Source: a bacterium (GTDB lineage Bacteria > UBA8248 > JACPRG01 > G963555815). Taken from it: a stretch of DNA of 64,000 nucleotides. Below the pieces are notes generated by a model, which had not been told where the DNA came from, ran no database searches, and saw nothing but the letters and a program-made list of their open reading frames with translations. Location of the stretch: the NCBI GenBank assembly GCA_965218795.1, contig OZ244653.1, positions 2,368,001 through 2,432,000 on the forward strand. The letters are read 5' to 3'. Both the position numbers and the translations under genes were made by a program. Each line of letters opens with the position of its first letter. Positions within the stretch are counted from its first letter, which is position 1. This document shows, piece by piece, positions 1 through 64,000 of this stretch.

Positions 1-105
1 TGCCATGAACTCGATTTGCGTGGTCCGTAATCAAAATGAAAGCGGATTCGTTAAAACGTCCGCGCATCCAGTCGAGTCCCTGGCAATGAGTTGATCATTA
101 CCAAG

Positions 106-144
106 TTGTTGCGTCGACCCCTTGAGACCGCCGGGTCAACTCCA
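106..144 (+). mobile_element. Abutting IS end remnants (IS30-like end followed by IS3-like end)
   Basis: GTTGTTGCGTCGACCCTTGAGACCGCC resembles IS30-family right ends. It runs into CGGGTCAACTCCA, which matches the IR arm at 4303-4314. Confidence 0.4.
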
Positions 145-1091
145 AAACTCTCGAGCGACGGCGTCGAGCTCGTGAGGGTGAACCAGGCTTGTCACCGGGT
201 GGCCACGATGTGCCGTTGGCTGGGCGTCTCCCCCAGCGGGTACTACGCGTGGCGAAGCCGTGGGCGTTCTCGTCGTGCCCGGCGCGACGAGGCGTTGCGG
301 GGCACGATCCGGGCCATCCACGAGGAATCTCGTGGCACCTATGGGGTCCCTCGGTCCATGCCGAGTTGGGGGCCAACGGATGCCGGGTGAGTCGCAAACG
401 GGTGGCTCGGCTGATGCGCGAGACGGGCTTGGCCGGGGTGAGCCGGCGGCGGGGCACGCGCACCACGCGTCTGGAGCCGGGCCATCGTGCTCGATGTGTT
501 CAGCCGCCGGGTGGTGGGAGGGTCCATGGCCCATCATCTTCGCACCGAGCGGGTGCTCGGGGCGCTGAACATGGCGTTGGGACAGCGCCGGCCTGAAGGG
601 GTCGTGCATCATTCCGTCCAGGGTTCGCAGTACACCTCGCTCGCCTTTGGCCAACGGTGCCGGGAGATGGGGGTGCTGCCCTCGACCGGATCGGCCGGCG
701 ACTGCTACGACAACGCCATGGCTGAGAGCTTCTTCGCAACGCTGGAGTGCGAACTCATCGACCGGCGCTCATTCCAGACCCAGGCCGAAGCGCGCATGCG
801 ATCTTCGAATTCCTGGAAGGCTGGTATAACGCACGCCGCCCTGGGTTACCTCAGCCCCAACGACTTCGAGCGTGCCGCGGCGGCGGCGACGCATCCCGTG
901 GGCAACGGTGATCAGCACGACCGAACCGACCTCGAGGCTTTCCAGATCGGCGAGCCGGAGGGAAAGAAATACCCTCCGGGGGTACCCTATCGTCCGGGCC
1001 TGGAGAAGACTTTACTTCCACCGGCTAGCGCCCACCTCAGGGCTGGTGGCCACCAGCCCTCAACCGTCCACTGAAACGGGGTAAAAGTCCA
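145..1091 (+). mobile_element. IS3-family transposase OrfB pseudogene with right end
   Basis: MCRWLGVSPSGYYAW..IHEESRGTYG, then after a frameshift VHAEL..RKRVARLMRETGL, then rve core LDVFSRRVVG..HHSVQGSQYTS..GDCYDNAMAESFFATLECE. Internal deletion near 470-490. Right-end-like AACCGTCCACTGAAACGGGGTAAAAGTCCA at 1062-1091. Confidence 0.9.
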
Positions 1092-1190
1092 CAGGCCAGC
1101 GACGACATCGTCGCGGATGTCGAAACGTTTGTTGCGGGGCTTGGCGGCGTGGATGCGCCTAGCGAAGGTGGACTTGGGGTGATTGGCCAT
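1092..1190 (-). pseudogene. Tyrosine integrase N-terminal arm-binding domain fragment, cut by IS3
   Basis: ..RIHAAKPRNKRFDIRDDVVAGL is a typical arm-type integrase start; similarity stops exactly at the IS3 end. Confidence 0.6.
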
Positions 1191-1445
1191 GGTGCAACTC
1201 CCTGTCCTGGTCCGCGACCGGGGTGTTGTATAGGAAGCGGTCGCGGCGGTGATTGCACGGGGAAGCCGTGCGATGGTTCGGGACGCGGTGAGCCGTAAGG
1301 CTCTGTATCTACAGGCGTTTTCGCCTCCTCATGCGATGGCGGACACTGGCGGGAAGGGCATCCTCGATGCGTCAGGTGAGTCAGAGGCCGCCGGTCATCG
1401 TAGACCGGCGGCCTCTCTCATCTTGGAGACGCTCTTCTCAGGGCT

Positions 1446-2468
1446 TCAAGGAGCCTTCGGGAAGAGCTTGGGCAGGAACTCGTTCGTGTAGAGATCGGCC
1501 GCCTTGACGTTGATCGTCTCCTCGGACGTCTGCTTGACGACCGCCAGGGTCCGCTCCCACTTCTCAAGGGTCATGTGGCCGATGCCGAGCGTTTTCGACT
1601 CCGGCGTCAACAGGTGCTCCACGGTGAGCCGCCAGATGGCCTCGGCGACTTTCCTGTTCGTCGTCGGCGCGCTTTTCAGGAAGATGTCGATGGCCCCCTT
1701 CGGGTTCTCGACCGACCAAGCCAGCCCCTTCATCGAGGCTTTCATGAAGCGGTCCACCAGTCTCCGCCTCTCGCGGATCGTCTTCTCCCGGGCCACGATC
1801 CCGATGGGATAAACGTCCACGCCGAAATCGGCGTACGGAATGACGACGGGTTCCTTTCCGTGCTTTCCGACGGCCCCCTCCACGATGGGGTAGGACACGG
1901 TGAAGAGCGTGATGGCGTCCACCTTCCCGGTGGCGAGGCTGGACACCATCGCCTGAGGCGACATCGGAATGTGCTTGATCTTGGCGATGTCCACGTTGTT
2001 GGCGGACGCCAGGGCAGGCAGGTTGACGAAGACGGTCTCCCCGACCGGCGCGCCCAATCTCCGCCCTTCCAGGTCTTTGGGCTTCGTGATCCCGTTCCCC
2101 TTCAGGGAGTAGATGGCGTAGACGTTTTTGGCGTGAATCACACCCAGGCCCTTGAGGTCGCCCCCCTGGTTTCGGATCTTGATGACCGAGCGCGGATCGG
2201 CGTGACCCAGCTCAATCGTCCCGGCGGCCACGTCTTTCGCCACCGCCGAGCCTCCGAAGCCCCGGACGAGCTTGATGTCGAGACCCGCGGCCTTGTACCA
2301 GCCCAAGTCCCTTGCGACGAAGAAGCCCGCGTCCCGGGGCAGGGGAATCCATCCGGTCGAGTAGGTCGCGGCGTCAAGGGCGACGGCCTTGCCCGGCGCC
2401 GCGGGGAGGTAGCTGAGGATTGCCAGTGCGGCCAGAACCATCCGGAAGACCAGCTTTGCGGACATCAT
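1446..2468 (-). CDS. ABC transporter substrate-binding protein, NMT1/THI5 (SsuA-like) family
   Basis: Signal peptide; W..AGFFVARDLGWYKAAGLDIKLVRGFGGS; KPKDLEGRRLG; YTNEFLP C-terminus; AGGAGG RBS before ATG 2468. Confidence 0.9.
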   Translation of the reverse strand: MMSAKLVFRMVLAALAILSYLPAAPGKAVALDAATYSTGWIPLPRDAGFFVARDLGWYKAAGLDIKLVRGFGGSAVAKDVAAGTIELGHADPRSVIKIRNQGGDLKGLGVIHAKNVYAIYSLKGNGITKPKDLEGRRLGAPVGETVFVNLPALASANNVDIAKIKHIPMSPQAMVSSLATGKVDAITLFTVSYPIVEGAVGKHGKEPVVIPYADFGVDVYPIGIVAREKTIRERRRLVDRFMKASMKGLAWSVENPKGAIDIFLKSAPTTNRKVAEAIWRLTVEHLLTPESKTLGIGHMTLEKWERTLAVVKQTSEETINVKAADLYTNEFLPKLFPKAP

Positions 2469-2573
2469 GGTTTCCTCCTTGTTCCGTGACGGCATCGACG
2501 CTTCATCCGGAAGCGGCGACGACCTCTTTTGCGGCGGGATTCCTTCTTCCTCCGGCGACCTTGTCTGAAGGCG

Positions 2574-3140
2574 TCACTTGGGCCGGATCATCTCGAAGAT
2601 GTCTCCACACCAGGTGTAGTTGTTCTTCGAGAGGCGGGCGATGGGACGGAGCCGTTCGACATCGACCGGCCCGTCCACGTAGAGGGCATCCCGGAGATGA
2701 AACATGACCACTTCTCCGATGACCAGCCGATGGCTGCCCAGCTCGATGAACCGTTCGAGTCGGCACTCCAAAGCATCCGGGCTTTCGGCGACGCGGGGGC
2801 TTCACCACGCGGCTGGGAAGGGTTGCCAACCCGACCTCTTCCAGCTCGTTGATTTCTGCCCCATACGAACCGGCGCAGATGTTGATCGCCTCGGCGATAT
2901 CCTTGGTGGCGATGTTGACCACGAACTCGCCCGTGTCCTCAATGTTGCGCACTGTGTCCTTCTTCACCTTCTCTCCGGAGTAGCCCGGCCTCTCCGCACC
3001 CTGCATAGGTGGGAAAGAATATCACCAGCGGCGGTTTGTTGGCAATGGCGTTGAAATAGGCGAAGGGGGCCGCGTTCAGCAGGCCGTCCGCGCTGAGGGA
3101 GGTCACAAAGGCGATGGGCCGGGGGCTGGCCCCTACGACA
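2574..3140 (-). pseudogene. Flavin reductase-like (DIM6/NtaB) protein, frameshifted and 5'-truncated
   Basis: PRPIAFVTSLSADGLLNAAPFAYFNAI / KKDTVRNIEDTGEFVVNIAT / ECRLERFIELGSHRLVIGEVV..LRPIARL spread over three frames. Confidence 0.85.
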
Positions 3141-3185
3141 TAAAACGTGGTGTGCCGCGTAGGGGCGGGTCTCCGTACCCGCCCG
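3128..3185. repeat. GTAG-type REP-like palindromes, back to back
   Basis: GTAGGGGCGGGTCTCCGTACCCGCCCG at 3159-3185, and GTAGGGGCC on the minus strand at 3136-3128. Confidence 0.5.
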
Positions 3186-3289
3186 CAAAGACGGTCGTTG
3201 CGAGTATCCACTACACTCCGCCGAACAACGCGGCCGGTGCGATCCCTGCGGCAAACAGAGCACGAGACCATCGGTTGGTGAGAAATCAT

Positions 3290-4245
3290 TGATGCGCGTC
3301 ACTTCGGAGAGATGAGGCTCTCCACGCACATTATCGTACTGATAGATCGACCGCTTTCCGTCCTTCGCGAACGTCAAGCCGATGATCACACAATGAACCG
3401 CCGCCGAGCCCCGCGCCTCACTGTTCCACTGGAAAGTGCTGTGCGCAAAGCGGATCGATAATTCTCGGGCAAACACGACCGGCCAAAGAACGCCGCATTG
3501 CTCTCCTTGCGTAATCGAATTCGTGGACACGAAAGCGATCTCGATTGAACGGTTCCCGGCTGTGTAGCGCACGCCTTTGTTGAACCAACATGTCACATAG
3601 TCCAGCCGGTTCACCTGCCCCCTCTTTCCCCAGACGCGCGCCATGTCGTTCTGCTGTTCCTTCGTGCGCCACTGGTGGCCGATGAACGGCGGGTTGCCGA
3701 AGAGGTACGTGCACTTCTCGGCAGGCAAGAATGCTTGCCAGTCCATCTCAACAGCGTTGCCGACTGCGATGCGCGGCGAAGTCCGCAACGGAATCCGCGC
3801 ATTAGGTCTGGCCGAACTCCAGGCTGAGCCGGTTGTTCATGATGTGGTCCATCATCCACAGGGCGGTCTCGGCGATACGGGCCGGGAACTCGCCAAGCTC
3901 GATGCCGTAGAACTGATCCACGTCGATCACGGACAGGGTTTCCGCCAGGGCGTCCAACTGAGCGTGGGGATGGATTTCCTTCAGCACCGCGATTTCCAGC
4001 TCGCGCAGCTCCCGGTAGGCGATGACCAGGAAGTTGCCGCACCCGCAGGCCGGATCGAAGAATTTCATATTGCCCAGCTTCTCCTGAAAGTGCCTGAGTT
4101 CAGAGAGGCGGCGGCTGTCCTTGCGGGCCTTGAGCCGCTCGAACTCGGCGCGCAAGTCGTCGAGGAACAGCGGCTCAATGACCTTGAGGATGTTCTTCTC
4201 GGTCGTGTAGTGGGCCCCCTAGGCCCGGCGCTCCGCAGGCTCCAT
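3290..4245 (-). pseudogene. MmeI/YeeA-like type IIL DNA methyltransferase/endonuclease internal fragment
   Basis: MEPAERRA*GAHYTTEKNILKVIEPLFLDDL..FFDPACGCGNFL..DQFYGIE..ARIAETALWMMDH, then GNPPFIG..LDYVTCWF..AFVSTNSITQGEQ..FQWNSEARGSAAVHCVIIG. Internal stops; both ends missing. Confidence 0.9.
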
Positions 4246-4315
4246 GGAGTTGACCCTTCGGTGGACACCTTCAGACTGTAGGCACCGGCGTATTCACCAA
4301 AACGGGTCAACTCCG
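4245..4315. mobile_element. ~70-bp MITE-like element made of two IS3-type inverted ends
   Basis: TGGAGTTGACCCTTCGGTGGACAC, a ~21-nt spacer, then GTATTCACCAAAACGGGTCAACTCCG (imperfect ~25-bp IR). It sits at the truncation point of the MmeI-like gene. Confidence 0.7.
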
Positions 4316-4552
4316 GGAGGGACTCAATCATTTCTCCGCGCGGATCTCGGCAGCGGCGAGCAGGAAGTTCTGGGTCCACGGCCTGCGCAAAGAATCGCCG
4401 ACCGGATCGGCTCTCTGATGCACGCTGACTCCCACGGCGGGACCGGCACGGAAACGCCGGGGAGAGTTCACCGCATTCAACTCGCTCGTAAGGACTGTCT
4501 TGCTCAAATGGGGTAGACCAAACGCCCCGAAGGTTGAAAGACAACAGCCCAT

Positions 4553-5367
4553 GTGGATCGCCATCCAGGCATACGGAAAAATGTCCGGCAGCGTGCGCTG
4601 CTGGCACTACGAAAGGCGTTGAAGATCGCCAGCCCCGGAACCGACCTCGACGCCCAGGGCTACACCACCTCCTTTCCCGACAATCTGGTCTCATCCGTCG
4701 AGACCGTCGATTTCGAGGCGGATCTCGGGCAGGGCAGCGGCAATGAACTCGTTGGGAAATTCCGCGCTGGCCGTGAACTGCTTCGGGCCGTTCAAGTGCC
4801 GGCTTTCGGAATTGCGGGTATGCGGCTCCGACGGCTTCACTTCACTTCGAGAAAAAGTGCCCGACCGGGCTCCGAGGAACACCGCCCAACCTCGACGTGG
4901 TGATCGAACGTCCTGATCACGTTGTCGCAATCGAGTCGAAATGTACGGAGTATCTCTCGACGCACATCGTGCGGTTCTCGGCGGCCTACGAGACCAGGAT
5001 CCTCGATGCGCGTCGTGAGAGCGTCTGGTTCCGCGAGATGCTTCGCCTGATCAAAGCGCCTCGAACCTACAGGTGGCTGGACGCAGCGCAGCTCATCAAG
5101 CACACGTTCGGCCTGATGTATTGCTACCATGACCGCCGGGTGACGCTGCTCTATCTCTACTGGGAACCTCTGAACGCTGGCGATTACCCGGTCTTCGAAG
5201 AACACCGCCGCGAGACTGCCGCGTTCGCCGAGCGGGTCACCGGATCTGACCTGGCCTTCGAGGCGATGACCTACAACGACCTGTGGTCATCCTGGAACGG
5301 GACCGCACCGCAGTGGCTGGGCACAGATCTCCGAGACCTCCGCGCCCGATACGCCGTCACGATTTGA
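4553..5367 (+). pseudogene. Putative PD-(D/E)XK restriction endonuclease (PGN_0703-like), frameshifted
   Basis: ADLGQGSGNELVGKFRA.., then PNLDVVIERPDHVVAIESKCTE..LDAAQLIKH..VTLLYLYWEP, with frameshifts at ~4770-4880. Confidence 0.65.
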
Positions 5368-5463
5368 AGCGATACTCCGCACCGCCGCCGCACACACATC
5401 ACCGACATGCCGCAATCCCCGACGCCGCTCCCGCGCCCGTCGCGGACACGGGCGACCGCTATA

Positions 5464-5487
5464 AACTGTCCACCAAAACGAGATAAC
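5464..5487 (+). mobile_element. Solo IS3-like right end
   Basis: AACTGTCCACCAAAACGAGATAAC resembles the ends at 1062-1091 and 4290-4314. Confidence 0.45.
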
Positions 5488-5790
5488 TGTACCTAGACTA
5501 GGTCAAACTAGACCACTACCAAAATAGTTGACAAGTACGGAGGGGATGGTTTCAGATGCAATCAATCGACAAAAAGGACCGGAAGGCGAATCTTTGAGGG
5601 TGGCATGGGGACTTCCGGTGAACAGGGAGTTGTCGAACCTTTCTTTGTTTCCGGCACCCAGGGCCGAATGATAGTGAAAAGCCTGATTTTCCCTCGCCCC
5701 CTCTTCGGCGATCTTGAGGGCGGCGTCAAGCCCTGACCGGCTTTTCTTTCAGCAAGAGGGGAAACATACCGGACATCAGGAACCTCACCC

Positions 5791-6738
5791 GTGTCCCTCT
5801 CACTGTTTTTCGACATCTCGCTGCTCCAGCTGATGATGGTCATGATGGCCCCCCTGATCCTGGCGTGTCTCGGCGAGACCCTGATCGAGCATTCGGGAAT
5901 CCTGAACCTCGGCATTGAGGGCATCGTCACCGTGGGCGCGGTCACTGGATTTCTGGGGACATACTGGACGGGAAGCGCCGTCCTGGGTTGTCTCCTCGCC
6001 ATGGTGACCGGGTCAATCCTCGCTTCCTTCGTGGCTTACTTCGCCATCACGCTACGGACAAACCAGATCATTCTGGGCTTGAGCATATTTGTTTTCGGTT
6101 TGGGGCTCTCGCCCTTTTTCTATCGGTTGGCCATCGGCGTGGTATCATCTCCACCGCAGGTCCCCACACTGCCGATCATCAAGGCGCCGCTCTTGGGCGA
6201 CATTCCCTTTCTGGGTGAGGCCTTCTTCCAGCAGAACCCCCTTGTGTACACCTCCTATGTCCTGGTCGCGGCCATGAGCGTCTTCCTCTTCAAAACACCC
6301 CTGGGCCTCCGCATCCGATCGTGCGGGGAAAACCCGCGGGCGGCGGATACCCTGGGGATCAATGTCGTGTCCTTGCGCTACGGCGCCTGTGCCGTCGGGG
6401 GCATGTTGCTGGGCCTCGGGGGGGCCTACCTCCCTCTCGTGATCACTGGGGCCTTTACGGACAATATCGTCAACGGACGCGGTTGGCTCGCGTTCATGCT
6501 GGTCATCTTCGGCCGGTGGGTCCCTCTGTGGTCGTTTCTGGGCGCGGTCCTGTTCGCCTACGTGGACGCCTTTCAGTTCAAGGTCAGCTCGCTTCCGGAT
6601 GTCGCCCGGCTCATCCCCCCCCAATTTCTTTTGATGCTCCCCTATCTGTTTGCTCTCTTGTTATTGGTCCGAGTCGCCCGGGGCGCGGAGGCCCCACGGG
6701 CCCTGGCACGCCCGTACGACCGGGAGGCCAGGGAATAA
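5791..6738 (+). CDS. Nucleoside/sugar ABC transporter permease (YufQ/NupC-like)
   Basis: LGETLIEHSGILNLGIEG; GLRIRSCGENPRAADTLGINV; GRGWLAF; LPYL..APRALARPY. Confidence 0.92.
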   Translation: MSLSLFFDISLLQLMMVMMAPLILACLGETLIEHSGILNLGIEGIVTVGAVTGFLGTYWTGSAVLGCLLAMVTGSILASFVAYFAITLRTNQIILGLSIFVFGLGLSPFFYRLAIGVVSSPPQVPTLPIIKAPLLGDIPFLGEAFFQQNPLVYTSYVLVAAMSVFLFKTPLGLRIRSCGENPRAADTLGINVVSLRYGACAVGGMLLGLGGAYLPLVITGAFTDNIVNGRGWLAFMLVIFGRWVPLWSFLGAVLFAYVDAFQFKVSSLPDVARLIPPQFLLMLPYLFALLLLVRVARGAEAPRALARPYDREARE

Positions 6739-6791
6739 CGGAGATCGCGTGGTGGTCCTTGATGGGTGGTTTTTCTGAAAGGAGAGGAACG

Positions 6792-7793
6792 ATGAATCAG
6801 TTACGCAGAAGTTCGCTATTCGTGTTCGTCATTCTGCTCGGCTGGGTTCTCGGTTCAGTGGGGAGCCCTGCGCCGGCACAGGCGCAAAAGCACAGGTTTG
6901 CGATGATCCTGCCAGGACCCATCGAGGATTCAGACTACAACTTCAAAGGTTACGAAGTCGTCCTGGACGTCAAGCAGCGTTTCAATATCCCGGCCTCGTT
7001 CTCCGAGCGAATTTCTCCGCCGGACGCAGAACGCGTCGCGCGCGAGTACATCGCCTCCGGCCACAACATTGTCGCTTTCCACGGCGGGCAATACATTCGG
7101 GTGATCAAGAAGATTGCACCCAAATTCCCGAATGTAAACTTCATCATGGAAAGCTCGGGGAAATTCCCCGTTCCCGGGAACGTCTGGAATATCGGTCGTC
7201 GGTACCCCGAAGCCTTGCACGCTTTCGGAATCCTCGCCGGCATGACAACGAAGAGCAACAAGGTGAGCGTGATTGCAGGGATTCCCCTTCCGGACTTCAA
7301 AGGGTCCATCAATTCCATCTGGGACGCCATGAAGGAAGTCAACCCCAAGGCTGAACTCGTTTACGCCTTCACCGGAAACCAGAACGACCCGGTCAAGGCC
7401 CGCCAGACGGCTGAGGCCCAGATCGCATCGGGCGTCGACTTCATCATCAACCTGGTGAATCTCGGCGTGTACGGCGTCATCGAGGCGGCGAAGAAATCCA
7501 AGAAGCAGGTTCTCATCACCACCTATTACACGGATAAGTCAGACAAGGCTCCCAACCATTTCGCCGGCACGCTGCTCATCGATTTTCGCCTACCCTACCG
7601 GGTAGCGATCGAGGGCATCCTCAAGGGCCAAAAAGGCGGATACGTATCGATGCGCCCGGGGAACGGCTTCGAGCTGGCCTCCCTGAACAACGTGTCCATC
7701 GAGGCGGCAAAAGCCACTGAGAAACGGTTTGGCCAAGTGGTCCGGAACGAGGTCAAGCCGCGTTATGAAGTCAAGGCCGTCAACCTGAGGTAG
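6792..7793 (+). CDS. BMP-family ABC transporter substrate-binding protein
   Basis: Signal peptide; LPGPIEDSDYNFKGYE; LAGMTTKSNKV; FTGNQNDPVKARQTAEAQIASGVD; AGGAGAGG RBS before ATG 6792. Confidence 0.9.
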   Translation: MNQLRRSSLFVFVILLGWVLGSVGSPAPAQAQKHRFAMILPGPIEDSDYNFKGYEVVLDVKQRFNIPASFSERISPPDAERVAREYIASGHNIVAFHGGQYIRVIKKIAPKFPNVNFIMESSGKFPVPGNVWNIGRRYPEALHAFGILAGMTTKSNKVSVIAGIPLPDFKGSINSIWDAMKEVNPKAELVYAFTGNQNDPVKARQTAEAQIASGVDFIINLVNLGVYGVIEAAKKSKKQVLITTYYTDKSDKAPNHFAGTLLIDFRLPYRVAIEGILKGQKGGYVSMRPGNGFELASLNNVSIEAAKATEKRFGQVVRNEVKPRYEVKAVNLR

Positions 7794-7856
7794 CCTTTTC
7801 GGGCTCGACGCGGCAGTGGGGCCGGGGTCTGTGGACCTTACGGGGCTGCTCCTCCG

Positions 7857-7900
7857 TCCCGGGTTCCGGGGAATGGATAGTGGCCCCGGAAGACCCGGGA
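7857..7900 (+). promoter_or_regulatory. Intergenic stem-loop after the binding-protein gene (mRNA-stabilising or attenuating)
   Basis: TCCCGGGTTCCGGGG..CCCCGGAAGACCCGGGA, with no U-tract. Confidence 0.45.
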
Positions 7901-7919
7901 CCGATTCATAAGGGGATTC

Positions 7920-9470
7920 ATGAACGAGGTTAGTCCGCCCAGGGTACAGATGAAAGGAATTCACAAGCGATTCGGCGAGGTCGTCGCCCTGGACAACGTC
8001 AACTTCGAAGCCGAAAAGGGGGAGATTCACGCCCTGTTAGGGGAGAACGGCGCAGGTAAAACGACCCAGATGAACATCTTGAGCGGTCTCTATCGGGCTG
8101 ACACCGGCGAAATCCGGATCGACGGCCGGGAGGCTCCCATCCAGGCTCCCAGAGACGCCATCGACTTTCACATCGGCATGGTGCATCAGCACGTCGAGTT
8201 GATCGGAAACTTCTCCGCGCTGGAGAATATCCTCTTGGGCCGCGAGGGTTCGCGCTGGGTTCTGGATCTGGAGTCACAACGACACAAGGTGGAGGAAATC
8301 GCCTCCCGGTACGGGCTTTCGATTCCATTGGATGAGAAGGTCAAGTCCCTGCCCGTCGGCATCCAGCAAAAAATCGAGATTCTCAAGGCCCTCTACCGAG
8401 GGGCGGACACCCTGATTCTGGACGAGCCGACCACCATGCTGACGCCCCAGGAAGTGGACGCCCTCTTCGAGACCATTCGAGGGCTGGCCGATGGGGGTCT
8501 CACCGTTATCTTCATCACCCACAAGATCCGGGAGGTTCTGGCCACCTGCGATCGGATCAGCGTCTTCCGAGGCGGCAGGCGGGTCGGAACCATCACCCGG
8601 GCTGAGGCCGACTACGAGACACTGGTTCGGATGATGGTCGGGGAGCGGGGTTTGCCGTCGGACGCCGAGCGCCCCCAGGCCGGGTCGGCTCTTCAGAATC
8701 CTCCCTGCTTCACCGTCCGGGGGATGAACGTGCGGTCCCACGACGGGATCCCGCTGCTCGAGGATATCTCCTTCGAAATCCCGCGCGGGACAATCGTGGG
8801 GCTGGCCGGCGTTTCCGGTAACGGCCAGCGGGAGCTGGCCGAGGCCCTGGCCGGGCTGCTTCCCATTGAATCGGGGGAGATTATGCTCGACGGTCACGAG
8901 GTGAGCCGCCTGAGCGTGGCTGCCCGGATAGGCCTCGGGCTCACCCTGATCCCGCAGGACCGCATCGGCGAGGGGATTCTTCCCGCGCTCTCCCTGGCCG
9001 AGAACCTCGTCCTCGGCCTCCACCCATTCGTCTTCAAACGGGCGGGCATTTTCGAGCGGGCGACTGCCCGAGAGATGGCCCGAGAGACTATCCGGGAATA
9101 CAACATTCTGGCCCGGGACGAGGAGGTTCCCTCGGCTCATCTCTCGGGGGGGAATATTCAGAAGGTCATCGTAGCCCGCGCCGTCCACCTGGCTCAACGA
9201 ACGGGCTCCGTATTCCTGATTGCCAACAATCCGACGCGCGGACTGGACGTTAAAGCGGCGGCCTTCGTTCACGAACGTCTCCGGGAGCACCAGGCCAGAG
9301 AGGGCGGCGTTTTGCTTATCTCGGAGGACCTGGACGAATTGTGCGCCATGTGTCATCGGATCCTCGTGATTTTCTCCGGCGAGATTCTCGGAAGCTTTGA
9401 CGGGCCGGAGTACGACGTCTATCAGGTAGGCGCCCTCATGGCCGGCGAGCGGGAAGATGCGAATCCATGA
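7920..9470 (+). CDS. ABC transporter ATP-binding protein with two ABC domains (YufO/NupA-like)
   Basis: GENGAGKT; LILDEPT; GVSGNGQREL; LSGGNIQKV; PTRGLDV; LISEDLDE. Confidence 0.95.
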   Translation: MNEVSPPRVQMKGIHKRFGEVVALDNVNFEAEKGEIHALLGENGAGKTTQMNILSGLYRADTGEIRIDGREAPIQAPRDAIDFHIGMVHQHVELIGNFSALENILLGREGSRWVLDLESQRHKVEEIASRYGLSIPLDEKVKSLPVGIQQKIEILKALYRGADTLILDEPTTMLTPQEVDALFETIRGLADGGLTVIFITHKIREVLATCDRISVFRGGRRVGTITRAEADYETLVRMMVGERGLPSDAERPQAGSALQNPPCFTVRGMNVRSHDGIPLLEDISFEIPRGTIVGLAGVSGNGQRELAEALAGLLPIESGEIMLDGHEVSRLSVAARIGLGLTLIPQDRIGEGILPALSLAENLVLGLHPFVFKRAGIFERATAREMARETIREYNILARDEEVPSAHLSGGNIQKVIVARAVHLAQRTGSVFLIANNPTRGLDVKAAAFVHERLREHQAREGGVLLISEDLDELCAMCHRILVIFSGEILGSFDGPEYDVYQVGALMAGEREDANP

Positions 9471-10543
9471 TCGCCGCCGAGGAAGGCCGGAGGGAGGAGC
9501 GCAGACAGAAGTATCTCTCCATCCTGGTGACCTATGCATTCGCGGGGATGCTCGCCCTGGTTATGGCCGCCCTGTTCGTTCTGGCTTTCGGGGGCAACGT
9601 TTGGGTGGCTTTTTTGACCGTTCTCAAGGCCAGCCTGGGCTCTTGGGGAGGATTCGCGCAAACCCTCAACAAGTTTTGTCCGCTCCTGCTGGGCTCTCTG
9701 GCGGTGGCCCTCGGGATGCGGGGCGGTTACTTCAACATAGGGGTGGACGGCCAGATCTACGTCGGGGCCGTCGGCATGACGGCCGTCGCCTTCGGCCTGA
9801 AGGGTTCCGGTCTGCCGTGGGGCCTGTTCGTTCCCCTCGGCCTTCTCGGCGGGATCCTGGCCGGCGCGTTCTGGGGGCTCATTCCGGGCTTCCTTCGCGT
9901 ACGGTATCAGGTGAGCGAGATTTTCGTCACCGTGATGCTGAACTTCATCGCGTTTTATCTCGTGGATTATCTGGCCAACGGTCCATGGAACGATCCCCTC
10001 GCCGGAGACGCCATCACCCATCCCATCCCGGATAACGCGGTGATGCCCGCGCTGATGACCCAGGCCGGGGCCCATACGGGAGTCCTGCTTGCGTTGGCGG
10101 GCACTGCGTTGATGGGTTTTTTGATGAGCCGGACCATCGTGGGCTATGAAATTCGAGCCGTTGGGGACAATCCGGTGGCGGCTCGATTTGGCGGCGTCAA
10201 CATCAGGCGCATCACCTTGATCACCATGCCCATCTGCGGCGCCCTGTCCGGTCTCGCGGGCGCCATCGAGGTGTCCGGCTTCCATCAGGCCATGATGCTG
10301 GGAATGACCGGGCCGGAGGGAGCCCCCCAATACGGCGCGATGGCAATTCTGATCGCCGTCATCGGGCGCAGGAACCCATTCGGCGTTACCATCGCCGCCG
10401 CTTTTTTCACCATCCTGCTCGTTGGTTCAGACTCTTTGCAGAGAAGCATCGGCCTCCCCTCCTCCGCCGTATTCGTATTTCAGGCCAGCACGGTTCTGGC
10501 CGTCCTCTACGTAGAGGCCAGACGGGGAATGAACAAGAAATAG
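9467..10543 (+). CDS. Nucleoside ABC transporter permease (YufP/NupB-like)
   Basis: GYFNIGVDGQIYVG; EIFVTVMLNFIA; GYEIRAVGDNPVAARFGG; ATGA overlap with the ATPase gene. Confidence 0.92.
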   Translation: MIAAEEGRREERRQKYLSILVTYAFAGMLALVMAALFVLAFGGNVWVAFLTVLKASLGSWGGFAQTLNKFCPLLLGSLAVALGMRGGYFNIGVDGQIYVGAVGMTAVAFGLKGSGLPWGLFVPLGLLGGILAGAFWGLIPGFLRVRYQVSEIFVTVMLNFIAFYLVDYLANGPWNDPLAGDAITHPIPDNAVMPALMTQAGAHTGVLLALAGTALMGFLMSRTIVGYEIRAVGDNPVAARFGGVNIRRITLITMPICGALSGLAGAIEVSGFHQAMMLGMTGPEGAPQYGAMAILIAVIGRRNPFGVTIAAAFFTILLVGSDSLQRSIGLPSSAVFVFQASTVLAVLYVEARRGMNKK

Positions 10544-10918
10544 GCGGGCCTGTCTGGTTAGCAGCGGTCGATGAAGGCGAATCCGGATTTGGGGGTACTG
10601 GCATTATCATCCCGCTTCAATCCAGATCCCGGACCTCTCCGGGAAGATGAGCAGGTTGCCCCCCTTCTTGACCATCTGCTCGGCCCGCCTGGGGCGAAGT
10701 ACTGTGATCTCCAGTTTTGGGGAAAGAGTTCTGGGGGAGACATTTTGAAAACTGTCCCCCCAGACCCTCCTCGAAAACTTTCGTTTCCCAATGGTGGCGG
10801 GCCTTTATGCCCGCCACCATCGAGGGGGGGAGAGCTTGCCCGATCAGCCGGCCCGTATCATGATGGGTCCATGGAAGCGCTTCGGGGGTCAGGCGAAAAG
10901 ATGCGGATCCGAATCGAC

Positions 10919-11764
10919 ATGAACGCATTCATCCGAGCGATGGTCGGGCTCGCAGTCCTCTTCGCGCTGACCGCATGCGGGGACGACGCCCCCGACGTCA
11001 TCTCGGGCGAGATCAAGGTCGCCCCGGCTTTGGCGTCCGAGATTCCGAGGAACCCGCTGCTCGTCATCGAGGCGCGGTCCAAAAGCAGCGGAAACCCGAA
11101 GGGACGCCCGGCGGTGGTGGCTGTGCAGCGGGTCCGGAATCCGAAGTTTCCGCTGAAGTACTTTCTGGGACCGCCCGACCGCGAGGGGGCGGGCAGGTTG
11201 TCCGGGGCGATTCAGGTCACGGCGAAGCTCTTCGGCGACGAGCTCAGCGGGGAGACGGCCAAGCCTTTCGCGCTGGTCGGAAGCTCGACCACGAATTCCG
11301 CGGACGGGCGCGGGAGGGACATCATCCTCGGCAGAAAGGAGCCGATCAGGCTGGCGGCTGTCCCGAAACGACCGCCGCGGCGTGCGGTAGCGCGGCCCGG
11401 GTCCGGACCGGGCCGGGCCTCCGCCGGGGAGTCGATCTCGGGGACGATCACGGTCTCCCCATCGCTCGGCCGGGCGCCGGGCGGGGGCGTGATCTTCGTG
11501 ATTGTTCGGCCCGCCGGGGTCAACGCGGGTCCGCCGCTGGCCGTCAGGCGGTTGAGAAATTCGGGCTTTCCGCTGAAGTATGAGGTGAGCGAGGCGAACG
11601 TGATGATCCGCGGGATGCCGTTTCAGGGGAGCGTGAACGTCACGGTCCGCCTGGACGGGGACGGTCGGGTGGGCAGTCAGCCCGGGGATCTGGAAGGGCG
11701 GGCGAAACAGCCCGTTCAGGTGGGCGACACGTCGGTCGATATCGTCCTCGACAAGCGCCGCTAG
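10919..11764 (+). CDS. Lipoprotein with two CcmI/CycH C-terminal Ig-like domains
   Basis: Lipobox LTAC. Repeats ISGEIKVAPAL..VAVQRVRNPKFPLKYFL and ISGTITVSPSL..IFVIVR..GPPLAVRRL..FPLKYEVSEANVM..VRLDGDG..PGDLEG. Start could be 10901. Confidence 0.7.
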   Translation: MNAFIRAMVGLAVLFALTACGDDAPDVISGEIKVAPALASEIPRNPLLVIEARSKSSGNPKGRPAVVAVQRVRNPKFPLKYFLGPPDREGAGRLSGAIQVTAKLFGDELSGETAKPFALVGSSTTNSADGRGRDIILGRKEPIRLAAVPKRPPRRAVARPGSGPGRASAGESISGTITVSPSLGRAPGGGVIFVIVRPAGVNAGPPLAVRRLRNSGFPLKYEVSEANVMIRGMPFQGSVNVTVRLDGDGRVGSQPGDLEGRAKQPVQVGDTSVDIVLDKRR

Positions 11765-11997
11765 CGGCAGGTCATTGACCTGGGGACCCTATTGGCGTCG
11801 CATATCATGGCGGCGGCAGGGTCATCGACTCAAGAGCCACCGACTCAAACGCGCCGCAGCGATTTCGCCGCGTTGGGGATATTGTTCCTCCGGCGGCGTG
11901 TATCCTGAAATGCAGGGGCCGGGCGGGGCCTGTCCCGAGGAACGCGGGGGAGTTTCAGCCAATGGCCGCCCGCCCGTTTTTTCCTGATTTCTCAGTC

Positions 11998-12026
11998 TTG
12001 TCGGGTTTGGTCGCCGGTGCTATATT
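11998..12026 (+). promoter_or_regulatory. Sigma70-like promoter of the tRNA
   Basis: TTGTCG, 17 nt, TATATT with an upstream TG (extended -10), 26 nt before the tRNA. Confidence 0.55.
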
Positions 12027-12052
12027 CCAAATGCCCGCCGGGATATTCAGGT

Positions 12053-12139
12053 GCCGAAGTGGCGGAACTGGTAGACGCGCTAGGTTCAGGGTCTAGTGGG
12101 GGCGACCCCGTGGGAGTTCGAGTCTCCCCTTCGGCACCA
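12053..12139 (+). tRNA. tRNA-Leu (CAG)
   Basis: 87 nt; GCCGAAG/CTTCGGC acceptor stem; TGGTAGAC D-loop; anticodon loop TTCAGGG; long variable arm; GTTCGAG T-loop; encoded CCA. Confidence 0.97.
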
Positions 12140-12140
12140 T

Positions 12141-12200
12141 GATTTTACCCTCCCACAAGGTCCATCCTCGGCCTTGTCGCTCCGCAATCAACCGCCACAA
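12141..12200 (+). repeat. ~60-bp direct repeat, copy 1
   Basis: GATTTTACCCTCCCACAAGGTCCATCCTCGGCCTTGTCGCTCCGCAATCAACCGCCACAA, a near match to 15039-15097. Confidence 0.9.
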
Positions 12201-12221
12201 ACAAAAATTGGCGCCATTGCA

Positions 12222-12900
12222 GGGATCCCATACCAAATTTCTTTTTTGGGGGGGAGATCAGTATGGTGGCCCCGCGATTCCATGAGTATCTGGAAGAGCA
12301 CGGTTTCCTTTACGCCATCCGGCTTCCCGCCAACGAGGTCCTCCACGAAGAGATTGACTTTCTGCTCACTCGCCCAGTGGGTCGCCCGCCTGAGTAGCCC
12401 ATCGTCTACTATCACGACTTCCGGTATCAGGCTGGAAGCTGGAACCACGCCCGGCGGGTGGTCGCGAAGGTGGAGTGGCACTTGGGAGTTCTGTTTCCCC
12501 GTGTAGGCTTCATCGTGAGCAACCTCAGCGCTCGGCCTTAGGGGATCGTTCACTTCTACAACCAGCGAAGCACGGCCGAGCAGTGGATCAAGGAGGGCAA
12601 GTACGCTCTGAACTGGACCCGCCTCTCATGCCATCGATTTTTGACCAACCAGGTTCGCCTTTTGCTGTTCGTCTTGGCGTATTACGCTAGATAACATTCT
12701 GCGAAGGCCATTGCCCGATGGGTGTAGGTATTAGTCGCTACGGAGCTTGCAGGTCAAGCTGATAAAGATGGGCAGCCGGATCGTTCGCCATGCCCGACAC
12801 ATTATCTTTCAGTTGGCCGAGGTAGCCGTATCCAGGAAGGAGTTCGCCCTCTTCCTGGCCCGGATAGGCAGATTGCGGTCCGTACCTGTCTCGTGTTTCG
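12222..12900 (+). mobile_element. IS1380-family transposase pseudogene (C-terminal half)
   Basis: EYLEEHGFLYAIRLPANEVL..YHDFRYQAGSW..RRVVAKVEWH..FPRVGFIVSNL..FYNQRSTAEQWIKEGKYALNWTRLSCHRF..NQVRL..SLRSLQVKLIKMGSRIVRHAR..FQLAEVAV, with in-frame stops. Confidence 0.9.
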
Positions 12901-13417
12901 CGGAGCATTCCCCGTAGGCGGAAGGGGGATATTTCCTCCCTCACCGGTTGAATCGTCGGGAAGAATGACCGAAGGGAGGGACTCCGCGTTTTAGCCATGG
13001 CGGCTGGTGATGAGTGCCCAGCTGAGGGGCTTCGAGAAGCTCTTGACAGGGCCATTGGAGGGGGGTCTAATGGCTTCAATCCGCAAAGGAGATCGGAAGG
13101 GCATCGACGGAGGTCGAGGGGCCTCCGAGGAGGAGTGGCGGGTACGTTGCGCGACTTGTTACAGGGGGGCACTGGACAAGCTGAAACAATTTCTTTCGCG
13201 GCCTAGTGCCCTCCCGCGGGTGCTCGCTAAGGGCCCGCTCGGAGAGAGTGACCGATTGCACCTGGGTCATCATCTGAATGGCCAGATCTACAGTCGAGAG
13301 AATATCCGGACCACCATCAATTCGTTTCATTATGACCAGTTCAATTTAGGAACGGTGGAATTCAAATCGCCGCCACATTCTACTATCTTCTCAAATTCTG
13401 GCTTGAGTGAGGTCCGA

Positions 13418-13631
13418 GTGGAGAGTGAGGATCAAGCCGGTCGGATTCGGCGAAGTGTTGAGAAGGGAGAGTGTGCGTGGTGTGGAAGACGCATCTCCGA
13501 CATGGCCGGACAAGAAAGGCTTGGGCGATGACCAGCGCGGAAGGTTTTGCAGCGTTGCTTGCATTGGAAATATGTATGGCGCCGAATTTCTCGAAAGACA
13601 CAAGAAGAAACTGAAATCATCTGAGAATTGA
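13418..13631 (+). pseudogene. Small CxxC..FCSxxC (TRASH/FCS-like) zinc-finger protein with an apparent 1-nt frameshift
   Basis: ECAWCGRRI in one frame and GDDQRGRFCSVACIGNMYG in another, joined near 13500; ends 12 nt before dcd. Start uncertain. Confidence 0.5.
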
Positions 13632-13643
13632 GTTTAGAAACCC

Positions 13644-14828
13644 ATGCTAATTGACGAGCCTGAGGGCATCCTTCCCCGACAGGAAATCAAGAAAATGGTG
13701 AACGACCGGAAGATTTGGTCGGATTTCACTATTTCGGATCGCCAACTCCAGCCCGCCAGCTTGGATCTTCGTCTTGGTGAGGAGGTGTACAGAGTCCAGA
13801 GCAGCTTCTTGCCCACCAATAGAACCGCGAAACACAGGCTGGATGATTTAACTATTCATAAGCAGAATCTCATAGACAAGGCCTACCTGGAGCCGGGCGT
13901 TGTCTACATCATTCCGCTCATGGAGCAACTATCTCTCCCCAAGGGCATAAGGGCAAGGGCCAATCCACGGAGCAGCACGGGTCGCCTGGACATCTTTACA
14001 CGGGTCATCACGGATCACAGCGATCACTTTGATGATATCCAGGAAAATTACCAAGGGCCATTGTATCTGGAAGTCTTGTCCCGCTCTTTCCCTATTCGGG
14101 TAAAGCGAGGGATGTCCCTGAGTCAAGTCCGCTTCATTCGTGGGGTCTCCCGGTGCACAGACACCCAAGTTGAAAGCTCTTATGATGCCGAAGGCCCCTT
14201 CCTTTACGAAGGAGATGAAATTGTCCGCATCGGAGAAATCTTGTTCCGAGAAGGGCTGTTTCTCCGGGTTGACCTTAGTGGCATCGCTGACACGCGTTGT
14301 GTTGGGTACAAGGCCCGAAGAAACAGCCGACTCATTGATCTCAGCCTGTTAAATCATTATCGCATTTTGGACTTTTGGGAGCCTGTCTTTAAGGAAGAGA
14401 ACGGCAGTATTATTCTTGAGAAAGATGAGTTTTACCTCCTTACCTCTAAAGAGAAGGTCTGTATTCCTCCCGGCTATGCGGCGGAAATGGTTGCGTACGA
14501 GCAAACCTCTGGTGAGCTTCGGACCCATTATGCTGGGTTTTTTGATCCGGGTTTTGGTTTCAGTGAAAATGGGGAAGTCAAGGGGACCGTTGCGGTTATG
14601 GAGGTTCGTGCTCTAGATGCCCCCTTTATGGTTGAGGATGGGCAGAGATTCTGCAAACTTCAGCTCGAAAAAATGGCATCCGCGCCTGATCTGGTTTATG
14701 GTTCGAAAGAGGCCGGATCATCTTATCAGTTTCAGGGACTCACACCATCTAAACACTTCCTACCCGTGCAAGTGGACATAGGAGAAATCAAAAGTCGAGA
14801 ACAAATAGAACAATTATCTTTGGGTTAA
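13644..14828 (+). CDS. dcd: 2'-deoxycytidine 5'-triphosphate deaminase (long two-domain dUTPase-fold form)
   Basis: GILPRQEI..QLQPASLDLRLG..ANPRSSTGRLDIFTRVITD..YQGPLYLEV..EFYLLTSKE..GELRTHYAGFFDPGFG..SSYQFQGLTPSKHF. Confidence 0.92.
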   Translation: MLIDEPEGILPRQEIKKMVNDRKIWSDFTISDRQLQPASLDLRLGEEVYRVQSSFLPTNRTAKHRLDDLTIHKQNLIDKAYLEPGVVYIIPLMEQLSLPKGIRARANPRSSTGRLDIFTRVITDHSDHFDDIQENYQGPLYLEVLSRSFPIRVKRGMSLSQVRFIRGVSRCTDTQVESSYDAEGPFLYEGDEIVRIGEILFREGLFLRVDLSGIADTRCVGYKARRNSRLIDLSLLNHYRILDFWEPVFKEENGSIILEKDEFYLLTSKEKVCIPPGYAAEMVAYEQTSGELRTHYAGFFDPGFGFSENGEVKGTVAVMEVRALDAPFMVEDGQRFCKLQLEKMASAPDLVYGSKEAGSSYQFQGLTPSKHFLPVQVDIGEIKSREQIEQLSLG

Positions 14829-15038
14829 CAGGGAACATACGACTGGGTATCGGATGATGCATGACCCCGAAGGGGGAATCTATGTAAGGAGAGAATGTTG
14901 TAGGGGACCTATTATTCTACTGGGGGGAGTAGCAATCGTGGCCATAATCGCGTTTTTATCACTCTGAGAGAGTCGGGGGGCCAGACGGGCTGACCATCCG
15001 TCGCGGGATAGTGGGACCTGCCCTCCGACCAGAGCTGC

Positions 15039-15097
15039 GATTTCACCTTTCCAAAGGTCCGTCCTCGGCCTTGTCGCTCTGCGATCAACCGCCACAA
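15039..15097 (+). repeat. ~60-bp direct repeat, copy 2
   Basis: GATTTCACCTTTCCAAAGGTCCGTCCTCGGCCTTGTCGCTCTGCGATCAACCGCCACAA. Confidence 0.9.
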
Positions 15098-15158
15098 TCG
15101 GATGTCGGGATGTGAGACCGGACCCTGGCTCTGTAAAATCGGGTTTGGGAGGGAAACG

Positions 15159-15467
15159 ATGACGACCGTGGAAAAAATCGACGATCGTACGTTCAGCGTG
15201 ACCGTAGAAGACCAAACAACGACAACGCATACTGTGACAGTGGATCCCTCATATCATCAAAAGCTGACGGGCAACCGCGTCTCGACGAAAAATTTGGTCA
15301 AGAAATCTTTCGAATTTCTCTTGGAGCGGGAACCCAATACAAGCATTTTGCGGACGTTTGATCTGCCGGTTATCGGCAGCTATTTCCCGGAATATGAGAC
15401 GACAATCCAGACGATGCTGGACGATGCTGTAGGTCATCATCAAAGGGGGCGAGTCCTTGCCGGCTGA
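15159..15467 (+). CDS. Conserved hypothetical protein
   Basis: GGAGG RBS; TTTHTVTV..LVKKSFEFLLEREPNTSILRTFDLPVIGSYFPEYE is recognisable as a small uncharacterised family. Confidence 0.75.
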   Translation: MTTVEKIDDRTFSVTVEDQTTTTHTVTVDPSYHQKLTGNRVSTKNLVKKSFEFLLEREPNTSILRTFDLPVIGSYFPEYETTIQTMLDDAVGHHQRGRVLAG

Positions 15468-15793
15468 CCGTCAGACCTGATGCCCCCCCCCACGCCGCTC
15501 GAACCTTTTCGAGAAAAACCGGCCAACCCAGGATTTGACGCCTTCGTCGTTTTTCCAGTGCTGGCAAGCCAATCGAAAAAGTGATAGAAGAATCACAGAC
15601 CCATCATTCGACGGGTTCCGGGCAGGCGCCGAACTTGGACCGATGATTCCGGGACGGAATTTCGGGAGGTGGTTCGTCCGGCTTGTGGCGAGGGGAGGGG
15701 TTTCGAGGGTCGGGTCGCAGGGCGACGCAGACCGTCTGACACCTTGAAACCTTAGGGGCCATGGATATCAGGGCATCAGAAGGAGAGCATCCG

Positions 15794-16807
15794 ATGATAC
15801 GAAGAGTCTTCATGGGAGCGGGGGCAGTCCTGTTGGCCGTTCTTTTGGCCGCGACTGCGGGCCAGGACGCGTTCGCGGCGAAGAAGGTGAAGATCGGTCT
15901 CTTCCCCTTCGGGGCGGGCCGCATGGTCGACCAGTACATCCTGGATAACGGTATCCACAAGAAGTGGGGCGCGAAGATCGGGGTCGAATTTGAGATTTCC
16001 CACCCCCGGGACGACTTCGCGGCCTTCATGGGCAAATCCGTCAACATTGTCGCCCTGAGCACGATGGAGGTGGCCCGTGTCGTCGCGGACGAAGGCTACG
16101 ACCTCATCATGTACGGCAGGCAGGTGGACGCCTTCACCACCATGTATGTCCGTAAGGATTCTGCCTACAAAGGCCCGGGGGACCTCAAGGGCAAGAAGAT
16201 CGTCCATCCGGGGTGGGACACGGGCAGCGCGCAGATGGGCTCCATCCTGCTGAAAGAATGGTACGGAATTGATATGAAGAAGGACTTCCGGGTCGTCACT
16301 GCTCCGTGGCCCGTGGGACCCCAGCTTCTGGCCAAGGGGGATGTGGAGATGTCCATCAACCTCGTTCCCCTGACGATGAAGCTGGAAATGGATGGGAAAA
16401 TTCGCCCCCTGTTCCCCGGGTACGCCAAGGAGTGGGCCAAGCGGCGGGGGACCGGCCACCACCTGACGATCACCAACTTCACCTCCTGGGGCAAATGGCT
16501 CAATAACAACGAGGAGGCCGCGCGGGCCTGGCTGGGGCTCTATTCAGAGGGGATGAAGTACGCCCACGAAAACACTTTGGAGTGGGCCAAGACGTACAGA
16601 AACTTCATCACCAAGAACGCCACGGATGCGCAGGTGAAATGGTTCGCCGGATGGTTGAAGGACACGGGCGTTGTGTACCAGAATGCCTATATCGACCAGA
16701 AATTCGTCGAAGAGGAGAATGCATTCCTGAGGATGGGGATCAAGGCCGGCATACTCAAACCCTCTGTGATCAACCCCAAGATCTGGAGAACCCTCAAAGC
16801 CATGTAA
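15794..16807 (+). CDS. ABC transporter substrate-binding protein, SsuA/NMT1-like
   Basis: AGGAG RBS; signal peptide ending AFA; VRKDSAYKGPGDLKGKKI. Confidence 0.85.
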   Translation: MIRRVFMGAGAVLLAVLLAATAGQDAFAAKKVKIGLFPFGAGRMVDQYILDNGIHKKWGAKIGVEFEISHPRDDFAAFMGKSVNIVALSTMEVARVVADEGYDLIMYGRQVDAFTTMYVRKDSAYKGPGDLKGKKIVHPGWDTGSAQMGSILLKEWYGIDMKKDFRVVTAPWPVGPQLLAKGDVEMSINLVPLTMKLEMDGKIRPLFPGYAKEWAKRRGTGHHLTITNFTSWGKWLNNNEEAARAWLGLYSEGMKYAHENTLEWAKTYRNFITKNATDAQVKWFAGWLKDTGVVYQNAYIDQKFVEEENAFLRMGIKAGILKPSVINPKIWRTLKAM

Positions 16808-16878
16808 CGTCACGGGGAAGGGGGAACTCCCGGTTTTCGGTGCCGGGGTTGACGCAGGATTCGAGTACGTAAGCGGGG

Positions 16879-16920
16879 AGGGCCCGGGGGCCGTTCATGT
16901 CCCCCGGGCCCTTTTACTTT
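16879..16920 (+). terminator. Rho-independent terminator
   Basis: AGGGCCCGGGGG, loop, CCCCCGGGCCCT followed by TTTACTTT. Confidence 0.8.
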
Positions 16921-16979
16921 CTTGCAGGTCCGTCCGCCGGCCGGGCGTCCCGGGAAAGGCAGATCAAGGCCGGTTCGGG

Positions 16980-18050
16980 TCAGGCATCGACACCGAGCTC
17001 GCGGAGCATCCTTCGGTACGCCAGGGCCACGCCGTCCGGGGTCTTGACGTGCAGTTCCTCGGCCAGGTCGAGGGGCAGCTCCTCCGGTCTCTGTCTCTCG
17101 ACGATCACGCGGTCCTGCTCGACCACCGTCCGCAGGAACTTCAGGCGTTCCTCGGTCGATGGATCCGTTTCCCCCCCGATGACCTCGTGCTCGTCCACGT
17201 AGACCGGGCCGTTGGCGATGCCCGGCGCGTCCAGGCCGAAGTTGCGGGTCAACAGTAAAAACCGGGTGCTCTCGTTGGCCGAATTGGGTGTCGCCACGAC
17301 GTACATGACCTCCACCTTGCCCCCGTGTTCCCCCTTCCAGAAACGAAGGGTGAAGGGCCGCGTCAGAAAATACTCCCGGAGGTGGGACCGCGGGACCAAG
17401 CCATCCGGCGTCTGGTCGAACCAGAACCGGAGCCGTTCCTCTTCACGCTTGATTTGGATGTCCGGCGCCAGGATGTTTTTCTCGCTGCCCAGCAGCTCCG
17501 GGTGCACCCAGGCCAGGTGGGCCTGATCCACGAAATTCTCCATGACCCTCGCCGCGCTGCTCTTCCACGCCTTCTTTTCCGCGATCAGCATCCCGTAGCT
17601 CGGGTCCTCGAACTCCGGAAATTCAGGAATGGAGGCCCGGGGTTCGTCGGACAGGGAGACCCAGACCATGCCGTACTTCTCCTGGGTGGGGTAGGCGGTG
17701 AGGCAGGCCTTCTTGGGGATGGGGTGCTCGGGCGGGATCGAAGGGATCCGCACGCATTTGCCGTCCGAATCGTACGCCCACCCGTGATAAGCGCAGACGA
17801 TGGTTCCGTTTTCCACCCATCCGAGGGTGATGGGGGTTCCGCGATGGATGCACAGGTCGTGGAACGCCCTGGCCCGGCCGCCGATTCGGCAGACCGCCAA
17901 GCGTTCGTCCAACAGCTTGACGGCCACGGGCTTCTCGCCCAGTTGGCTGGAATAAGCGACTGGGTGCCAGTATTCGCGCAGTGCGGGCCAGAGGTCAGAC
18001 TCTCGCTTGGGGTCCTTGCCGGACTTCACTGGTTCTGGGTTCCCGGCCAC
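16980..18050 (-). CDS. Rieske non-heme iron oxygenase alpha subunit (VanA/N-demethylase-like)
   Basis: CIHRG..CAYHGW Rieske motif; ENFVDQAHLAWVH Fe site; EQDRVIVERQRPEELPLD. Confidence 0.93.
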   Translation of the reverse strand: MAGNPEPVKSGKDPKRESDLWPALREYWHPVAYSSQLGEKPVAVKLLDERLAVCRIGGRARAFHDLCIHRGTPITLGWVENGTIVCAYHGWAYDSDGKCVRIPSIPPEHPIPKKACLTAYPTQEKYGMVWVSLSDEPRASIPEFPEFEDPSYGMLIAEKKAWKSSAARVMENFVDQAHLAWVHPELLGSEKNILAPDIQIKREEERLRFWFDQTPDGLVPRSHLREYFLTRPFTLRFWKGEHGGKVEVMYVVATPNSANESTRFLLLTRNFGLDAPGIANGPVYVDEHEVIGGETDPSTEERLKFLRTVVEQDRVIVERQRPEELPLDLAEELHVKTPDGVALAYRRMLRELGVDA

Positions 18051-18158
18051 GGCGCATCCCTTCTCCCGGCTGATTCGACCGATGCCTTGTCCGCATGGAC
18101 AAAGAGGTTTGCAGGTCTTGATGGATTATAGACCATGTTGAAAAAATTTTCGATTCCG

Positions 18159-18420
18159 TCAGCCTGCCGCGGACCCTCGACCGATCGGCCCGCCCATGAG
18201 CCAGCTGAAGACTTCGAACCTGAGCTTGCCCTTCAGAGGCCAAGCCCAAGTGTTGCCGATGACCATGCCACGCATCCGCTCCAGGTACAACTCCACCAGG
18301 GAAAGCCCGATCGGCCCGCCTCAATCCTGCATGACACAGGATGAAGTCAGCGAGCTCAGGCCTCTCGACGACATCGGCGAGAACCTCAGTGTGCGTACTG
18401 GGCAGGAAGTCGTACCCTCC
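18159..18420 (-). pseudogene. Haloalkane-dehalogenase-like alpha/beta hydrolase fragment
   Basis: Manual translation QD*GGPIGLSLVELYLERMRGMVIGNTWAWPLKGKLRFEVFSWLMGGPIGR; the DWGG nucleophile elbow has TGG>TGA at 18321-18323. Confidence 0.75.
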
Positions 18421-18507
18421 TCATTTCATGCCCGGCTCAAAATTCAGTCCTGAAAGCCCCCCGCGGCTTTTCGCGTTTCCACGGAACCCGCAGGACGCGG
18501 ACGCTTG

Positions 18508-19545
18508 TCATTTCACCATGATTTTGGGGAGGAACTCCGTCGTGTAGAGGTCGCTCACCGCGGGTTTCTTCTTGACCTTGTAAGCGTCCGCGATGGTGTC
18601 CCGCGTGAAGGCCACCTTTTTGTCGGACATGTAGCCGAGCCCGTGCTTTTTCGCCGCCGGAGTCACCAGATGGTCGATGGCGATCCGCCAGTGCGCCTTC
18701 GCGGTATCCCGGTTCAGAACGGGAACCTCCTTGAGGATGAACTCCGTGGCCTCTTCGGGGTTCTCAATCGCCCAGGCCAGGCCCTTGTACATCCCCCGCA
18801 TGTAGCGCCGAACCTGATCGGGATTGTTCTTGAGCTTCTCATCCGTCGTGGTCGTACTGTTGGAGTAGATGTCCACGCCGTGATCCGCGAACCGGAAGAT
18901 GAGGAGTTCCTTCCCCGCCTGCCTGGCCGCCTTTTTCTGACTCGGCTCGTTCGTGGCGTAGGCCCCCCAGCCGTCCACCGTCCCGGCCAGGCCGGAGGAT
19001 CCGAGGGCGCCGGGGCTCATGAATTGCCACGTGACTTTCTCGGGATCCAGGCCGTTCTTCCTCGCGAAGGCGGGGAACACCTTGTGGGTCGAGCTGAAAG
19101 AGGCGTCGGCCAGCGTCTTGCCGGCGAAGTCCTTGATGGCGTTGATCCCGCGGCCCTTGACGGTGACCACGGTCATCGGCGTTTTGGCGTGGAAGGCGCC
19201 GATCATCTTCACCTGGATTCCACGGGAACGGGAGATGGTCACAACACCGGCGTCGGGCGTCCCGAAGTCGGCCTCCCCGGCCTTGAGCCGCTTGACGGTC
19301 TCGGACGAACCCTTCCCGCGCACGATCACCAAATCGATACCTTCCGCCTTGAGAAAACCCTTGGCCTTGGCGGCGTAGAACCCGGCGTCCCGGCCGTAGG
19401 CGACCCAGTCCAGGGTATGGACCACCTTTTCCGCCTGCGACGGCATCGGCGTGCCGAAGACGGCAAACAATCCCAGCGCCAAGGCCGTGGATACGGCGAG
19501 AATTCTCGTTCGTCCGAAATGAGTCCTTGTCTTTGCTTGGAACAT
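18508..19545 (-). CDS. ABC transporter substrate-binding protein, NMT1/THI5 family
   Basis: LDWVAYGRDAGFYAAKAKGFLKAEGIDLVIVRGKGS; GGAGGAG RBS; paralog of 1446-2468. Confidence 0.9.
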   Translation of the reverse strand: MFQAKTRTHFGRTRILAVSTALALGLFAVFGTPMPSQAEKVVHTLDWVAYGRDAGFYAAKAKGFLKAEGIDLVIVRGKGSSETVKRLKAGEADFGTPDAGVVTISRSRGIQVKMIGAFHAKTPMTVVTVKGRGINAIKDFAGKTLADASFSSTHKVFPAFARKNGLDPEKVTWQFMSPGALGSSGLAGTVDGWGAYATNEPSQKKAARQAGKELLIFRFADHGVDIYSNSTTTTDEKLKNNPDQVRRYMRGMYKGLAWAIENPEEATEFILKEVPVLNRDTAKAHWRIAIDHLVTPAAKKHGLGYMSDKKVAFTRDTIADAYKVKKKPAVSDLYTTEFLPKIMVK

Positions 19546-19695
19546 CTCTCCTCCCTCCATCAAAAGGGTCGGCACAGAAAACGACAACAGTGAAGAACGA
19601 CAACATACACTAAACATGAAACGGCCGAAAATTCCAATCCGGCGCTCTCGCAATCTCTCCCGGTTCTCGATTTTTCGGAAAATGAAATTCCCGTC

Positions 19696-20343
19696 TCACA
19701 AATTTGCAGGAAAACGGGTGTTCTCATCCGTGGTTGCAGACTCAATCCGCTCCCGGGTGAGTCCGCGGACTCCTGTGAGATTCGTCAGCTGAAGGCATGC
19801 CCCCTGAAGGTCCGCCCCCTGAAGGTTGGCCTCCTCGAGATTGGCTCCTTCGAGGTGAGTTCCCGCCAGGACCGCTCCTTCCAGGTCGGCTTTTCGAAGA
19901 TCCGCCATTTGGAGGTGAGCCTCCCCGAGGTTGGCTCCCCGGAGAATGGCCCCGTTCAAGTTGTTGCGCAAAAGGGCGGCATTCTTGAGGTTGGCATCCT
20001 GAAAGTCCGTATGGTCGAGGGTGGCCTGCCAAAAATTCGCCTCTTCCAGATTGGCCCCGCGGAGGATTCCTCGGCTGAGATCGGAACCGCGAAAATTGGC
20101 CCGGCGGAGATCGGCGCCGGCAAGGTCGACTCCCCGGAGGTCCAGCCCCTGGAGGTCGGCCGGTTGTCCTTCCGTTCCCCCCGATTCCATGTGCTTCCGG
20201 TGAGCCGCCAGAATTTCCTCCAACTGTTCCCGGGGCATCTCCCGCAATGAAGATTGGCTTGGCCTTTCATGCTCAGAATGGCTTTCTGCATTCAATCGGA
20301 ACGCCTCCCTTCGAATCCGGAATGCCGAGTCGCGCTCATTCAA
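19696..20343 (-). CDS. Pentapeptide repeat protein
   Basis: Long A(D/N)Lxx repeat run after EILAAHRKHMESGGTEGQPADL; start could be 20238. Confidence 0.88.
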   Translation of the reverse strand: MNERDSAFRIRREAFRLNAESHSEHERPSQSSLREMPREQLEEILAAHRKHMESGGTEGQPADLQGLDLRGVDLAGADLRRANFRGSDLSRGILRGANLEEANFWQATLDHTDFQDANLKNAALLRNNLNGAILRGANLGEAHLQMADLRKADLEGAVLAGTHLEGANLEEANLQGADLQGACLQLTNLTGVRGLTRERIESATTDENTRFPANL

Positions 20344-20506
20344 TGATGTATACTAACCCGTAATCCAATTGACTTCTGACCTCATATGGAAGCTTTTGGC
20401 GAGAGACAACCCCTGCGCCCCTGCCAACGTCCGACTTGGGGTTTGCATCCCACTGAAGCGCATGGCTGTCCGTGTGCCCCGAAACTCCGGAAGGAAATCT
20501 CATTTC

Positions 20507-21823
20507 ATGCGGTTGCAAGAAGCCCTGGAAAGAGCACTGGCTGAACCGACAGGTCCTGTGGAAAGCGATCCATCGAATGATCAACTGAACGGAATCCTGG
20601 AGGCCGCGCGGTTGTCTCCCTCCGCCTACAACATGCAGCCCTGGCATCTTCGAATCCTTCGAACCCCGGCTGAACGGGAGGAGGCGGCCCGGGCCTTCTC
20701 CATCCCAAGTGACCCCAACGATGCGCAAGCCTGGCTCCTCTGCCTGATGGATCGGGATCGTATGCTTCCCGTCGCCGATCCGTTGGGGACGGAAACGTAT
20801 ATCGCGCTGGGGGCCCTTTGTCTCAATGTGAAGCTCGCCTCTGCCGCGCTCGGCCTCGCGTGCCGCCTCTTCAGCTCATCCGAATTCAAGATGACTCCTT
20901 GGCAGCCGGAATCGTTTTCCTTCCCTCCCAACCTGGAGCCCTACTTTGTATTCAGTATCGGAAAGGTGAAGGATGCGAACTTTGCACCTGAACCCGTTCC
21001 GGCCGTCTATCGACTGGATTCCTTTGGCTCCGGTCCGCATCACGCTCAACCCGTCCGCGAGACCGAAGCCTCCATGGACGCGCTCCAATGTGTGCGTCTT
21101 CGGCGGGTCGATCGGGACGCATTCCGGCGTGGAGACTCTTGGCCGGAGGATTGTGTCCGGATTCTGTCGTCCGGAAGAGGGGCCCTCGAAGCCCACGGCG
21201 CAGGAAAGGTGGAGTTATTGCTCGTCGAAGGCGACCGGGCGGCATTGGACCTGACCCGCCTCCAGAGCCGGGCATGGCGGAAAGCGATGACGAATCGAAA
21301 AAGGCTCGCTGAGATCAACGACTGGCTTCGATTCAGCATGCGCAAGTGGAAAAGGCGGGGAGATGGTGAGCTGGTCCATCATTTCGGGCTGGGTCCGCTG
21401 AAAAGGCTCATGGCCCGAATCGGACTCGGCACGGGCCTTGCCCCTTTGGGGCTCCGGTTCGGGGCGGGACACCTCTTTCTGAACGAGGTTCAGGCCTCGC
21501 CCGACACGACCGGCGCCTTCCTGGCGACGGTTCTGGAAGATCCCACAGGCCGGTTTCAAAGCGATGATCTGTACCGCCGGCAGATATTGACGGGCGTCGG
21601 GTCTTGCCTGGAGGCCATATGGCTGAGCGCGACAGCCCTGGGAGCCAGCCTGCAATTCCAGACATCCACCATCGTGGTGGAAGATATCCGGGCCGAGGTT
21701 CGAAAGGTCTTGGAAGTGCCGGACACCCACGACGTGCTCTCGCTGATCCGCATGGGGTATCCCGCCCGTGACACGTATTACACGAGCGTTCGACGGGACT
21801 TGAAGGATGTTGCGAACCCCTAA
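20507..21823 (+). CDS. Two-domain nitroreductase-family (Acg-like) FMN oxidoreductase
   Basis: ILEAARLSPSAYNMQPW; second domain RRVDRDAF..GSCLEAIWLSATALGAS..LIRMGYP..SVRR. Confidence 0.8.
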   Translation: MRLQEALERALAEPTGPVESDPSNDQLNGILEAARLSPSAYNMQPWHLRILRTPAEREEAARAFSIPSDPNDAQAWLLCLMDRDRMLPVADPLGTETYIALGALCLNVKLASAALGLACRLFSSSEFKMTPWQPESFSFPPNLEPYFVFSIGKVKDANFAPEPVPAVYRLDSFGSGPHHAQPVRETEASMDALQCVRLRRVDRDAFRRGDSWPEDCVRILSSGRGALEAHGAGKVELLLVEGDRAALDLTRLQSRAWRKAMTNRKRLAEINDWLRFSMRKWKRRGDGELVHHFGLGPLKRLMARIGLGTGLAPLGLRFGAGHLFLNEVQASPDTTGAFLATVLEDPTGRFQSDDLYRRQILTGVGSCLEAIWLSATALGASLQFQTSTIVVEDIRAEVRKVLEVPDTHDVLSLIRMGYPARDTYYTSVRRDLKDVANP

Positions 21824-21903
21824 AAGAATGATGTAAACTGTGATTCAATGAGCGTGAACGCTCTCCGACCCTGCGATTCGAATTCAAGTTTCGCATAATC
21901 CGC

Positions 21904-21949
21904 TGAATGTTTGAGCTTCCGGTGAATGTTTGAGCTTCCGGGGGGGGGG
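21904..21949 (+). repeat. Perfect 19-bp tandem duplication running into a G10 tract
   Basis: TGAATGTTTGAGCTTCCGG twice (21904-21941); G run 21940-21949. Confidence 0.9.
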
Positions 21950-22044
21950 CGGGGACGGATCTCGAAAGGATGTTTCAGGAGAGGTGAAGGCAAACGTTTA
22001 ATGAACCGGGGCGTCGAATCACAGTCAAACTGGTTTACGTAGGG

Positions 22045-22317
22045 ATGATCCGTCGGCTGATCGGTCGCCGGGAAGAGGAGCTGGAGGTCCCGGCGGGTAT
22101 TACGCTAGGGGGCTTTCTGGAGAGATTGATCGCGTTGAATGGTCCCGAGTTTCGCGGGCATCTCCTTACGGAGCAGGGAGAGATGATGCCGACGGCCAAT
22201 CTCATGGTGGATGGTCTGAACCCGATGAGCCGCGGCGGCCTGGACATGCGTCTTTGCGAACAGGGCGAGACGCAGATCGAGATTGTGGTCTTGGGACCTC
22301 CACCCATGGGCGGCTAG
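22045..22317 (+). CDS. MoaD/ThiS-family sulfur carrier
   Basis: C-terminal PPMGG; in-frame upstream RITVKLVYVG suggests the true start is earlier. Confidence 0.8.
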   Translation: MIRRLIGRREEELEVPAGITLGGFLERLIALNGPEFRGHLLTEQGEMMPTANLMVDGLNPMSRGGLDMRLCEQGETQIEIVVLGPPPMGG

Positions 22318-22402
22318 GTCCATGGCGAGGGGGGATGGCGCTTGCCCCTGAAGGCGCCATGGGTCCTCGCTGGAACAGTAGAAAAACGGAAAGGGAAGGG
22401 TA

Positions 22403-24988
22403 ATGGCAGCCTACCGAGTGGGAGCCCCGCCCGTCACTCCGGGTGAGGATATCTGGATCCCGTCCGTATGTGACATGTGTTACAACGCCTGCACGATCCG
22501 TGTGCGGCGGAAGGACGGGGTGGTGACCAAGGTCGAGGGCATTCCCGAGGCGGGCCCCAACTACGGGAAGATCTGCGCCAAGGGCAATGCCGCGCCCATG
22601 AACCTTTACAACCCCAACCGGATTCTCTTTCCGATGCGGCGCACCAACCCGGACAAGGGGTTCGGGGTCGACCCGGGCTGGGAAAGGATCAGCTGGGGCG
22701 AGGCCCTGGATATCATCTGCGAAAAACTGAAAAAGATTCACGAGGAAGACCCCCGGGGCCTTTACGGGGCCACATTCGACGGTCACGCCCAGCCTTTCTT
22801 TCTGGCCTTCATGAGTGGCTTTGGAAGCCCCAATGATTCGGCGCCCTCGGCTTCTTTTTATTGCGGGAACGGCGTGCACCCGGTGTCTTACGCGGTGACG
22901 GGGTCCAACGACGTCCACCCGGACTTGACCCAATGCAAATACATGATTCAGTTCGGGACGTATTATGGTTTTGTCGCCCAGATCAACGCCATGGGGATCG
23001 CCCAGGAGATGTCGGACGCCAGGGGCCGCCGCGGGATGAAAATGGTCGTGGTGGACCCGATGCTCTCTTATCCGGCCTCCCAGGCCGAGGAGTGGGTGCC
23101 GATATTGCCCGGCACCGATGCGGCCCTGGCGCTGGCTATGATGTACGTCCTGATCCACGAGCTGGGAATTTACGATGCGGAATATCTGAAGAAATACACC
23201 AACCTGATTTACCTGGTTGGGCCTGACGGCCGCTACATCCGGGATTCCGGCAACAGCAAGCCCCTGGTGTGGGACGGCGACGCGGCGTCGGCGCGGCCTT
23301 ACGACGAGGCGGATTCCATGCGGTGCGCGCTGGAGGGCGAGTACGAGGTCGACGGTACGAAGGTTCGGCCGGGCTTTCAGGTGTTCAAGGAGCACGTGCT
23401 CCAATACACGCCGGAGATGGTGGAGGGAATCACGACCGTTCCAGCGGCGACCACAAGGCGGCTGGCCAAGGACTTCGGTGAGAACGCGCAAATCGGCTCC
23501 ACCATCGAGATTGACGGGGAGGTTCTCCCCCACCGTCCGGTGGTGGCGACGTGGTACCGGGGGGTATCGGCCCACAAGCACGGGATGCTGAATGGAATGA
23601 CGATCGCCCTCCTGAATGTGCTGGTGGGGGCCGTGGATGTCCCCGGAGGTCTGCTGAACGGAGCGGCGGCGGGGCCGTTCTGGTTCCCGGAAGAGGGTGT
23701 GGACGGGCTCATTCGCACGACCAATCCGTTCACCCGGCACATGAAGCCCATTGTGCCGCCGGCCAAGGTGAAGGATCCGGAAACGCTGGAACTCGTCGAG
23801 CTCTTTCCGCTGGCGGTCTACGCGCGCGTGATGATGTTCCTGGGGGTCCTGGACCGGGAAAGGTACGGCGTTCCTTATGAACCGAAGATGATGATCCAGT
23901 GCCGGACGAACATCCTGTCCACGGCGGCGGACCCCGGGCTGATGGCCGAGGCGGTCAAGCGGATTCCGTTTTTCGTGTCCTTCTCGGACCACCACAACGA
24001 GACCTCGGAGTTCGCGGACATCCTCCTGCCCGATTCCCACTTTCTGGAACGCCTCACGCCCTTTGCCCATAACCCCTTCATGCAGTACCGTCATGTGCCG
24101 TCGCCCGGAGAGGGGTGGACGTTCAACTTTCAGCAGCCGGTGGTGGAGCCCGCGGGCGAGGCGCGCTATTGGGTCGAGGTGCTCTGGGAGATCGCGGAAC
24201 GAATGGGCATTCGGGGGGATGTCTATTCGGCTTTCAACGCCATCGTCCAGCTGGAGGAGCCGCATCGGCTGGACCCGAACCGGACCTATACGTGGGAGGA
24301 AGTCGCCGATATCTGGGCGAAGGCCCGATGCGGCGAGGAGCGCGACCTGGAGTATTTCCAGGAGCACGGGTACGCGGATCTTTACCGGCGAACGGTCCGG
24401 GAGAGCTACCCGCGCATCTTCCACAAGGGACGGATTCCCTTCTACCTCGAATACTTCATCGAAGCCGGGGAAGACGTGAAGCAGTTCACGCAGTCCCGGG
24501 GGATCGAGTGGGACACCTCGGACTACGTCCCGCTGATTCAGTGGCGTCCGTGCCCGGCGTACGAACACGACCATCCGGAATACGACCTGTTCGTGGTGAA
24601 TCACAAAGTGGCGTTTTTGACCTTCACCTTCACGGCGGAAAATCCCTGGCTGATGGATATTGCGGAGCGCAATTCCAAGATCTTCAACGTAGGGGTGCAT
24701 CCCGAGACGGCCCGGCGGAAGGGGCTGCGGGAGGGTCAGCGGGTGGTTCTGGAAACCGAATCGGGGCGGCGGCAGGAGGCATTGCTCCGTGTGACCGAAG
24801 GGGTTCATCCCCAGGTCCTATCCGTCCCCGGAATCCTGGGACGATGGGTTACCGGAAACCCTCAATCCCTCGGCAAGGGCGTGCACTTCAACAGTCTGAT
24901 CAAGTACTCCTTCGATCAGATTGATACGGTCTCGGCGGCGTTGGATTCCTGCGTCAAGGTGAGACTGGTTCCCGCCGAGTCAACCTGA
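22403..24988 (+). CDS. Mo/W-bisPGD oxidoreductase catalytic subunit (DMSO reductase family, PadB/PsrA-like), no Tat signal
   Basis: CDMCYNAC..ICAKG FS0 cluster; RTNPDKG..DPGWERISWGEA; FYCGNG; PGTDAALAL; ETSEFADILLPD; VHPETARRKGL. Confidence 0.92.
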   Translation: MAAYRVGAPPVTPGEDIWIPSVCDMCYNACTIRVRRKDGVVTKVEGIPEAGPNYGKICAKGNAAPMNLYNPNRILFPMRRTNPDKGFGVDPGWERISWGEALDIICEKLKKIHEEDPRGLYGATFDGHAQPFFLAFMSGFGSPNDSAPSASFYCGNGVHPVSYAVTGSNDVHPDLTQCKYMIQFGTYYGFVAQINAMGIAQEMSDARGRRGMKMVVVDPMLSYPASQAEEWVPILPGTDAALALAMMYVLIHELGIYDAEYLKKYTNLIYLVGPDGRYIRDSGNSKPLVWDGDAASARPYDEADSMRCALEGEYEVDGTKVRPGFQVFKEHVLQYTPEMVEGITTVPAATTRRLAKDFGENAQIGSTIEIDGEVLPHRPVVATWYRGVSAHKHGMLNGMTIALLNVLVGAVDVPGGLLNGAAAGPFWFPEEGVDGLIRTTNPFTRHMKPIVPPAKVKDPETLELVELFPLAVYARVMMFLGVLDRERYGVPYEPKMMIQCRTNILSTAADPGLMAEAVKRIPFFVSFSDHHNETSEFADILLPDSHFLERLTPFAHNPFMQYRHVPSPGEGWTFNFQQPVVEPAGEARYWVEVLWEIAERMGIRGDVYSAFNAIVQLEEPHRLDPNRTYTWEEVADIWAKARCGEERDLEYFQEHGYADLYRRTVRESYPRIFHKGRIPFYLEYFIEAGEDVKQFTQSRGIEWDTSDYVPLIQWRPCPAYEHDHPEYDLFVVNHKVAFLTFTFTAENPWLMDIAERNSKIFNVGVHPETARRKGLREGQRVVLETESGRRQEALLRVTEGVHPQVLSVPGILGRWVTGNPQSLGKGVHFNSLIKYSFDQIDTVSAALDSCVKVRLVPAEST

Positions 24989-25018
24989 TCGGAGGTCCGC
25001 GGGGGGAGGGAGGATACG

Positions 25019-25624
25019 ATGCCGCGATGGGGAATGGTGATTGATCTTTCGCTTTGCGTGGGTTGCTACGCCTGCACGATGGCCTGCAAAGCGGAAAACG
25101 GGACCCCGCCCGGAATCTGGTACGCACCGGTCTATGAGAAGGAGGTGGGGCGCTTTCCCAATGTCAAGCGCCTGTTCATTCCCACCCTTTGCAATCACTG
25201 TGAAGACGCCCCCTGCCTGAAGGCATGCCCGACGGGCGCTGTCTTCAAGCGGGAAGACGGGATCGTCATGGTGAACGAGGAGGTCTGTTGCGGAAGCCGC
25301 GCCTGCGTGGAGGCCTGCCCCTACGGCGCCATGCACTTCTATGAGGAAGAGAAGGGCGAGTTTGGCGACGAGCTGACGCCTCTGGAAAAACTGAACTTCG
25401 CTCAGTGGGATCCCGGAACGGTTCAGAAATGCACCTTTTGCGCGCACCGCATCGACGAAGGGCGTTACGAGCCGGCGTGCGTCGAGACCTGCCCGGCGAA
25501 GTGCCGGTTCTTCGGGGATCTGGACGATCCCCACAGCGAGGTCTCTAATCTTGTCCGAAACGGAAATGCCCAGCAGCCGCGCGAGGAATACGGCACCAAA
25601 CCCTCGGTCTCCTATTTGCGCTGA
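25019..25624 (+). CDS. 4Fe-4S ferredoxin subunit (DmsB/PsrB/NrfC-like)
   Basis: CVGCYACTMAC, CNHCEDAPCLKACP, CCGSRACVEACP, KCTFC..CVETCP. Confidence 0.95.
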   Translation: MPRWGMVIDLSLCVGCYACTMACKAENGTPPGIWYAPVYEKEVGRFPNVKRLFIPTLCNHCEDAPCLKACPTGAVFKREDGIVMVNEEVCCGSRACVEACPYGAMHFYEEEKGEFGDELTPLEKLNFAQWDPGTVQKCTFCAHRIDEGRYEPACVETCPAKCRFFGDLDDPHSEVSNLVRNGNAQQPREEYGTKPSVSYLR

Positions 25625-25651
25625 GAAACACCCGGGCGAGGGACACGAACG

Positions 25652-26587
25652 TTGAGTGCCGTCAATCCCTTTACCGTACGATTCGTGATGGAGCCCAAAC
25701 CTCAAACGGCTTGGGGTTTCAATCACGCCGTCTGGTTCTACGCCATGGGCGTAGGCGGGGCGCTTTATCTGCTTCGCGTTGCCTTCGGCGTCGAAATCGG
25801 AACGATTTTCGGGCTGAGTCTCGCCCACGTCCTCGGTCAGTCGTTCATCGGCATCGGCGGTCTGATCCTCATCGCGGATTTGGGGAAACCCCTCAGGTTC
25901 TGGCGCGCTATGATGAATCCGAGGACCTCCTGGATCTCTGTGGGCGCAATATGCGACTTTGTCTTTCTAGCCGTTGACGGTCTCTACATCCTGCCGGATC
26001 TCGATGTGGGAGGCGCCAGGCCCTTTGCGTGGATGCCGTGGGCCGACGTCTTTTGGGCGTCGGTGGTGATGCAGGCGGTTGCCGGTGCGGCGGCCTTCGT
26101 TGTGATCGTCTACCCGGGGTTGGTGCTGGCTGGATGCCCGGGGGTCCCTCTTTGGACCACCATGCTGATTCCTTTGCAATACCTCGTCTATGCGGCGGCG
26201 AGCGCCCTGGGATGGGTCCTGCTGATCACCTCGGCCGGCGACGGTCTATTCCCGGCGGCTCCCGTTTGGTCAGTGGTGGAAGCGGCCCTGCTGGGGGGTT
26301 GCCTGCTTTTGATCGTCGGCCATCTGATGGAGGGGTGGAACCGGGGGGAAACCGCCCGTCTCTCGGTCCGGAGGCTGTTGCGGGGGAAGATCGCGCCCTG
26401 TTTTCTCCTGGGGTGCGTGGCCTTCGGAACGGTGGTCCCCCTGGCGATGAGTCTGGGCGCGTTCTCGACCGGTGATCCCGTGCTCCGCTCCTCGCTCCTC
26501 GTCCTCGCCGGTTTGTTGGTGCAGCTTGGGAATTTCTACTCCAAGTATTGCGTCATCAAGGCGGCGATGTTCGCCCCGACGCTTTAG
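25652..26587 (+). CDS. NrfD/PsrC/DmsC-like membrane anchor
   Basis: Multiple hydrophobic segments; ADLGKPLRFWRAMMNPRTSWISVG. Confidence 0.88.
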   Translation: MSAVNPFTVRFVMEPKPQTAWGFNHAVWFYAMGVGGALYLLRVAFGVEIGTIFGLSLAHVLGQSFIGIGGLILIADLGKPLRFWRAMMNPRTSWISVGAICDFVFLAVDGLYILPDLDVGGARPFAWMPWADVFWASVVMQAVAGAAAFVVIVYPGLVLAGCPGVPLWTTMLIPLQYLVYAAASALGWVLLITSAGDGLFPAAPVWSVVEAALLGGCLLLIVGHLMEGWNRGETARLSVRRLLRGKIAPCFLLGCVAFGTVVPLAMSLGAFSTGDPVLRSSLLVLAGLLVQLGNFYSKYCVIKAAMFAPTL

Positions 26588-26810
26588 AGCGGATGGCTCT
26601 CCAAAGAGCCGGGACCTCCTCACGCTGTTCTCTCCGCCGAATTCCGGAAGCGCCTGAATCACGCAATGGTGAAAAACGTCTTTCAAAACTTTCAGCCCCC
26701 AAGTATACTTTTCCGGATCCCTCCACACTTGGATACGGGACGACGACCGCTGCCGTAGTTTGTATGGCGGTCGGGAGAGCATGTTGTGCGCATAGAGGTT
26801 GAAATGAGCC

Positions 26811-28292
26811 ATGGCACAAGTTGATTTGGTGGTGAAAAACGGGAAGGTCGTTCTCTCTTCAGGGATCATCGAAGGCGGCGTCGCGATCGACAAGGAGAAA
26901 ATCGTGGCCGTCGGACATGGAAATGTCCTGCCCGAAGGCCACCAGGTCATCGACGCCGAAGGAAACCACATCCTGCCGGGGGTGATCGACCCCCACGCCC
27001 ATCCGGGCGGCAAATATGATCTCGGCGATGACTGGAAGACCGAATCCCCGGGCGCCGCGGCCGGCGGCATCACAACGATAGGCGCCCTGACCCGCGTTCC
27101 CCGGATGGGGCAGAAGCCCTTCAAGGAAATTCCCGGCCCGGAAGACGTCATCTCGTGGCTGGACGCGTTCGATCTGGGCAAGCAGGTCAGCGAAGAGAAC
27201 TCCCTGGTCGACTTTTTCTTCACCCCCACCTTCAACACCATGCAGCACGCCGAAGAGATTCCCCAGTACTATGAAAAGCTCGGCATCACGTCCTACAAGT
27301 ACCACGGGAACCTCAAGGTCCACGGAGACAATCCGGTCAGTCCTGCCTGGTCCGCCCGGATCGGCATCCCTCTTCCCTATGACGACAGCCTCGCCTACGT
27401 CATGTTCGAAGAGGCGGGAAAACTGGGGCCGCATACGCATGTCGCGGTCCACAACGAGAACGTCGAGGTCGGCAAGGTCTTTATGGAGCGCCTGAAGGCC
27501 GAGGGCCGAACGGATTCCGGCGCGTGGCCGGATCGCATCCCCCAATGGCTCGAGGCCGAGCACATCAGCCGATACAGCTACTTCGCAAAAGTCACCCACT
27601 CGACCCATTACGTCCTTCATTTGAGCACGGCCGCCGGGCTGGATGAGTGCATCCGCCAGAAAGAGGACGGGGTCAGCCTTTGGGTGGAGACCTGCCCGCA
27701 ATGGCTGCTCGTTTCCGCATATGAGGAGTTTCCGGGCGTTCTCACCAAGGTGAATCCACCCCTCCGGAACCCCGAGGTCCAGGAGCGGCTCTGGGAAGGA
27801 CTGTCCAATGGCGCCATCGAGATCATGGGGACGGACCATGTGGTCACCAGCCTCCATGAAAAGCTCGTCAAGGGTGATACCTCCGACCACAAAGGGGACC
27901 CGGCCAAGGACGTCTGGGAAACCGGCTCCGGAATGACGGGCTGGGACACGCTCCTCCCCCTCATGCTGAGCGAAGGCGTGAACAAGGGGCGGATCTCCTT
28001 GCAACGGCTGGTGCAGGTCTGCTGCGAGAATCCGGCCCGGGCCTGCTGCATCTACCCCAGGAAAGGCGTCATCGCGCCGGGCTCGGACGGGGACCTCGTG
28101 ATCGTCGACATGAACCTGAAGCGAACCATCAGGGCCGACATGCTCCGGTCCAAGGCCGACTTCACGGTTTTCGAGGGAATCGAGAACACGGGCTGGCCGG
28201 TCACGACGATCCTGCGGGGCGAGGTCATTTACGATCACGGCGTGGTCACGGAGCGGCAGGGCGGAGGGAAGTATCTGCACCGCCCCTGCTGA
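26811..28292 (+). CDS. Cyclic amidohydrolase (dihydropyrimidinase/allantoinase family)
   Basis: LPGVIDPHAH; AAAGGITT; SYK; VHNEN; LHLS; ETCPQW; KVNPPLR; GTDH; KGVIAPGSDGDLVIVD. Confidence 0.9.
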   Translation: MAQVDLVVKNGKVVLSSGIIEGGVAIDKEKIVAVGHGNVLPEGHQVIDAEGNHILPGVIDPHAHPGGKYDLGDDWKTESPGAAAGGITTIGALTRVPRMGQKPFKEIPGPEDVISWLDAFDLGKQVSEENSLVDFFFTPTFNTMQHAEEIPQYYEKLGITSYKYHGNLKVHGDNPVSPAWSARIGIPLPYDDSLAYVMFEEAGKLGPHTHVAVHNENVEVGKVFMERLKAEGRTDSGAWPDRIPQWLEAEHISRYSYFAKVTHSTHYVLHLSTAAGLDECIRQKEDGVSLWVETCPQWLLVSAYEEFPGVLTKVNPPLRNPEVQERLWEGLSNGAIEIMGTDHVVTSLHEKLVKGDTSDHKGDPAKDVWETGSGMTGWDTLLPLMLSEGVNKGRISLQRLVQVCCENPARACCIYPRKGVIAPGSDGDLVIVDMNLKRTIRADMLRSKADFTVFEGIENTGWPVTTILRGEVIYDHGVVTERQGGGKYLHRPC

Positions 28293-28359
28293 TTCATCCG
28301 GCTGGGCCGGCCCTCCTTGAGACGGGAAGGGTGAAAAGCCAATCGCGGGAGCAGGGGAC

Positions 28360-29430
28360 ATGGGACTTCTGCTGGATCTGATGGAGGGGGCGCGGAACTG
28401 CGTTCGCGGTTACGCCTGCGTGAAGCCGGGCGAAAAGGTTCTCCTCTGGACGGACCGGTCCGGCCAGGCGCATCCCGATGTGGTGAGGGCCTTTGGCGTG
28501 GCGGTCGAGGAAATCGGCGCGGAGGCCGTCTTCCTCTCGTCCAAATCCGGCGAATTCCGTCGGAAGCGGCCCCTGCAGAAGTCCGTGCTCTCCGCGATTC
28601 GGGAATCCGATGTCGTCTTGAGTTTCCAGAAGCTCGAGAACGCGGCGACGCTGCACAGCAACGAGGTCGCGGAGATCATCTTCTACACGCCGACCCGGAA
28701 CGCGGCAATCCTCACGCTGACCCCGGAGCTGCTGAACTCCGAGTGGGCGCGCTTTCCGGCCGACCTCCTCTTCGCGCTCAGCAGGAAAATCCGCGAGCAG
28801 GCGCAATCCTCCGGGTCGGATGTCTTCCGCATAACCGACGCGCACGGGTCCGACTTCACGGGGCGCATCTCCTACCGGTACGGTTTCAAGTATGTGGACC
28901 CGCCCAAGCAGTGGCAGTTCTTTCCCGGCGGGGACATGGCGGAGCTTCCGGACTCCCCGGTCAACGGCACGCTGGTCTTCGAACAGCTCGAGGGGTTCGC
29001 GGGTCTCCTGAGCGAGCCCATCCGCCTCACGGTCGAGGAACAGTGGATCACCCGTGTCGAAGGAGGGGAGGAGGCCCGCTGGTTCGGGGAGCAGATGAAG
29101 CGCTATGAGAACGGCAATTTCTTCTGCGAGGTCGCCGTGGGCGTCCACCCGAAGGCGCCCGTGTCCATCGGGCTGAAGACAAGGGCGATGGACACGATCA
29201 CGCATCGCCACTCCGGCACGTTTCATTGCGGCGTCGGCAAGTGGGCCAATCCCGATGTGAAGGTGAAAAGCGGGTGGCACTGGGACGGCGGAGGCCTCCG
29301 CCCCACTTTCACGGTGGGAGACGTGGAGCTCATCCGTGCGGGGAGGCTGACCGCGCTGGATGACCCGGAGATTCGGGAGCTCGCCTCCCGCTACGGCCAT
29401 CCGGACGACGTCCTGGCCGAGGTCTGGTAG
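28360..29430 (+). CDS. M29 aminopeptidase-like / NicX-like metalloprotein
   Basis: ACVKPGEKVLLWTD; PGGD..P..VNGTLVF..LSEPIRLTVE..VEGGEEA..EVAVGVHPKA..HSGTFHCGVG..HWD. Confidence 0.7.
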   Translation: MGLLLDLMEGARNCVRGYACVKPGEKVLLWTDRSGQAHPDVVRAFGVAVEEIGAEAVFLSSKSGEFRRKRPLQKSVLSAIRESDVVLSFQKLENAATLHSNEVAEIIFYTPTRNAAILTLTPELLNSEWARFPADLLFALSRKIREQAQSSGSDVFRITDAHGSDFTGRISYRYGFKYVDPPKQWQFFPGGDMAELPDSPVNGTLVFEQLEGFAGLLSEPIRLTVEEQWITRVEGGEEARWFGEQMKRYENGNFFCEVAVGVHPKAPVSIGLKTRAMDTITHRHSGTFHCGVGKWANPDVKVKSGWHWDGGGLRPTFTVGDVELIRAGRLTALDDPEIRELASRYGHPDDVLAEVW

Positions 29431-29463
29431 GGGGAGCCAACGCGGCGCTCCGATTTCGCGCTG

Positions 29464-29545
29464 TTTCGCAGCGCCCCCGGCGGCAACGTGCCGCGGCGAT
29501 TTCGCCGCGCTGGGCGCGGCAAGTGCCCTGGAATGCAGGGGCTGG
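29464..29545 (+). repeat. ~80-bp palindrome-containing intergenic repeat, copy 1
   Basis: TTTCGCAG..GGCGGCAACGTGCCGCGGCGATTTCGCCGCGCTGGGCGCGGCAAGTGCCCTGGAATGCAGGGGCTGG, similar to 30423-30503. Confidence 0.8.
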
Positions 29546-29583
29546 CCACCGTCCCGTCTTTCCGAATGATCCGGGGGTGCATC

Positions 29584-30399
29584 ATGATCCGCAGAGATTG
29601 GAAAGACGACTGGGTTCTGTTTGGCCAGCCGGAGCACGCCCGGATTTTCGGCGTTCTGGCCGAGGCCTGGGGCGCCGGCGATTTTGGCCGGCCCGAGCCG
29701 TGGGACGAAGTTCTCCGGGCTACGTTCGAGCATGATGTCGGCTGGTGGGATTGGGAAGAGGCGCCCACCCGCAACACGGACCGTCAGCCGGCGCATTTCA
29801 CCGAAACCCCCGTGGATGTGAATTTCGACATCTTCCGCAAGGGGGTCAATATCGTCTACAGCCGGGGGTATCCGTATTCAGCCGCCCTGGTCAGCCGTCA
29901 CGCGGGCAACGTCTATATCGGGATCCTGCGGGGGGCGGGCGCCCGGACAAAGTCGCCCGACGAGCAAGACAAGATCAGGGCCTACGTTGCGGAGCAGGAA
30001 GAACGGCAGGCCGGCTTGTGCCGGGAGATCAACGAGAGGGCGGGGGAGGGCACCGAGGAGGGCGTCACCATGGACAACGTGCATCGAAACGGCAGGTTCG
30101 TGACCACGATGGATACCCTCTCGCTGGTGCTTTGTAACGGCTGGACGCATCGGACCCGTTTGGAGGAGGTGCCGGTCGGGCCGTCGGGGGGTGAGGGATT
30201 TGCAGAGCTCGCCCTGGAGCTTGCGGACCCGTACTCTCTGCGGGTGTCTCCCTGGCCGTTCTCCCGGGATTCCGTGGAGGCGACGGCGCGGGGACGCCGA
30301 ATCCCTCGGGAATCGTTCGATTCGGACGAGGACCTCCACGCCGCGCTCCGGGAGGCCTCGCCGTTCGAGATGACCTTCCGCCTGACCCCCTCTGAGTAA
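29584..30399 (+). CDS. DUF3891-family protein
   Basis: MIRR..QPEHARIFGVLAEAWG..EHDVGWWDWE..YSAALVSRH..DTLSLVLC..VSPWPF. Confidence 0.85.
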   Translation: MIRRDWKDDWVLFGQPEHARIFGVLAEAWGAGDFGRPEPWDEVLRATFEHDVGWWDWEEAPTRNTDRQPAHFTETPVDVNFDIFRKGVNIVYSRGYPYSAALVSRHAGNVYIGILRGAGARTKSPDEQDKIRAYVAEQEERQAGLCREINERAGEGTEEGVTMDNVHRNGRFVTTMDTLSLVLCNGWTHRTRLEEVPVGPSGGEGFAELALELADPYSLRVSPWPFSRDSVEATARGRRIPRESFDSDEDLHAALREASPFEMTFRLTPSE

Positions 30400-30422
30400 T
30401 CTGCTGAATCCGTGGATGATTC

Positions 30423-30503
30423 TTTCGCAGGGCCTGGCGGCAACGCGCCTCAGCGATCTCGCCGCGCCAGGCGCGGCAGGTACCTTAAAAATGCAGGGGC
30501 TGG
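30423..30503 (+). repeat. ~80-bp intergenic repeat, copy 2
   Basis: TTTCGCAG..GGCGGCAACGCGCCTCAGCGATCTCGCCGCGCCAGGCGCGGCAGGTACCTTAAAAATGCAGGGGCTGG. Confidence 0.8.
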
Positions 30504-31464
30504 TCGGAGCCTGTCCCGAGCGAAGCGGGGGATCTTCGGCCCGGAGGCGACATGCCGCCCCGAAACTCGCGACCCTTTGGCCGGTGTCGCGTCGCACATT
30601 GCGGTAGTTTCCCGACCATCCCCCGCAGACAGAGTTGACGAAAACCCAGCGAGTGAATTCGTCACCGTCTTTCGGGGGATCCCTCCTTCCTTTCAGAATA
30701 GCGGATGGGGTGGGATGTTACCTTCCACCAAAGGGGACATATCAATCTGGTTTCGCTGGAATTTCGTATATTTCGGCATATATTCGTTTGAAGGACCAAT
30801 AACGGAGGATTTGGTTTGGAATGGAGTCTAACACGGCACATCGAAATTACCGATAGATCGACCTCGTTGAATCCTTTCGGTTCGTTGGGGCCGATTCCCA
30901 AAACGAAAGGTTTTCCGGGCGGAACGGACAGTCATCGACTGAAGACCGTCGCTGCATTGGAACGACTTGGGTTGGCCGCAGGGGCGGACCCCCCCGTTTT
31001 CGTCATGGGGTGAACAAGGCGCCGAGAGAAGAGGGTTGCATCGAATCGAGACCCTCTTGGAAAACAAAGAGCCCTTTTCTGAATGGTTCGGCTCCCTTGA
31101 GGGCTCTATGAGATTTCCAGCCAAACCAAATTCATCGGAAAAGTCGATTGAATCTGTCCAAGGAACCCCCCGAGAAACATTAAAGAAGGACTAAACAGAG
31201 CCAAATAGTTCTTCGGAATAAAGGAAATTTCGTTTGGCTTCAGGTTATGAAAGCTAAATGTTTGAGTTTCGATTATCGATAAAACCAATTAAAAAGCGAA
31301 TCCACAGACCCTGACACTGATTATAAGGAGAGAACAGGAATCCATAGATTTCACAGATGACGAAGATTTGAAAACGGCCCGAAGGGCGGGGACTGGGACC
31401 CGCCTCCAAGGAAGAATTCTTCGCCGGGAGATGCGACGCAAAACGTCGCGAATGCGGTCCAGGT

Positions 31465-32125
31465 CTATGACCTGGCGGAGGCGTAGACCTTGTGCATCTC
31501 CGTTCCGTACGATTTCAGGATCTGCTGGAACTTCCGCTCGCCGATATCCTGAACCCGGCGCTGGATCTCATTCGGTGGTCGCGAACTTCTCGAGGATGAG
31601 CCGGCCGTTGCGGATGTGTGAGCCCTCGTGGACCAGCACCTGATCGCGGATCAGGGCGGCGGTTTTGTCGTCCACGACCTCCATCATCCATTGGTACGTC
31701 GTGATGAGAATAATCTCGCCGTAGATCTGAAGCGCGGCGGCCAACTCCCACGGCTCCTCATAATCGTTGGTGACCGTCCGCATGGCCAGGTCTTCGGGGA
31801 AGGGCTCGTAATCGGCCAGGTTGCCGTTGTCGCCGAGCTCGTTCACGCGCTGGGCGAAGATCCGGTAGTGGAGAAACTCCTCGCAGAGCTGGCGGGTGAT
31901 GAGGACTTTCAGCTCGACCTCGGTATCGGGAAGCTCCATCAGCTGCTTGGAGGGCGGGATGACGCCCAGCCAGTACTCGCGGAACATTTGGGTCTTGAGT
32001 TGCTGGATGGTCCGCTCTTTTGAAAGCGGCTCGAAGTTCGTGTACACCTTCGCCTTGAGAATTTCGCCCATCTCTTCGGCGTGCCGAATGACCTTATGCG
32101 CGAATTCACGGCTGTCCATTGCCAT
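31465..32125 (-). CDS. Ferritin-like di-iron protein with a 1-nt frameshift near the C-terminus
   Basis: E..EEFLH..E..HEGSH ligand pattern; the frame stops at 31568 but continues DEIQRRVQDIG..ARS* in the next frame. Confidence 0.75.
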
Positions 32126-32346
32126 GACGTTTCCCCCCCTCGCGATCAACTCTTCGAAACAATCCGAATCAGGCGATCCGCCGGCCCGATGGACGAAATG
32201 TCACCGTACCGGACGGAAATCGGTTACTCGACCCCCCAGCTCCTTCAGCATTCTACGGTATTCGAGGGCGGGCGTATCCGGCGCCCTTGACGTGGAGCAC
32301 CTCCGGCCGCTGGTTTTCCGTAATCGTGTGGTCTTGTCGGTTCGGC

Positions 32347-35411
<3,065 letters not shown>

Positions 35412-35565
35412 GGCGTCTCCCACAATCGACGGAGCGGCACGGCGTAGAGGCCGTCGCCGAAACGCGCGCTGGTCTCTCCATCGTAGAGTACCAAGCCACC
35501 CGAGAATCGCTTGCCGGCGGCGTTCGCGAGCTTGCGCAGGCCGTGGAAATCCGCCGCGGTCACCG

Positions 35566-36609
35566 TCAACGTCGCCGGGCGCTTCCGCCCGCTGGCCTTG
35601 GATGCTCGGATTGAGTTTCACCCTTTTCTCTCTTGATGATCCAGTCCATCGCGATCTGCTTCAACGCTTTCAGGCGGGCTTTGTCGCGTTCCGTCATTTC
35701 TATTCCCGCAGCGCGAATAAACCACAGATAGGCGCAGTAGGACACGGTACCCGATCCCCTGTCCGGGATATGAAACAATCTCATGGCCTCGCCAAACTCC
35801 CAGGACCACGTTGGACGGTCAGGCAGCACTTCCTTCGGTTTCGTGCGCCAAGTGAAACAGGGCAGCGTCGGAAGCCGCAGTTCTTGGTCCATGTTTCCGG
35901 CGGTATCGAATACCAACTGCCTGAACGTCTTGCTCTTGGCCGCACGAGCCGCTTCCTGGACCAGATACCATCCGGCCAACACGACGAACACACTGGCATA
36001 AAACTCGAAGAAAGTCCGCGCCGGCTGGGGCATGTTGTTCGTCCAGTCGATGTCGACATGGGCACCGCGCTTGTTCCTCATCCTCGACACGACTTCTCGA
36101 ACAGTCATCGTCGTTGCGTTCGCCTGCACAAGCTCTTGCCTTCCCCACTTGGCGAGCGACAAGCCGGCGTTTGCGTTGTTCCAGGGCCAGGACATCTGAA
36201 ATTGGTTCGTGTCCGCCTTGTACGCCAAGCCGTGCAACGGGAAAACAGCGCTCAGGTTGCATATCGCAACGCCCCTGGCGAGACTCGACGGCGGTTGCGG
36301 CTCCGGCGGCTCAATAGTCAGGTAAATAGGCTTCCATAACTCATAGACATCGCCGTCGAGTAGGCGGTTGTCGGCCAACGAAGGAAGTGTCGGTTTCTCT
36401 ACGCAACGCAGCAATGGTTGATTACCGAACAGTATCTTGTGCACGGCCACCGATATGCTGGCCGACACCCTGCGGAGAGTTCCTTCCGTCGGCGCACTTG
36501 TCTCCAGCGCACGCAAACCTTGTGCCACCGAAACCAGCGCATCGCCGAACGGCACGCGGTAGTCCATCATGCTCTTGGTTTTCTCGTTGACTTTCCAAGG
36601 AGGGATCAT
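35566..36609 (-). CDS. Hypothetical protein with a HEPN-like RxxxxxH motif
   Basis: ATGA-coupled to the upstream ORF; [28 protein letters not shown]; codon usage differs from the flanks. Confidence 0.55.
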
Positions 36610-37287
36610 GCCTCTGCTCCGATGGAATGGTGCTCGCTCATCTTCTCTGCTCCTCCACAAGTCAAAAACTCCAACAACAGTCTCTGCCAACACGGCCGAC
36701 GGGCGGCATTGCGCGGCCCGGTCCCGTCGAGGCAGATCCGAGTCAGCACGTCGAACCGCCGTTCCTTGAGATACGTGAACGCCTCGGTCGACAGGTGGGA
36801 CACCAGTCCGTCGACGCTCGCCGGCCGGGAGTATTTCTCCGCGTAGCACCGCCACAGCACATGCACCCCTCGCAGCAGACGTAGCTCCACGGGTCGACGC
36901 CTTCGAACGTGACGCCGATGGCGCGGAGCACGACCACCGGATCGCTCCTGTACTTTCGCTTGCAGTCCTCGGTGTTGTGGCACAGGTGCGATGCGACGAA
37001 TCCGTTGAGCGACTTCGGCACTTCGGCCGGCAGGACGGCACCGCCGGGCGGCCGTACCGTAGCTACCGACGTCCCACACGACGACCATGCCGACCGCCCG
37101 TGTCCCGGTGTCCCAGAGATACCGGACCATCCTCAGTCGATAGACGTAGTCCCGAAGCACGAGGCAGATCCACCTGCAGCGCGCCGGCGTCGGGCGGCTT
37201 GTTGTCGTACCTCCGCGCGGCGCGGAGCTTGGCTTCGGCGGCGTTGCGGATGTCAGCCACCTCATCCTCCGACAATCTCGAACTCAC
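36606..37287 (-). pseudogene. Hypothetical protein, multiply frameshifted
   Basis: Protein-like segments in successive frames (MSSRLSEDEVADIRNAAEAK.., LVSHLSTEAFTYLKERRFDVL..); its stop overlaps the next start. Confidence 0.4.
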
Positions 37288-37438
37288 CTATCTCTACCGC
37301 TAGGTCAACGGGAATCCAATCTTATGGTGGAACCCGCTTGAGTTGGAGTCCTCACCTGGAGTTTCGCAGGAAATACGAATGTTGCACCAGTGCTTCGAAT
37401 TCTGCCTTGTGCTTCATAAACAATCTCTCCGCACTACT

Positions 37439-39751
37439 TTAATTCCCAACGCGTACCTCCCCCGACACCAGCTTCGGCAGCAGCGTGTCACGCAGGGCAG
37501 CGAGGGTACGGGATTCTGTAATGCTGGACCTGATTCTCGCATCTAGCGGCCGAGCGCATGAATCGAACACATTAACGATGCTAGGGTCTGGTTCAATCAC
37601 CCGCAAGGCTTCAAACTGACTCTTGTTGATAGCACCGAATACTGTCCCTGTATGCTCATATTCTCGGAGTCGCCCCTGAATCCTCCAAGCAGAATAGTAG
37701 GTGAATGGTATCGTATCTAACTTGTGCCTCAGCGCCGCCACGCCTCGACCGATACAACATCTTTCCCAAGCCATGTTGATATCCCCTACGGGTGCGCGCA
37801 CGCTAACGAGGGTATCCGCGGGCTGGGCAATGCGGGTTGGAGCGGTACAGAACTTGCGATTTTCAGGATAACGGAAACCAAAGTCAGACCGGCCCTGGAA
37901 GAAAGGCAAGCCTTCACCGTGTTCGTTGTAGGTGCTGCCTGGCGGTGACTGTCCCATCGTTAGGTCGAAGCACTTCCCCAATGCCTTAACCTCCCACCCC
38001 TCCGGGATCTCGCCCAGTTCGGAATCCACAAAACTATCCGGAAACAAGGCCGCGATCTCTTCGCCCATGCCGTCAAGATAGGCGCGGGCGCGTTCGACCG
38101 TCCAATCACTCCCCCCTGGAGGGGGACTCGCAGAAGCCGAGCCGTGAGGCGACGGCTGATGCGGTGGGGGGAACCCCCTCCCCGAAAGACTGTCGTCTTT
38201 CGACCCTCCCTCAAGGGGAGGGTGATGCGTCAGTGCGGCATAAATGCTCTCCAGCACCCCGAAGCAGTTCTCGAAGACTTCATTGTTCCAGAAGCGCAGG
38301 ACGCGATAGCCTCTTTGCCGCAGAAATTCCTCGCGCTCGCGGTCGTGGGCTTTTCGTTCCGCGTGGCCGCCGCCGTCGAGTTCGATCAGCAGCTTTTGGG
38401 AGATGCACGCGAAGTCCACGATATACGGACCGATGGGCTGTTGGCGGCGGAATTTGTGGCCGTCCAGTTGTTTGTCGCGCAGGCAGTGCCAGAGGAGACT
38501 CTCCGCGTTGGTCTGGTTGCAGCGGAGGGTTTTGGCGTTTTGCAGGGTCTGTTGGGTGTATCGGCGCTTGATTTCCCCCCACCTGTTCGTCCCCCCACCG
38601 GCTCGGCTGCGGACTTCGTCCTTGCCTTGCCGACTCCCCCTCAAGGGGGGAGTGATGGATGGCGTGGCGTTCGAGGGCGGCCTTGGCCGACTCCCTATCG
38701 GGAGAGGAGTGGTGTCTGAAGGGGCCGCATCGGTGGACCGGGCTTTGGCCGACTCCCCCTCAAGGGAGGAGTGAGCGGCGGCGTGGCGCTTGAGGGCGGC
38801 CTTGGCGCGGACGGGGTCGAAATCGACGAACCAGGACTTGAACAGGGCCCGGGCCATGGCCTCCAGGGTCTCGTTCATCCGCCGGTTCAACTCGATCTTG
38901 TCGTCCAGCGTGCCGAGGACATGGGCGATGGCGCGTTGTTCAGGGAGGGGGGGAAGAAGGAAGCGAAACCGCTTGATGCGTTCAGGCGATGTGTGCCTAA
39001 CGGTCGTCCCGGTGGCGCTTGCAAGCACCTCATGTCGATACTCTGCGCTACACATGACATAGTAGAGATATCTTACGTTTAATGACAGTTTGTCTTTGAT
39101 CACGACTTTTCCAAGCCGCTGGTTGTGCAGATAGCGGCGTCCTTCTGGATACGTCGATACAAATGCCGGATAACCTAGGGTATCCGTCTGCTTGCTCAGA
39201 TCGGTCATTGTAACGAGCAAATCGCCGTTACTAAGAATGAACTCTTCGGGGGGTGAACCATCGTAATATTTGAACTTATCGTCTTTAAATCCGCCACCAA
39301 TTGCGAAGTTACCAGGCGTCAGCAATACATCACCGCATTCTTCTTCGTGGATAAACGCTCCTTTGAAAGCGAACCCATGCCTTATGTCGATTAAATCAGC
39401 AAGCGATGTTTGAACCCACTCGCCCGCCACACCCTGCTCTTTGTTCTCCGCCAACACCACGTGCTCCGCTTCAATCTGCTTGCGGAACTGCTCGGGCACG
39501 TCGTCCCAAACGAACAGATCCACGCGAAAGGGCAGACTGCTTTCCTCGAACGCTTCCCTGAGATCGGACACCCGGCGGTCCTGCTCCGGCGTAGCGAAGA
39601 CCACCAAGTCGAGATCGGATTGCGGGCGGGAGGTCCACTTGACCCGGGAGCCGTAGACCCAGGCTTCAGTGTTCGGCAGATGCCGTTCGAGCAGCGCCAG
39701 AAGGGTTTTTCGCTGATCCGCGGTGATGTCGATGGGCCGGTCTATTCCCAT
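37439..39751 (-). CDS. hsdS: Type I specificity subunit with N-terminal minimal nucleotidyltransferase (MNT) and internal DUF559 insertion
   Basis: N-terminal WVYGSRVKW..SDLDL..ESSLPFRVDL (MNT); TRD1; PPLPEQRAIAHVLGTLDDKIELNRRMNETLEAMARALFKSWFVDF; insert; FPDSFVDSELGEIPEGW; TRD2; LAALRDTLLPKLVSGE. Confidence 0.93.
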   Translation of the reverse strand: MGIDRPIDITADQRKTLLALLERHLPNTEAWVYGSRVKWTSRPQSDLDLVVFATPEQDRRVSDLREAFEESSLPFRVDLFVWDDVPEQFRKQIEAEHVVLAENKEQGVAGEWVQTSLADLIDIRHGFAFKGAFIHEEECGDVLLTPGNFAIGGGFKDDKFKYYDGSPPEEFILSNGDLLVTMTDLSKQTDTLGYPAFVSTYPEGRRYLHNQRLGKVVIKDKLSLNVRYLYYVMCSAEYRHEVLASATGTTVRHTSPERIKRFRFLLPPLPEQRAIAHVLGTLDDKIELNRRMNETLEAMARALFKSWFVDFDPVRAKAALKRHAAAHSSLEGESAKARSTDAAPSDTTPLPIGSRPRPPSNATPSITPPLRGSRQGKDEVRSRAGGGTNRWGEIKRRYTQQTLQNAKTLRCNQTNAESLLWHCLRDKQLDGHKFRRQQPIGPYIVDFACISQKLLIELDGGGHAERKAHDREREEFLRQRGYRVLRFWNNEVFENCFGVLESIYAALTHHPPLEGGSKDDSLSGRGFPPPHQPSPHGSASASPPPGGSDWTVERARAYLDGMGEEIAALFPDSFVDSELGEIPEGWEVKALGKCFDLTMGQSPPGSTYNEHGEGLPFFQGRSDFGFRYPENRKFCTAPTRIAQPADTLVSVRAPVGDINMAWERCCIGRGVAALRHKLDTIPFTYYSAWRIQGRLREYEHTGTVFGAINKSQFEALRVIEPDPSIVNVFDSCARPLDARIRSSITESRTLAALRDTLLPKLVSGEVRVGN
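38106..38774 (-). mobile_element. DUF559 (Vsr-like endonuclease) module flanked by five ~25-bp palindromic repeats, in-frame within hsdS
   Basis: AKTLRCNQTNAESLLW..KFRRQQPIGPYIVDFAC..IELDGGGH..GYRVLRFWNNEV. Repeats of consensus CGACTCCCCCTCAAGGGGGGAGTGA at 38106-38130 (minus), 38201-38225, 38631-38655, 38688-38712 and 38750-38774. Confidence 0.85.
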
Positions 39752-40158
39752 GTCGTCCCGCTCATGGTCTGATAGAGGCCGATGGCGTCGTCGATGAAGG
39801 CGGGCATGAGCTCCAGGCAGGATTGCGCCTTCTCGCCACTGTAGTCGTGGGACGTATCGACGCGGGCGTCGGCGTAATGCAACCATTGCTCCAGCGGCGC
39901 GGCGAACAGGTCGTTCTCGTACGCCAGTTTGAAGATGGGTTTGGGGCTGTTGGGCGCGTCCGCGATGCCCAGATCTTCGATCAGGTATCGTTTCAACACC
40001 TTCCACAGACAGTCGTAGCAGGTCTCGAAACGCTGAATGACCGACTCGGCGACGGCTTCCTGGGTCAAATCGGGCAGGGAGTCGTCAGGTTCTCGATAAT
40101 TTTCGTACTGCTCCTCCAGCCGCTTGAGCGACATGCGATATTTGTCGTAATCGATCAT
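39742..40158 (-). CDS. HEPN-domain protein (HI0074 / nucleotidyltransferase substrate-binding family)
   Basis: VIQRFETCYDCLWKVLKRYL..SPKPIFKLA..W....ARVDTSHDY (Rx4HxY); overlaps the MNT-hsdS start. Confidence 0.9.
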   Translation of the reverse strand: MIDYDKYRMSLKRLEEQYENYREPDDSLPDLTQEAVAESVIQRFETCYDCLWKVLKRYLIEDLGIADAPNSPKPIFKLAYENDLFAAPLEQWLHYADARVDTSHDYSGEKAQSCLELMPAFIDDAIGLYQTMSGTTWE

Positions 40159-40181
40159 GCTCTACCTTCGGCTCTCTTTCA

Positions 40182-40423
40182 TCAATTGGATACCCGACGG
40201 AGAACCAGGGCCTCGACGACCTCGGCGCCGTCCGGGGTCCCTTCCGCCGGATGGAGCGGCTCTCCGTGCCGTCCCTCCCAGTCATGTGTACCGGTGTTCA
40301 GACTGATCTTCGTTATGGAGATCTGCCGCGGAGACAGGTCGTCGCAGCCATCTTCGTAGCCGTTCACCACCACGCGCAGGTCGGCGGGATATTCTCGAAG
40401 CAGGTCGATCAACTCACTGACTA

Positions 40424-40427
<4 letters not shown>
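40182..40427 (-). CDS. Small hypothetical protein
   Basis: [31 protein letters not shown]; ATGA overlap with hsdM; GGAGGAG RBS. Confidence 0.75.
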
Positions 40428-42052
<1,625 letters not shown>

Positions 42053-42230
42053 GCGCCTTCCGTAAGGTTTTTTTTAATCATATCGCCATGAAAGCAGAAT
42101 TTCCATCCGGACTGTGTCGACTCATTCCCCGTTTCTCAAAGATGGATTTGACCATTGAGGGAAGCGTAGAGTATCCTGCTGTGGAGCACAGTGAACTGAA
42201 TATTGTATGCAACCTCTGGAGGGCAAGCTG

Positions 42231-43259
42231 ATGAAGAGATTCCGTTCGATTCAAGGGTTGTTGGCGGTATTGCTGTGCCTTGGATTCGTCATGATGGGTA
42301 TGTCTTTGCCGGGTCGGGTGTCCGCAGCGAAGAAAATCGTCTTCGGGTTCGATTGGGTGCCTTACGGCAAGTACGTGGGATATTACGCCGCCCGGGAGAA
42401 GGGCTTTTACAAGAAGGCCGGATTTGACTTGACGTTTCAGCGGGGTTACGGGGGAGCCAGCACGCAGGTTGGCAATGAGAAGCAGGATTACGGGATCGAA
42501 AGCGTCGGCGGTATCATCATCGCGCGCGACAAGAAGGTGCCGATCAAACTGGTCTCCATGTGGCATGAGCGCCTGATGATGAACGTGGTTGTTCTCAAGA
42601 GTTCGGGGATTAAGACCGTGAAGGACCTGGAGGGGAAGAAGCTCGGTGTCACGATCGGAGACGCCATACACCGAAACTGGCCGCTCTTCACCGAGGCTGT
42701 CGGCCTGAAGAAGTGGAACCTCGTCTCCATGCGGCCCGCGGCCAAGAACCCCAGCCTTCTGTCCAAAACAGTGGACGGGATTCTCACCTATGCCACAGTG
42801 ACCCTGGCGCTGAGGGTCATGGCGAAGAAGCGGGGCGACGGCGTGAAAGAGTTCCTCCTGGGAGATTATGGAGTGAATGTGGCCCAGGACGGCATTATCG
42901 CCCATGACAAGCGAATCGCGGAAAACCCCGATGAGGTGAGACGCTTGGTCGCCGCGAGTCTCAAGGGCAACGCCTGGGCCATTGAAAATCCGAAAGAGGG
43001 GGTAAGCATCTTCCAGAAGCACATCCCGGATCAAAGCCCGAAGATGACGGCGCTTTTCTGGGACCTCAGCAGCCGCTACCAAGTTTGGGGGAACCTGAAG
43101 AAGCATGGGCTGGGATACATCGACCGAGGCATCATGGAGTCCACCCAGAAAGCGATTGCCAAGGTGTATGGGATGAAGAATCCTCCGGCGTTGGATGATC
43201 TCTACACGTCCAGGATGCTTCCGAAGGGACTGCCCAAGCCGAAGCTGCCCGCAATGTAA
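42231..43259 (+). CDS. ABC transporter substrate-binding protein, NMT1/THI5 family
   Basis: Signal peptide; FDWVPYGKYVGYYAAREKGFYKKAGFDLTFQRGYG; KDLEGKKLG. Confidence 0.9.
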   Translation: MKRFRSIQGLLAVLLCLGFVMMGMSLPGRVSAAKKIVFGFDWVPYGKYVGYYAAREKGFYKKAGFDLTFQRGYGGASTQVGNEKQDYGIESVGGIIIARDKKVPIKLVSMWHERLMMNVVVLKSSGIKTVKDLEGKKLGVTIGDAIHRNWPLFTEAVGLKKWNLVSMRPAAKNPSLLSKTVDGILTYATVTLALRVMAKKRGDGVKEFLLGDYGVNVAQDGIIAHDKRIAENPDEVRRLVAASLKGNAWAIENPKEGVSIFQKHIPDQSPKMTALFWDLSSRYQVWGNLKKHGLGYIDRGIMESTQKAIAKVYGMKNPPALDDLYTSRMLPKGLPKPKLPAM

Positions 43260-43538
43260 GAAATCGGCTTCATTTCATGGCCTCGCGGCCTTGGGGTCAC
43301 CCCCCCCCGACTCCGGGCCGCGAGTGTTCCCTGAATTCTTTCAGGCCGGAGTCAACTGAATCCCGCTTCCCGGTCATGCGTCCGCCTTCCTGTTTTCAAT
43401 TTCCAGAGACTGGAATCCAAATGCCGGCGTATATTTGAACGACAGCCATCGCCCAAGAGAAAGGACACGGCCCTTGAAGACGTCCTCCGAGGAGGGGGGG
43501 AAGGTCCACAGCCAAAAAGGTGACGGGAGACATGAAAC

Positions 43539-44477
43539 ATGGCAACTCATGAAGTCTTCGCCAATCCCGAGACAGTCCACTGGGGCTATTTCGATTATCG
43601 GCTGGAGCCGATCCTGACCATCGATTCGGGAGATCAGGTGATCGTTCATACGCTCTCCGGGCATCCCATGTGTATGCCGGAGGACCCGTCCCGTTATCCG
43701 GAAGAGCTGACCGCCATCCATCAGACCTCCCGAAAGGGGGCGGGACCGCATATTCTTCTCGGGCCGATTCACGTGGAAGGGGCGGAACCCGGGGATACGC
43801 TGGAAGTTTTGATCGAGGCAATCAAACCCCGCTGCGACTGGGGGTACAACCTCATCCTGCCGCTCAACGGGGCGCTGCCGGAGGATTATCCGAAGGTCAG
43901 TGGCCGGGTGATCGACCTGAACCTCGAGGAGGGAACCGCCGAAGTCGTGCCGGGCTGGAATATCCCCCTCTCGCCCTTCTTCGGGGTCCTGGGCGTCTGC
44001 CCGCCGGAGGAATTGGGGGAGATTCCCAGTAACCCCCCCTACGTTCACGGCGGTAACATGGACAACAAGGAGCTCACGACCGGCTCCAAGGTCTACCTGC
44101 CTGTATGGAAGCGGGGCGCGGGCTTCTCGGTCGGCGATGGCCACAGCGCGCAGGGAGACGGGGAGGTCAATCTCACGGCCATTGAGAGCCCCATGGAGGC
44201 CACGCTCCGGCTGACCGTCCGGAAGGATCTGAGACTGCGGTGGCCCCGCGCGGAATCGCCGACGCACCACATCACGATGGGTTTCAATACCGATCTGGAC
44301 GACGCGGCAAAACAGGCGTTGAGGGAGATGATTGACTTTCTTCACGAAAATTACGGACTGAATCGGGACGACGCGTACGTCTTCTGCAGTACCGCCGTTG
44401 ACTTGCACGTCACGCAGCTGGTTAACGGCCACAAGGGGATCCACGCCATGGCGGCCAAAGATCTTCTTCCGAATTGA
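43539..44477 (+). CDS. Acetamidase/formamidase family protein
   Basis: GPHILLGPIHVEGAEPGDTLEV; HGGNMDNKEL; GDGHSAQGDGEV..AIE. Confidence 0.92.
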   Translation: MATHEVFANPETVHWGYFDYRLEPILTIDSGDQVIVHTLSGHPMCMPEDPSRYPEELTAIHQTSRKGAGPHILLGPIHVEGAEPGDTLEVLIEAIKPRCDWGYNLILPLNGALPEDYPKVSGRVIDLNLEEGTAEVVPGWNIPLSPFFGVLGVCPPEELGEIPSNPPYVHGGNMDNKELTTGSKVYLPVWKRGAGFSVGDGHSAQGDGEVNLTAIESPMEATLRLTVRKDLRLRWPRAESPTHHITMGFNTDLDDAAKQALREMIDFLHENYGLNRDDAYVFCSTAVDLHVTQLVNGHKGIHAMAAKDLLPN

Positions 44478-44500
44478 TTGAGGAAGCAGGAGGTGGCTGA

Positions 44501-45006
44501 ATGTCGCAGGAAAAGGGAAGGGCTTTGAGGGTTGAAGAGAGACTTCGCGAACTCGGCCTCCCCCTTCCTGGACCGCTCCGGATTCCCCCGGACATGAAGC
44601 TTCCTTTTTCCTGGGTGAGGGTCCACGGAAACCGGGCGTATATCTCAGGTCATGGGCCTCAACATCCGGACGGCTCCATTGCGAGTCTTTTGGGAAAGTT
44701 GGGAGAGGACCTGTCGGTTGAGCAGGGTTACGAGGCGGCGCGGCTGACCGCGCTCTCGATGCTGGGAAGTCTCCAGCGCGAATTGGGTGACCTGGATCGC
44801 GTTGCGGCATGGCTCAGGGTCCACGGGATGGTGAACTCGGGCCCCGGCTTTGATCGGCAACCCGCGGTCATCAACGGTTTTTCCGATCTGATCCTGGAGC
44901 TATACGGACCTGAACGGGGGGCGCACGCCCGATCGGCGGTGGGCATGGCAGGGCTGCCGATGGGCATTCCGGCGAGATCGAAGCCGAAGTGGAGATCGCC
45001 GTCTAG
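44501..45006 (+). CDS. RidA/YjgF-like (Atu1372 type) protein with an apparent 1-nt frameshift near the end
   Basis: VEERLRELGLPLP..AYISGHGP..VINGFSDLILELYG..HARSAVG; the alternative frame gives EIEAEVEIAV*. Confidence 0.85.
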
Positions 45007-45047
45007 CCTGATTCGCCGTCCCCGAGATTTGAAGCGTGAGGTCCGGT

Positions 45048-47204
45048 TCAGGGCCTCACGCTGACCTCGTCGTAAAGCAGCGGGTCGTCGGGCAGGGCGA
45101 CCTCCACGTCCAGCAGTTGCCCCGTTCTCGGGCACATGAAGAGCCGCAACTCGAACCGGCCGGTGATCGAGCGGCGCGGACCGGCATCGGACAGCGGCGC
45201 CTTGGCCAAGGCGCAGTGGTCCTTCCAGTTCCGTTCGATCAGACAAAGAACGGCGCCGCTCTTTGTGCATTGAACGTACGTCCCGCCTTCGGCCCCCCGA
45301 ACCGCCCGGATCTCCTCACTCAGATTGTAGACAGGCGCATCTTCGGGGATATCGATGGACAGACCTTGACCGTTGACCATGGCCGCTTTCAGCCGGGTCT
45401 CCCGCACCTCCGCCCTGCGGCGTTCCGTGGCCTCCAGGTCGACTCGGAAATCGTCCGAGAGGGCAACGCCATAGGCTCTCTCCGCCCATTTTCGCGAGAC
45501 CAGATCGTTCATGACGTCGACGCGCACCCGTTCCGGATCCCTTTCCAGGGGGTCGCCGTATCCGCCCCCGCCGCCGAAACACCCGTGGAGCATCTCGCCC
45601 GCTTTGAGCTCGTACATCCCCCAGGCCACGGGCGTCCTTTGGCCGTCGAGGGTCTCCCTGTCCCTGGGGAAACCCTCATTGTTCAGGGTTTCATACACGT
45701 CCTGTCCTTGAACCAGGCCGAAGTCCGTATTGTTGCCTGGAAGCCCGCCGTTGAACCCGAGGCAGCGGGTGAATTCCGTCCCGGTGCAGTACAGGACGAG
45801 GTTGACCCGATCGTCCTTTGCGCCGTGGGCGGTGATACCGTACTCGGCCGTCATCCCGCCGCGGAAGCGGCCCGGTCCCGCCGAGTCCTTCTGGAATCGG
45901 TGAAAGGTGTAGAGGATAGGGAGATTGAGCTCTTCAAACTCGATGTTGGGCGTCCTGTTGACCGGGTTCGGAATGCAGCCGGCGTAATCCACACCGTCGG
46001 CGAAGGTGCGTGCGCCCCCGCAGCCGCCGAGATTCTGTGTGATCGTCGATACGACGAGACGGTCGCCCTTGTAGCCCGATACGGTGGTCGGCGTCTGGGC
46101 CCCCTGCCATACGCAGGTCGCTTCTTTCCGATAAGCGTCGCTCGCGACGAGCATCTTGGAGATCGACTCCAGCGCGACGGCGTTGATCAGTCCGATACCG
46201 GTCAGTGTAGCGAGACAATTGGGCGCTGGACGGGTGCAGTTGACCAGGCTCCCTTCCGGCACATGCATCGTCACCGGCTTCATCATCCCGTCATTCCACA
46301 GGATGTCGTATCCGAGGAGCGGGAAGAGGGGCGCCAGGATGCCGCCGTAGCTTCCCCAATAGGCCGAGTTGAACGGGACGGGTGCCTGGGGACTGGTCCC
46401 CGTGAAGTCGAAATGGACCCCTTCGCCCTCTTTGGTCATGGCGAGTAGGACGGTGTAGATCGATCCCTCGGCCTCGATGTAGTGACGGGTTCGCCAGGTG
46501 CCGTCCGGCAACTCGCCGAGCCGCTTGCGGAGAAGGCCTTCGGACTCGTCGATCAGCCCCTGAGAGACCGTGTCGACCGTCTCCTGGCCGTACTTGTCGA
46601 ACAACTCCGTGAGGCGCTCCTTGACCGTCGTGTTGGCGGCGATTTGGGAGCGGAGGTCGAGAGCGACGGTGTCGGGTACCCGGACCATGTTGAGCAGTGT
46701 GCACCACACGTCCTTCCGGATGACGCCGCGATCCACGACCTTGATGCCCGGGCACATGATGCCTTCGTGATAGATCTCTCGCGAGTGGGGCGCGAAGCCG
46801 CCTGGATTGATGGCGCCGATATCCCGAAGGTGGACGAAGTTGGCGCTCCAGGCCACCAGATTGTCCCGATAGAAAATGGGGGAGACGACGTAGGCGTCCG
46901 AGCTGTGGAGCGCGGCGACGTAGGGGTCGTTGATCATGAAGACGTCGCCGTCATGGATTCCGGGGTTGTCCGCATACTCCCGCAGGATATGGCGGCAGGC
47001 CTCGCCGGCCCCGGGGAGGGCGTGCAGGTAGCCCATCACGGCCATCAGGAGGCTGCCGTCCGCCCGGTATAAGCCCACGAGAAGGTCGTGCCCCTCGGTG
47101 GTGGACGAAGACCCGGAGATGTGTTTCAGGGTAATCACCGCCTCGTCGACGATGCGCATGAGCTTGTGGCGGATGATCTCGAACGTAAAGGGGTCCACCA
47201 TCAT
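45048..47204 (-). CDS. Hydantoinase B/oxoprolinase subunit fused to an acetone-carboxylase-gamma-like domain
   Basis: GDVFMINDPY..HSSD..HLRDIG..GPGRFRGG..GGGGYGDPLERDPERV; C-terminal VQCTKSG..NWKD..FMCPRTGQLLDVE. Confidence 0.9.
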   Translation of the reverse strand: MMVDPFTFEIIRHKLMRIVDEAVITLKHISGSSSTTEGHDLLVGLYRADGSLLMAVMGYLHALPGAGEACRHILREYADNPGIHDGDVFMINDPYVAALHSSDAYVVSPIFYRDNLVAWSANFVHLRDIGAINPGGFAPHSREIYHEGIMCPGIKVVDRGVIRKDVWCTLLNMVRVPDTVALDLRSQIAANTTVKERLTELFDKYGQETVDTVSQGLIDESEGLLRKRLGELPDGTWRTRHYIEAEGSIYTVLLAMTKEGEGVHFDFTGTSPQAPVPFNSAYWGSYGGILAPLFPLLGYDILWNDGMMKPVTMHVPEGSLVNCTRPAPNCLATLTGIGLINAVALESISKMLVASDAYRKEATCVWQGAQTPTTVSGYKGDRLVVSTITQNLGGCGGARTFADGVDYAGCIPNPVNRTPNIEFEELNLPILYTFHRFQKDSAGPGRFRGGMTAEYGITAHGAKDDRVNLVLYCTGTEFTRCLGFNGGLPGNNTDFGLVQGQDVYETLNNEGFPRDRETLDGQRTPVAWGMYELKAGEMLHGCFGGGGGYGDPLERDPERVRVDVMNDLVSRKWAERAYGVALSDDFRVDLEATERRRAEVRETRLKAAMVNGQGLSIDIPEDAPVYNLSEEIRAVRGAEGGTYVQCTKSGAVLCLIERNWKDHCALAKAPLSDAGPRRSITGRFELRLFMCPRTGQLLDVEVALPDDPLLYDEVSVRP

Positions 47205-49303
47205 GTTTCCCTCTCCCGTAACGGGATGATCACGTTCTTATAGGCGTCGAGCGAAGCCCTCTGACCGGGCTGGACCACGATGGTCGTCACCGGGGTCACG
47301 ATGATGGCCGGACCCATCACCTCATGTCCGTGTGTCAGGAGGTCGTACCGGTACACGCCGGTGTCCTCTTTCGCCCCGTCGAAGAATACGGGGCGGCGGT
47401 GGATCAACGCCTGTTCGGGGTCCGCTCCGGTTTCTTCATGCGTTCTGAGCTCGGATTTGGGCAGCCGGCCGACCGCGCGTAACTGAAAGCTGATGATTTC
47501 CATTCCCGCCTCTTTGTAAGCGGACCCCTTGCCGTGCTTGCGCTCGTAAAGTTCTGCGAACTCCGCGTAAACCTTCTCCAAGACCTCCTCCGTGATCCTC
47601 CCCCGAGGCACCGGCGTAATGACCTCGTGCATCTGGAGACGGAATCGCAATCCGACCGTCCGGTGGAACTCGATGCTCTCTTGGGTGAACCCTTCCCGCC
47701 CCATTTCCTCGCGGGCTGATTCCTCCAGATCGGCATAGACCCGGTTGACTTCATCCAGGTCGGGCGGGACGGGCATGTGCTTCGTCACGGGGTATTCATG
47801 GGTGACGTTGGCCGTGACGATTCCGAAGGCCCCGTTGACCGAAGCCGTCGCGGGTACGATGATTTTCTCGACCTCCAGTTCCGGGGAGAAGGCCCCTGCG
47901 TGAATGGACGCCGCGCCCCCATACGAGAAGAGGACATAATCCCTTGGGTCCAGCCCCCGCTCCACGGTGACCTTGCGGACCAGATCGGCCATCTGGGCGT
48001 TGACCAGCCGATAGACCGAAGAGGCCGCCTCTTCCACGCCCATCCCCAGCGGGTCGGCCACCTTTTGACGGAAGAGGTCCTCGGTTTTCTTCCGGTTGAG
48101 ACGCATCCTGCCGCCGAGGAAGTAGTCGGGCTCGAGGTACCCGAGGATAAGATTGACGTCCGTCAGGGTGGGCTCTTCGCCGCCCAGGTCGTAACAGATC
48201 GGGCCCGGGGAAGCGCCGGCGCTCTGCGGCCCGATTCGGGGAAGGTTCGTCCGCGGCTCAACCCAAATGATACTCCCCCCTCCCGCCCCGATGGAGACAA
48301 TGTCGATCTTGGGGATCAGCGAGTGGTACCGGAGGATGGTCGATTCCCAGGCGTATTCATACCGTCCGTCCGTGAGCACGCCCACCTTGAAGCTCGTGCC
48401 ACCGAGATCGCACCCGATGATGTTGGGGCACCCGAGCAGGTTTCCGGCGAACTGGCTCCCGATGACCCCGCCGGCCGGACCCGACTCGATGAGGCTGACC
48501 GACCGGTCCGCGGCCTTGGGGATGGGGAGGAGCCCCCCGTACCCCTGCATGATCAAGGCGTGCCCCTTGAACCCGAGCGCTGCGATCCGTTCCTCCAGGC
48601 CGAGGAGAGATTTCCGAATTTCCGGCGCCAACGTAGCGTTTAACGCAACGGTCGACGTCCGCTCGTACTCGCCAATCCGCGGGGCAATCTCGGAGGACAG
48701 GGTGACGGGGACGTCCGGGTAGCGTTCGCGAATGACGGCCGCGGCCCGGGTCTCGTTCTCCGGATTGCGGAAGGACCAGAGGAAGCACACGCCGATGGAT
48801 TCGGCGCCCTGATCCAGCAGGGATTTCATGGCAGCGCCGACGTCCTCTTCATCGACGGGGACGATGATGCGGCCCCAGCTGTCGCTTCGCTCTCGGACCC
48901 CCCGGGTCCACTTCCGGGGAACGAGCGGCGGGGGCTTGTCCGTCATGACCGGGTGCATGATCTCCTCGTCCGAAAGCCCGGCCCAGCGCCCGTATCCCCC
49001 TCGGGTGAGGACGAGGGTGTCCTCGAACCCGCGCGTCATCAGAAGCCCAACCTTTGCCAGCTTTCTATTGATGAGAGCGTTTTCAGCGGCCGTTGTTCCC
49101 AGCAGGAAGGCGTCCGCCTCCGCCATGAGATCTTCCAGGGCGAGACCGAGGTTTTCGGCCGCGGTCTGAACGCTGTTCAACGCGCCGACCGAGAAATCCT
49201 GGGGCGTGGAGAGGGCCTTGCCCTGCGTAATCGATCCGTCGGACTGAAGGAGGACCGTGTCCGTAAACGTCCCTCCCACATCAACACCGATGATGTAGGT
49301 CAT
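47201..49303 (-). CDS. Hydantoinase A/oxoprolinase ATP-binding subunit
   Basis: GVDVGGTFTD; EYERTST; ESGPAGG; DLGGTS; IGAGGGS; GPQSAGASPGP; SYGGA. Confidence 0.95.
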   Translation of the reverse strand: MTYIIGVDVGGTFTDTVLLQSDGSITQGKALSTPQDFSVGALNSVQTAAENLGLALEDLMAEADAFLLGTTAAENALINRKLAKVGLLMTRGFEDTLVLTRGGYGRWAGLSDEEIMHPVMTDKPPPLVPRKWTRGVRERSDSWGRIIVPVDEEDVGAAMKSLLDQGAESIGVCFLWSFRNPENETRAAAVIRERYPDVPVTLSSEIAPRIGEYERTSTVALNATLAPEIRKSLLGLEERIAALGFKGHALIMQGYGGLLPIPKAADRSVSLIESGPAGGVIGSQFAGNLLGCPNIIGCDLGGTSFKVGVLTDGRYEYAWESTILRYHSLIPKIDIVSIGAGGGSIIWVEPRTNLPRIGPQSAGASPGPICYDLGGEEPTLTDVNLILGYLEPDYFLGGRMRLNRKKTEDLFRQKVADPLGMGVEEAASSVYRLVNAQMADLVRKVTVERGLDPRDYVLFSYGGAASIHAGAFSPELEVEKIIVPATASVNGAFGIVTANVTHEYPVTKHMPVPPDLDEVNRVYADLEESAREEMGREGFTQESIEFHRTVGLRFRLQMHEVITPVPRGRITEEVLEKVYAEFAELYERKHGKGSAYKEAGMEIISFQLRAVGRLPKSELRTHEETGADPEQALIHRRPVFFDGAKEDTGVYRYDLLTHGHEVMGPAIIVTPVTTIVVQPGQRASLDAYKNVIIPLRERET

Positions 49304-49412
49304 ACCTTCCTCACAATGCCCGTTAACCCGATTTCAAAATAAGTGAATCACGGCAGTCAGCGAACGACCACCCCCGTCCTTGCCCGCGACCTCGCAGACG
49401 GCCCGGAAATCC

Positions 49413-50078
49413 TTACGAGGCCTGGGTCGCCGCTGTTTTGCCGGCGAGCTTTCGGGCGACCTCTTCCAAGTGGGTCACCACGCCGAAATAGATGTGCACA
49501 TTCTTCAGCATCGACTCATGAAGGTCCGGGAAGCTGCCCGCCACGCAGTCCTTGGGGACGACAATGTCGAAGTCATGAAAGTATCCCTCTCGGATGGTGG
49601 ATTCCACGCAGTAGTTCGAATTCACGCCGGAGATGACGAGCATTTGGATGCCCAGCATTTTCAGCTTGGTCGCCAGGTTCGTATCGAAAAAGCAGGAAGC
49701 GCGGTGTTTGAAAAGAATGTGGTCATCGTCGCGGAAATGCGGCTTCAGATCCTCCTGGATGTTCAACTCATTGGTTCCCCGCGAGGCGACGAAGATGTTC
49801 CGCTTTTCGAGATGGTTGGGGATCTTGTGCTTCAGGCGGGTCTTGTCGTCGCGGATGTGTTCCTGGATGGACCAGATGATGGGCATGCCCGTTTCACGGC
49901 AGGCATCCACGAGCCCCGCCACATTCGGAATGATGGCCCGCTGATTCTTGTTGAGGCCGGCCTTGCCGAAAGTTCCGTCCGGATCCAAAAATCCGCTCTG
50001 CATATCGATCACCAACAGCGCGGTATCAGACGGGTCAATGTCCCATTCGAATTCAATGACCCTGTATTCGTCGACCAT
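49413..50078 (-). CDS. Isochorismatase-family cysteine hydrolase
   Basis: TALLVIDMQ; KHRASCF; GVNSNYCVESTIR (D-K-C triad). Confidence 0.92.
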   Translation of the reverse strand: MVDEYRVIEFEWDIDPSDTALLVIDMQSGFLDPDGTFGKAGLNKNQRAIIPNVAGLVDACRETGMPIIWSIQEHIRDDKTRLKHKIPNHLEKRNIFVASRGTNELNIQEDLKPHFRDDDHILFKHRASCFFDTNLATKLKMLGIQMLVISGVNSNYCVESTIREGYFHDFDIVVPKDCVAGSFPDLHESMLKNVHIYFGVVTHLEEVARKLAGKTAATQAS

Positions 50079-50234
50079 GAAGTTCCCTCCTCTTCCCGAG
50101 GTGACAGACGGACCGCACCGCCGTTTCGGAGTTCTTCCGGTGCGCATTTTGCCTTTGGTGATATGCCTGAATGGTTCTCTTCAGCATACCCATTGTACTG
50201 AATGTCCCTTCGCGGGGCGACGGAGAAGGAGGGG

Positions 50235-51535
50235 TCAATACTTCATATAGAATCCCGACAGGATCGCCCATGCGCCGCCGCTTTTCAATGGATATTCGTC
50301 CGCGGCCGTGGTGATCGGCCGGTCGATATCGAACAGGAAGCCGTTCAGGGACAGGCGAATCGCTGGGACCGGGCGGTAGGTAAGGCCCACCCCGAAGGTG
50401 TCGAGCGTCTGGCCCGGGATACCGGCGGACGTGGCGGCTCCGTTGTCGAAGTCCATGTCGATGGATTCGTAGCGGACGGCAAACTCCAGGCCGTTGGAAG
50501 TCCGCGGGCCTTTCAGCAGATATCCCGCCTGCAGGGAGTAACCGTTGCGGATCAAGTCGGAGTTCCCCCTGCCGAGAACCGGGCCCGCGCGTTCCTGGCG
50601 CTCGTAGATGAACTCGGCCAGGGCCGAGAACGGGAGCCGGGGATAATCGCGATAGTCCTTGTTGAAGAAGAGGTCGCTCCCGTAACGGGTCCGGAGCCCT
50701 TCGGTGGCCGTGTTGAAGACCGTCTGGCGGTTGTCTCGAAGGAAAAGTCTCGTTCGGCCGCCGAGGGGATTGTGGGGCTGTCTTCCAACGGAGACGTTTC
50801 CCCCGACGAACAGGGGCCATCGGTTTTGTGTTGCGATCAGACGAAAGGGCCTTCCCGTAATGCGAAGGGTGAAGTCCTTCTCGCTGTTGTTGTCGCTCTC
50901 GGTGCCGGTCCCGTTCGTGATGCTCCCCCTCAATCGGACGGCGGGGTGGGGATCGCTGAAGAAGTACACACCGCGGGAGGTGCTCTCGCGCAAGTTGTCT
51001 CCAATCATGGAGCTCTCCAGGAGGAACATGTTGAACCGGCTCCATAGGGCTTCGGCCCCGAATGGCGTGTCGTTTTGCCCCAGTCGCAAGCGAAACGCCC
51101 TGTATCGCTCCCAGCCCAGGTACGTGCTGGAGGGGATGAGGTCGTCGCCGGTTCCCTCCAGAGTCAGGCGGTAGGTGAATTGCCCGAAGGTGCGCCCGCG
51201 AAAGGTGACGCGTCCGAGTCTTCGGGGAAGAGGCTTTGCTGGGTGAAGAGTGCCCCCCCAATGCGGAGCTCATGCTGTTTGTCCTTCGAGGTGATTCGGA
51301 GGCCTCTCTTGTATTGAATTTCGAAAGAAGGTTCCTGTGAAGCGGCGGGCTTGTGAACGGCCGCTTCCCGGCGCTTCTTTCTTTTCAGGCGCTCGTACTC
51401 CTGTTCGGTCAGGATCCCCTTTTTCTTCAGGATGTCCAGGAGACTGTCGGCGTCTGAGGACTTCGGGGAAGGGAAGCCGACCGCCCAAAACCCGATGGCC
51501 AAGAGAAGGATGAACCCTATGCGGGAGGATTTCAC
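50235..51535 (-). pseudogene. Phosphate-selective porin O/P-like outer-membrane protein, frameshifted
   Basis: Signal peptide plus LLDILKKKGILTEQEYERLK; later RLGQ..PFGAE; beta strands ending in Y; frame breaks at ~51090-51200. Confidence 0.7.
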
Positions 51536-51844
51536 ATCGATTCCCCGACGCGTTTCAGATTGGTCTACAGTTCAAAACATTCCGGTTCGATGAATTGATG
51601 AGAGGGCCTTTCTTCATCACCCTCGCCATTTTGACTCAATCGCAGGTTTCATGCCAGCGGTCCGGGTTGTGGATGAAATCCGGCCGTACGATCCTCCGTT
51701 TCCTCATCCACGTTCTACGTTCCCCCGTGAATGGAGGATTCGAGGCCGATGGAACCACGCGCCTCGGTTGAAGGCTTGGTTCCGATTGGGTAGGGTTGGG
51801 TGGTTCTTCAACTCCCAAAGAGCGGGTTCCGGGAGATATCATGA

Positions 51845-52876
51845 ATGAACGTTGTTAGGTTTTCACTGACCTTCGGCTCGGTGTTCCTGGTGCTCTTCCT
51901 TCTTTGGTACCTGAGCGGCCTGCTGATTCCTTTCGTCGTTGCCGTCTTGATCTGGTACCTGATCAACGCCCTGGCGAGTACGTATGGCCGAATCTCAATC
52001 AGGGAATGGCGGCCGCCTGAGTTTCTTGCGCTGCTGGCGGCCATCCTCTCGGTCCTCGTGGGATTGTTCTTCCTGTTCCAGTTGGTCAGCGCGAACGTCA
52101 CGGCCGTGACGAAGGCCGCGCCTTTGTATGGGCAAAACCTGGAAAAACTGGTGGAGAGGTGGACGGGAACGGTCGGGCTGGAGATGGCGCCGAACGTCAC
52201 CGAGATTTTCAACCAGATCGACATCGGGGCGCTCATTCGCGGGGTTGCGGGGACATTGACCGGGATTGCGGGCAAGACTGGATTGATCCTGATTTATCTG
52301 CTGTTCCTGTTTCTCGAGCAAAAAAGCTTTCGGCCGAAGCTGGCCGCGTTGTTTCCCGACGACGAGCGTAAGGCAATCGTCCAGCGGACCATCGCCCGCA
52401 TCATGACGAGCATTCAGAGCTACATTTTCATCAAGACGCTGATGAGTCTTCTGACCGGAGGTCTAAGCTTCGTCATCCTTGGCCTGGTCGGGCTGGATTT
52501 TGCCGTCTTTTGGGGTTTTGTAGCCTTCCTGTTGAACTACATCCCCACCATCGGCTCGGTGGTCGCCGTCATCCTGCCTGCACTCTTGGCCGTGTTGCAG
52601 TTCAACGTCCCGACTCCTCCGATCGTGATTCTGGTCAGTTTGGGCATTGTACAGTTCTGCGTCGGCAACCTGCTGGAACCCAGGCTCCATGGCGAGAGCC
52701 TGAACCTGAGCCCGCTGGTGGTGCTGTTGTCCCTGGCGCTCTGGGGAACCATATGGGGCGTTGTGGGCATGTTTCTCAGTGTGCCCATCACGGTGACCAT
52801 CTTGATCATCTGCTCAGAGTTCAGCCGCACCAGGCCGCTGGCGATTATCCTTTCCCAGAGCGGGAAAATCGACTGA
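51845..52876 (+). CDS. AI-2E family transporter
   Basis: YIFIKTLMSLLTG..FLLNYIPTIGS..GNLLEPRLHGESLNLSPLVVLLSL..WG..GMFLSVP. Confidence 0.93.
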   Translation: MNVVRFSLTFGSVFLVLFLLWYLSGLLIPFVVAVLIWYLINALASTYGRISIREWRPPEFLALLAAILSVLVGLFFLFQLVSANVTAVTKAAPLYGQNLEKLVERWTGTVGLEMAPNVTEIFNQIDIGALIRGVAGTLTGIAGKTGLILIYLLFLFLEQKSFRPKLAALFPDDERKAIVQRTIARIMTSIQSYIFIKTLMSLLTGGLSFVILGLVGLDFAVFWGFVAFLLNYIPTIGSVVAVILPALLAVLQFNVPTPPIVILVSLGIVQFCVGNLLEPRLHGESLNLSPLVVLLSLALWGTIWGVVGMFLSVPITVTILIICSEFSRTRPLAIILSQSGKID

Positions 52877-53225
52877 GCGGGAATCGAAATCTCGGGGAAG
52901 TTCCCCGAATCTTTCATCACCCGAGTTCCCCGGGCCAGGAGTGGAGACCAACACCCCCTTGGAAGAACGGAAGAGCGGAGCCGGGGAGAGGGGCCGTTGA
53001 ACGGCTACCGGTTGGCCGCCGCCCCCGAAAGGTACTCCGAACGGGGCCGGGAGTACGTAAGACCCTGCGGGAAATCATTCGCGTGAACCGCCTCGAACGG
53101 CTCCACGGGGTCCGTCTGTGCGAGTGCCGTCTCGTCCGGCTGGCTTCACGATAAGGTGCGCACTGGCTATTTGGGAAGCTGTCTGTCCGAAAAATTGAAA
53201 ACGATTCCAGCGGAGGGTCGCGAAG

Positions 53226-53996
53226 ATGGCGGGAAGACTCACGGGACAAACGATGATTGTGACCGGCGGGGGGAGGGGGTTCGGCGAAAACATGAGCATG
53301 GCCGTGGCGAGAGAGGGCGCCAACGTCGTCGTGGCCGACCTCGACGGCGGTCAGGCGGAGCGCGTGGTGGAAGCCATTCAGCGGGACGAATCCACGGCCC
53401 TGGCCTTGCAGGCGGACGTGTCCGACGAAGCCCAGGTCCAGCGGATGGTGAAGGCGGCGATCGATCAATTCGGCTCGATCGATATTCTCCTCAACAACGC
53501 CGGAATCCCCGGCCCGATGGGAGAGTTGCACACGCTCGACGTGGAGGGCTGGGATCAGATTTTCTCCGTCAACGTCCGGGGCGTCTTTCTCTGCTGCAAG
53601 ACGGTCATCCCGCACATGATCGAGCGGGGGTCCGGCCACATCGTCAACATCTCTTCATCGACAACGGCCGGCGGCTTCAGGATCGAGCACCTCCGGAGCT
53701 TCCCCTACACCGTCTCCAAAGGCACGGTCAATTGGGTTTCTCATTTCCTGTCCATGCAGGTCGAGAAGCACGGAATCCGCGTGAACACGCTCTGTCCGGG
53801 CCTCGCCGACACGCACTTTCAGGAAAACACCCCGCCCGACTATCTCCAGGGGAGGCGGTGCTGGAAGCCCGATCATACGGTGCATCCGCTCTTGCACGTC
53901 CTCACGGAACTGGAGGGGACCGGGCATACCGTCAATTCCGAAGTATGGCATGAAGAGCGGGGTTCGGCGGAAGAATACTCGTACATTCACGATTAG
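53226..53996 (+). CDS. Short-chain dehydrogenase/reductase
   Basis: TGGGRGFG; NNAG; YTVSK; GIRVNTLCPG. Confidence 0.93.
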   Translation: MAGRLTGQTMIVTGGGRGFGENMSMAVAREGANVVVADLDGGQAERVVEAIQRDESTALALQADVSDEAQVQRMVKAAIDQFGSIDILLNNAGIPGPMGELHTLDVEGWDQIFSVNVRGVFLCCKTVIPHMIERGSGHIVNISSSTTAGGFRIEHLRSFPYTVSKGTVNWVSHFLSMQVEKHGIRVNTLCPGLADTHFQENTPPDYLQGRRCWKPDHTVHPLLHVLTELEGTGHTVNSEVWHEERGSAEEYSYIHD

Positions 53997-54038
53997 AAAA
54001 AATCCAACAACTGAATCTGTCGGGCCAGGGAGGAGGGG

Positions 54039-55220
54039 ATGATGCCGGGTCAATTCATGGTGGACTACGAAGAGCGGGTCGATTTCGGCCGGCTGAGGCG
54101 CTTGAGGCTGGAGAAGGCCCGCAAGGTCTTGGACGAATCCGGCGTCGAGGTCCTCATCGCCTTTGACGCCAACAACATTCGATACCTGACGGGGTCCTTC
54201 GGCAATCCGTCCCCCACACTGGCCGCGGCCCGATATTGCGTGCTGGCCGAGAACCATGAGCCCATTCTGTTCGAGCTCGGCGGCGACGTGGAGCGCCAAA
54301 AGGTCTGCGCCCCCTGGCTCGAAGACCGCATCCGTCCCTCCGTCCCCCTGACCTTTCTTCCGCGCACGATGGTGGGCGAGTGGGGGACCGGCATCAAGAA
54401 GGTCCTCCAGGAACTAGGCATCCAGACCGACGTGATCGCCCTCGACCGGCTGGATTTCCGCGTACAGGAGGAAGCGCAGGGGGCCGGGCTGGAGGTGGTG
54501 TCCGACGGCGGGGCCATGATGGAGGCCCGGCGGGTCAAGCTGCCCGACGAGATCGAATGCATCCGACTGTCGGTGGCCCTGGCGGACTCGGCGTTGGACA
54601 TCATCCGCCGAAGCGTCCGCCCCGGCGCGCGGGAGTGCGACATCCAGGGCGACGTGCTCCGCGAGCTGACGCGCAACTGCTGCTGGCTCTACGCGGGCGG
54701 CGGGAACTTCGCCTCCGGCGACCACACCCACCCCTACTGGCGCCTTCTGTTCACCGACCGGATCCTGCACGACGGCGACCTGGTCATCATCGACCGCGTG
54801 CACAACCACAACGGGTACGGATGCGATTACGTGAGGACGTTTCTCGTGGGCGACCGCGCCACGGACGAGCAAAAAGACCTCTACAGGCGCTGCTACGATT
54901 CCATGATGGCCGGCATCCACGCCGTGAAGCCGGGGTGCACCTCGGCCGACATCGCCGGCCAGTGGAACGAGCCAGAGGATTTTTCCGAAACCACCCTGGA
55001 TTTCGGTCACAGCGTGGGGATGAGCACGCACGAGCCGCCCTTCATCACGGCCTCGTCGAAGAAGCATCCCGTCCCCATCGAGCCCAACATGGCTCTGGCG
55101 ATTGAGACCTACGTCGGCGAGAACGGCCAGGGCGTCCGGCTGGAGGAGAACCTCATCGTCACCGAGACCGGATACGAGATCATCAGCAGGTATCCCCACG
55201 AGCCCAAGCTGATGAGCTGA
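54039..55220 (+). CDS. M24 family (Xaa-Pro peptidase/creatinase-like) protein
   Basis: NIRYLTG; IID..GYGCDYVRT; GHSVGMSTHEPP; AIETY..GVRLEENLIVT. Confidence 0.9.
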   Translation: MMPGQFMVDYEERVDFGRLRRLRLEKARKVLDESGVEVLIAFDANNIRYLTGSFGNPSPTLAAARYCVLAENHEPILFELGGDVERQKVCAPWLEDRIRPSVPLTFLPRTMVGEWGTGIKKVLQELGIQTDVIALDRLDFRVQEEAQGAGLEVVSDGGAMMEARRVKLPDEIECIRLSVALADSALDIIRRSVRPGARECDIQGDVLRELTRNCCWLYAGGGNFASGDHTHPYWRLLFTDRILHDGDLVIIDRVHNHNGYGCDYVRTFLVGDRATDEQKDLYRRCYDSMMAGIHAVKPGCTSADIAGQWNEPEDFSETTLDFGHSVGMSTHEPPFITASSKKHPVPIEPNMALAIETYVGENGQGVRLEENLIVTETGYEIISRYPHEPKLMS

Positions 55221-55240
55221 GAATCAATGGGGAAATCCGG

Positions 55241-55772
55241 GTGAGTGTCCTGAGGCAGGATCCGTTGACGCACGTCGTGAACCGCAGCAGGGGAAGGACG
55301 TACGGAGACGGCATCCAGCCCGCGGACCTCGCGGAGAGCCTGGCCCGATGCAAGGGCTGGGACGAATGGTACCTCACCGTCATGGAAGTCTGCGACCGGT
55401 ACGAGCGGATGGCCGAGGGTCGGCGGGCGGGCGGGTATCCGGGTTCCGCGGGCGAGCTTTTCTGGCGGGCCTGCATGTACGCTCACGATTCGCAGTTCTA
55501 CCTCTTCGACCGGCCGGAGCGGCAGGGAGGCCCCCGGGGTGATCGACATGGCGGGCGGGTGCGAGAGGATCACCTGTTCGCTCTACATCCAGCACGGCGT
55601 GAAGGACGACCTGATCCCTTTTTATCAGGCGGAACGGATCGAGCGGGGGGCGGCCAACGCCCGAGAAGCTATCACCCAGCACGAGCCCGAAGGCAACCAC
55701 TGCTGTCATAACCTCTTCCACACCACCCGGTACCGTCTGGTAGATCACCTGGCCCGGGTTTTGAATCCGTGA
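55241..55772 (+). pseudogene. Alpha/beta hydrolase (2,6-dihydropseudooxynicotine hydrolase-like) with a large internal deletion
   Basis: N-terminal SAGELFWRACMYAHDSQF joined out of frame to C-terminal ITCSLYIQHGVKDDLIP..EGNHCCHN; the nucleophile region is absent. Confidence 0.7.
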
Positions 55773-55854
55773 CAAGGATACCCTGGGGTTTTTTCGCGAG
55801 AGAAATATTTCGAGGGGGGATGAGGGGACAGAGCCAATCGCTTACGTTCTGCAA

Positions 55855-56649
55855 TTAGCGTGAAAATGCGATTTTCGAAGCAAAGGAAACGACGAACAGA
55901 ACGGTTGCCGTCACGACGATGGAGGGACCGGAAGGCGTGTCCCACCGCAGAGAGCCGAAGAGGCCGCCGATCACCGCGAGCGCCCCGATCCCAGCGGCCA
56001 CCACGGCCATCTGTTCCGGCGTCTTCGAGAACCGACGCGCCGAGGCCGCCGGGATGATCAGGAGGGACGTCACGAGAAGGATGCCGATAATCTTCATCGA
56101 GATCGCAATGACCATGGCGATCAAGAGCATGTAACCCAGACGCACCGCCGCGGTAGGAACCCCTTCCGCCCGAGCCAGATCCTCCTGGACGGTGCTCGCG
56201 ATGAGCGGCCGCCAGAGGAATGCCAGCGCCGCGATGGCGATGATTCCTCCGCCCAGCACCCAATAGAGGTCCGCCCGCGTCACCGCGAGGATGTCCCCGA
56301 AGAGATAGCCGATCAGATCCACGCGAAGCCCTTCCATCAGGCTGAGAACGACGAGACTGACGGAGAGTGCGGTGTGCGTCAGGATACCGAGCAGGGTGTC
56401 CGTCGCGAGCTGCTTCTGCGCCTGAAGACCGGCCAGCACGACGGCGAGGATCAGGCAGGTGGCGACGATCCCGAAGGTCAGGTTGATCCCCAGCAGAAAA
56501 CCCAAGGCGATGCCCAGCAGCGAGCTGTGGGCGAGAGAATCACTGAAGTAGGCCATCCGGCGCCAGATGACGAAACACCCGAGCGGGCCGGCCGTCACGG
56601 CCACCCCCAGGCCGGCGATCATGGCGCGAAGAAAGAAATCCTCGAGCAT
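55855..56649 (-). CDS. znuB: Zinc ABC transporter permease
   Basis: GPLGCFVIWRRMAYFSDSLAHSSLLG; DTLLGIL; YLFGDIL; DTPSGPSIV. Confidence 0.95.
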   Translation of the reverse strand: MLEDFFLRAMIAGLGVAVTAGPLGCFVIWRRMAYFSDSLAHSSLLGIALGFLLGINLTFGIVATCLILAVVLAGLQAQKQLATDTLLGILTHTALSVSLVVLSLMEGLRVDLIGYLFGDILAVTRADLYWVLGGGIIAIAALAFLWRPLIASTVQEDLARAEGVPTAAVRLGYMLLIAMVIAISMKIIGILLVTSLLIIPAASARRFSKTPEQMAVVAAGIGALAVIGGLFGSLRWDTPSGPSIVVTATVLFVVSFASKIAFSR

Positions 56650-57476
56650 CAAGGACCCCCGGCAGAGGAGGACTCTTCGAAGACCGGACGGTCCCGGTCC
56701 TCCTCCGGCGCGACGGGAACGACCCGTCCGTGCAAATCGTGGTGATGGTCATGGGTGTGCGCATACACCGCGATATTTTTCGCGGCCGCCGGACCGAACA
56801 GCGCTACGTATTCAGGGTGCCGGTTGACCGTCTCGGGATGCCCGGAGCAGCAAACGTGCTGATTCAGGCAGATCACCCGATCCGTAGCGCTCATCACCAA
56901 GTGGAGGTCGTGCGAGATCATCAAGACGCCGTAGCCCCGGATGGTACGGAGGCGGACGATCAGATCGTAAAGCTCGAATTGGCCGGTCATGTCAATGCCC
57001 TGTGCCGGCTCGTCCAGGACCAACAGATCCGGATCGCGTAAGAGCGTTCTCGCCAGCAGGACCCGCTGCTGTTCGCCGCCCGAGAGCCCGTGGATGGATT
57101 GGTCGATGAGGTGGAGCACGCCGACCGCATCGAGCGCGCGGTCGATCTCGGCGCGGCCGGCGGGGCGTGTCAAGGTTATCAGGCGCCGGACGGTCAGGGG
57201 GATGGCCTCGTCGACCTTGAAATGCTGAGGGAGATAGCCCATCCGCAGATTCGCGCGGCGGCGCAAGCTTCCCTCCGTCGGCCGGAGCAACCCCATCAGG
57301 ATGCGGACCAATGTGGTCTTCCCGGCGCCGTTCGGCCCGATCAGGCTAACGATTTCACCGGCTTGAACGGACAGGTCGACGCCGTGCAGAACCGTCCGCG
57401 GCCCGTAGCGGTGGGTGATGCCCGCCGCTTCGAGCAGGGGGGAGGGATCGACCGGGTTTCCAGACTCAACCATCAT
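56649..57476 (-). CDS. znuC: Zinc ABC transporter ATPase
   Basis: GPNGAGKT; LSGGEQQR; SHDLHLVM; CLNQHVCCSGHP; His-rich tail. Confidence 0.95.
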   Translation of the reverse strand: MMVESGNPVDPSPLLEAAGITHRYGPRTVLHGVDLSVQAGEIVSLIGPNGAGKTTLVRILMGLLRPTEGSLRRRANLRMGYLPQHFKVDEAIPLTVRRLITLTRPAGRAEIDRALDAVGVLHLIDQSIHGLSGGEQQRVLLARTLLRDPDLLVLDEPAQGIDMTGQFELYDLIVRLRTIRGYGVLMISHDLHLVMSATDRVICLNQHVCCSGHPETVNRHPEYVALFGPAAAKNIAVYAHTHDHHHDLHGRVVPVAPEEDRDRPVFEESSSAGGP

Positions 57477-57960
57477 GGCAATCCGGACAAAGGCCGCGCA
57501 CCTCGACGACCGATGCGTTCACGGTAAAGCCCACGCGGGAGGCGCCCTGGCTGATGGCCCGGCCGATGGGCCGTTCGTTCAGCTCGGCCATGACGCCGCA
57601 GCCGTCGCAAATCAGGAATTGGGCGTCGTGGGGGGTGCCCGTGGCGCCGCATCCGACATAGGCGTTCAGACTGGCCAATCGGTGGACCAGCCCCTGTTTC
57701 ATGAGGAAGTCCAGAGCGCGGTACACGGTGATCGGAGCCGGCGCCCTCCCTTTCCTTTCCATCCGATCAAGGATGTCGTAAGCCCCAATCGGGGCGTGGC
57801 TGTCCCAGACCCGCTCCAGTACCTTCTTTCTCAGCGCGGTCAATCGCGCCCCTCGGCGCGCGCAGACTTCCTCCGCCTTCAGGAGCGCGTCCGCAACGCA
57901 TGAGCCGTGGTCGTGACCCGGTTGTGGAAAGGCCTTGGCGAAATGTTGAGCATTCTTCAC
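57466..57960 (-). CDS. zur: Zinc uptake regulator (Fur family)
   Basis: HDHGSC..GARLTALR..GAYDIL..PITVYRALDFL..HRLASLNAYVGC..FLICDGC..GLCPDC. Confidence 0.93.
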   Translation of the reverse strand: MKNAQHFAKAFPQPGHDHGSCVADALLKAEEVCARRGARLTALRKKVLERVWDSHAPIGAYDILDRMERKGRAPAPITVYRALDFLMKQGLVHRLASLNAYVGCGATGTPHDAQFLICDGCGVMAELNERPIGRAISQGASRVGFTVNASVVEVRGLCPDCHDG

Positions 57961-57996
57961 GAGCCTTCCCTATTCCAGATGATTCATTGACTCAAC

Positions 57997-58009
57997 GTTA
58001 TAATATAAC
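57997..58009. promoter_or_regulatory. Zur box
   Basis: Palindrome GTTATAATATAAC (GTTATAWTATAAC) between divergent zur-znuCB and znuA. Confidence 0.88.
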
Positions 58010-58070
58010 TATTTGATCGAAAGATCGATCTGTTTTGGTCGTGTGAAATGAAACCAGGGGGAAACACCGA

Positions 58071-59009
58071 ATGAAGCGTGTCGTTCAAATCATCTCCATC
58101 TCCGTCATGGCCTTCGGGTGGGCTGTCATAGGGATTGATGCCGGAGAGAAACGGCTCCGTGTGGTCGCGAGCATCAAGCCCGTTCATTCTCTTGCCGCGG
58201 TCGTCATGGAAGGCGCCGGAAGCCCGCGGCTTCTGGTTCGAGGGGCCGCCTCTCCCCATACCTATACCCTTCGGCCTTCGGACGCGGCGGCCCTCCAGCG
58301 GGCCGACCTCGTCTTCTGGGTGGCGGAGGCGATGGAAATGTTCCTGACGAAGCCTCTGGCCGCGCTCCCCTCGAAGGCGAGGGTGGTTCAATTGTCGGCC
58401 GTTCCCGGAATCACTCTTTTGCCTGTGCGCGATGGTGGCTTGTGGCCGGAGGAGGAGGAGGGTGACCACCACGAGGAGGAGGGTTCCATGGACATGCACA
58501 TCTGGCTTGACTCCGAAAACGCGGAGGCGATGGTTCAGGCCGTGGCCGCGGCCTTGGGTGCGGCCGACCCGGACCGGGCCTCGCTCTACCAGTCCAACGC
58601 GCGGCGGGTACGGCGGCGGATCCAGGCCATGGATGCCGAGCTCCGCTCACGGCTTCGACCGGTCGGAGACGTGCCGTACGTCGTCTTCCACGACGCCTAT
58701 CAGTATTTCGAGCGCCGGTACGGACTCAATCCCGTTACTTCCATTTCGATGGGGTCCGGAAAAAGCCAGGGAGCCAGGCGCATCCTGGAAATCCAAAAGT
58801 GGATCCGGAGGGCCCGGGTGGTCTGTGTATTTGCCGAGCCCCAGTTCAAGCCCGCGTTGATCGAGACCGTGATCGAGGGGACGGGGATCCGAACGGCGAC
58901 TCTCGACCCCCTGGGGGCCGACCTCGATCCGGGTCCGGAGCAGTATTTTCAGATGATGAGGAACATGGGTGAATCCCTGCTGCAAGGTCTTTCGGGGAAG
59001 GCCCGATGA
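58071..59009 (+). CDS. znuA: Zinc ABC transporter substrate-binding protein
   Basis: VVASIKPVHSL; SPHTYTLRPSD; DMHIWLD; VFHDAYQYFE; CVFAEPQF; LDPLG. Confidence 0.95.
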   Translation: MKRVVQIISISVMAFGWAVIGIDAGEKRLRVVASIKPVHSLAAVVMEGAGSPRLLVRGAASPHTYTLRPSDAAALQRADLVFWVAEAMEMFLTKPLAALPSKARVVQLSAVPGITLLPVRDGGLWPEEEEGDHHEEEGSMDMHIWLDSENAEAMVQAVAAALGAADPDRASLYQSNARRVRRRIQAMDAELRSRLRPVGDVPYVVFHDAYQYFERRYGLNPVTSISMGSGKSQGARRILEIQKWIRRARVVCVFAEPQFKPALIETVIEGTGIRTATLDPLGADLDPGPEQYFQMMRNMGESLLQGLSGKAR

Positions 59010-59240
59010 GGCAATTTCTTTACAGGCCGATGGAGGTCGATTAGAATCTCCGCCCGATCTCGAGCGCCCGAAGCGGGAGTCCCCGGGCAGCGATATTTTC
59101 CGGAAGTGCTTCGGCGGAATGGCTCCGGTCATGACCTTACCGGGAGAATCCGCCTTTTCAAGGCAGCACGATGATTGAGATCGACGGTTGAGCCGTGACA
59201 GATGGGTATGCCGGCTGAATGGCCCTGAAAGGGATAAGGG

Positions 59241-59699
59241 ATGGGTGCAAGAGAATCCTTCGTGGGCGTGTGGGACGTCGTTTCATTCGAGATGCATCTG
59301 CCGGACGGCAAGGTGATCCACCCGTTCGGAAAGCACCCCGTCGGGAGGGTAATCTATAGCGCGGCCGGCCACATGGCTGTGCAGCTCATGCGGGGCGATC
59401 GCCCGCTCTTTGCATCCAACGATCTTCGCGATGGCGCCCCCGATGAAATCCAGGCTGCGTTCAAAGGATATGTGGCCTATTACGGACCGTACGAGATTCA
59501 AGAGAGCGAGCGCAAAGTGATCCATCATGTCGAGGGCAGCCTGTTCCCCAACTGGATCGGCGGCGATCAGGTTCGATTCTATGAATTTTCCGACGATCTC
59601 CTGACGCTGACTACCCCGCCTATCCAATATGGCGGCGGGAATACCATCAGCATTCTTGTGTGGAAACGCCGGAGAGATCCGGCTTCGGACTCTTCGTGA
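59241..59699 (+). CDS. Lipocalin-like domain protein
   Basis: FVGVWDVVSF..PFGKHPVGRVIYSAAGHMAVQ..YVAYYGPY..HHVEGSLFPNWIGGDQVR..LVWKR. Confidence 0.88.
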   Translation: MGARESFVGVWDVVSFEMHLPDGKVIHPFGKHPVGRVIYSAAGHMAVQLMRGDRPLFASNDLRDGAPDEIQAAFKGYVAYYGPYEIQESERKVIHHVEGSLFPNWIGGDQVRFYEFSDDLLTLTTPPIQYGGGNTISILVWKRRRDPASDSS

Positions 59700-59750
59700 T
59701 CGGAGCCGGATCGGACGATGTCTGCACATCTATCGACCCAGAGATGAACG

Positions 59751-61373
59751 ATGGGCAATTGGGAAGTCTCTGTACCTTCTGATTATTTGAAGATCCCCGA
59801 GTCCTTCAACATGACGCACGCGGTTTGCGGCCGGTGGGTCGAAGAAGGACGGGGGGATGACGAGGCGCTTGTCTACGGAGAGGAGCGGATCACCTTCGGG
59901 CGGCTCGACGACCGGTTCCGCCGATTCGCCCGTTCCCTTCAGGATATGGGCGTCGGGCGCGGGGATACCCTCGTTTTCCGCTCGCACAACCATCCGGAAT
60001 ACGTCGTGGCGGCGCTTGCGGCCCTCCGAATCGGGGCCGTGCCCGTTCTGAGCAGCTCCCTTCTCGGCCCCCGGGAGCTCGAGCACGTTGTCGGCAACTC
60101 TGACGCCAAGATGGTGTTGACCACACAGGATCGGCTGGAAGCCGTGGAAGAGATTCGGGGCCAATGCCCCACACTGGAGAATGTCGTTCTCTTCGACGGA
60201 GACCGGGCCGGAACCATTCCGTTTTCCCTGTTGGCCTCGGCGGAGCCGCTGGACGTGACCGGCATCGAGACCTCTCCCCGGGACTTGGGGTTCATGCTGT
60301 ACACTTCGGGGACGACCGGCCTGCCCAAGGGGATTGTTCACACCCAACAGTGGCTGATCGGAACCGGCGACCCCATCGGCAAACTGGTCCTCAAGCTCCG
60401 ACCGGATGACCTCTGCTGGCACCTGGCCGAGTTCAGTTTCATGTATTCCTGGGGCCACGGGTTGATGTACCCCCTCTATTGCGGGACACCGGTCTTCATC
60501 AATCCTGAGCGTTCCAGGCCCGAAGACGCCTTCGGGGTGATCGCCGAAAACGGGATCACCGTGCTTTCCACCGTCCCTACTGCGTATCGGATGATGCTGG
60601 CCGTCGAGGGGGCGGAGGACCGCCACGACCTGAGCCGCCTGCGGGTTTGCGACAGTTCCGGCGAGACCTTGCCGCCGGAGACCCACCGGGAGTGGAAGAA
60701 GCGGTTCGGGAGCGACATCCTGGACGGGATCGGAGTGTCCGAGGCGCAGAAGTTTTGCAGCAACCTGGCGGGGGAGCCGATCAAGCCGGGGTCGGCGGGA
60801 AAGGTGTTTCCCGGCTGGGTGGTGGAGATTCACGACGACGAGGGACGCCCGCTGCCGTCCGGCGAAATCGGACGCGTGGCCGTGCGGGATGACGGGCCGG
60901 GTCTCTTCATCGCATACCGCAAGATGCCCGAGAAGTGGGCGGAGAACCATATCGGCTCTTGGTACTACACGGGGGATCTGGCCTCGTTCGACGAGGACGG
61001 CTACTTCTGGTACGTGAGCCGCGGGGACGATCTGATCAAGAGTCGGGGCTACCTCATCTCACCGAAGGAGGTCGAGGAAACCTGCATGGAGCATCCCGGG
61101 GTGCTGGAGGCGGGCGTCATCGGCGTCCCCGACACGGACATGGGCCAGCGTATCAAGGCCTGCGTTGTCCTCAAGTCGGGAAGGACTCCGGATCAATCCA
61201 TGGCGGAGGAGATCCGCGAGACCCTCGGCCAGCGGATCGCTCCCTACAAAGTCCCCAAGGTCATCGCGTTTCTGGAGGTGCTCCCCAAGACGCAAACTGG
61301 TAAGATTAAACGCAAGGAGCTCAGACATCGGTCGGAAGCGGAAGAGAAGGGGACGCACGTCTACTCTTTCTGA
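59751..61373 (+). CDS. Acyl/aryl-CoA synthetase (AMP-forming)
   Basis: YTSGTTGLPKG; DGIGVSE; YYTGD; SRGDDLIKSRGY; LPKTQTGK. Confidence 0.93.
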   Translation: MGNWEVSVPSDYLKIPESFNMTHAVCGRWVEEGRGDDEALVYGEERITFGRLDDRFRRFARSLQDMGVGRGDTLVFRSHNHPEYVVAALAALRIGAVPVLSSSLLGPRELEHVVGNSDAKMVLTTQDRLEAVEEIRGQCPTLENVVLFDGDRAGTIPFSLLASAEPLDVTGIETSPRDLGFMLYTSGTTGLPKGIVHTQQWLIGTGDPIGKLVLKLRPDDLCWHLAEFSFMYSWGHGLMYPLYCGTPVFINPERSRPEDAFGVIAENGITVLSTVPTAYRMMLAVEGAEDRHDLSRLRVCDSSGETLPPETHREWKKRFGSDILDGIGVSEAQKFCSNLAGEPIKPGSAGKVFPGWVVEIHDDEGRPLPSGEIGRVAVRDDGPGLFIAYRKMPEKWAENHIGSWYYTGDLASFDEDGYFWYVSRGDDLIKSRGYLISPKEVEETCMEHPGVLEAGVIGVPDTDMGQRIKACVVLKSGRTPDQSMAEEIRETLGQRIAPYKVPKVIAFLEVLPKTQTGKIKRKELRHRSEAEEKGTHVYSF

Positions 61374-61645
61374 CCGAGGTGGCTTCCTTTTTCGGACGAG
61401 ACCACTGAATGGATAACATCGATTGCCGGGGGGATATTGTAAAAATAGTCCCCTCCGAGACCCCCCTCGGAAAACTTTGACGGCCAAGCCGTTAGGGTTT
61501 GCCTGCTCGCGGCGGATTTCAGGTGGACGGACGTTGCCTCATTCGGCGCGGAACGAAGAGAAGGGCCTGTTGCCATGGAGCGCAGGCCCTGGGAATTTGA
61601 GGACAGGTCCGGCCTGAACCTCAGCCGAGCCAGGGAGCATCGCGG

Positions 61646-61951
61646 ATGAACAAATTTCTTGTCCTCGCTCGTCCTGCGAAACCGTTGCCCGAGGGCGCGA
61701 ACATCCAGAAGGCCATCGACCATCTGGATTCCTTGCGCGAGAAGATGAACGCCGAAGTGTACACCCTCGTCGAGGACGACGGTTGCGGCTTCGCAATTCT
61801 CATTGACGTCAAGACGCACGATGAGCTGATGGCCGAACTCTTCAAGAACCCGCTGGGCCGCTGGGGAACCTATCAGGTCTATCCCCTGGGGACGCTGGAA
61901 GGGGAGCGGGAGGCCATGGAGGCCATCGGGTTCGAATTCAATCTATCTTGA
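61646..61951 (+). CDS. Small DUF3303/muconolactone-isomerase-like alpha+beta protein
   Basis: MNKFLV..GFAILIDVKTHDELMAELFKNPLG..TYQVYPL; GGAG RBS. Confidence 0.65.
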   Translation: MNKFLVLARPAKPLPEGANIQKAIDHLDSLREKMNAEVYTLVEDDGCGFAILIDVKTHDELMAELFKNPLGRWGTYQVYPLGTLEGEREAMEAIGFEFNLS

Positions 61952-61982
61952 GCCGGCCGAGAGAGCCGGAGGAGGACGTGAC

Positions 61983-62258
61983 ATGCCGCAATACCTGGTC
62001 ATCAACCAGCCGCCCGCCCCGATTCCCAGGAACGCCGACATCCAGGGGTGAGTGGAGTACTTTTCCTTGCTGGAAGCAAGGGGAAAGGCGAAAATTTTTC
62101 CTATCGTCGGCATGAAGGGATACGCCTCCATCTTCGAGGTGTCCTCCCATGAGGAACTACTCAAGCTGTTGAACGGCAATCCCATGGCGCCGATTGAAAC
62201 GTACACCATTCACCCGTTGAGCGAATTTCCGCCCACATCCATTGCCAAGGTGGCCTGA
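61983..62258 (+). CDS. Paralogous small protein with an in-frame UGA at codon 23 (candidate selenoprotein, or pseudogene)
   Basis: GGAGGAGG RBS; MPQYLVINQPPAPIPRNADIQG(UGA)VEYFSLLEARG..GYASIFEVSSHEELLKLLNGNPM..YTIHPL aligns with the upstream paralog on both sides of the UGA. Confidence 0.7.
62060..62087 (+). promoter_or_regulatory. Candidate bacterial SECIS hairpin
   Basis: TTTTCCTTGCT-GGA-AGCAAGGGGAA: 11-bp stem (2 G-U pairs) with a G-first loop about 20 nt after the UGA at 62049-62051. Confidence 0.5.
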
Positions 62259-62352
62259 AGACGCGCCGGTTGACGAGAACGTTCGAGCAGGGAGGGCCGA
62301 CCGGGCTTCCGGCGGCCCTCTTTTTGTATGTTGGCGGGGAAAGGATGACGTG

Positions 62353-62991
62353 ATGGCGGCGGGGCTGAAAACGATGGGGCCGGACGAGGTCGAACGGGCA
62401 TCCGCCGAGGGGGCCGTTGTGCTCGATTTCCGCGACCTGGAGGACTTTGCGGCCTCGAGGATCCCCGGGGCAATCTTCATCGCTTTCAACGCGCGGAGCG
62501 TCCCCAGGCACGTGCCGGCCGTCGCGCCGCCGGGCTCCCGCGTGGTCTTGATTGGAGATGAGGACCGTGTCGGGCAAATCCATGCCTGGTTTGAATCGGC
62601 CGGCGGATATGAGGTGCTCGGCTGGATGGAAGGGGGTATGGAGTCCTGGACCGCGGCCGGAAAACCCGTGGAACCGCTTCGAAGTCTCTCCGTCGAAGAG
62701 TTGCACCGTCGCTGGAGCGGGGACCGGGAATCGTTCGAGCTGATCGACGTGCGCGAGCCCTTTGAATGGAACCTGGGGACCATCGAGGGATCGCGGCTTG
62801 TATCCCTGGGCGGGCTTCTCGAAAAAATGGGAGAGCTTGCGACCGACCGGGAACTGGTCTTCATTTGCGAGCAGGGGATGCGGAGCGCCACGGCCGCCGC
62901 CCTGTTCTCCGGCCGGGGATTTCAGAAAACGGCCAACGTGGCGGAGGGATTCGGGGCTTGGTTCGATGCGGGGTTCCCGGTCGTCGAGTGA
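62353..62991 (+). CDS. Tandem rhodanese-domain sulfurtransferase
   Basis: VVLDFR..FAASRIPGA..EGGMESW; LIDVREPFEW..CEQGMRS..ANVAEGFGAW. Confidence 0.88.
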   Translation: MAAGLKTMGPDEVERASAEGAVVLDFRDLEDFAASRIPGAIFIAFNARSVPRHVPAVAPPGSRVVLIGDEDRVGQIHAWFESAGGYEVLGWMEGGMESWTAAGKPVEPLRSLSVEELHRRWSGDRESFELIDVREPFEWNLGTIEGSRLVSLGGLLEKMGELATDRELVFICEQGMRSATAAALFSGRGFQKTANVAEGFGAWFDAGFPVVE

Positions 62992-63222
62992 TCCGTCGGG
63001 GGGATCGTTGCCCGTGAGGGCTTGAAGAATTTGCCCCCGATCATGGGTGGGCGACGAGCCTGCTCACAAACCCTGGGGTAGGTCAACCTTGGCGGGCATC
63101 GGAAATCGTCCCTCCTGCGCCGGGTTTTGACAGCCTGCACGGCGCTCCCGTCAAAGGGGGAAGCCTCCGGACAGGCTCTCGGAAACCCATATCGTATGCG
63201 AATTTCACCCTGAACGTCCGGG

Positions 63223-64000
63223 TTAGAATGCATACGAGATGCCCAGATAATAGAATCCGCCGTTGAATCCAAAGGGAGAAGACGAGGGGTATTTGTTGCC
63301 AAGAATCGTGGCATTCGGATTTTCGGTCGGATACGTGTTGAACAGGTTTTCCGCCCCCGCCGCGAGTGTCAACCCGCTTTTGAAGGTGTATGAGGCTTCC
63401 GCGTCCACGAGCCACCGTTCCGAGGCGTTGATGGGGGGGAGTCCGCTTCCGGCAAAGAAAAACTCGACGAACGCGTCGTAGTAGTGAAGCCGGGACAGGA
63501 ACCGCCAGGGACCCCGCCGGTGGTCGGCCGTCAGCGAGAACCGGAACTCCGGCAGGCCCTCTTCGAGCTGGCGCACCTTTTCACGGTGGATGATGTCCGG
63601 ATTGAAAGCGTCCACCTTGGTTTGATTCCAGTTGCCCGCGAAAGTGAAGGTGGTGTCACCGCCAAGCATCTTCGCCGGGTAAGTCGCCACCACGTCGATC
63701 CCCTGCGTGGTGGTGTCGAAATCGTTGGTGAAGAACCGCACCTGGGAGAAACTGCTCGCATCCGCGACACCCTGGGCCAGCAGTGCGTCGATATCGTCCT
63801 TGGTTAAATTCAGGCCGCTGGTCTGCGCAATCCGGTCTTTCACCTTGATGTTGTAGTAGTCGATGGTGACGGCAAGGCCGCCGATTTCGAACACCATGCC
63901 GGTGGAAATGTTGACGGACTTTTCCGGAGCCAGCGGCCGCCCGCCCTTTTGCTTCGCTATCGGGCTGGTCGGCGGCAGCGTGGCTACATCCGCCAGCTCC
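63223..64000 (-). CDS. TonB-dependent receptor, C-terminal part (5' end beyond the window)
   Basis: LAPEKSVNISTG..IDYYNIKVKDRI..FFTNDFDTTTQGID..GAENLFNTYP..SPFGFNGGFYY..SYAF*. Confidence 0.92.
   Translation of the reverse strand, partial: ELADVATLPPTSPIAKQKGGRPLAPEKSVNISTGMVFEIGGLAVTIDYYNIKVKDRIAQTSGLNLTKDDIDALLAQGVADASSFSQVRFFTNDFDTTTQGIDVVATYPAKMLGGDTTFTFAGNWNQTKVDAFNPDIIHREKVRQLEEGLPEFRFSLTADHRRGPWRFLSRLHYYDAFVEFFFAGSGLPPINASERWLVDAEASYTFKSGLTLAAGAENLFNTYPTENPNATILGNKYPSSSPFGFNGGFYYLGISYAF

Follow-up and report, generated by a model that had tools for sequence, protein, structure and literature searches.

A muconolactone isomerase-like gene with an in-frame UGA likely encodes a selenoprotein absent from a 2026 table

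Does a UGA codon inside a small bacterial gene end that gene, or does it encode selenocysteine (Sec)? The stretch of DNA analyzed here (the window, 64,000 nucleotides) raises this question with a gene that we call subunit A, which runs from an ATG at position 61983 to a final TGA stop at 62256 to 62258 and holds a further TGA at codon 23 (Table 1). We conclude that this UGA is likely read as Sec in a 91-residue protein, in which Sec23 would serve as the nucleophile of a two-subunit barrel of the muconolactone isomerase (MIase) type. The support for Sec is comparative in kind. The initial annotation had proposed a Sec protein from the letters of the sequence, and this reading is now supported by a UGA and a hairpin that are kept in relatives, by Cys homologs and by a complete Sec machinery.

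Table 1. Features of the subunit A locus (positions in the window)
Feature	Position	Strand	Remarks
AMP-forming acyl/aryl-CoA ligase	59751..61373	+	TIGR02262 benzoate-CoA ligase family, 352 bits, under the cut-off of 375
Subunit B gene	61646..61951	+	Paralog of A with 101 aa; its residue at the Sec column is Ala in the window genome; adjoins or is fused with A in other loci
Ribosome-binding site GGAGGAGG	61968..61975	+	7 nt ahead of ATG 61983; from sequence
Subunit A gene	61983..62258	+	91 aa on read-through, muconolactone isomerase fold, predicted Sec23
In-frame UGA, codon 23	62049..62051	+	Sole TGA inside the subunit A frame; Cys in orthologs, Glu27 in CatC/ClcF
Predicted bacterial SECIS	62061..62085	+	Stem of 11 bp; GGA loop (62072-62074) 20 nt past the UGA
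Intrinsic-terminator-like hairpin with T run	62292..62325	+	Between A and the rhodanese gene; similar hairpin in G001
Tandem rhodanese	62353..62991	+	C-terminal domain with Cys loop CEQGMRS; start codon inferred

RESULTS AND DISCUSSION

The reading frame and its UGA

The strong ribosome-binding site, the ATG at 61983 and the single internal TGA described in the initial annotation are all present in the sequence, and a GGAG or AGGAGG occupies the matching position ahead of gene A in three relatives. The similarity to the adjacent paralog (subunit B) that it had seen on both sides of the TGA was recovered as well, with 25 of 82 residues identical between B and read-through A (E value of 2e-16) in an alignment that spans both sides. 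A TGG in the raw reads had been named as a reason to drop the Sec reading. Contigs of runs X5, X7 and X14 (the last one labeled as a sponge metagenome) span the A locus, and among the differences listed for them there is no change at the TGA and none within 62046 to 62093. A 169-nt contig of RNA run X19 stops 3 nt past the TGA and is uninformative on expression.

Conservation of the UGA and Cys at the same column

Gene A was carried by 4 of the 61 genomes searched, namely, the genome of the window (G000), G001 from the same genus, and G004 and G006 from a second genus, and all four have TGA at codon 23. Identity to G000 was 90% for G001 and 79% for both G004 and G006. Between G000 and G001, dN/dS was 0.06/0.91 on the 5′ side of the TGA and 0.04/2.1 on the 3′ side; both halves of A are under purifying selection, with silent sites near saturation and amino acids kept. 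The phylum-wide search matched 6 of 51 genomes. G002 and G005 were rejected as carriers, as their MIase-like genes are weak, generic ones that lack the Cys column. No A homolog was matched in two further phyla, represented by only 1 and 2 genomes. Since the four UGA genomes belong to one family, the UGA probably reflects one evolutionary event. A single-protein scan of metagenomes gave 137 pattern matches, none of them confirmed.

A profile of the four read-through proteins drew 26 representatives from among 1.84 billion proteins, with 14 Cys, no Trp, 8 other residues and 4 gaps at the Sec column. All 13 representatives that have the A-type signature and cover the column carry Cys, and the non-Cys residues belong to proteins of the paralog type or to more distant MIase-like proteins. 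At the DNA level, the column is TGC or TGT in 12 of 12 metagenome loci. The tabulation of homologs that had been proposed at the outset, with UGA plus hairpin or Cys favoring Sec and Trp speaking against it, came out on the side of Sec; orthologs have one or the other, and Trp never occurs.

Gene callers report 68-residue products for A, and several database proteins start just past the column (P0003 to P0005, P0048 and P0061 one residue past it and P0006 six residues past it). These starts look like those of miscalled selenoprotein genes, the putative UGA of P0048 and P0061 being read from the protein starts alone. The Sec reading also explains the stubs of 63 to 68 residues that represent gene A in databases.

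A SECIS-like hairpin behind the UGA

Positions 62061 to 62071 pair with 62075 to 62085 in 11 unbroken pairs, including two G-U pairs (-12.5 kcal/mol). The initial annotation had described an 11-bp hairpin with a GGA loop, about 20 nt downstream and made of uncommon codons, and this description holds: the distance is 20 nt, and the stem codons are minority codons in their own genome, accounting for 27% (TTT), 11% (TTG), 8% (GCA), 8% (AGG) and 18% (GGA) of their synonym groups. All four rules of the consensus bSECIS model, as laid out in the accessible part of PMC13188914 and applied with our own script rather than bSECISearch, hold for this hairpin. By itself the hairpin proves little, because its folding energy is unremarkable compared with shuffles (z of -0.65 to -1.5) and a loose bSECIS rule was satisfied by 724 of 1395 read-through candidates in a crude, noisy scan of the same genome.

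An unbroken stem of at least 11 pairs with a G-led loop was found behind only 6 of 4500 sampled in-frame Trp or Cys codons. Stems measured 11 to 12 bp in all four UGA genes versus 2 to 6 bp in all 12 Cys genes. A silent change was seen in 1 of 9 conserved hairpin codons (codons 26 to 34) compared with 46 of 61 elsewhere (Fisher P = 0.0004, for kin that are not independent). The 11 pairs are invariant across the four UGA sequences; hence, no compensatory changes are visible and the stem shows no covariation. On this comparative evidence, SelB would very probably bind the hairpin 20 nt downstream and deliver Sec-tRNA to the UGA.

In codons 18 to 22 (window positions 62034 to 62048), just 5′ of the UGA, no silent change occurs in any of the four genomes either. 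Perhaps an RNA structure of greater length, or a context signal, extends upstream into them. These frozen codons are not fully explained and are a point against our main reading.

Sec machinery and genetic code

In G000, selA, selB and selD scored above their cut-offs and a tRNA-SeC was found, so that the complete set (selA, selB, selC and selD) that the initial annotation had proposed to look for is present. The selD gene of G000 itself contains a TGA, and selB and tRNA-Sec (selC) occur in five of the five family genomes tested. The genetic code is standard, because TGA closes 1143 of the 1798 long ORFs in G000, where it is the commonest stop. The sole UCA-anticodon tRNA among 57 ARAGORN calls is the tRNA-SeC.

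If the TGA were a real stop, gene A would be a pseudogene or else a 22-codon leader followed by a restart at the GTG behind the TGA, giving a 68-residue protein. This is very improbable. The products reported by gene callers have that length, TGA is the stop of most long ORFs (1143 of 1798, as above) and TGA and GTG abut in three genomes; however, codon 24 of G001 is GTA, which is no start codon, the 68-residue product would lack strand 1 of the modeled fold, silent sites are saturated and amino acids kept on both sides of the TGA, and every full-length ortholog has Cys. We give even less credit to a variant genetic code or a suppressor tRNA by which the UGA would be translated as Trp, Gly or Cys. 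TGG, TGC and TGT are each one change away from TGA and orthologs do have Cys, but TGA closes most long genes, the only UCA-anticodon tRNA is the one for Sec, no Trp occurs in the column and the SECIS-type hairpin is kept only together with UGA. With Sec as the preferred reading, A works like an ordinary bacterial selenoprotein gene: all parts of bacterial Sec decoding (SelA, SelB, SelD, tRNA-Sec and a bSECIS in the coding region) are present, the mechanism is no different and the part that is new is the protein family.

Fold, active site and family assignment

With the TGA read as Trp, subunit A matched the Pfam family MIase (PF02426) at 27.7 bits against a cut-off of 26.7, and the same search gave no DUF3303 (PF11746) match at E values up to 1. 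Of the DUF3303/MIase-like label first given to the gene, the MIase part therefore stands and the DUF3303 part does not; in ESM Atlas features, the Cys homolog P0047 lies near DUF3303/MIase clusters (0.90). The only NCBIfam match was TIGR03221, with 26.5 bits against an equivalog cut-off of 130.6, and no selenoprotein model matched. The structure model of A (pLDDT of 87) has ClcF as its best fold match (TM of 0.78, Z of 12.4, rmsd of 2.9, 85 residues aligned), followed by TftG and HI0828 at a Z of 9.4 among the 48,161 chains searched.

Sec23 aligned on Glu27 of CatC/ClcF in three MAFFT modes and in hhalign, with three genes annotated as catC and one gene of R. opacus 1CP (residues 34 to 89 of which are the ClcF chain) as register references. 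This putative register comes from sequence alignment and not from a residue-level structural overlay. We take Glu27 to be the catalytic base of CatC/ClcF, and Roth et al. are said to have assigned that role to it in ClcF in 2013. At His87, Asn52 and Trp40, which presumably are further positions of the ClcF pocket, A has Phe82, Tyr47 and Ala36, respectively, and A-type proteins conserve Tyr47, Asn66, Glu72 and Tyr74. The title of PDB entry 3zo7 names ClcF E27A with substrate. Sec23 or Cys23, which aligns in helix 1 where CatC/ClcF have Glu27, would quite likely act as a nucleophile. Because a selenolate is strongly nucleophilic but a poor base, a change from acid-base to covalent catalysis is likely.

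The fold of carboxymuconolactone decarboxylase (CMD/AhpD) is all-helical. Sulfur oxygenase reductase, at about 300 residues, is an iron enzyme whose reactive Cys bears a persulfide. CMD/AhpD-like selenoproteins (PF02627, with CxxU), which are listed in the 2026 selenoprotein table, are like A in name only; A has a lone Sec and is a subunit of a predicted alpha+beta barrel. Sulfur oxygenase reductase is likewise a ferredoxin alpha+beta barrel protein according to the accessible part of PMC4835899. No conserved 2-His-1-carboxylate set was seen in A, and sulfur oxygenase reductase is absent from the best 50 structural matches listed for the single-domain A model, which does not amount to an exclusion.

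Subunit A is not a member of CatC/ClcF. It shares fold, length, about 28% identity and the helix motif V-x-S-H-[ED]-E-L with ClcF (PDB 3znj, 3znu, 3zo7 and 4fpi) and CatC (PF02426, TIGR03221, PDB 1mli) but has Sec or Cys where these have Glu27, and neither catA nor catB is among its identified neighbors. Furthermore, ClcF/CatC form a homodecamer, as stated in the accessible part of PMC4835899, whereas A is paired with its paralog B.

Paralog B and a probable A/B barrel

The initial annotation had cautioned that the paralog has Ala rather than Cys at the Sec column. This caveat falls away, because B is a separate subfamily that has Cys there in three related genomes (G001, G004 and G006; L014-L016, 4663-4965). 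Across the B family (n = 38), the column holds 29 Ala, 4 Cys, 4 Ser and 1 gap. The A/B tree, with its long branches and unreliable root, was used only for separating A from B. In G004 and G006, B reads IQGC, an echo of IQGU in A, whereas G000 and most of the distant B proteins have Ala; the Cys of B is possibly a second reactive site or a trace of gene conversion.

B lies 5′ of A in the four UGA genomes and six Cys loci; in five loci the two are fused, with B behind A. Of the 12 Cys loci, 11 have B next to A or joined to it, and the twelfth ends within the gene. Proteins P0045, P0050 and P0056 are A+B fusions, and P0046, P0055 and P0061 are A+B+rhodanese fusions. The profile search had yielded forms of 190 to 315 aa; no longer fused forms of 378 to 2000 aa were found, nor was there a plasmid match for the A+B fusion. 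Barrels of this superfamily arise from homodimers, heterodimers or fusion (PMC4835899, accessible part), which makes an A/B barrel the natural reading, and the fusions point to a heteromer rather than a homodecamer. A and B would thus probably form a single alpha+beta barrel in which only one half is reactive.

The single-sequence model of the triple fusion P0046 was set aside (pLDDT of 50). In P0017, a frameshifted B, the tail is a translation of the first part of A in other frames and takes in the letters that surround the TGA and the hairpin; the assembly of a close strain is probably in error here.

Gene neighborhood

The CoA ligase precedes B and the rhodanese lies 3′ of A in all four UGA genomes. 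The rhodanese fusions (P0046, P0055 and P0061) represent three separate 50%-identity clusters and have an intact Cys loop. In L027, L028 and L030, the fusion is followed by an amidohydrolase and then by a CoA ligase, and the best G000 match of these ligases is the window ligase, by a small margin (367 versus 346 bits); the ligase link thereby appears to hold in two distant groups. A Mo-hydroxylase subunit lies upstream in L029 and L030, and multi-domain RidA is found in L031 and L034, the latter also with a PaaY-like gene. There is no rhodanese among the identified neighbors of the 12 Cys loci, and six of these loci have RidA, gamma-carbonic-anhydrase-like or ABC neighbors in place of the ligase.

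Several other neighbors were noted. In G004, a YeeE/TsuA-type sulfur transporter follows the rhodanese (L016, 6163-7161), and in G001, a GrdB-like fragment (PF07355) lies two genes past it (L014, 6676-7134). A long inverted-repeat element separates A from the rhodanese in G004 and G006 (L015 and L016, 5274-5520). The spacer between the ligase and B is 272 nt long in G000 and holds an inverted repeat (61374-61645), versus about 40 to 80 nt in the relatives. Elsewhere in the window, ordinary genes were recognized by eye from translations, namely, zinc ABC uptake genes with a Fur/Zur-type regulator (55855-59009), a hydantoinase/oxoprolinase-like pair (45048-49303) and type I restriction-modification genes (37439-42052).

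Possible reactions of the predicted Sec enzyme

Our preferred, though tentative, reading of the chemistry is a step that moves sulfur on a CoA-activated acid: the ligase might activate a small aromatic or heterocyclic acid, and Sec23 might attack a sulfur-bearing intermediate or take sulfur from the rhodanese, giving a selenenyl-sulfide that could be exchanged with the rhodanese Cys. The terminator-like hairpin that G000 and G001 have ahead of the rhodanese, the rhodanese-free Cys loci and the small margin of the ligase match count against our main reading. The breakdown of furoate and thiophene-2-carboxylate provides a model that proceeds through a CoA ligase and a Mo-hydroxylase to a five-membered (thio)lactone, a ring of the type that an MIase pocket binds; our search of the literature on the thiophene/furoyl-CoA pathway found nothing relevant. 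It is unlikely that the locus represents a new enzyme class in which the Glu base of the MIase pocket gave way to Cys and then to Sec, and in which the A/B barrel, with the rhodanese and the CoA ligase, would strip sulfur from (or add sulfur or selenium to) a five-membered ring acid, e.g., a (thio)lactone derived from thiophene- or furan-carboxyl-CoA. If this is true, uncultured bacteria would turn over organosulfur compounds by a route not yet described.

Next in rank, Sec could be inserted without any sulfur being moved, which we consider somewhat unlikely. Sec23 would then add to an unsaturated lactone or enoyl-CoA and leave again (cis-trans or double-bond isomerization), open a lactone via an acyl-enzyme, or displace a halide, with the rhodanese as a repair partner or a bystander. 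In maleate isomerase, a Cys adds to the substrate during cis-trans isomerization. The nearest solved folds (ClcF, MIase and TftG) act on small unsaturated or chlorinated rings, Cys loci adjoin amidohydrolase, Mo-hydroxylase, RidA and PaaY-like genes, and a terminator stands ahead of the rhodanese, all of which argues for such chemistry; against it stand the three 50%-identity clusters that fuse a rhodanese with an intact Cys loop and the rhodanese next to A in all four UGA genomes, with the YeeE/TsuA transporter behind it in G004. A thiol-redox, metal-binding or sensing role for Sec, instead of the turnover of an organic substrate, is improbable: it would agree with the many CxxU/UxxC candidates in G000 and with the statement, in the accessible part of PMC13188914, that most uncharacterized selenoproteins are thought to be redox proteins, but A has no second Cys, its Sec occupies the catalytic column in the pocket of an enzyme and its neighbors are catabolic.

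A likely selenoprotein family on an unexpected fold

The accessible part of the 2026 selenoprotein table (PMC13188914, Table 1, 119 families) has no row for MIase, PF02426 or DUF3303, and the word "muconolactone" is absent from the accessible content of the four deep-Sep supplementary files (PMC12013277). A full-text literature search for selenoprotein or selenocysteine together with muconolactone returned no paper on such a family. BSepDB, judging from the accessible part of PMC13326102, covers known families only. Subunit A is likely a selenoprotein family new to the 2026 table and to NCBIfam, on an unexpected fold. Nothing about its decoding is unusual, and reports of new selenoprotein families are fairly frequent. 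The prokaryotic selenoproteins in the catalogs are mostly redox proteins of the thioredoxin-like kind; A would place Sec in an isomerase/dehalogenase pocket, at the site of the catalytic Glu. The exchange of Sec and Cys points to the reactive residue in an entire, so far unstudied, Cys-dependent family from distant metagenomes, and the natural Cys forms make it testable.

Other in-frame TGA codons in the genome

In G000, 24 other read-through candidates were chosen by eye from their CxxU, UxxC, CxU or selD-type motifs. Their median stem was 7 pairs, and two of them share the GGA loop, at 20 and 23 nt behind the candidate Sec codon. Six further in-frame TGA codons of G000 contig C1 lack a CxxU/UxxC motif and are flanked on either side by coding signal (TGA at genome coordinates 821718 on the minus strand, 4919580 on the plus strand, 836932 and 4350220 on the minus strand, and 1380617 and 3682953 on the plus strand). 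Some of these six may be OsmC-, SelW- or MsrA-like selenoproteins, and others may be unlisted ones or noise.
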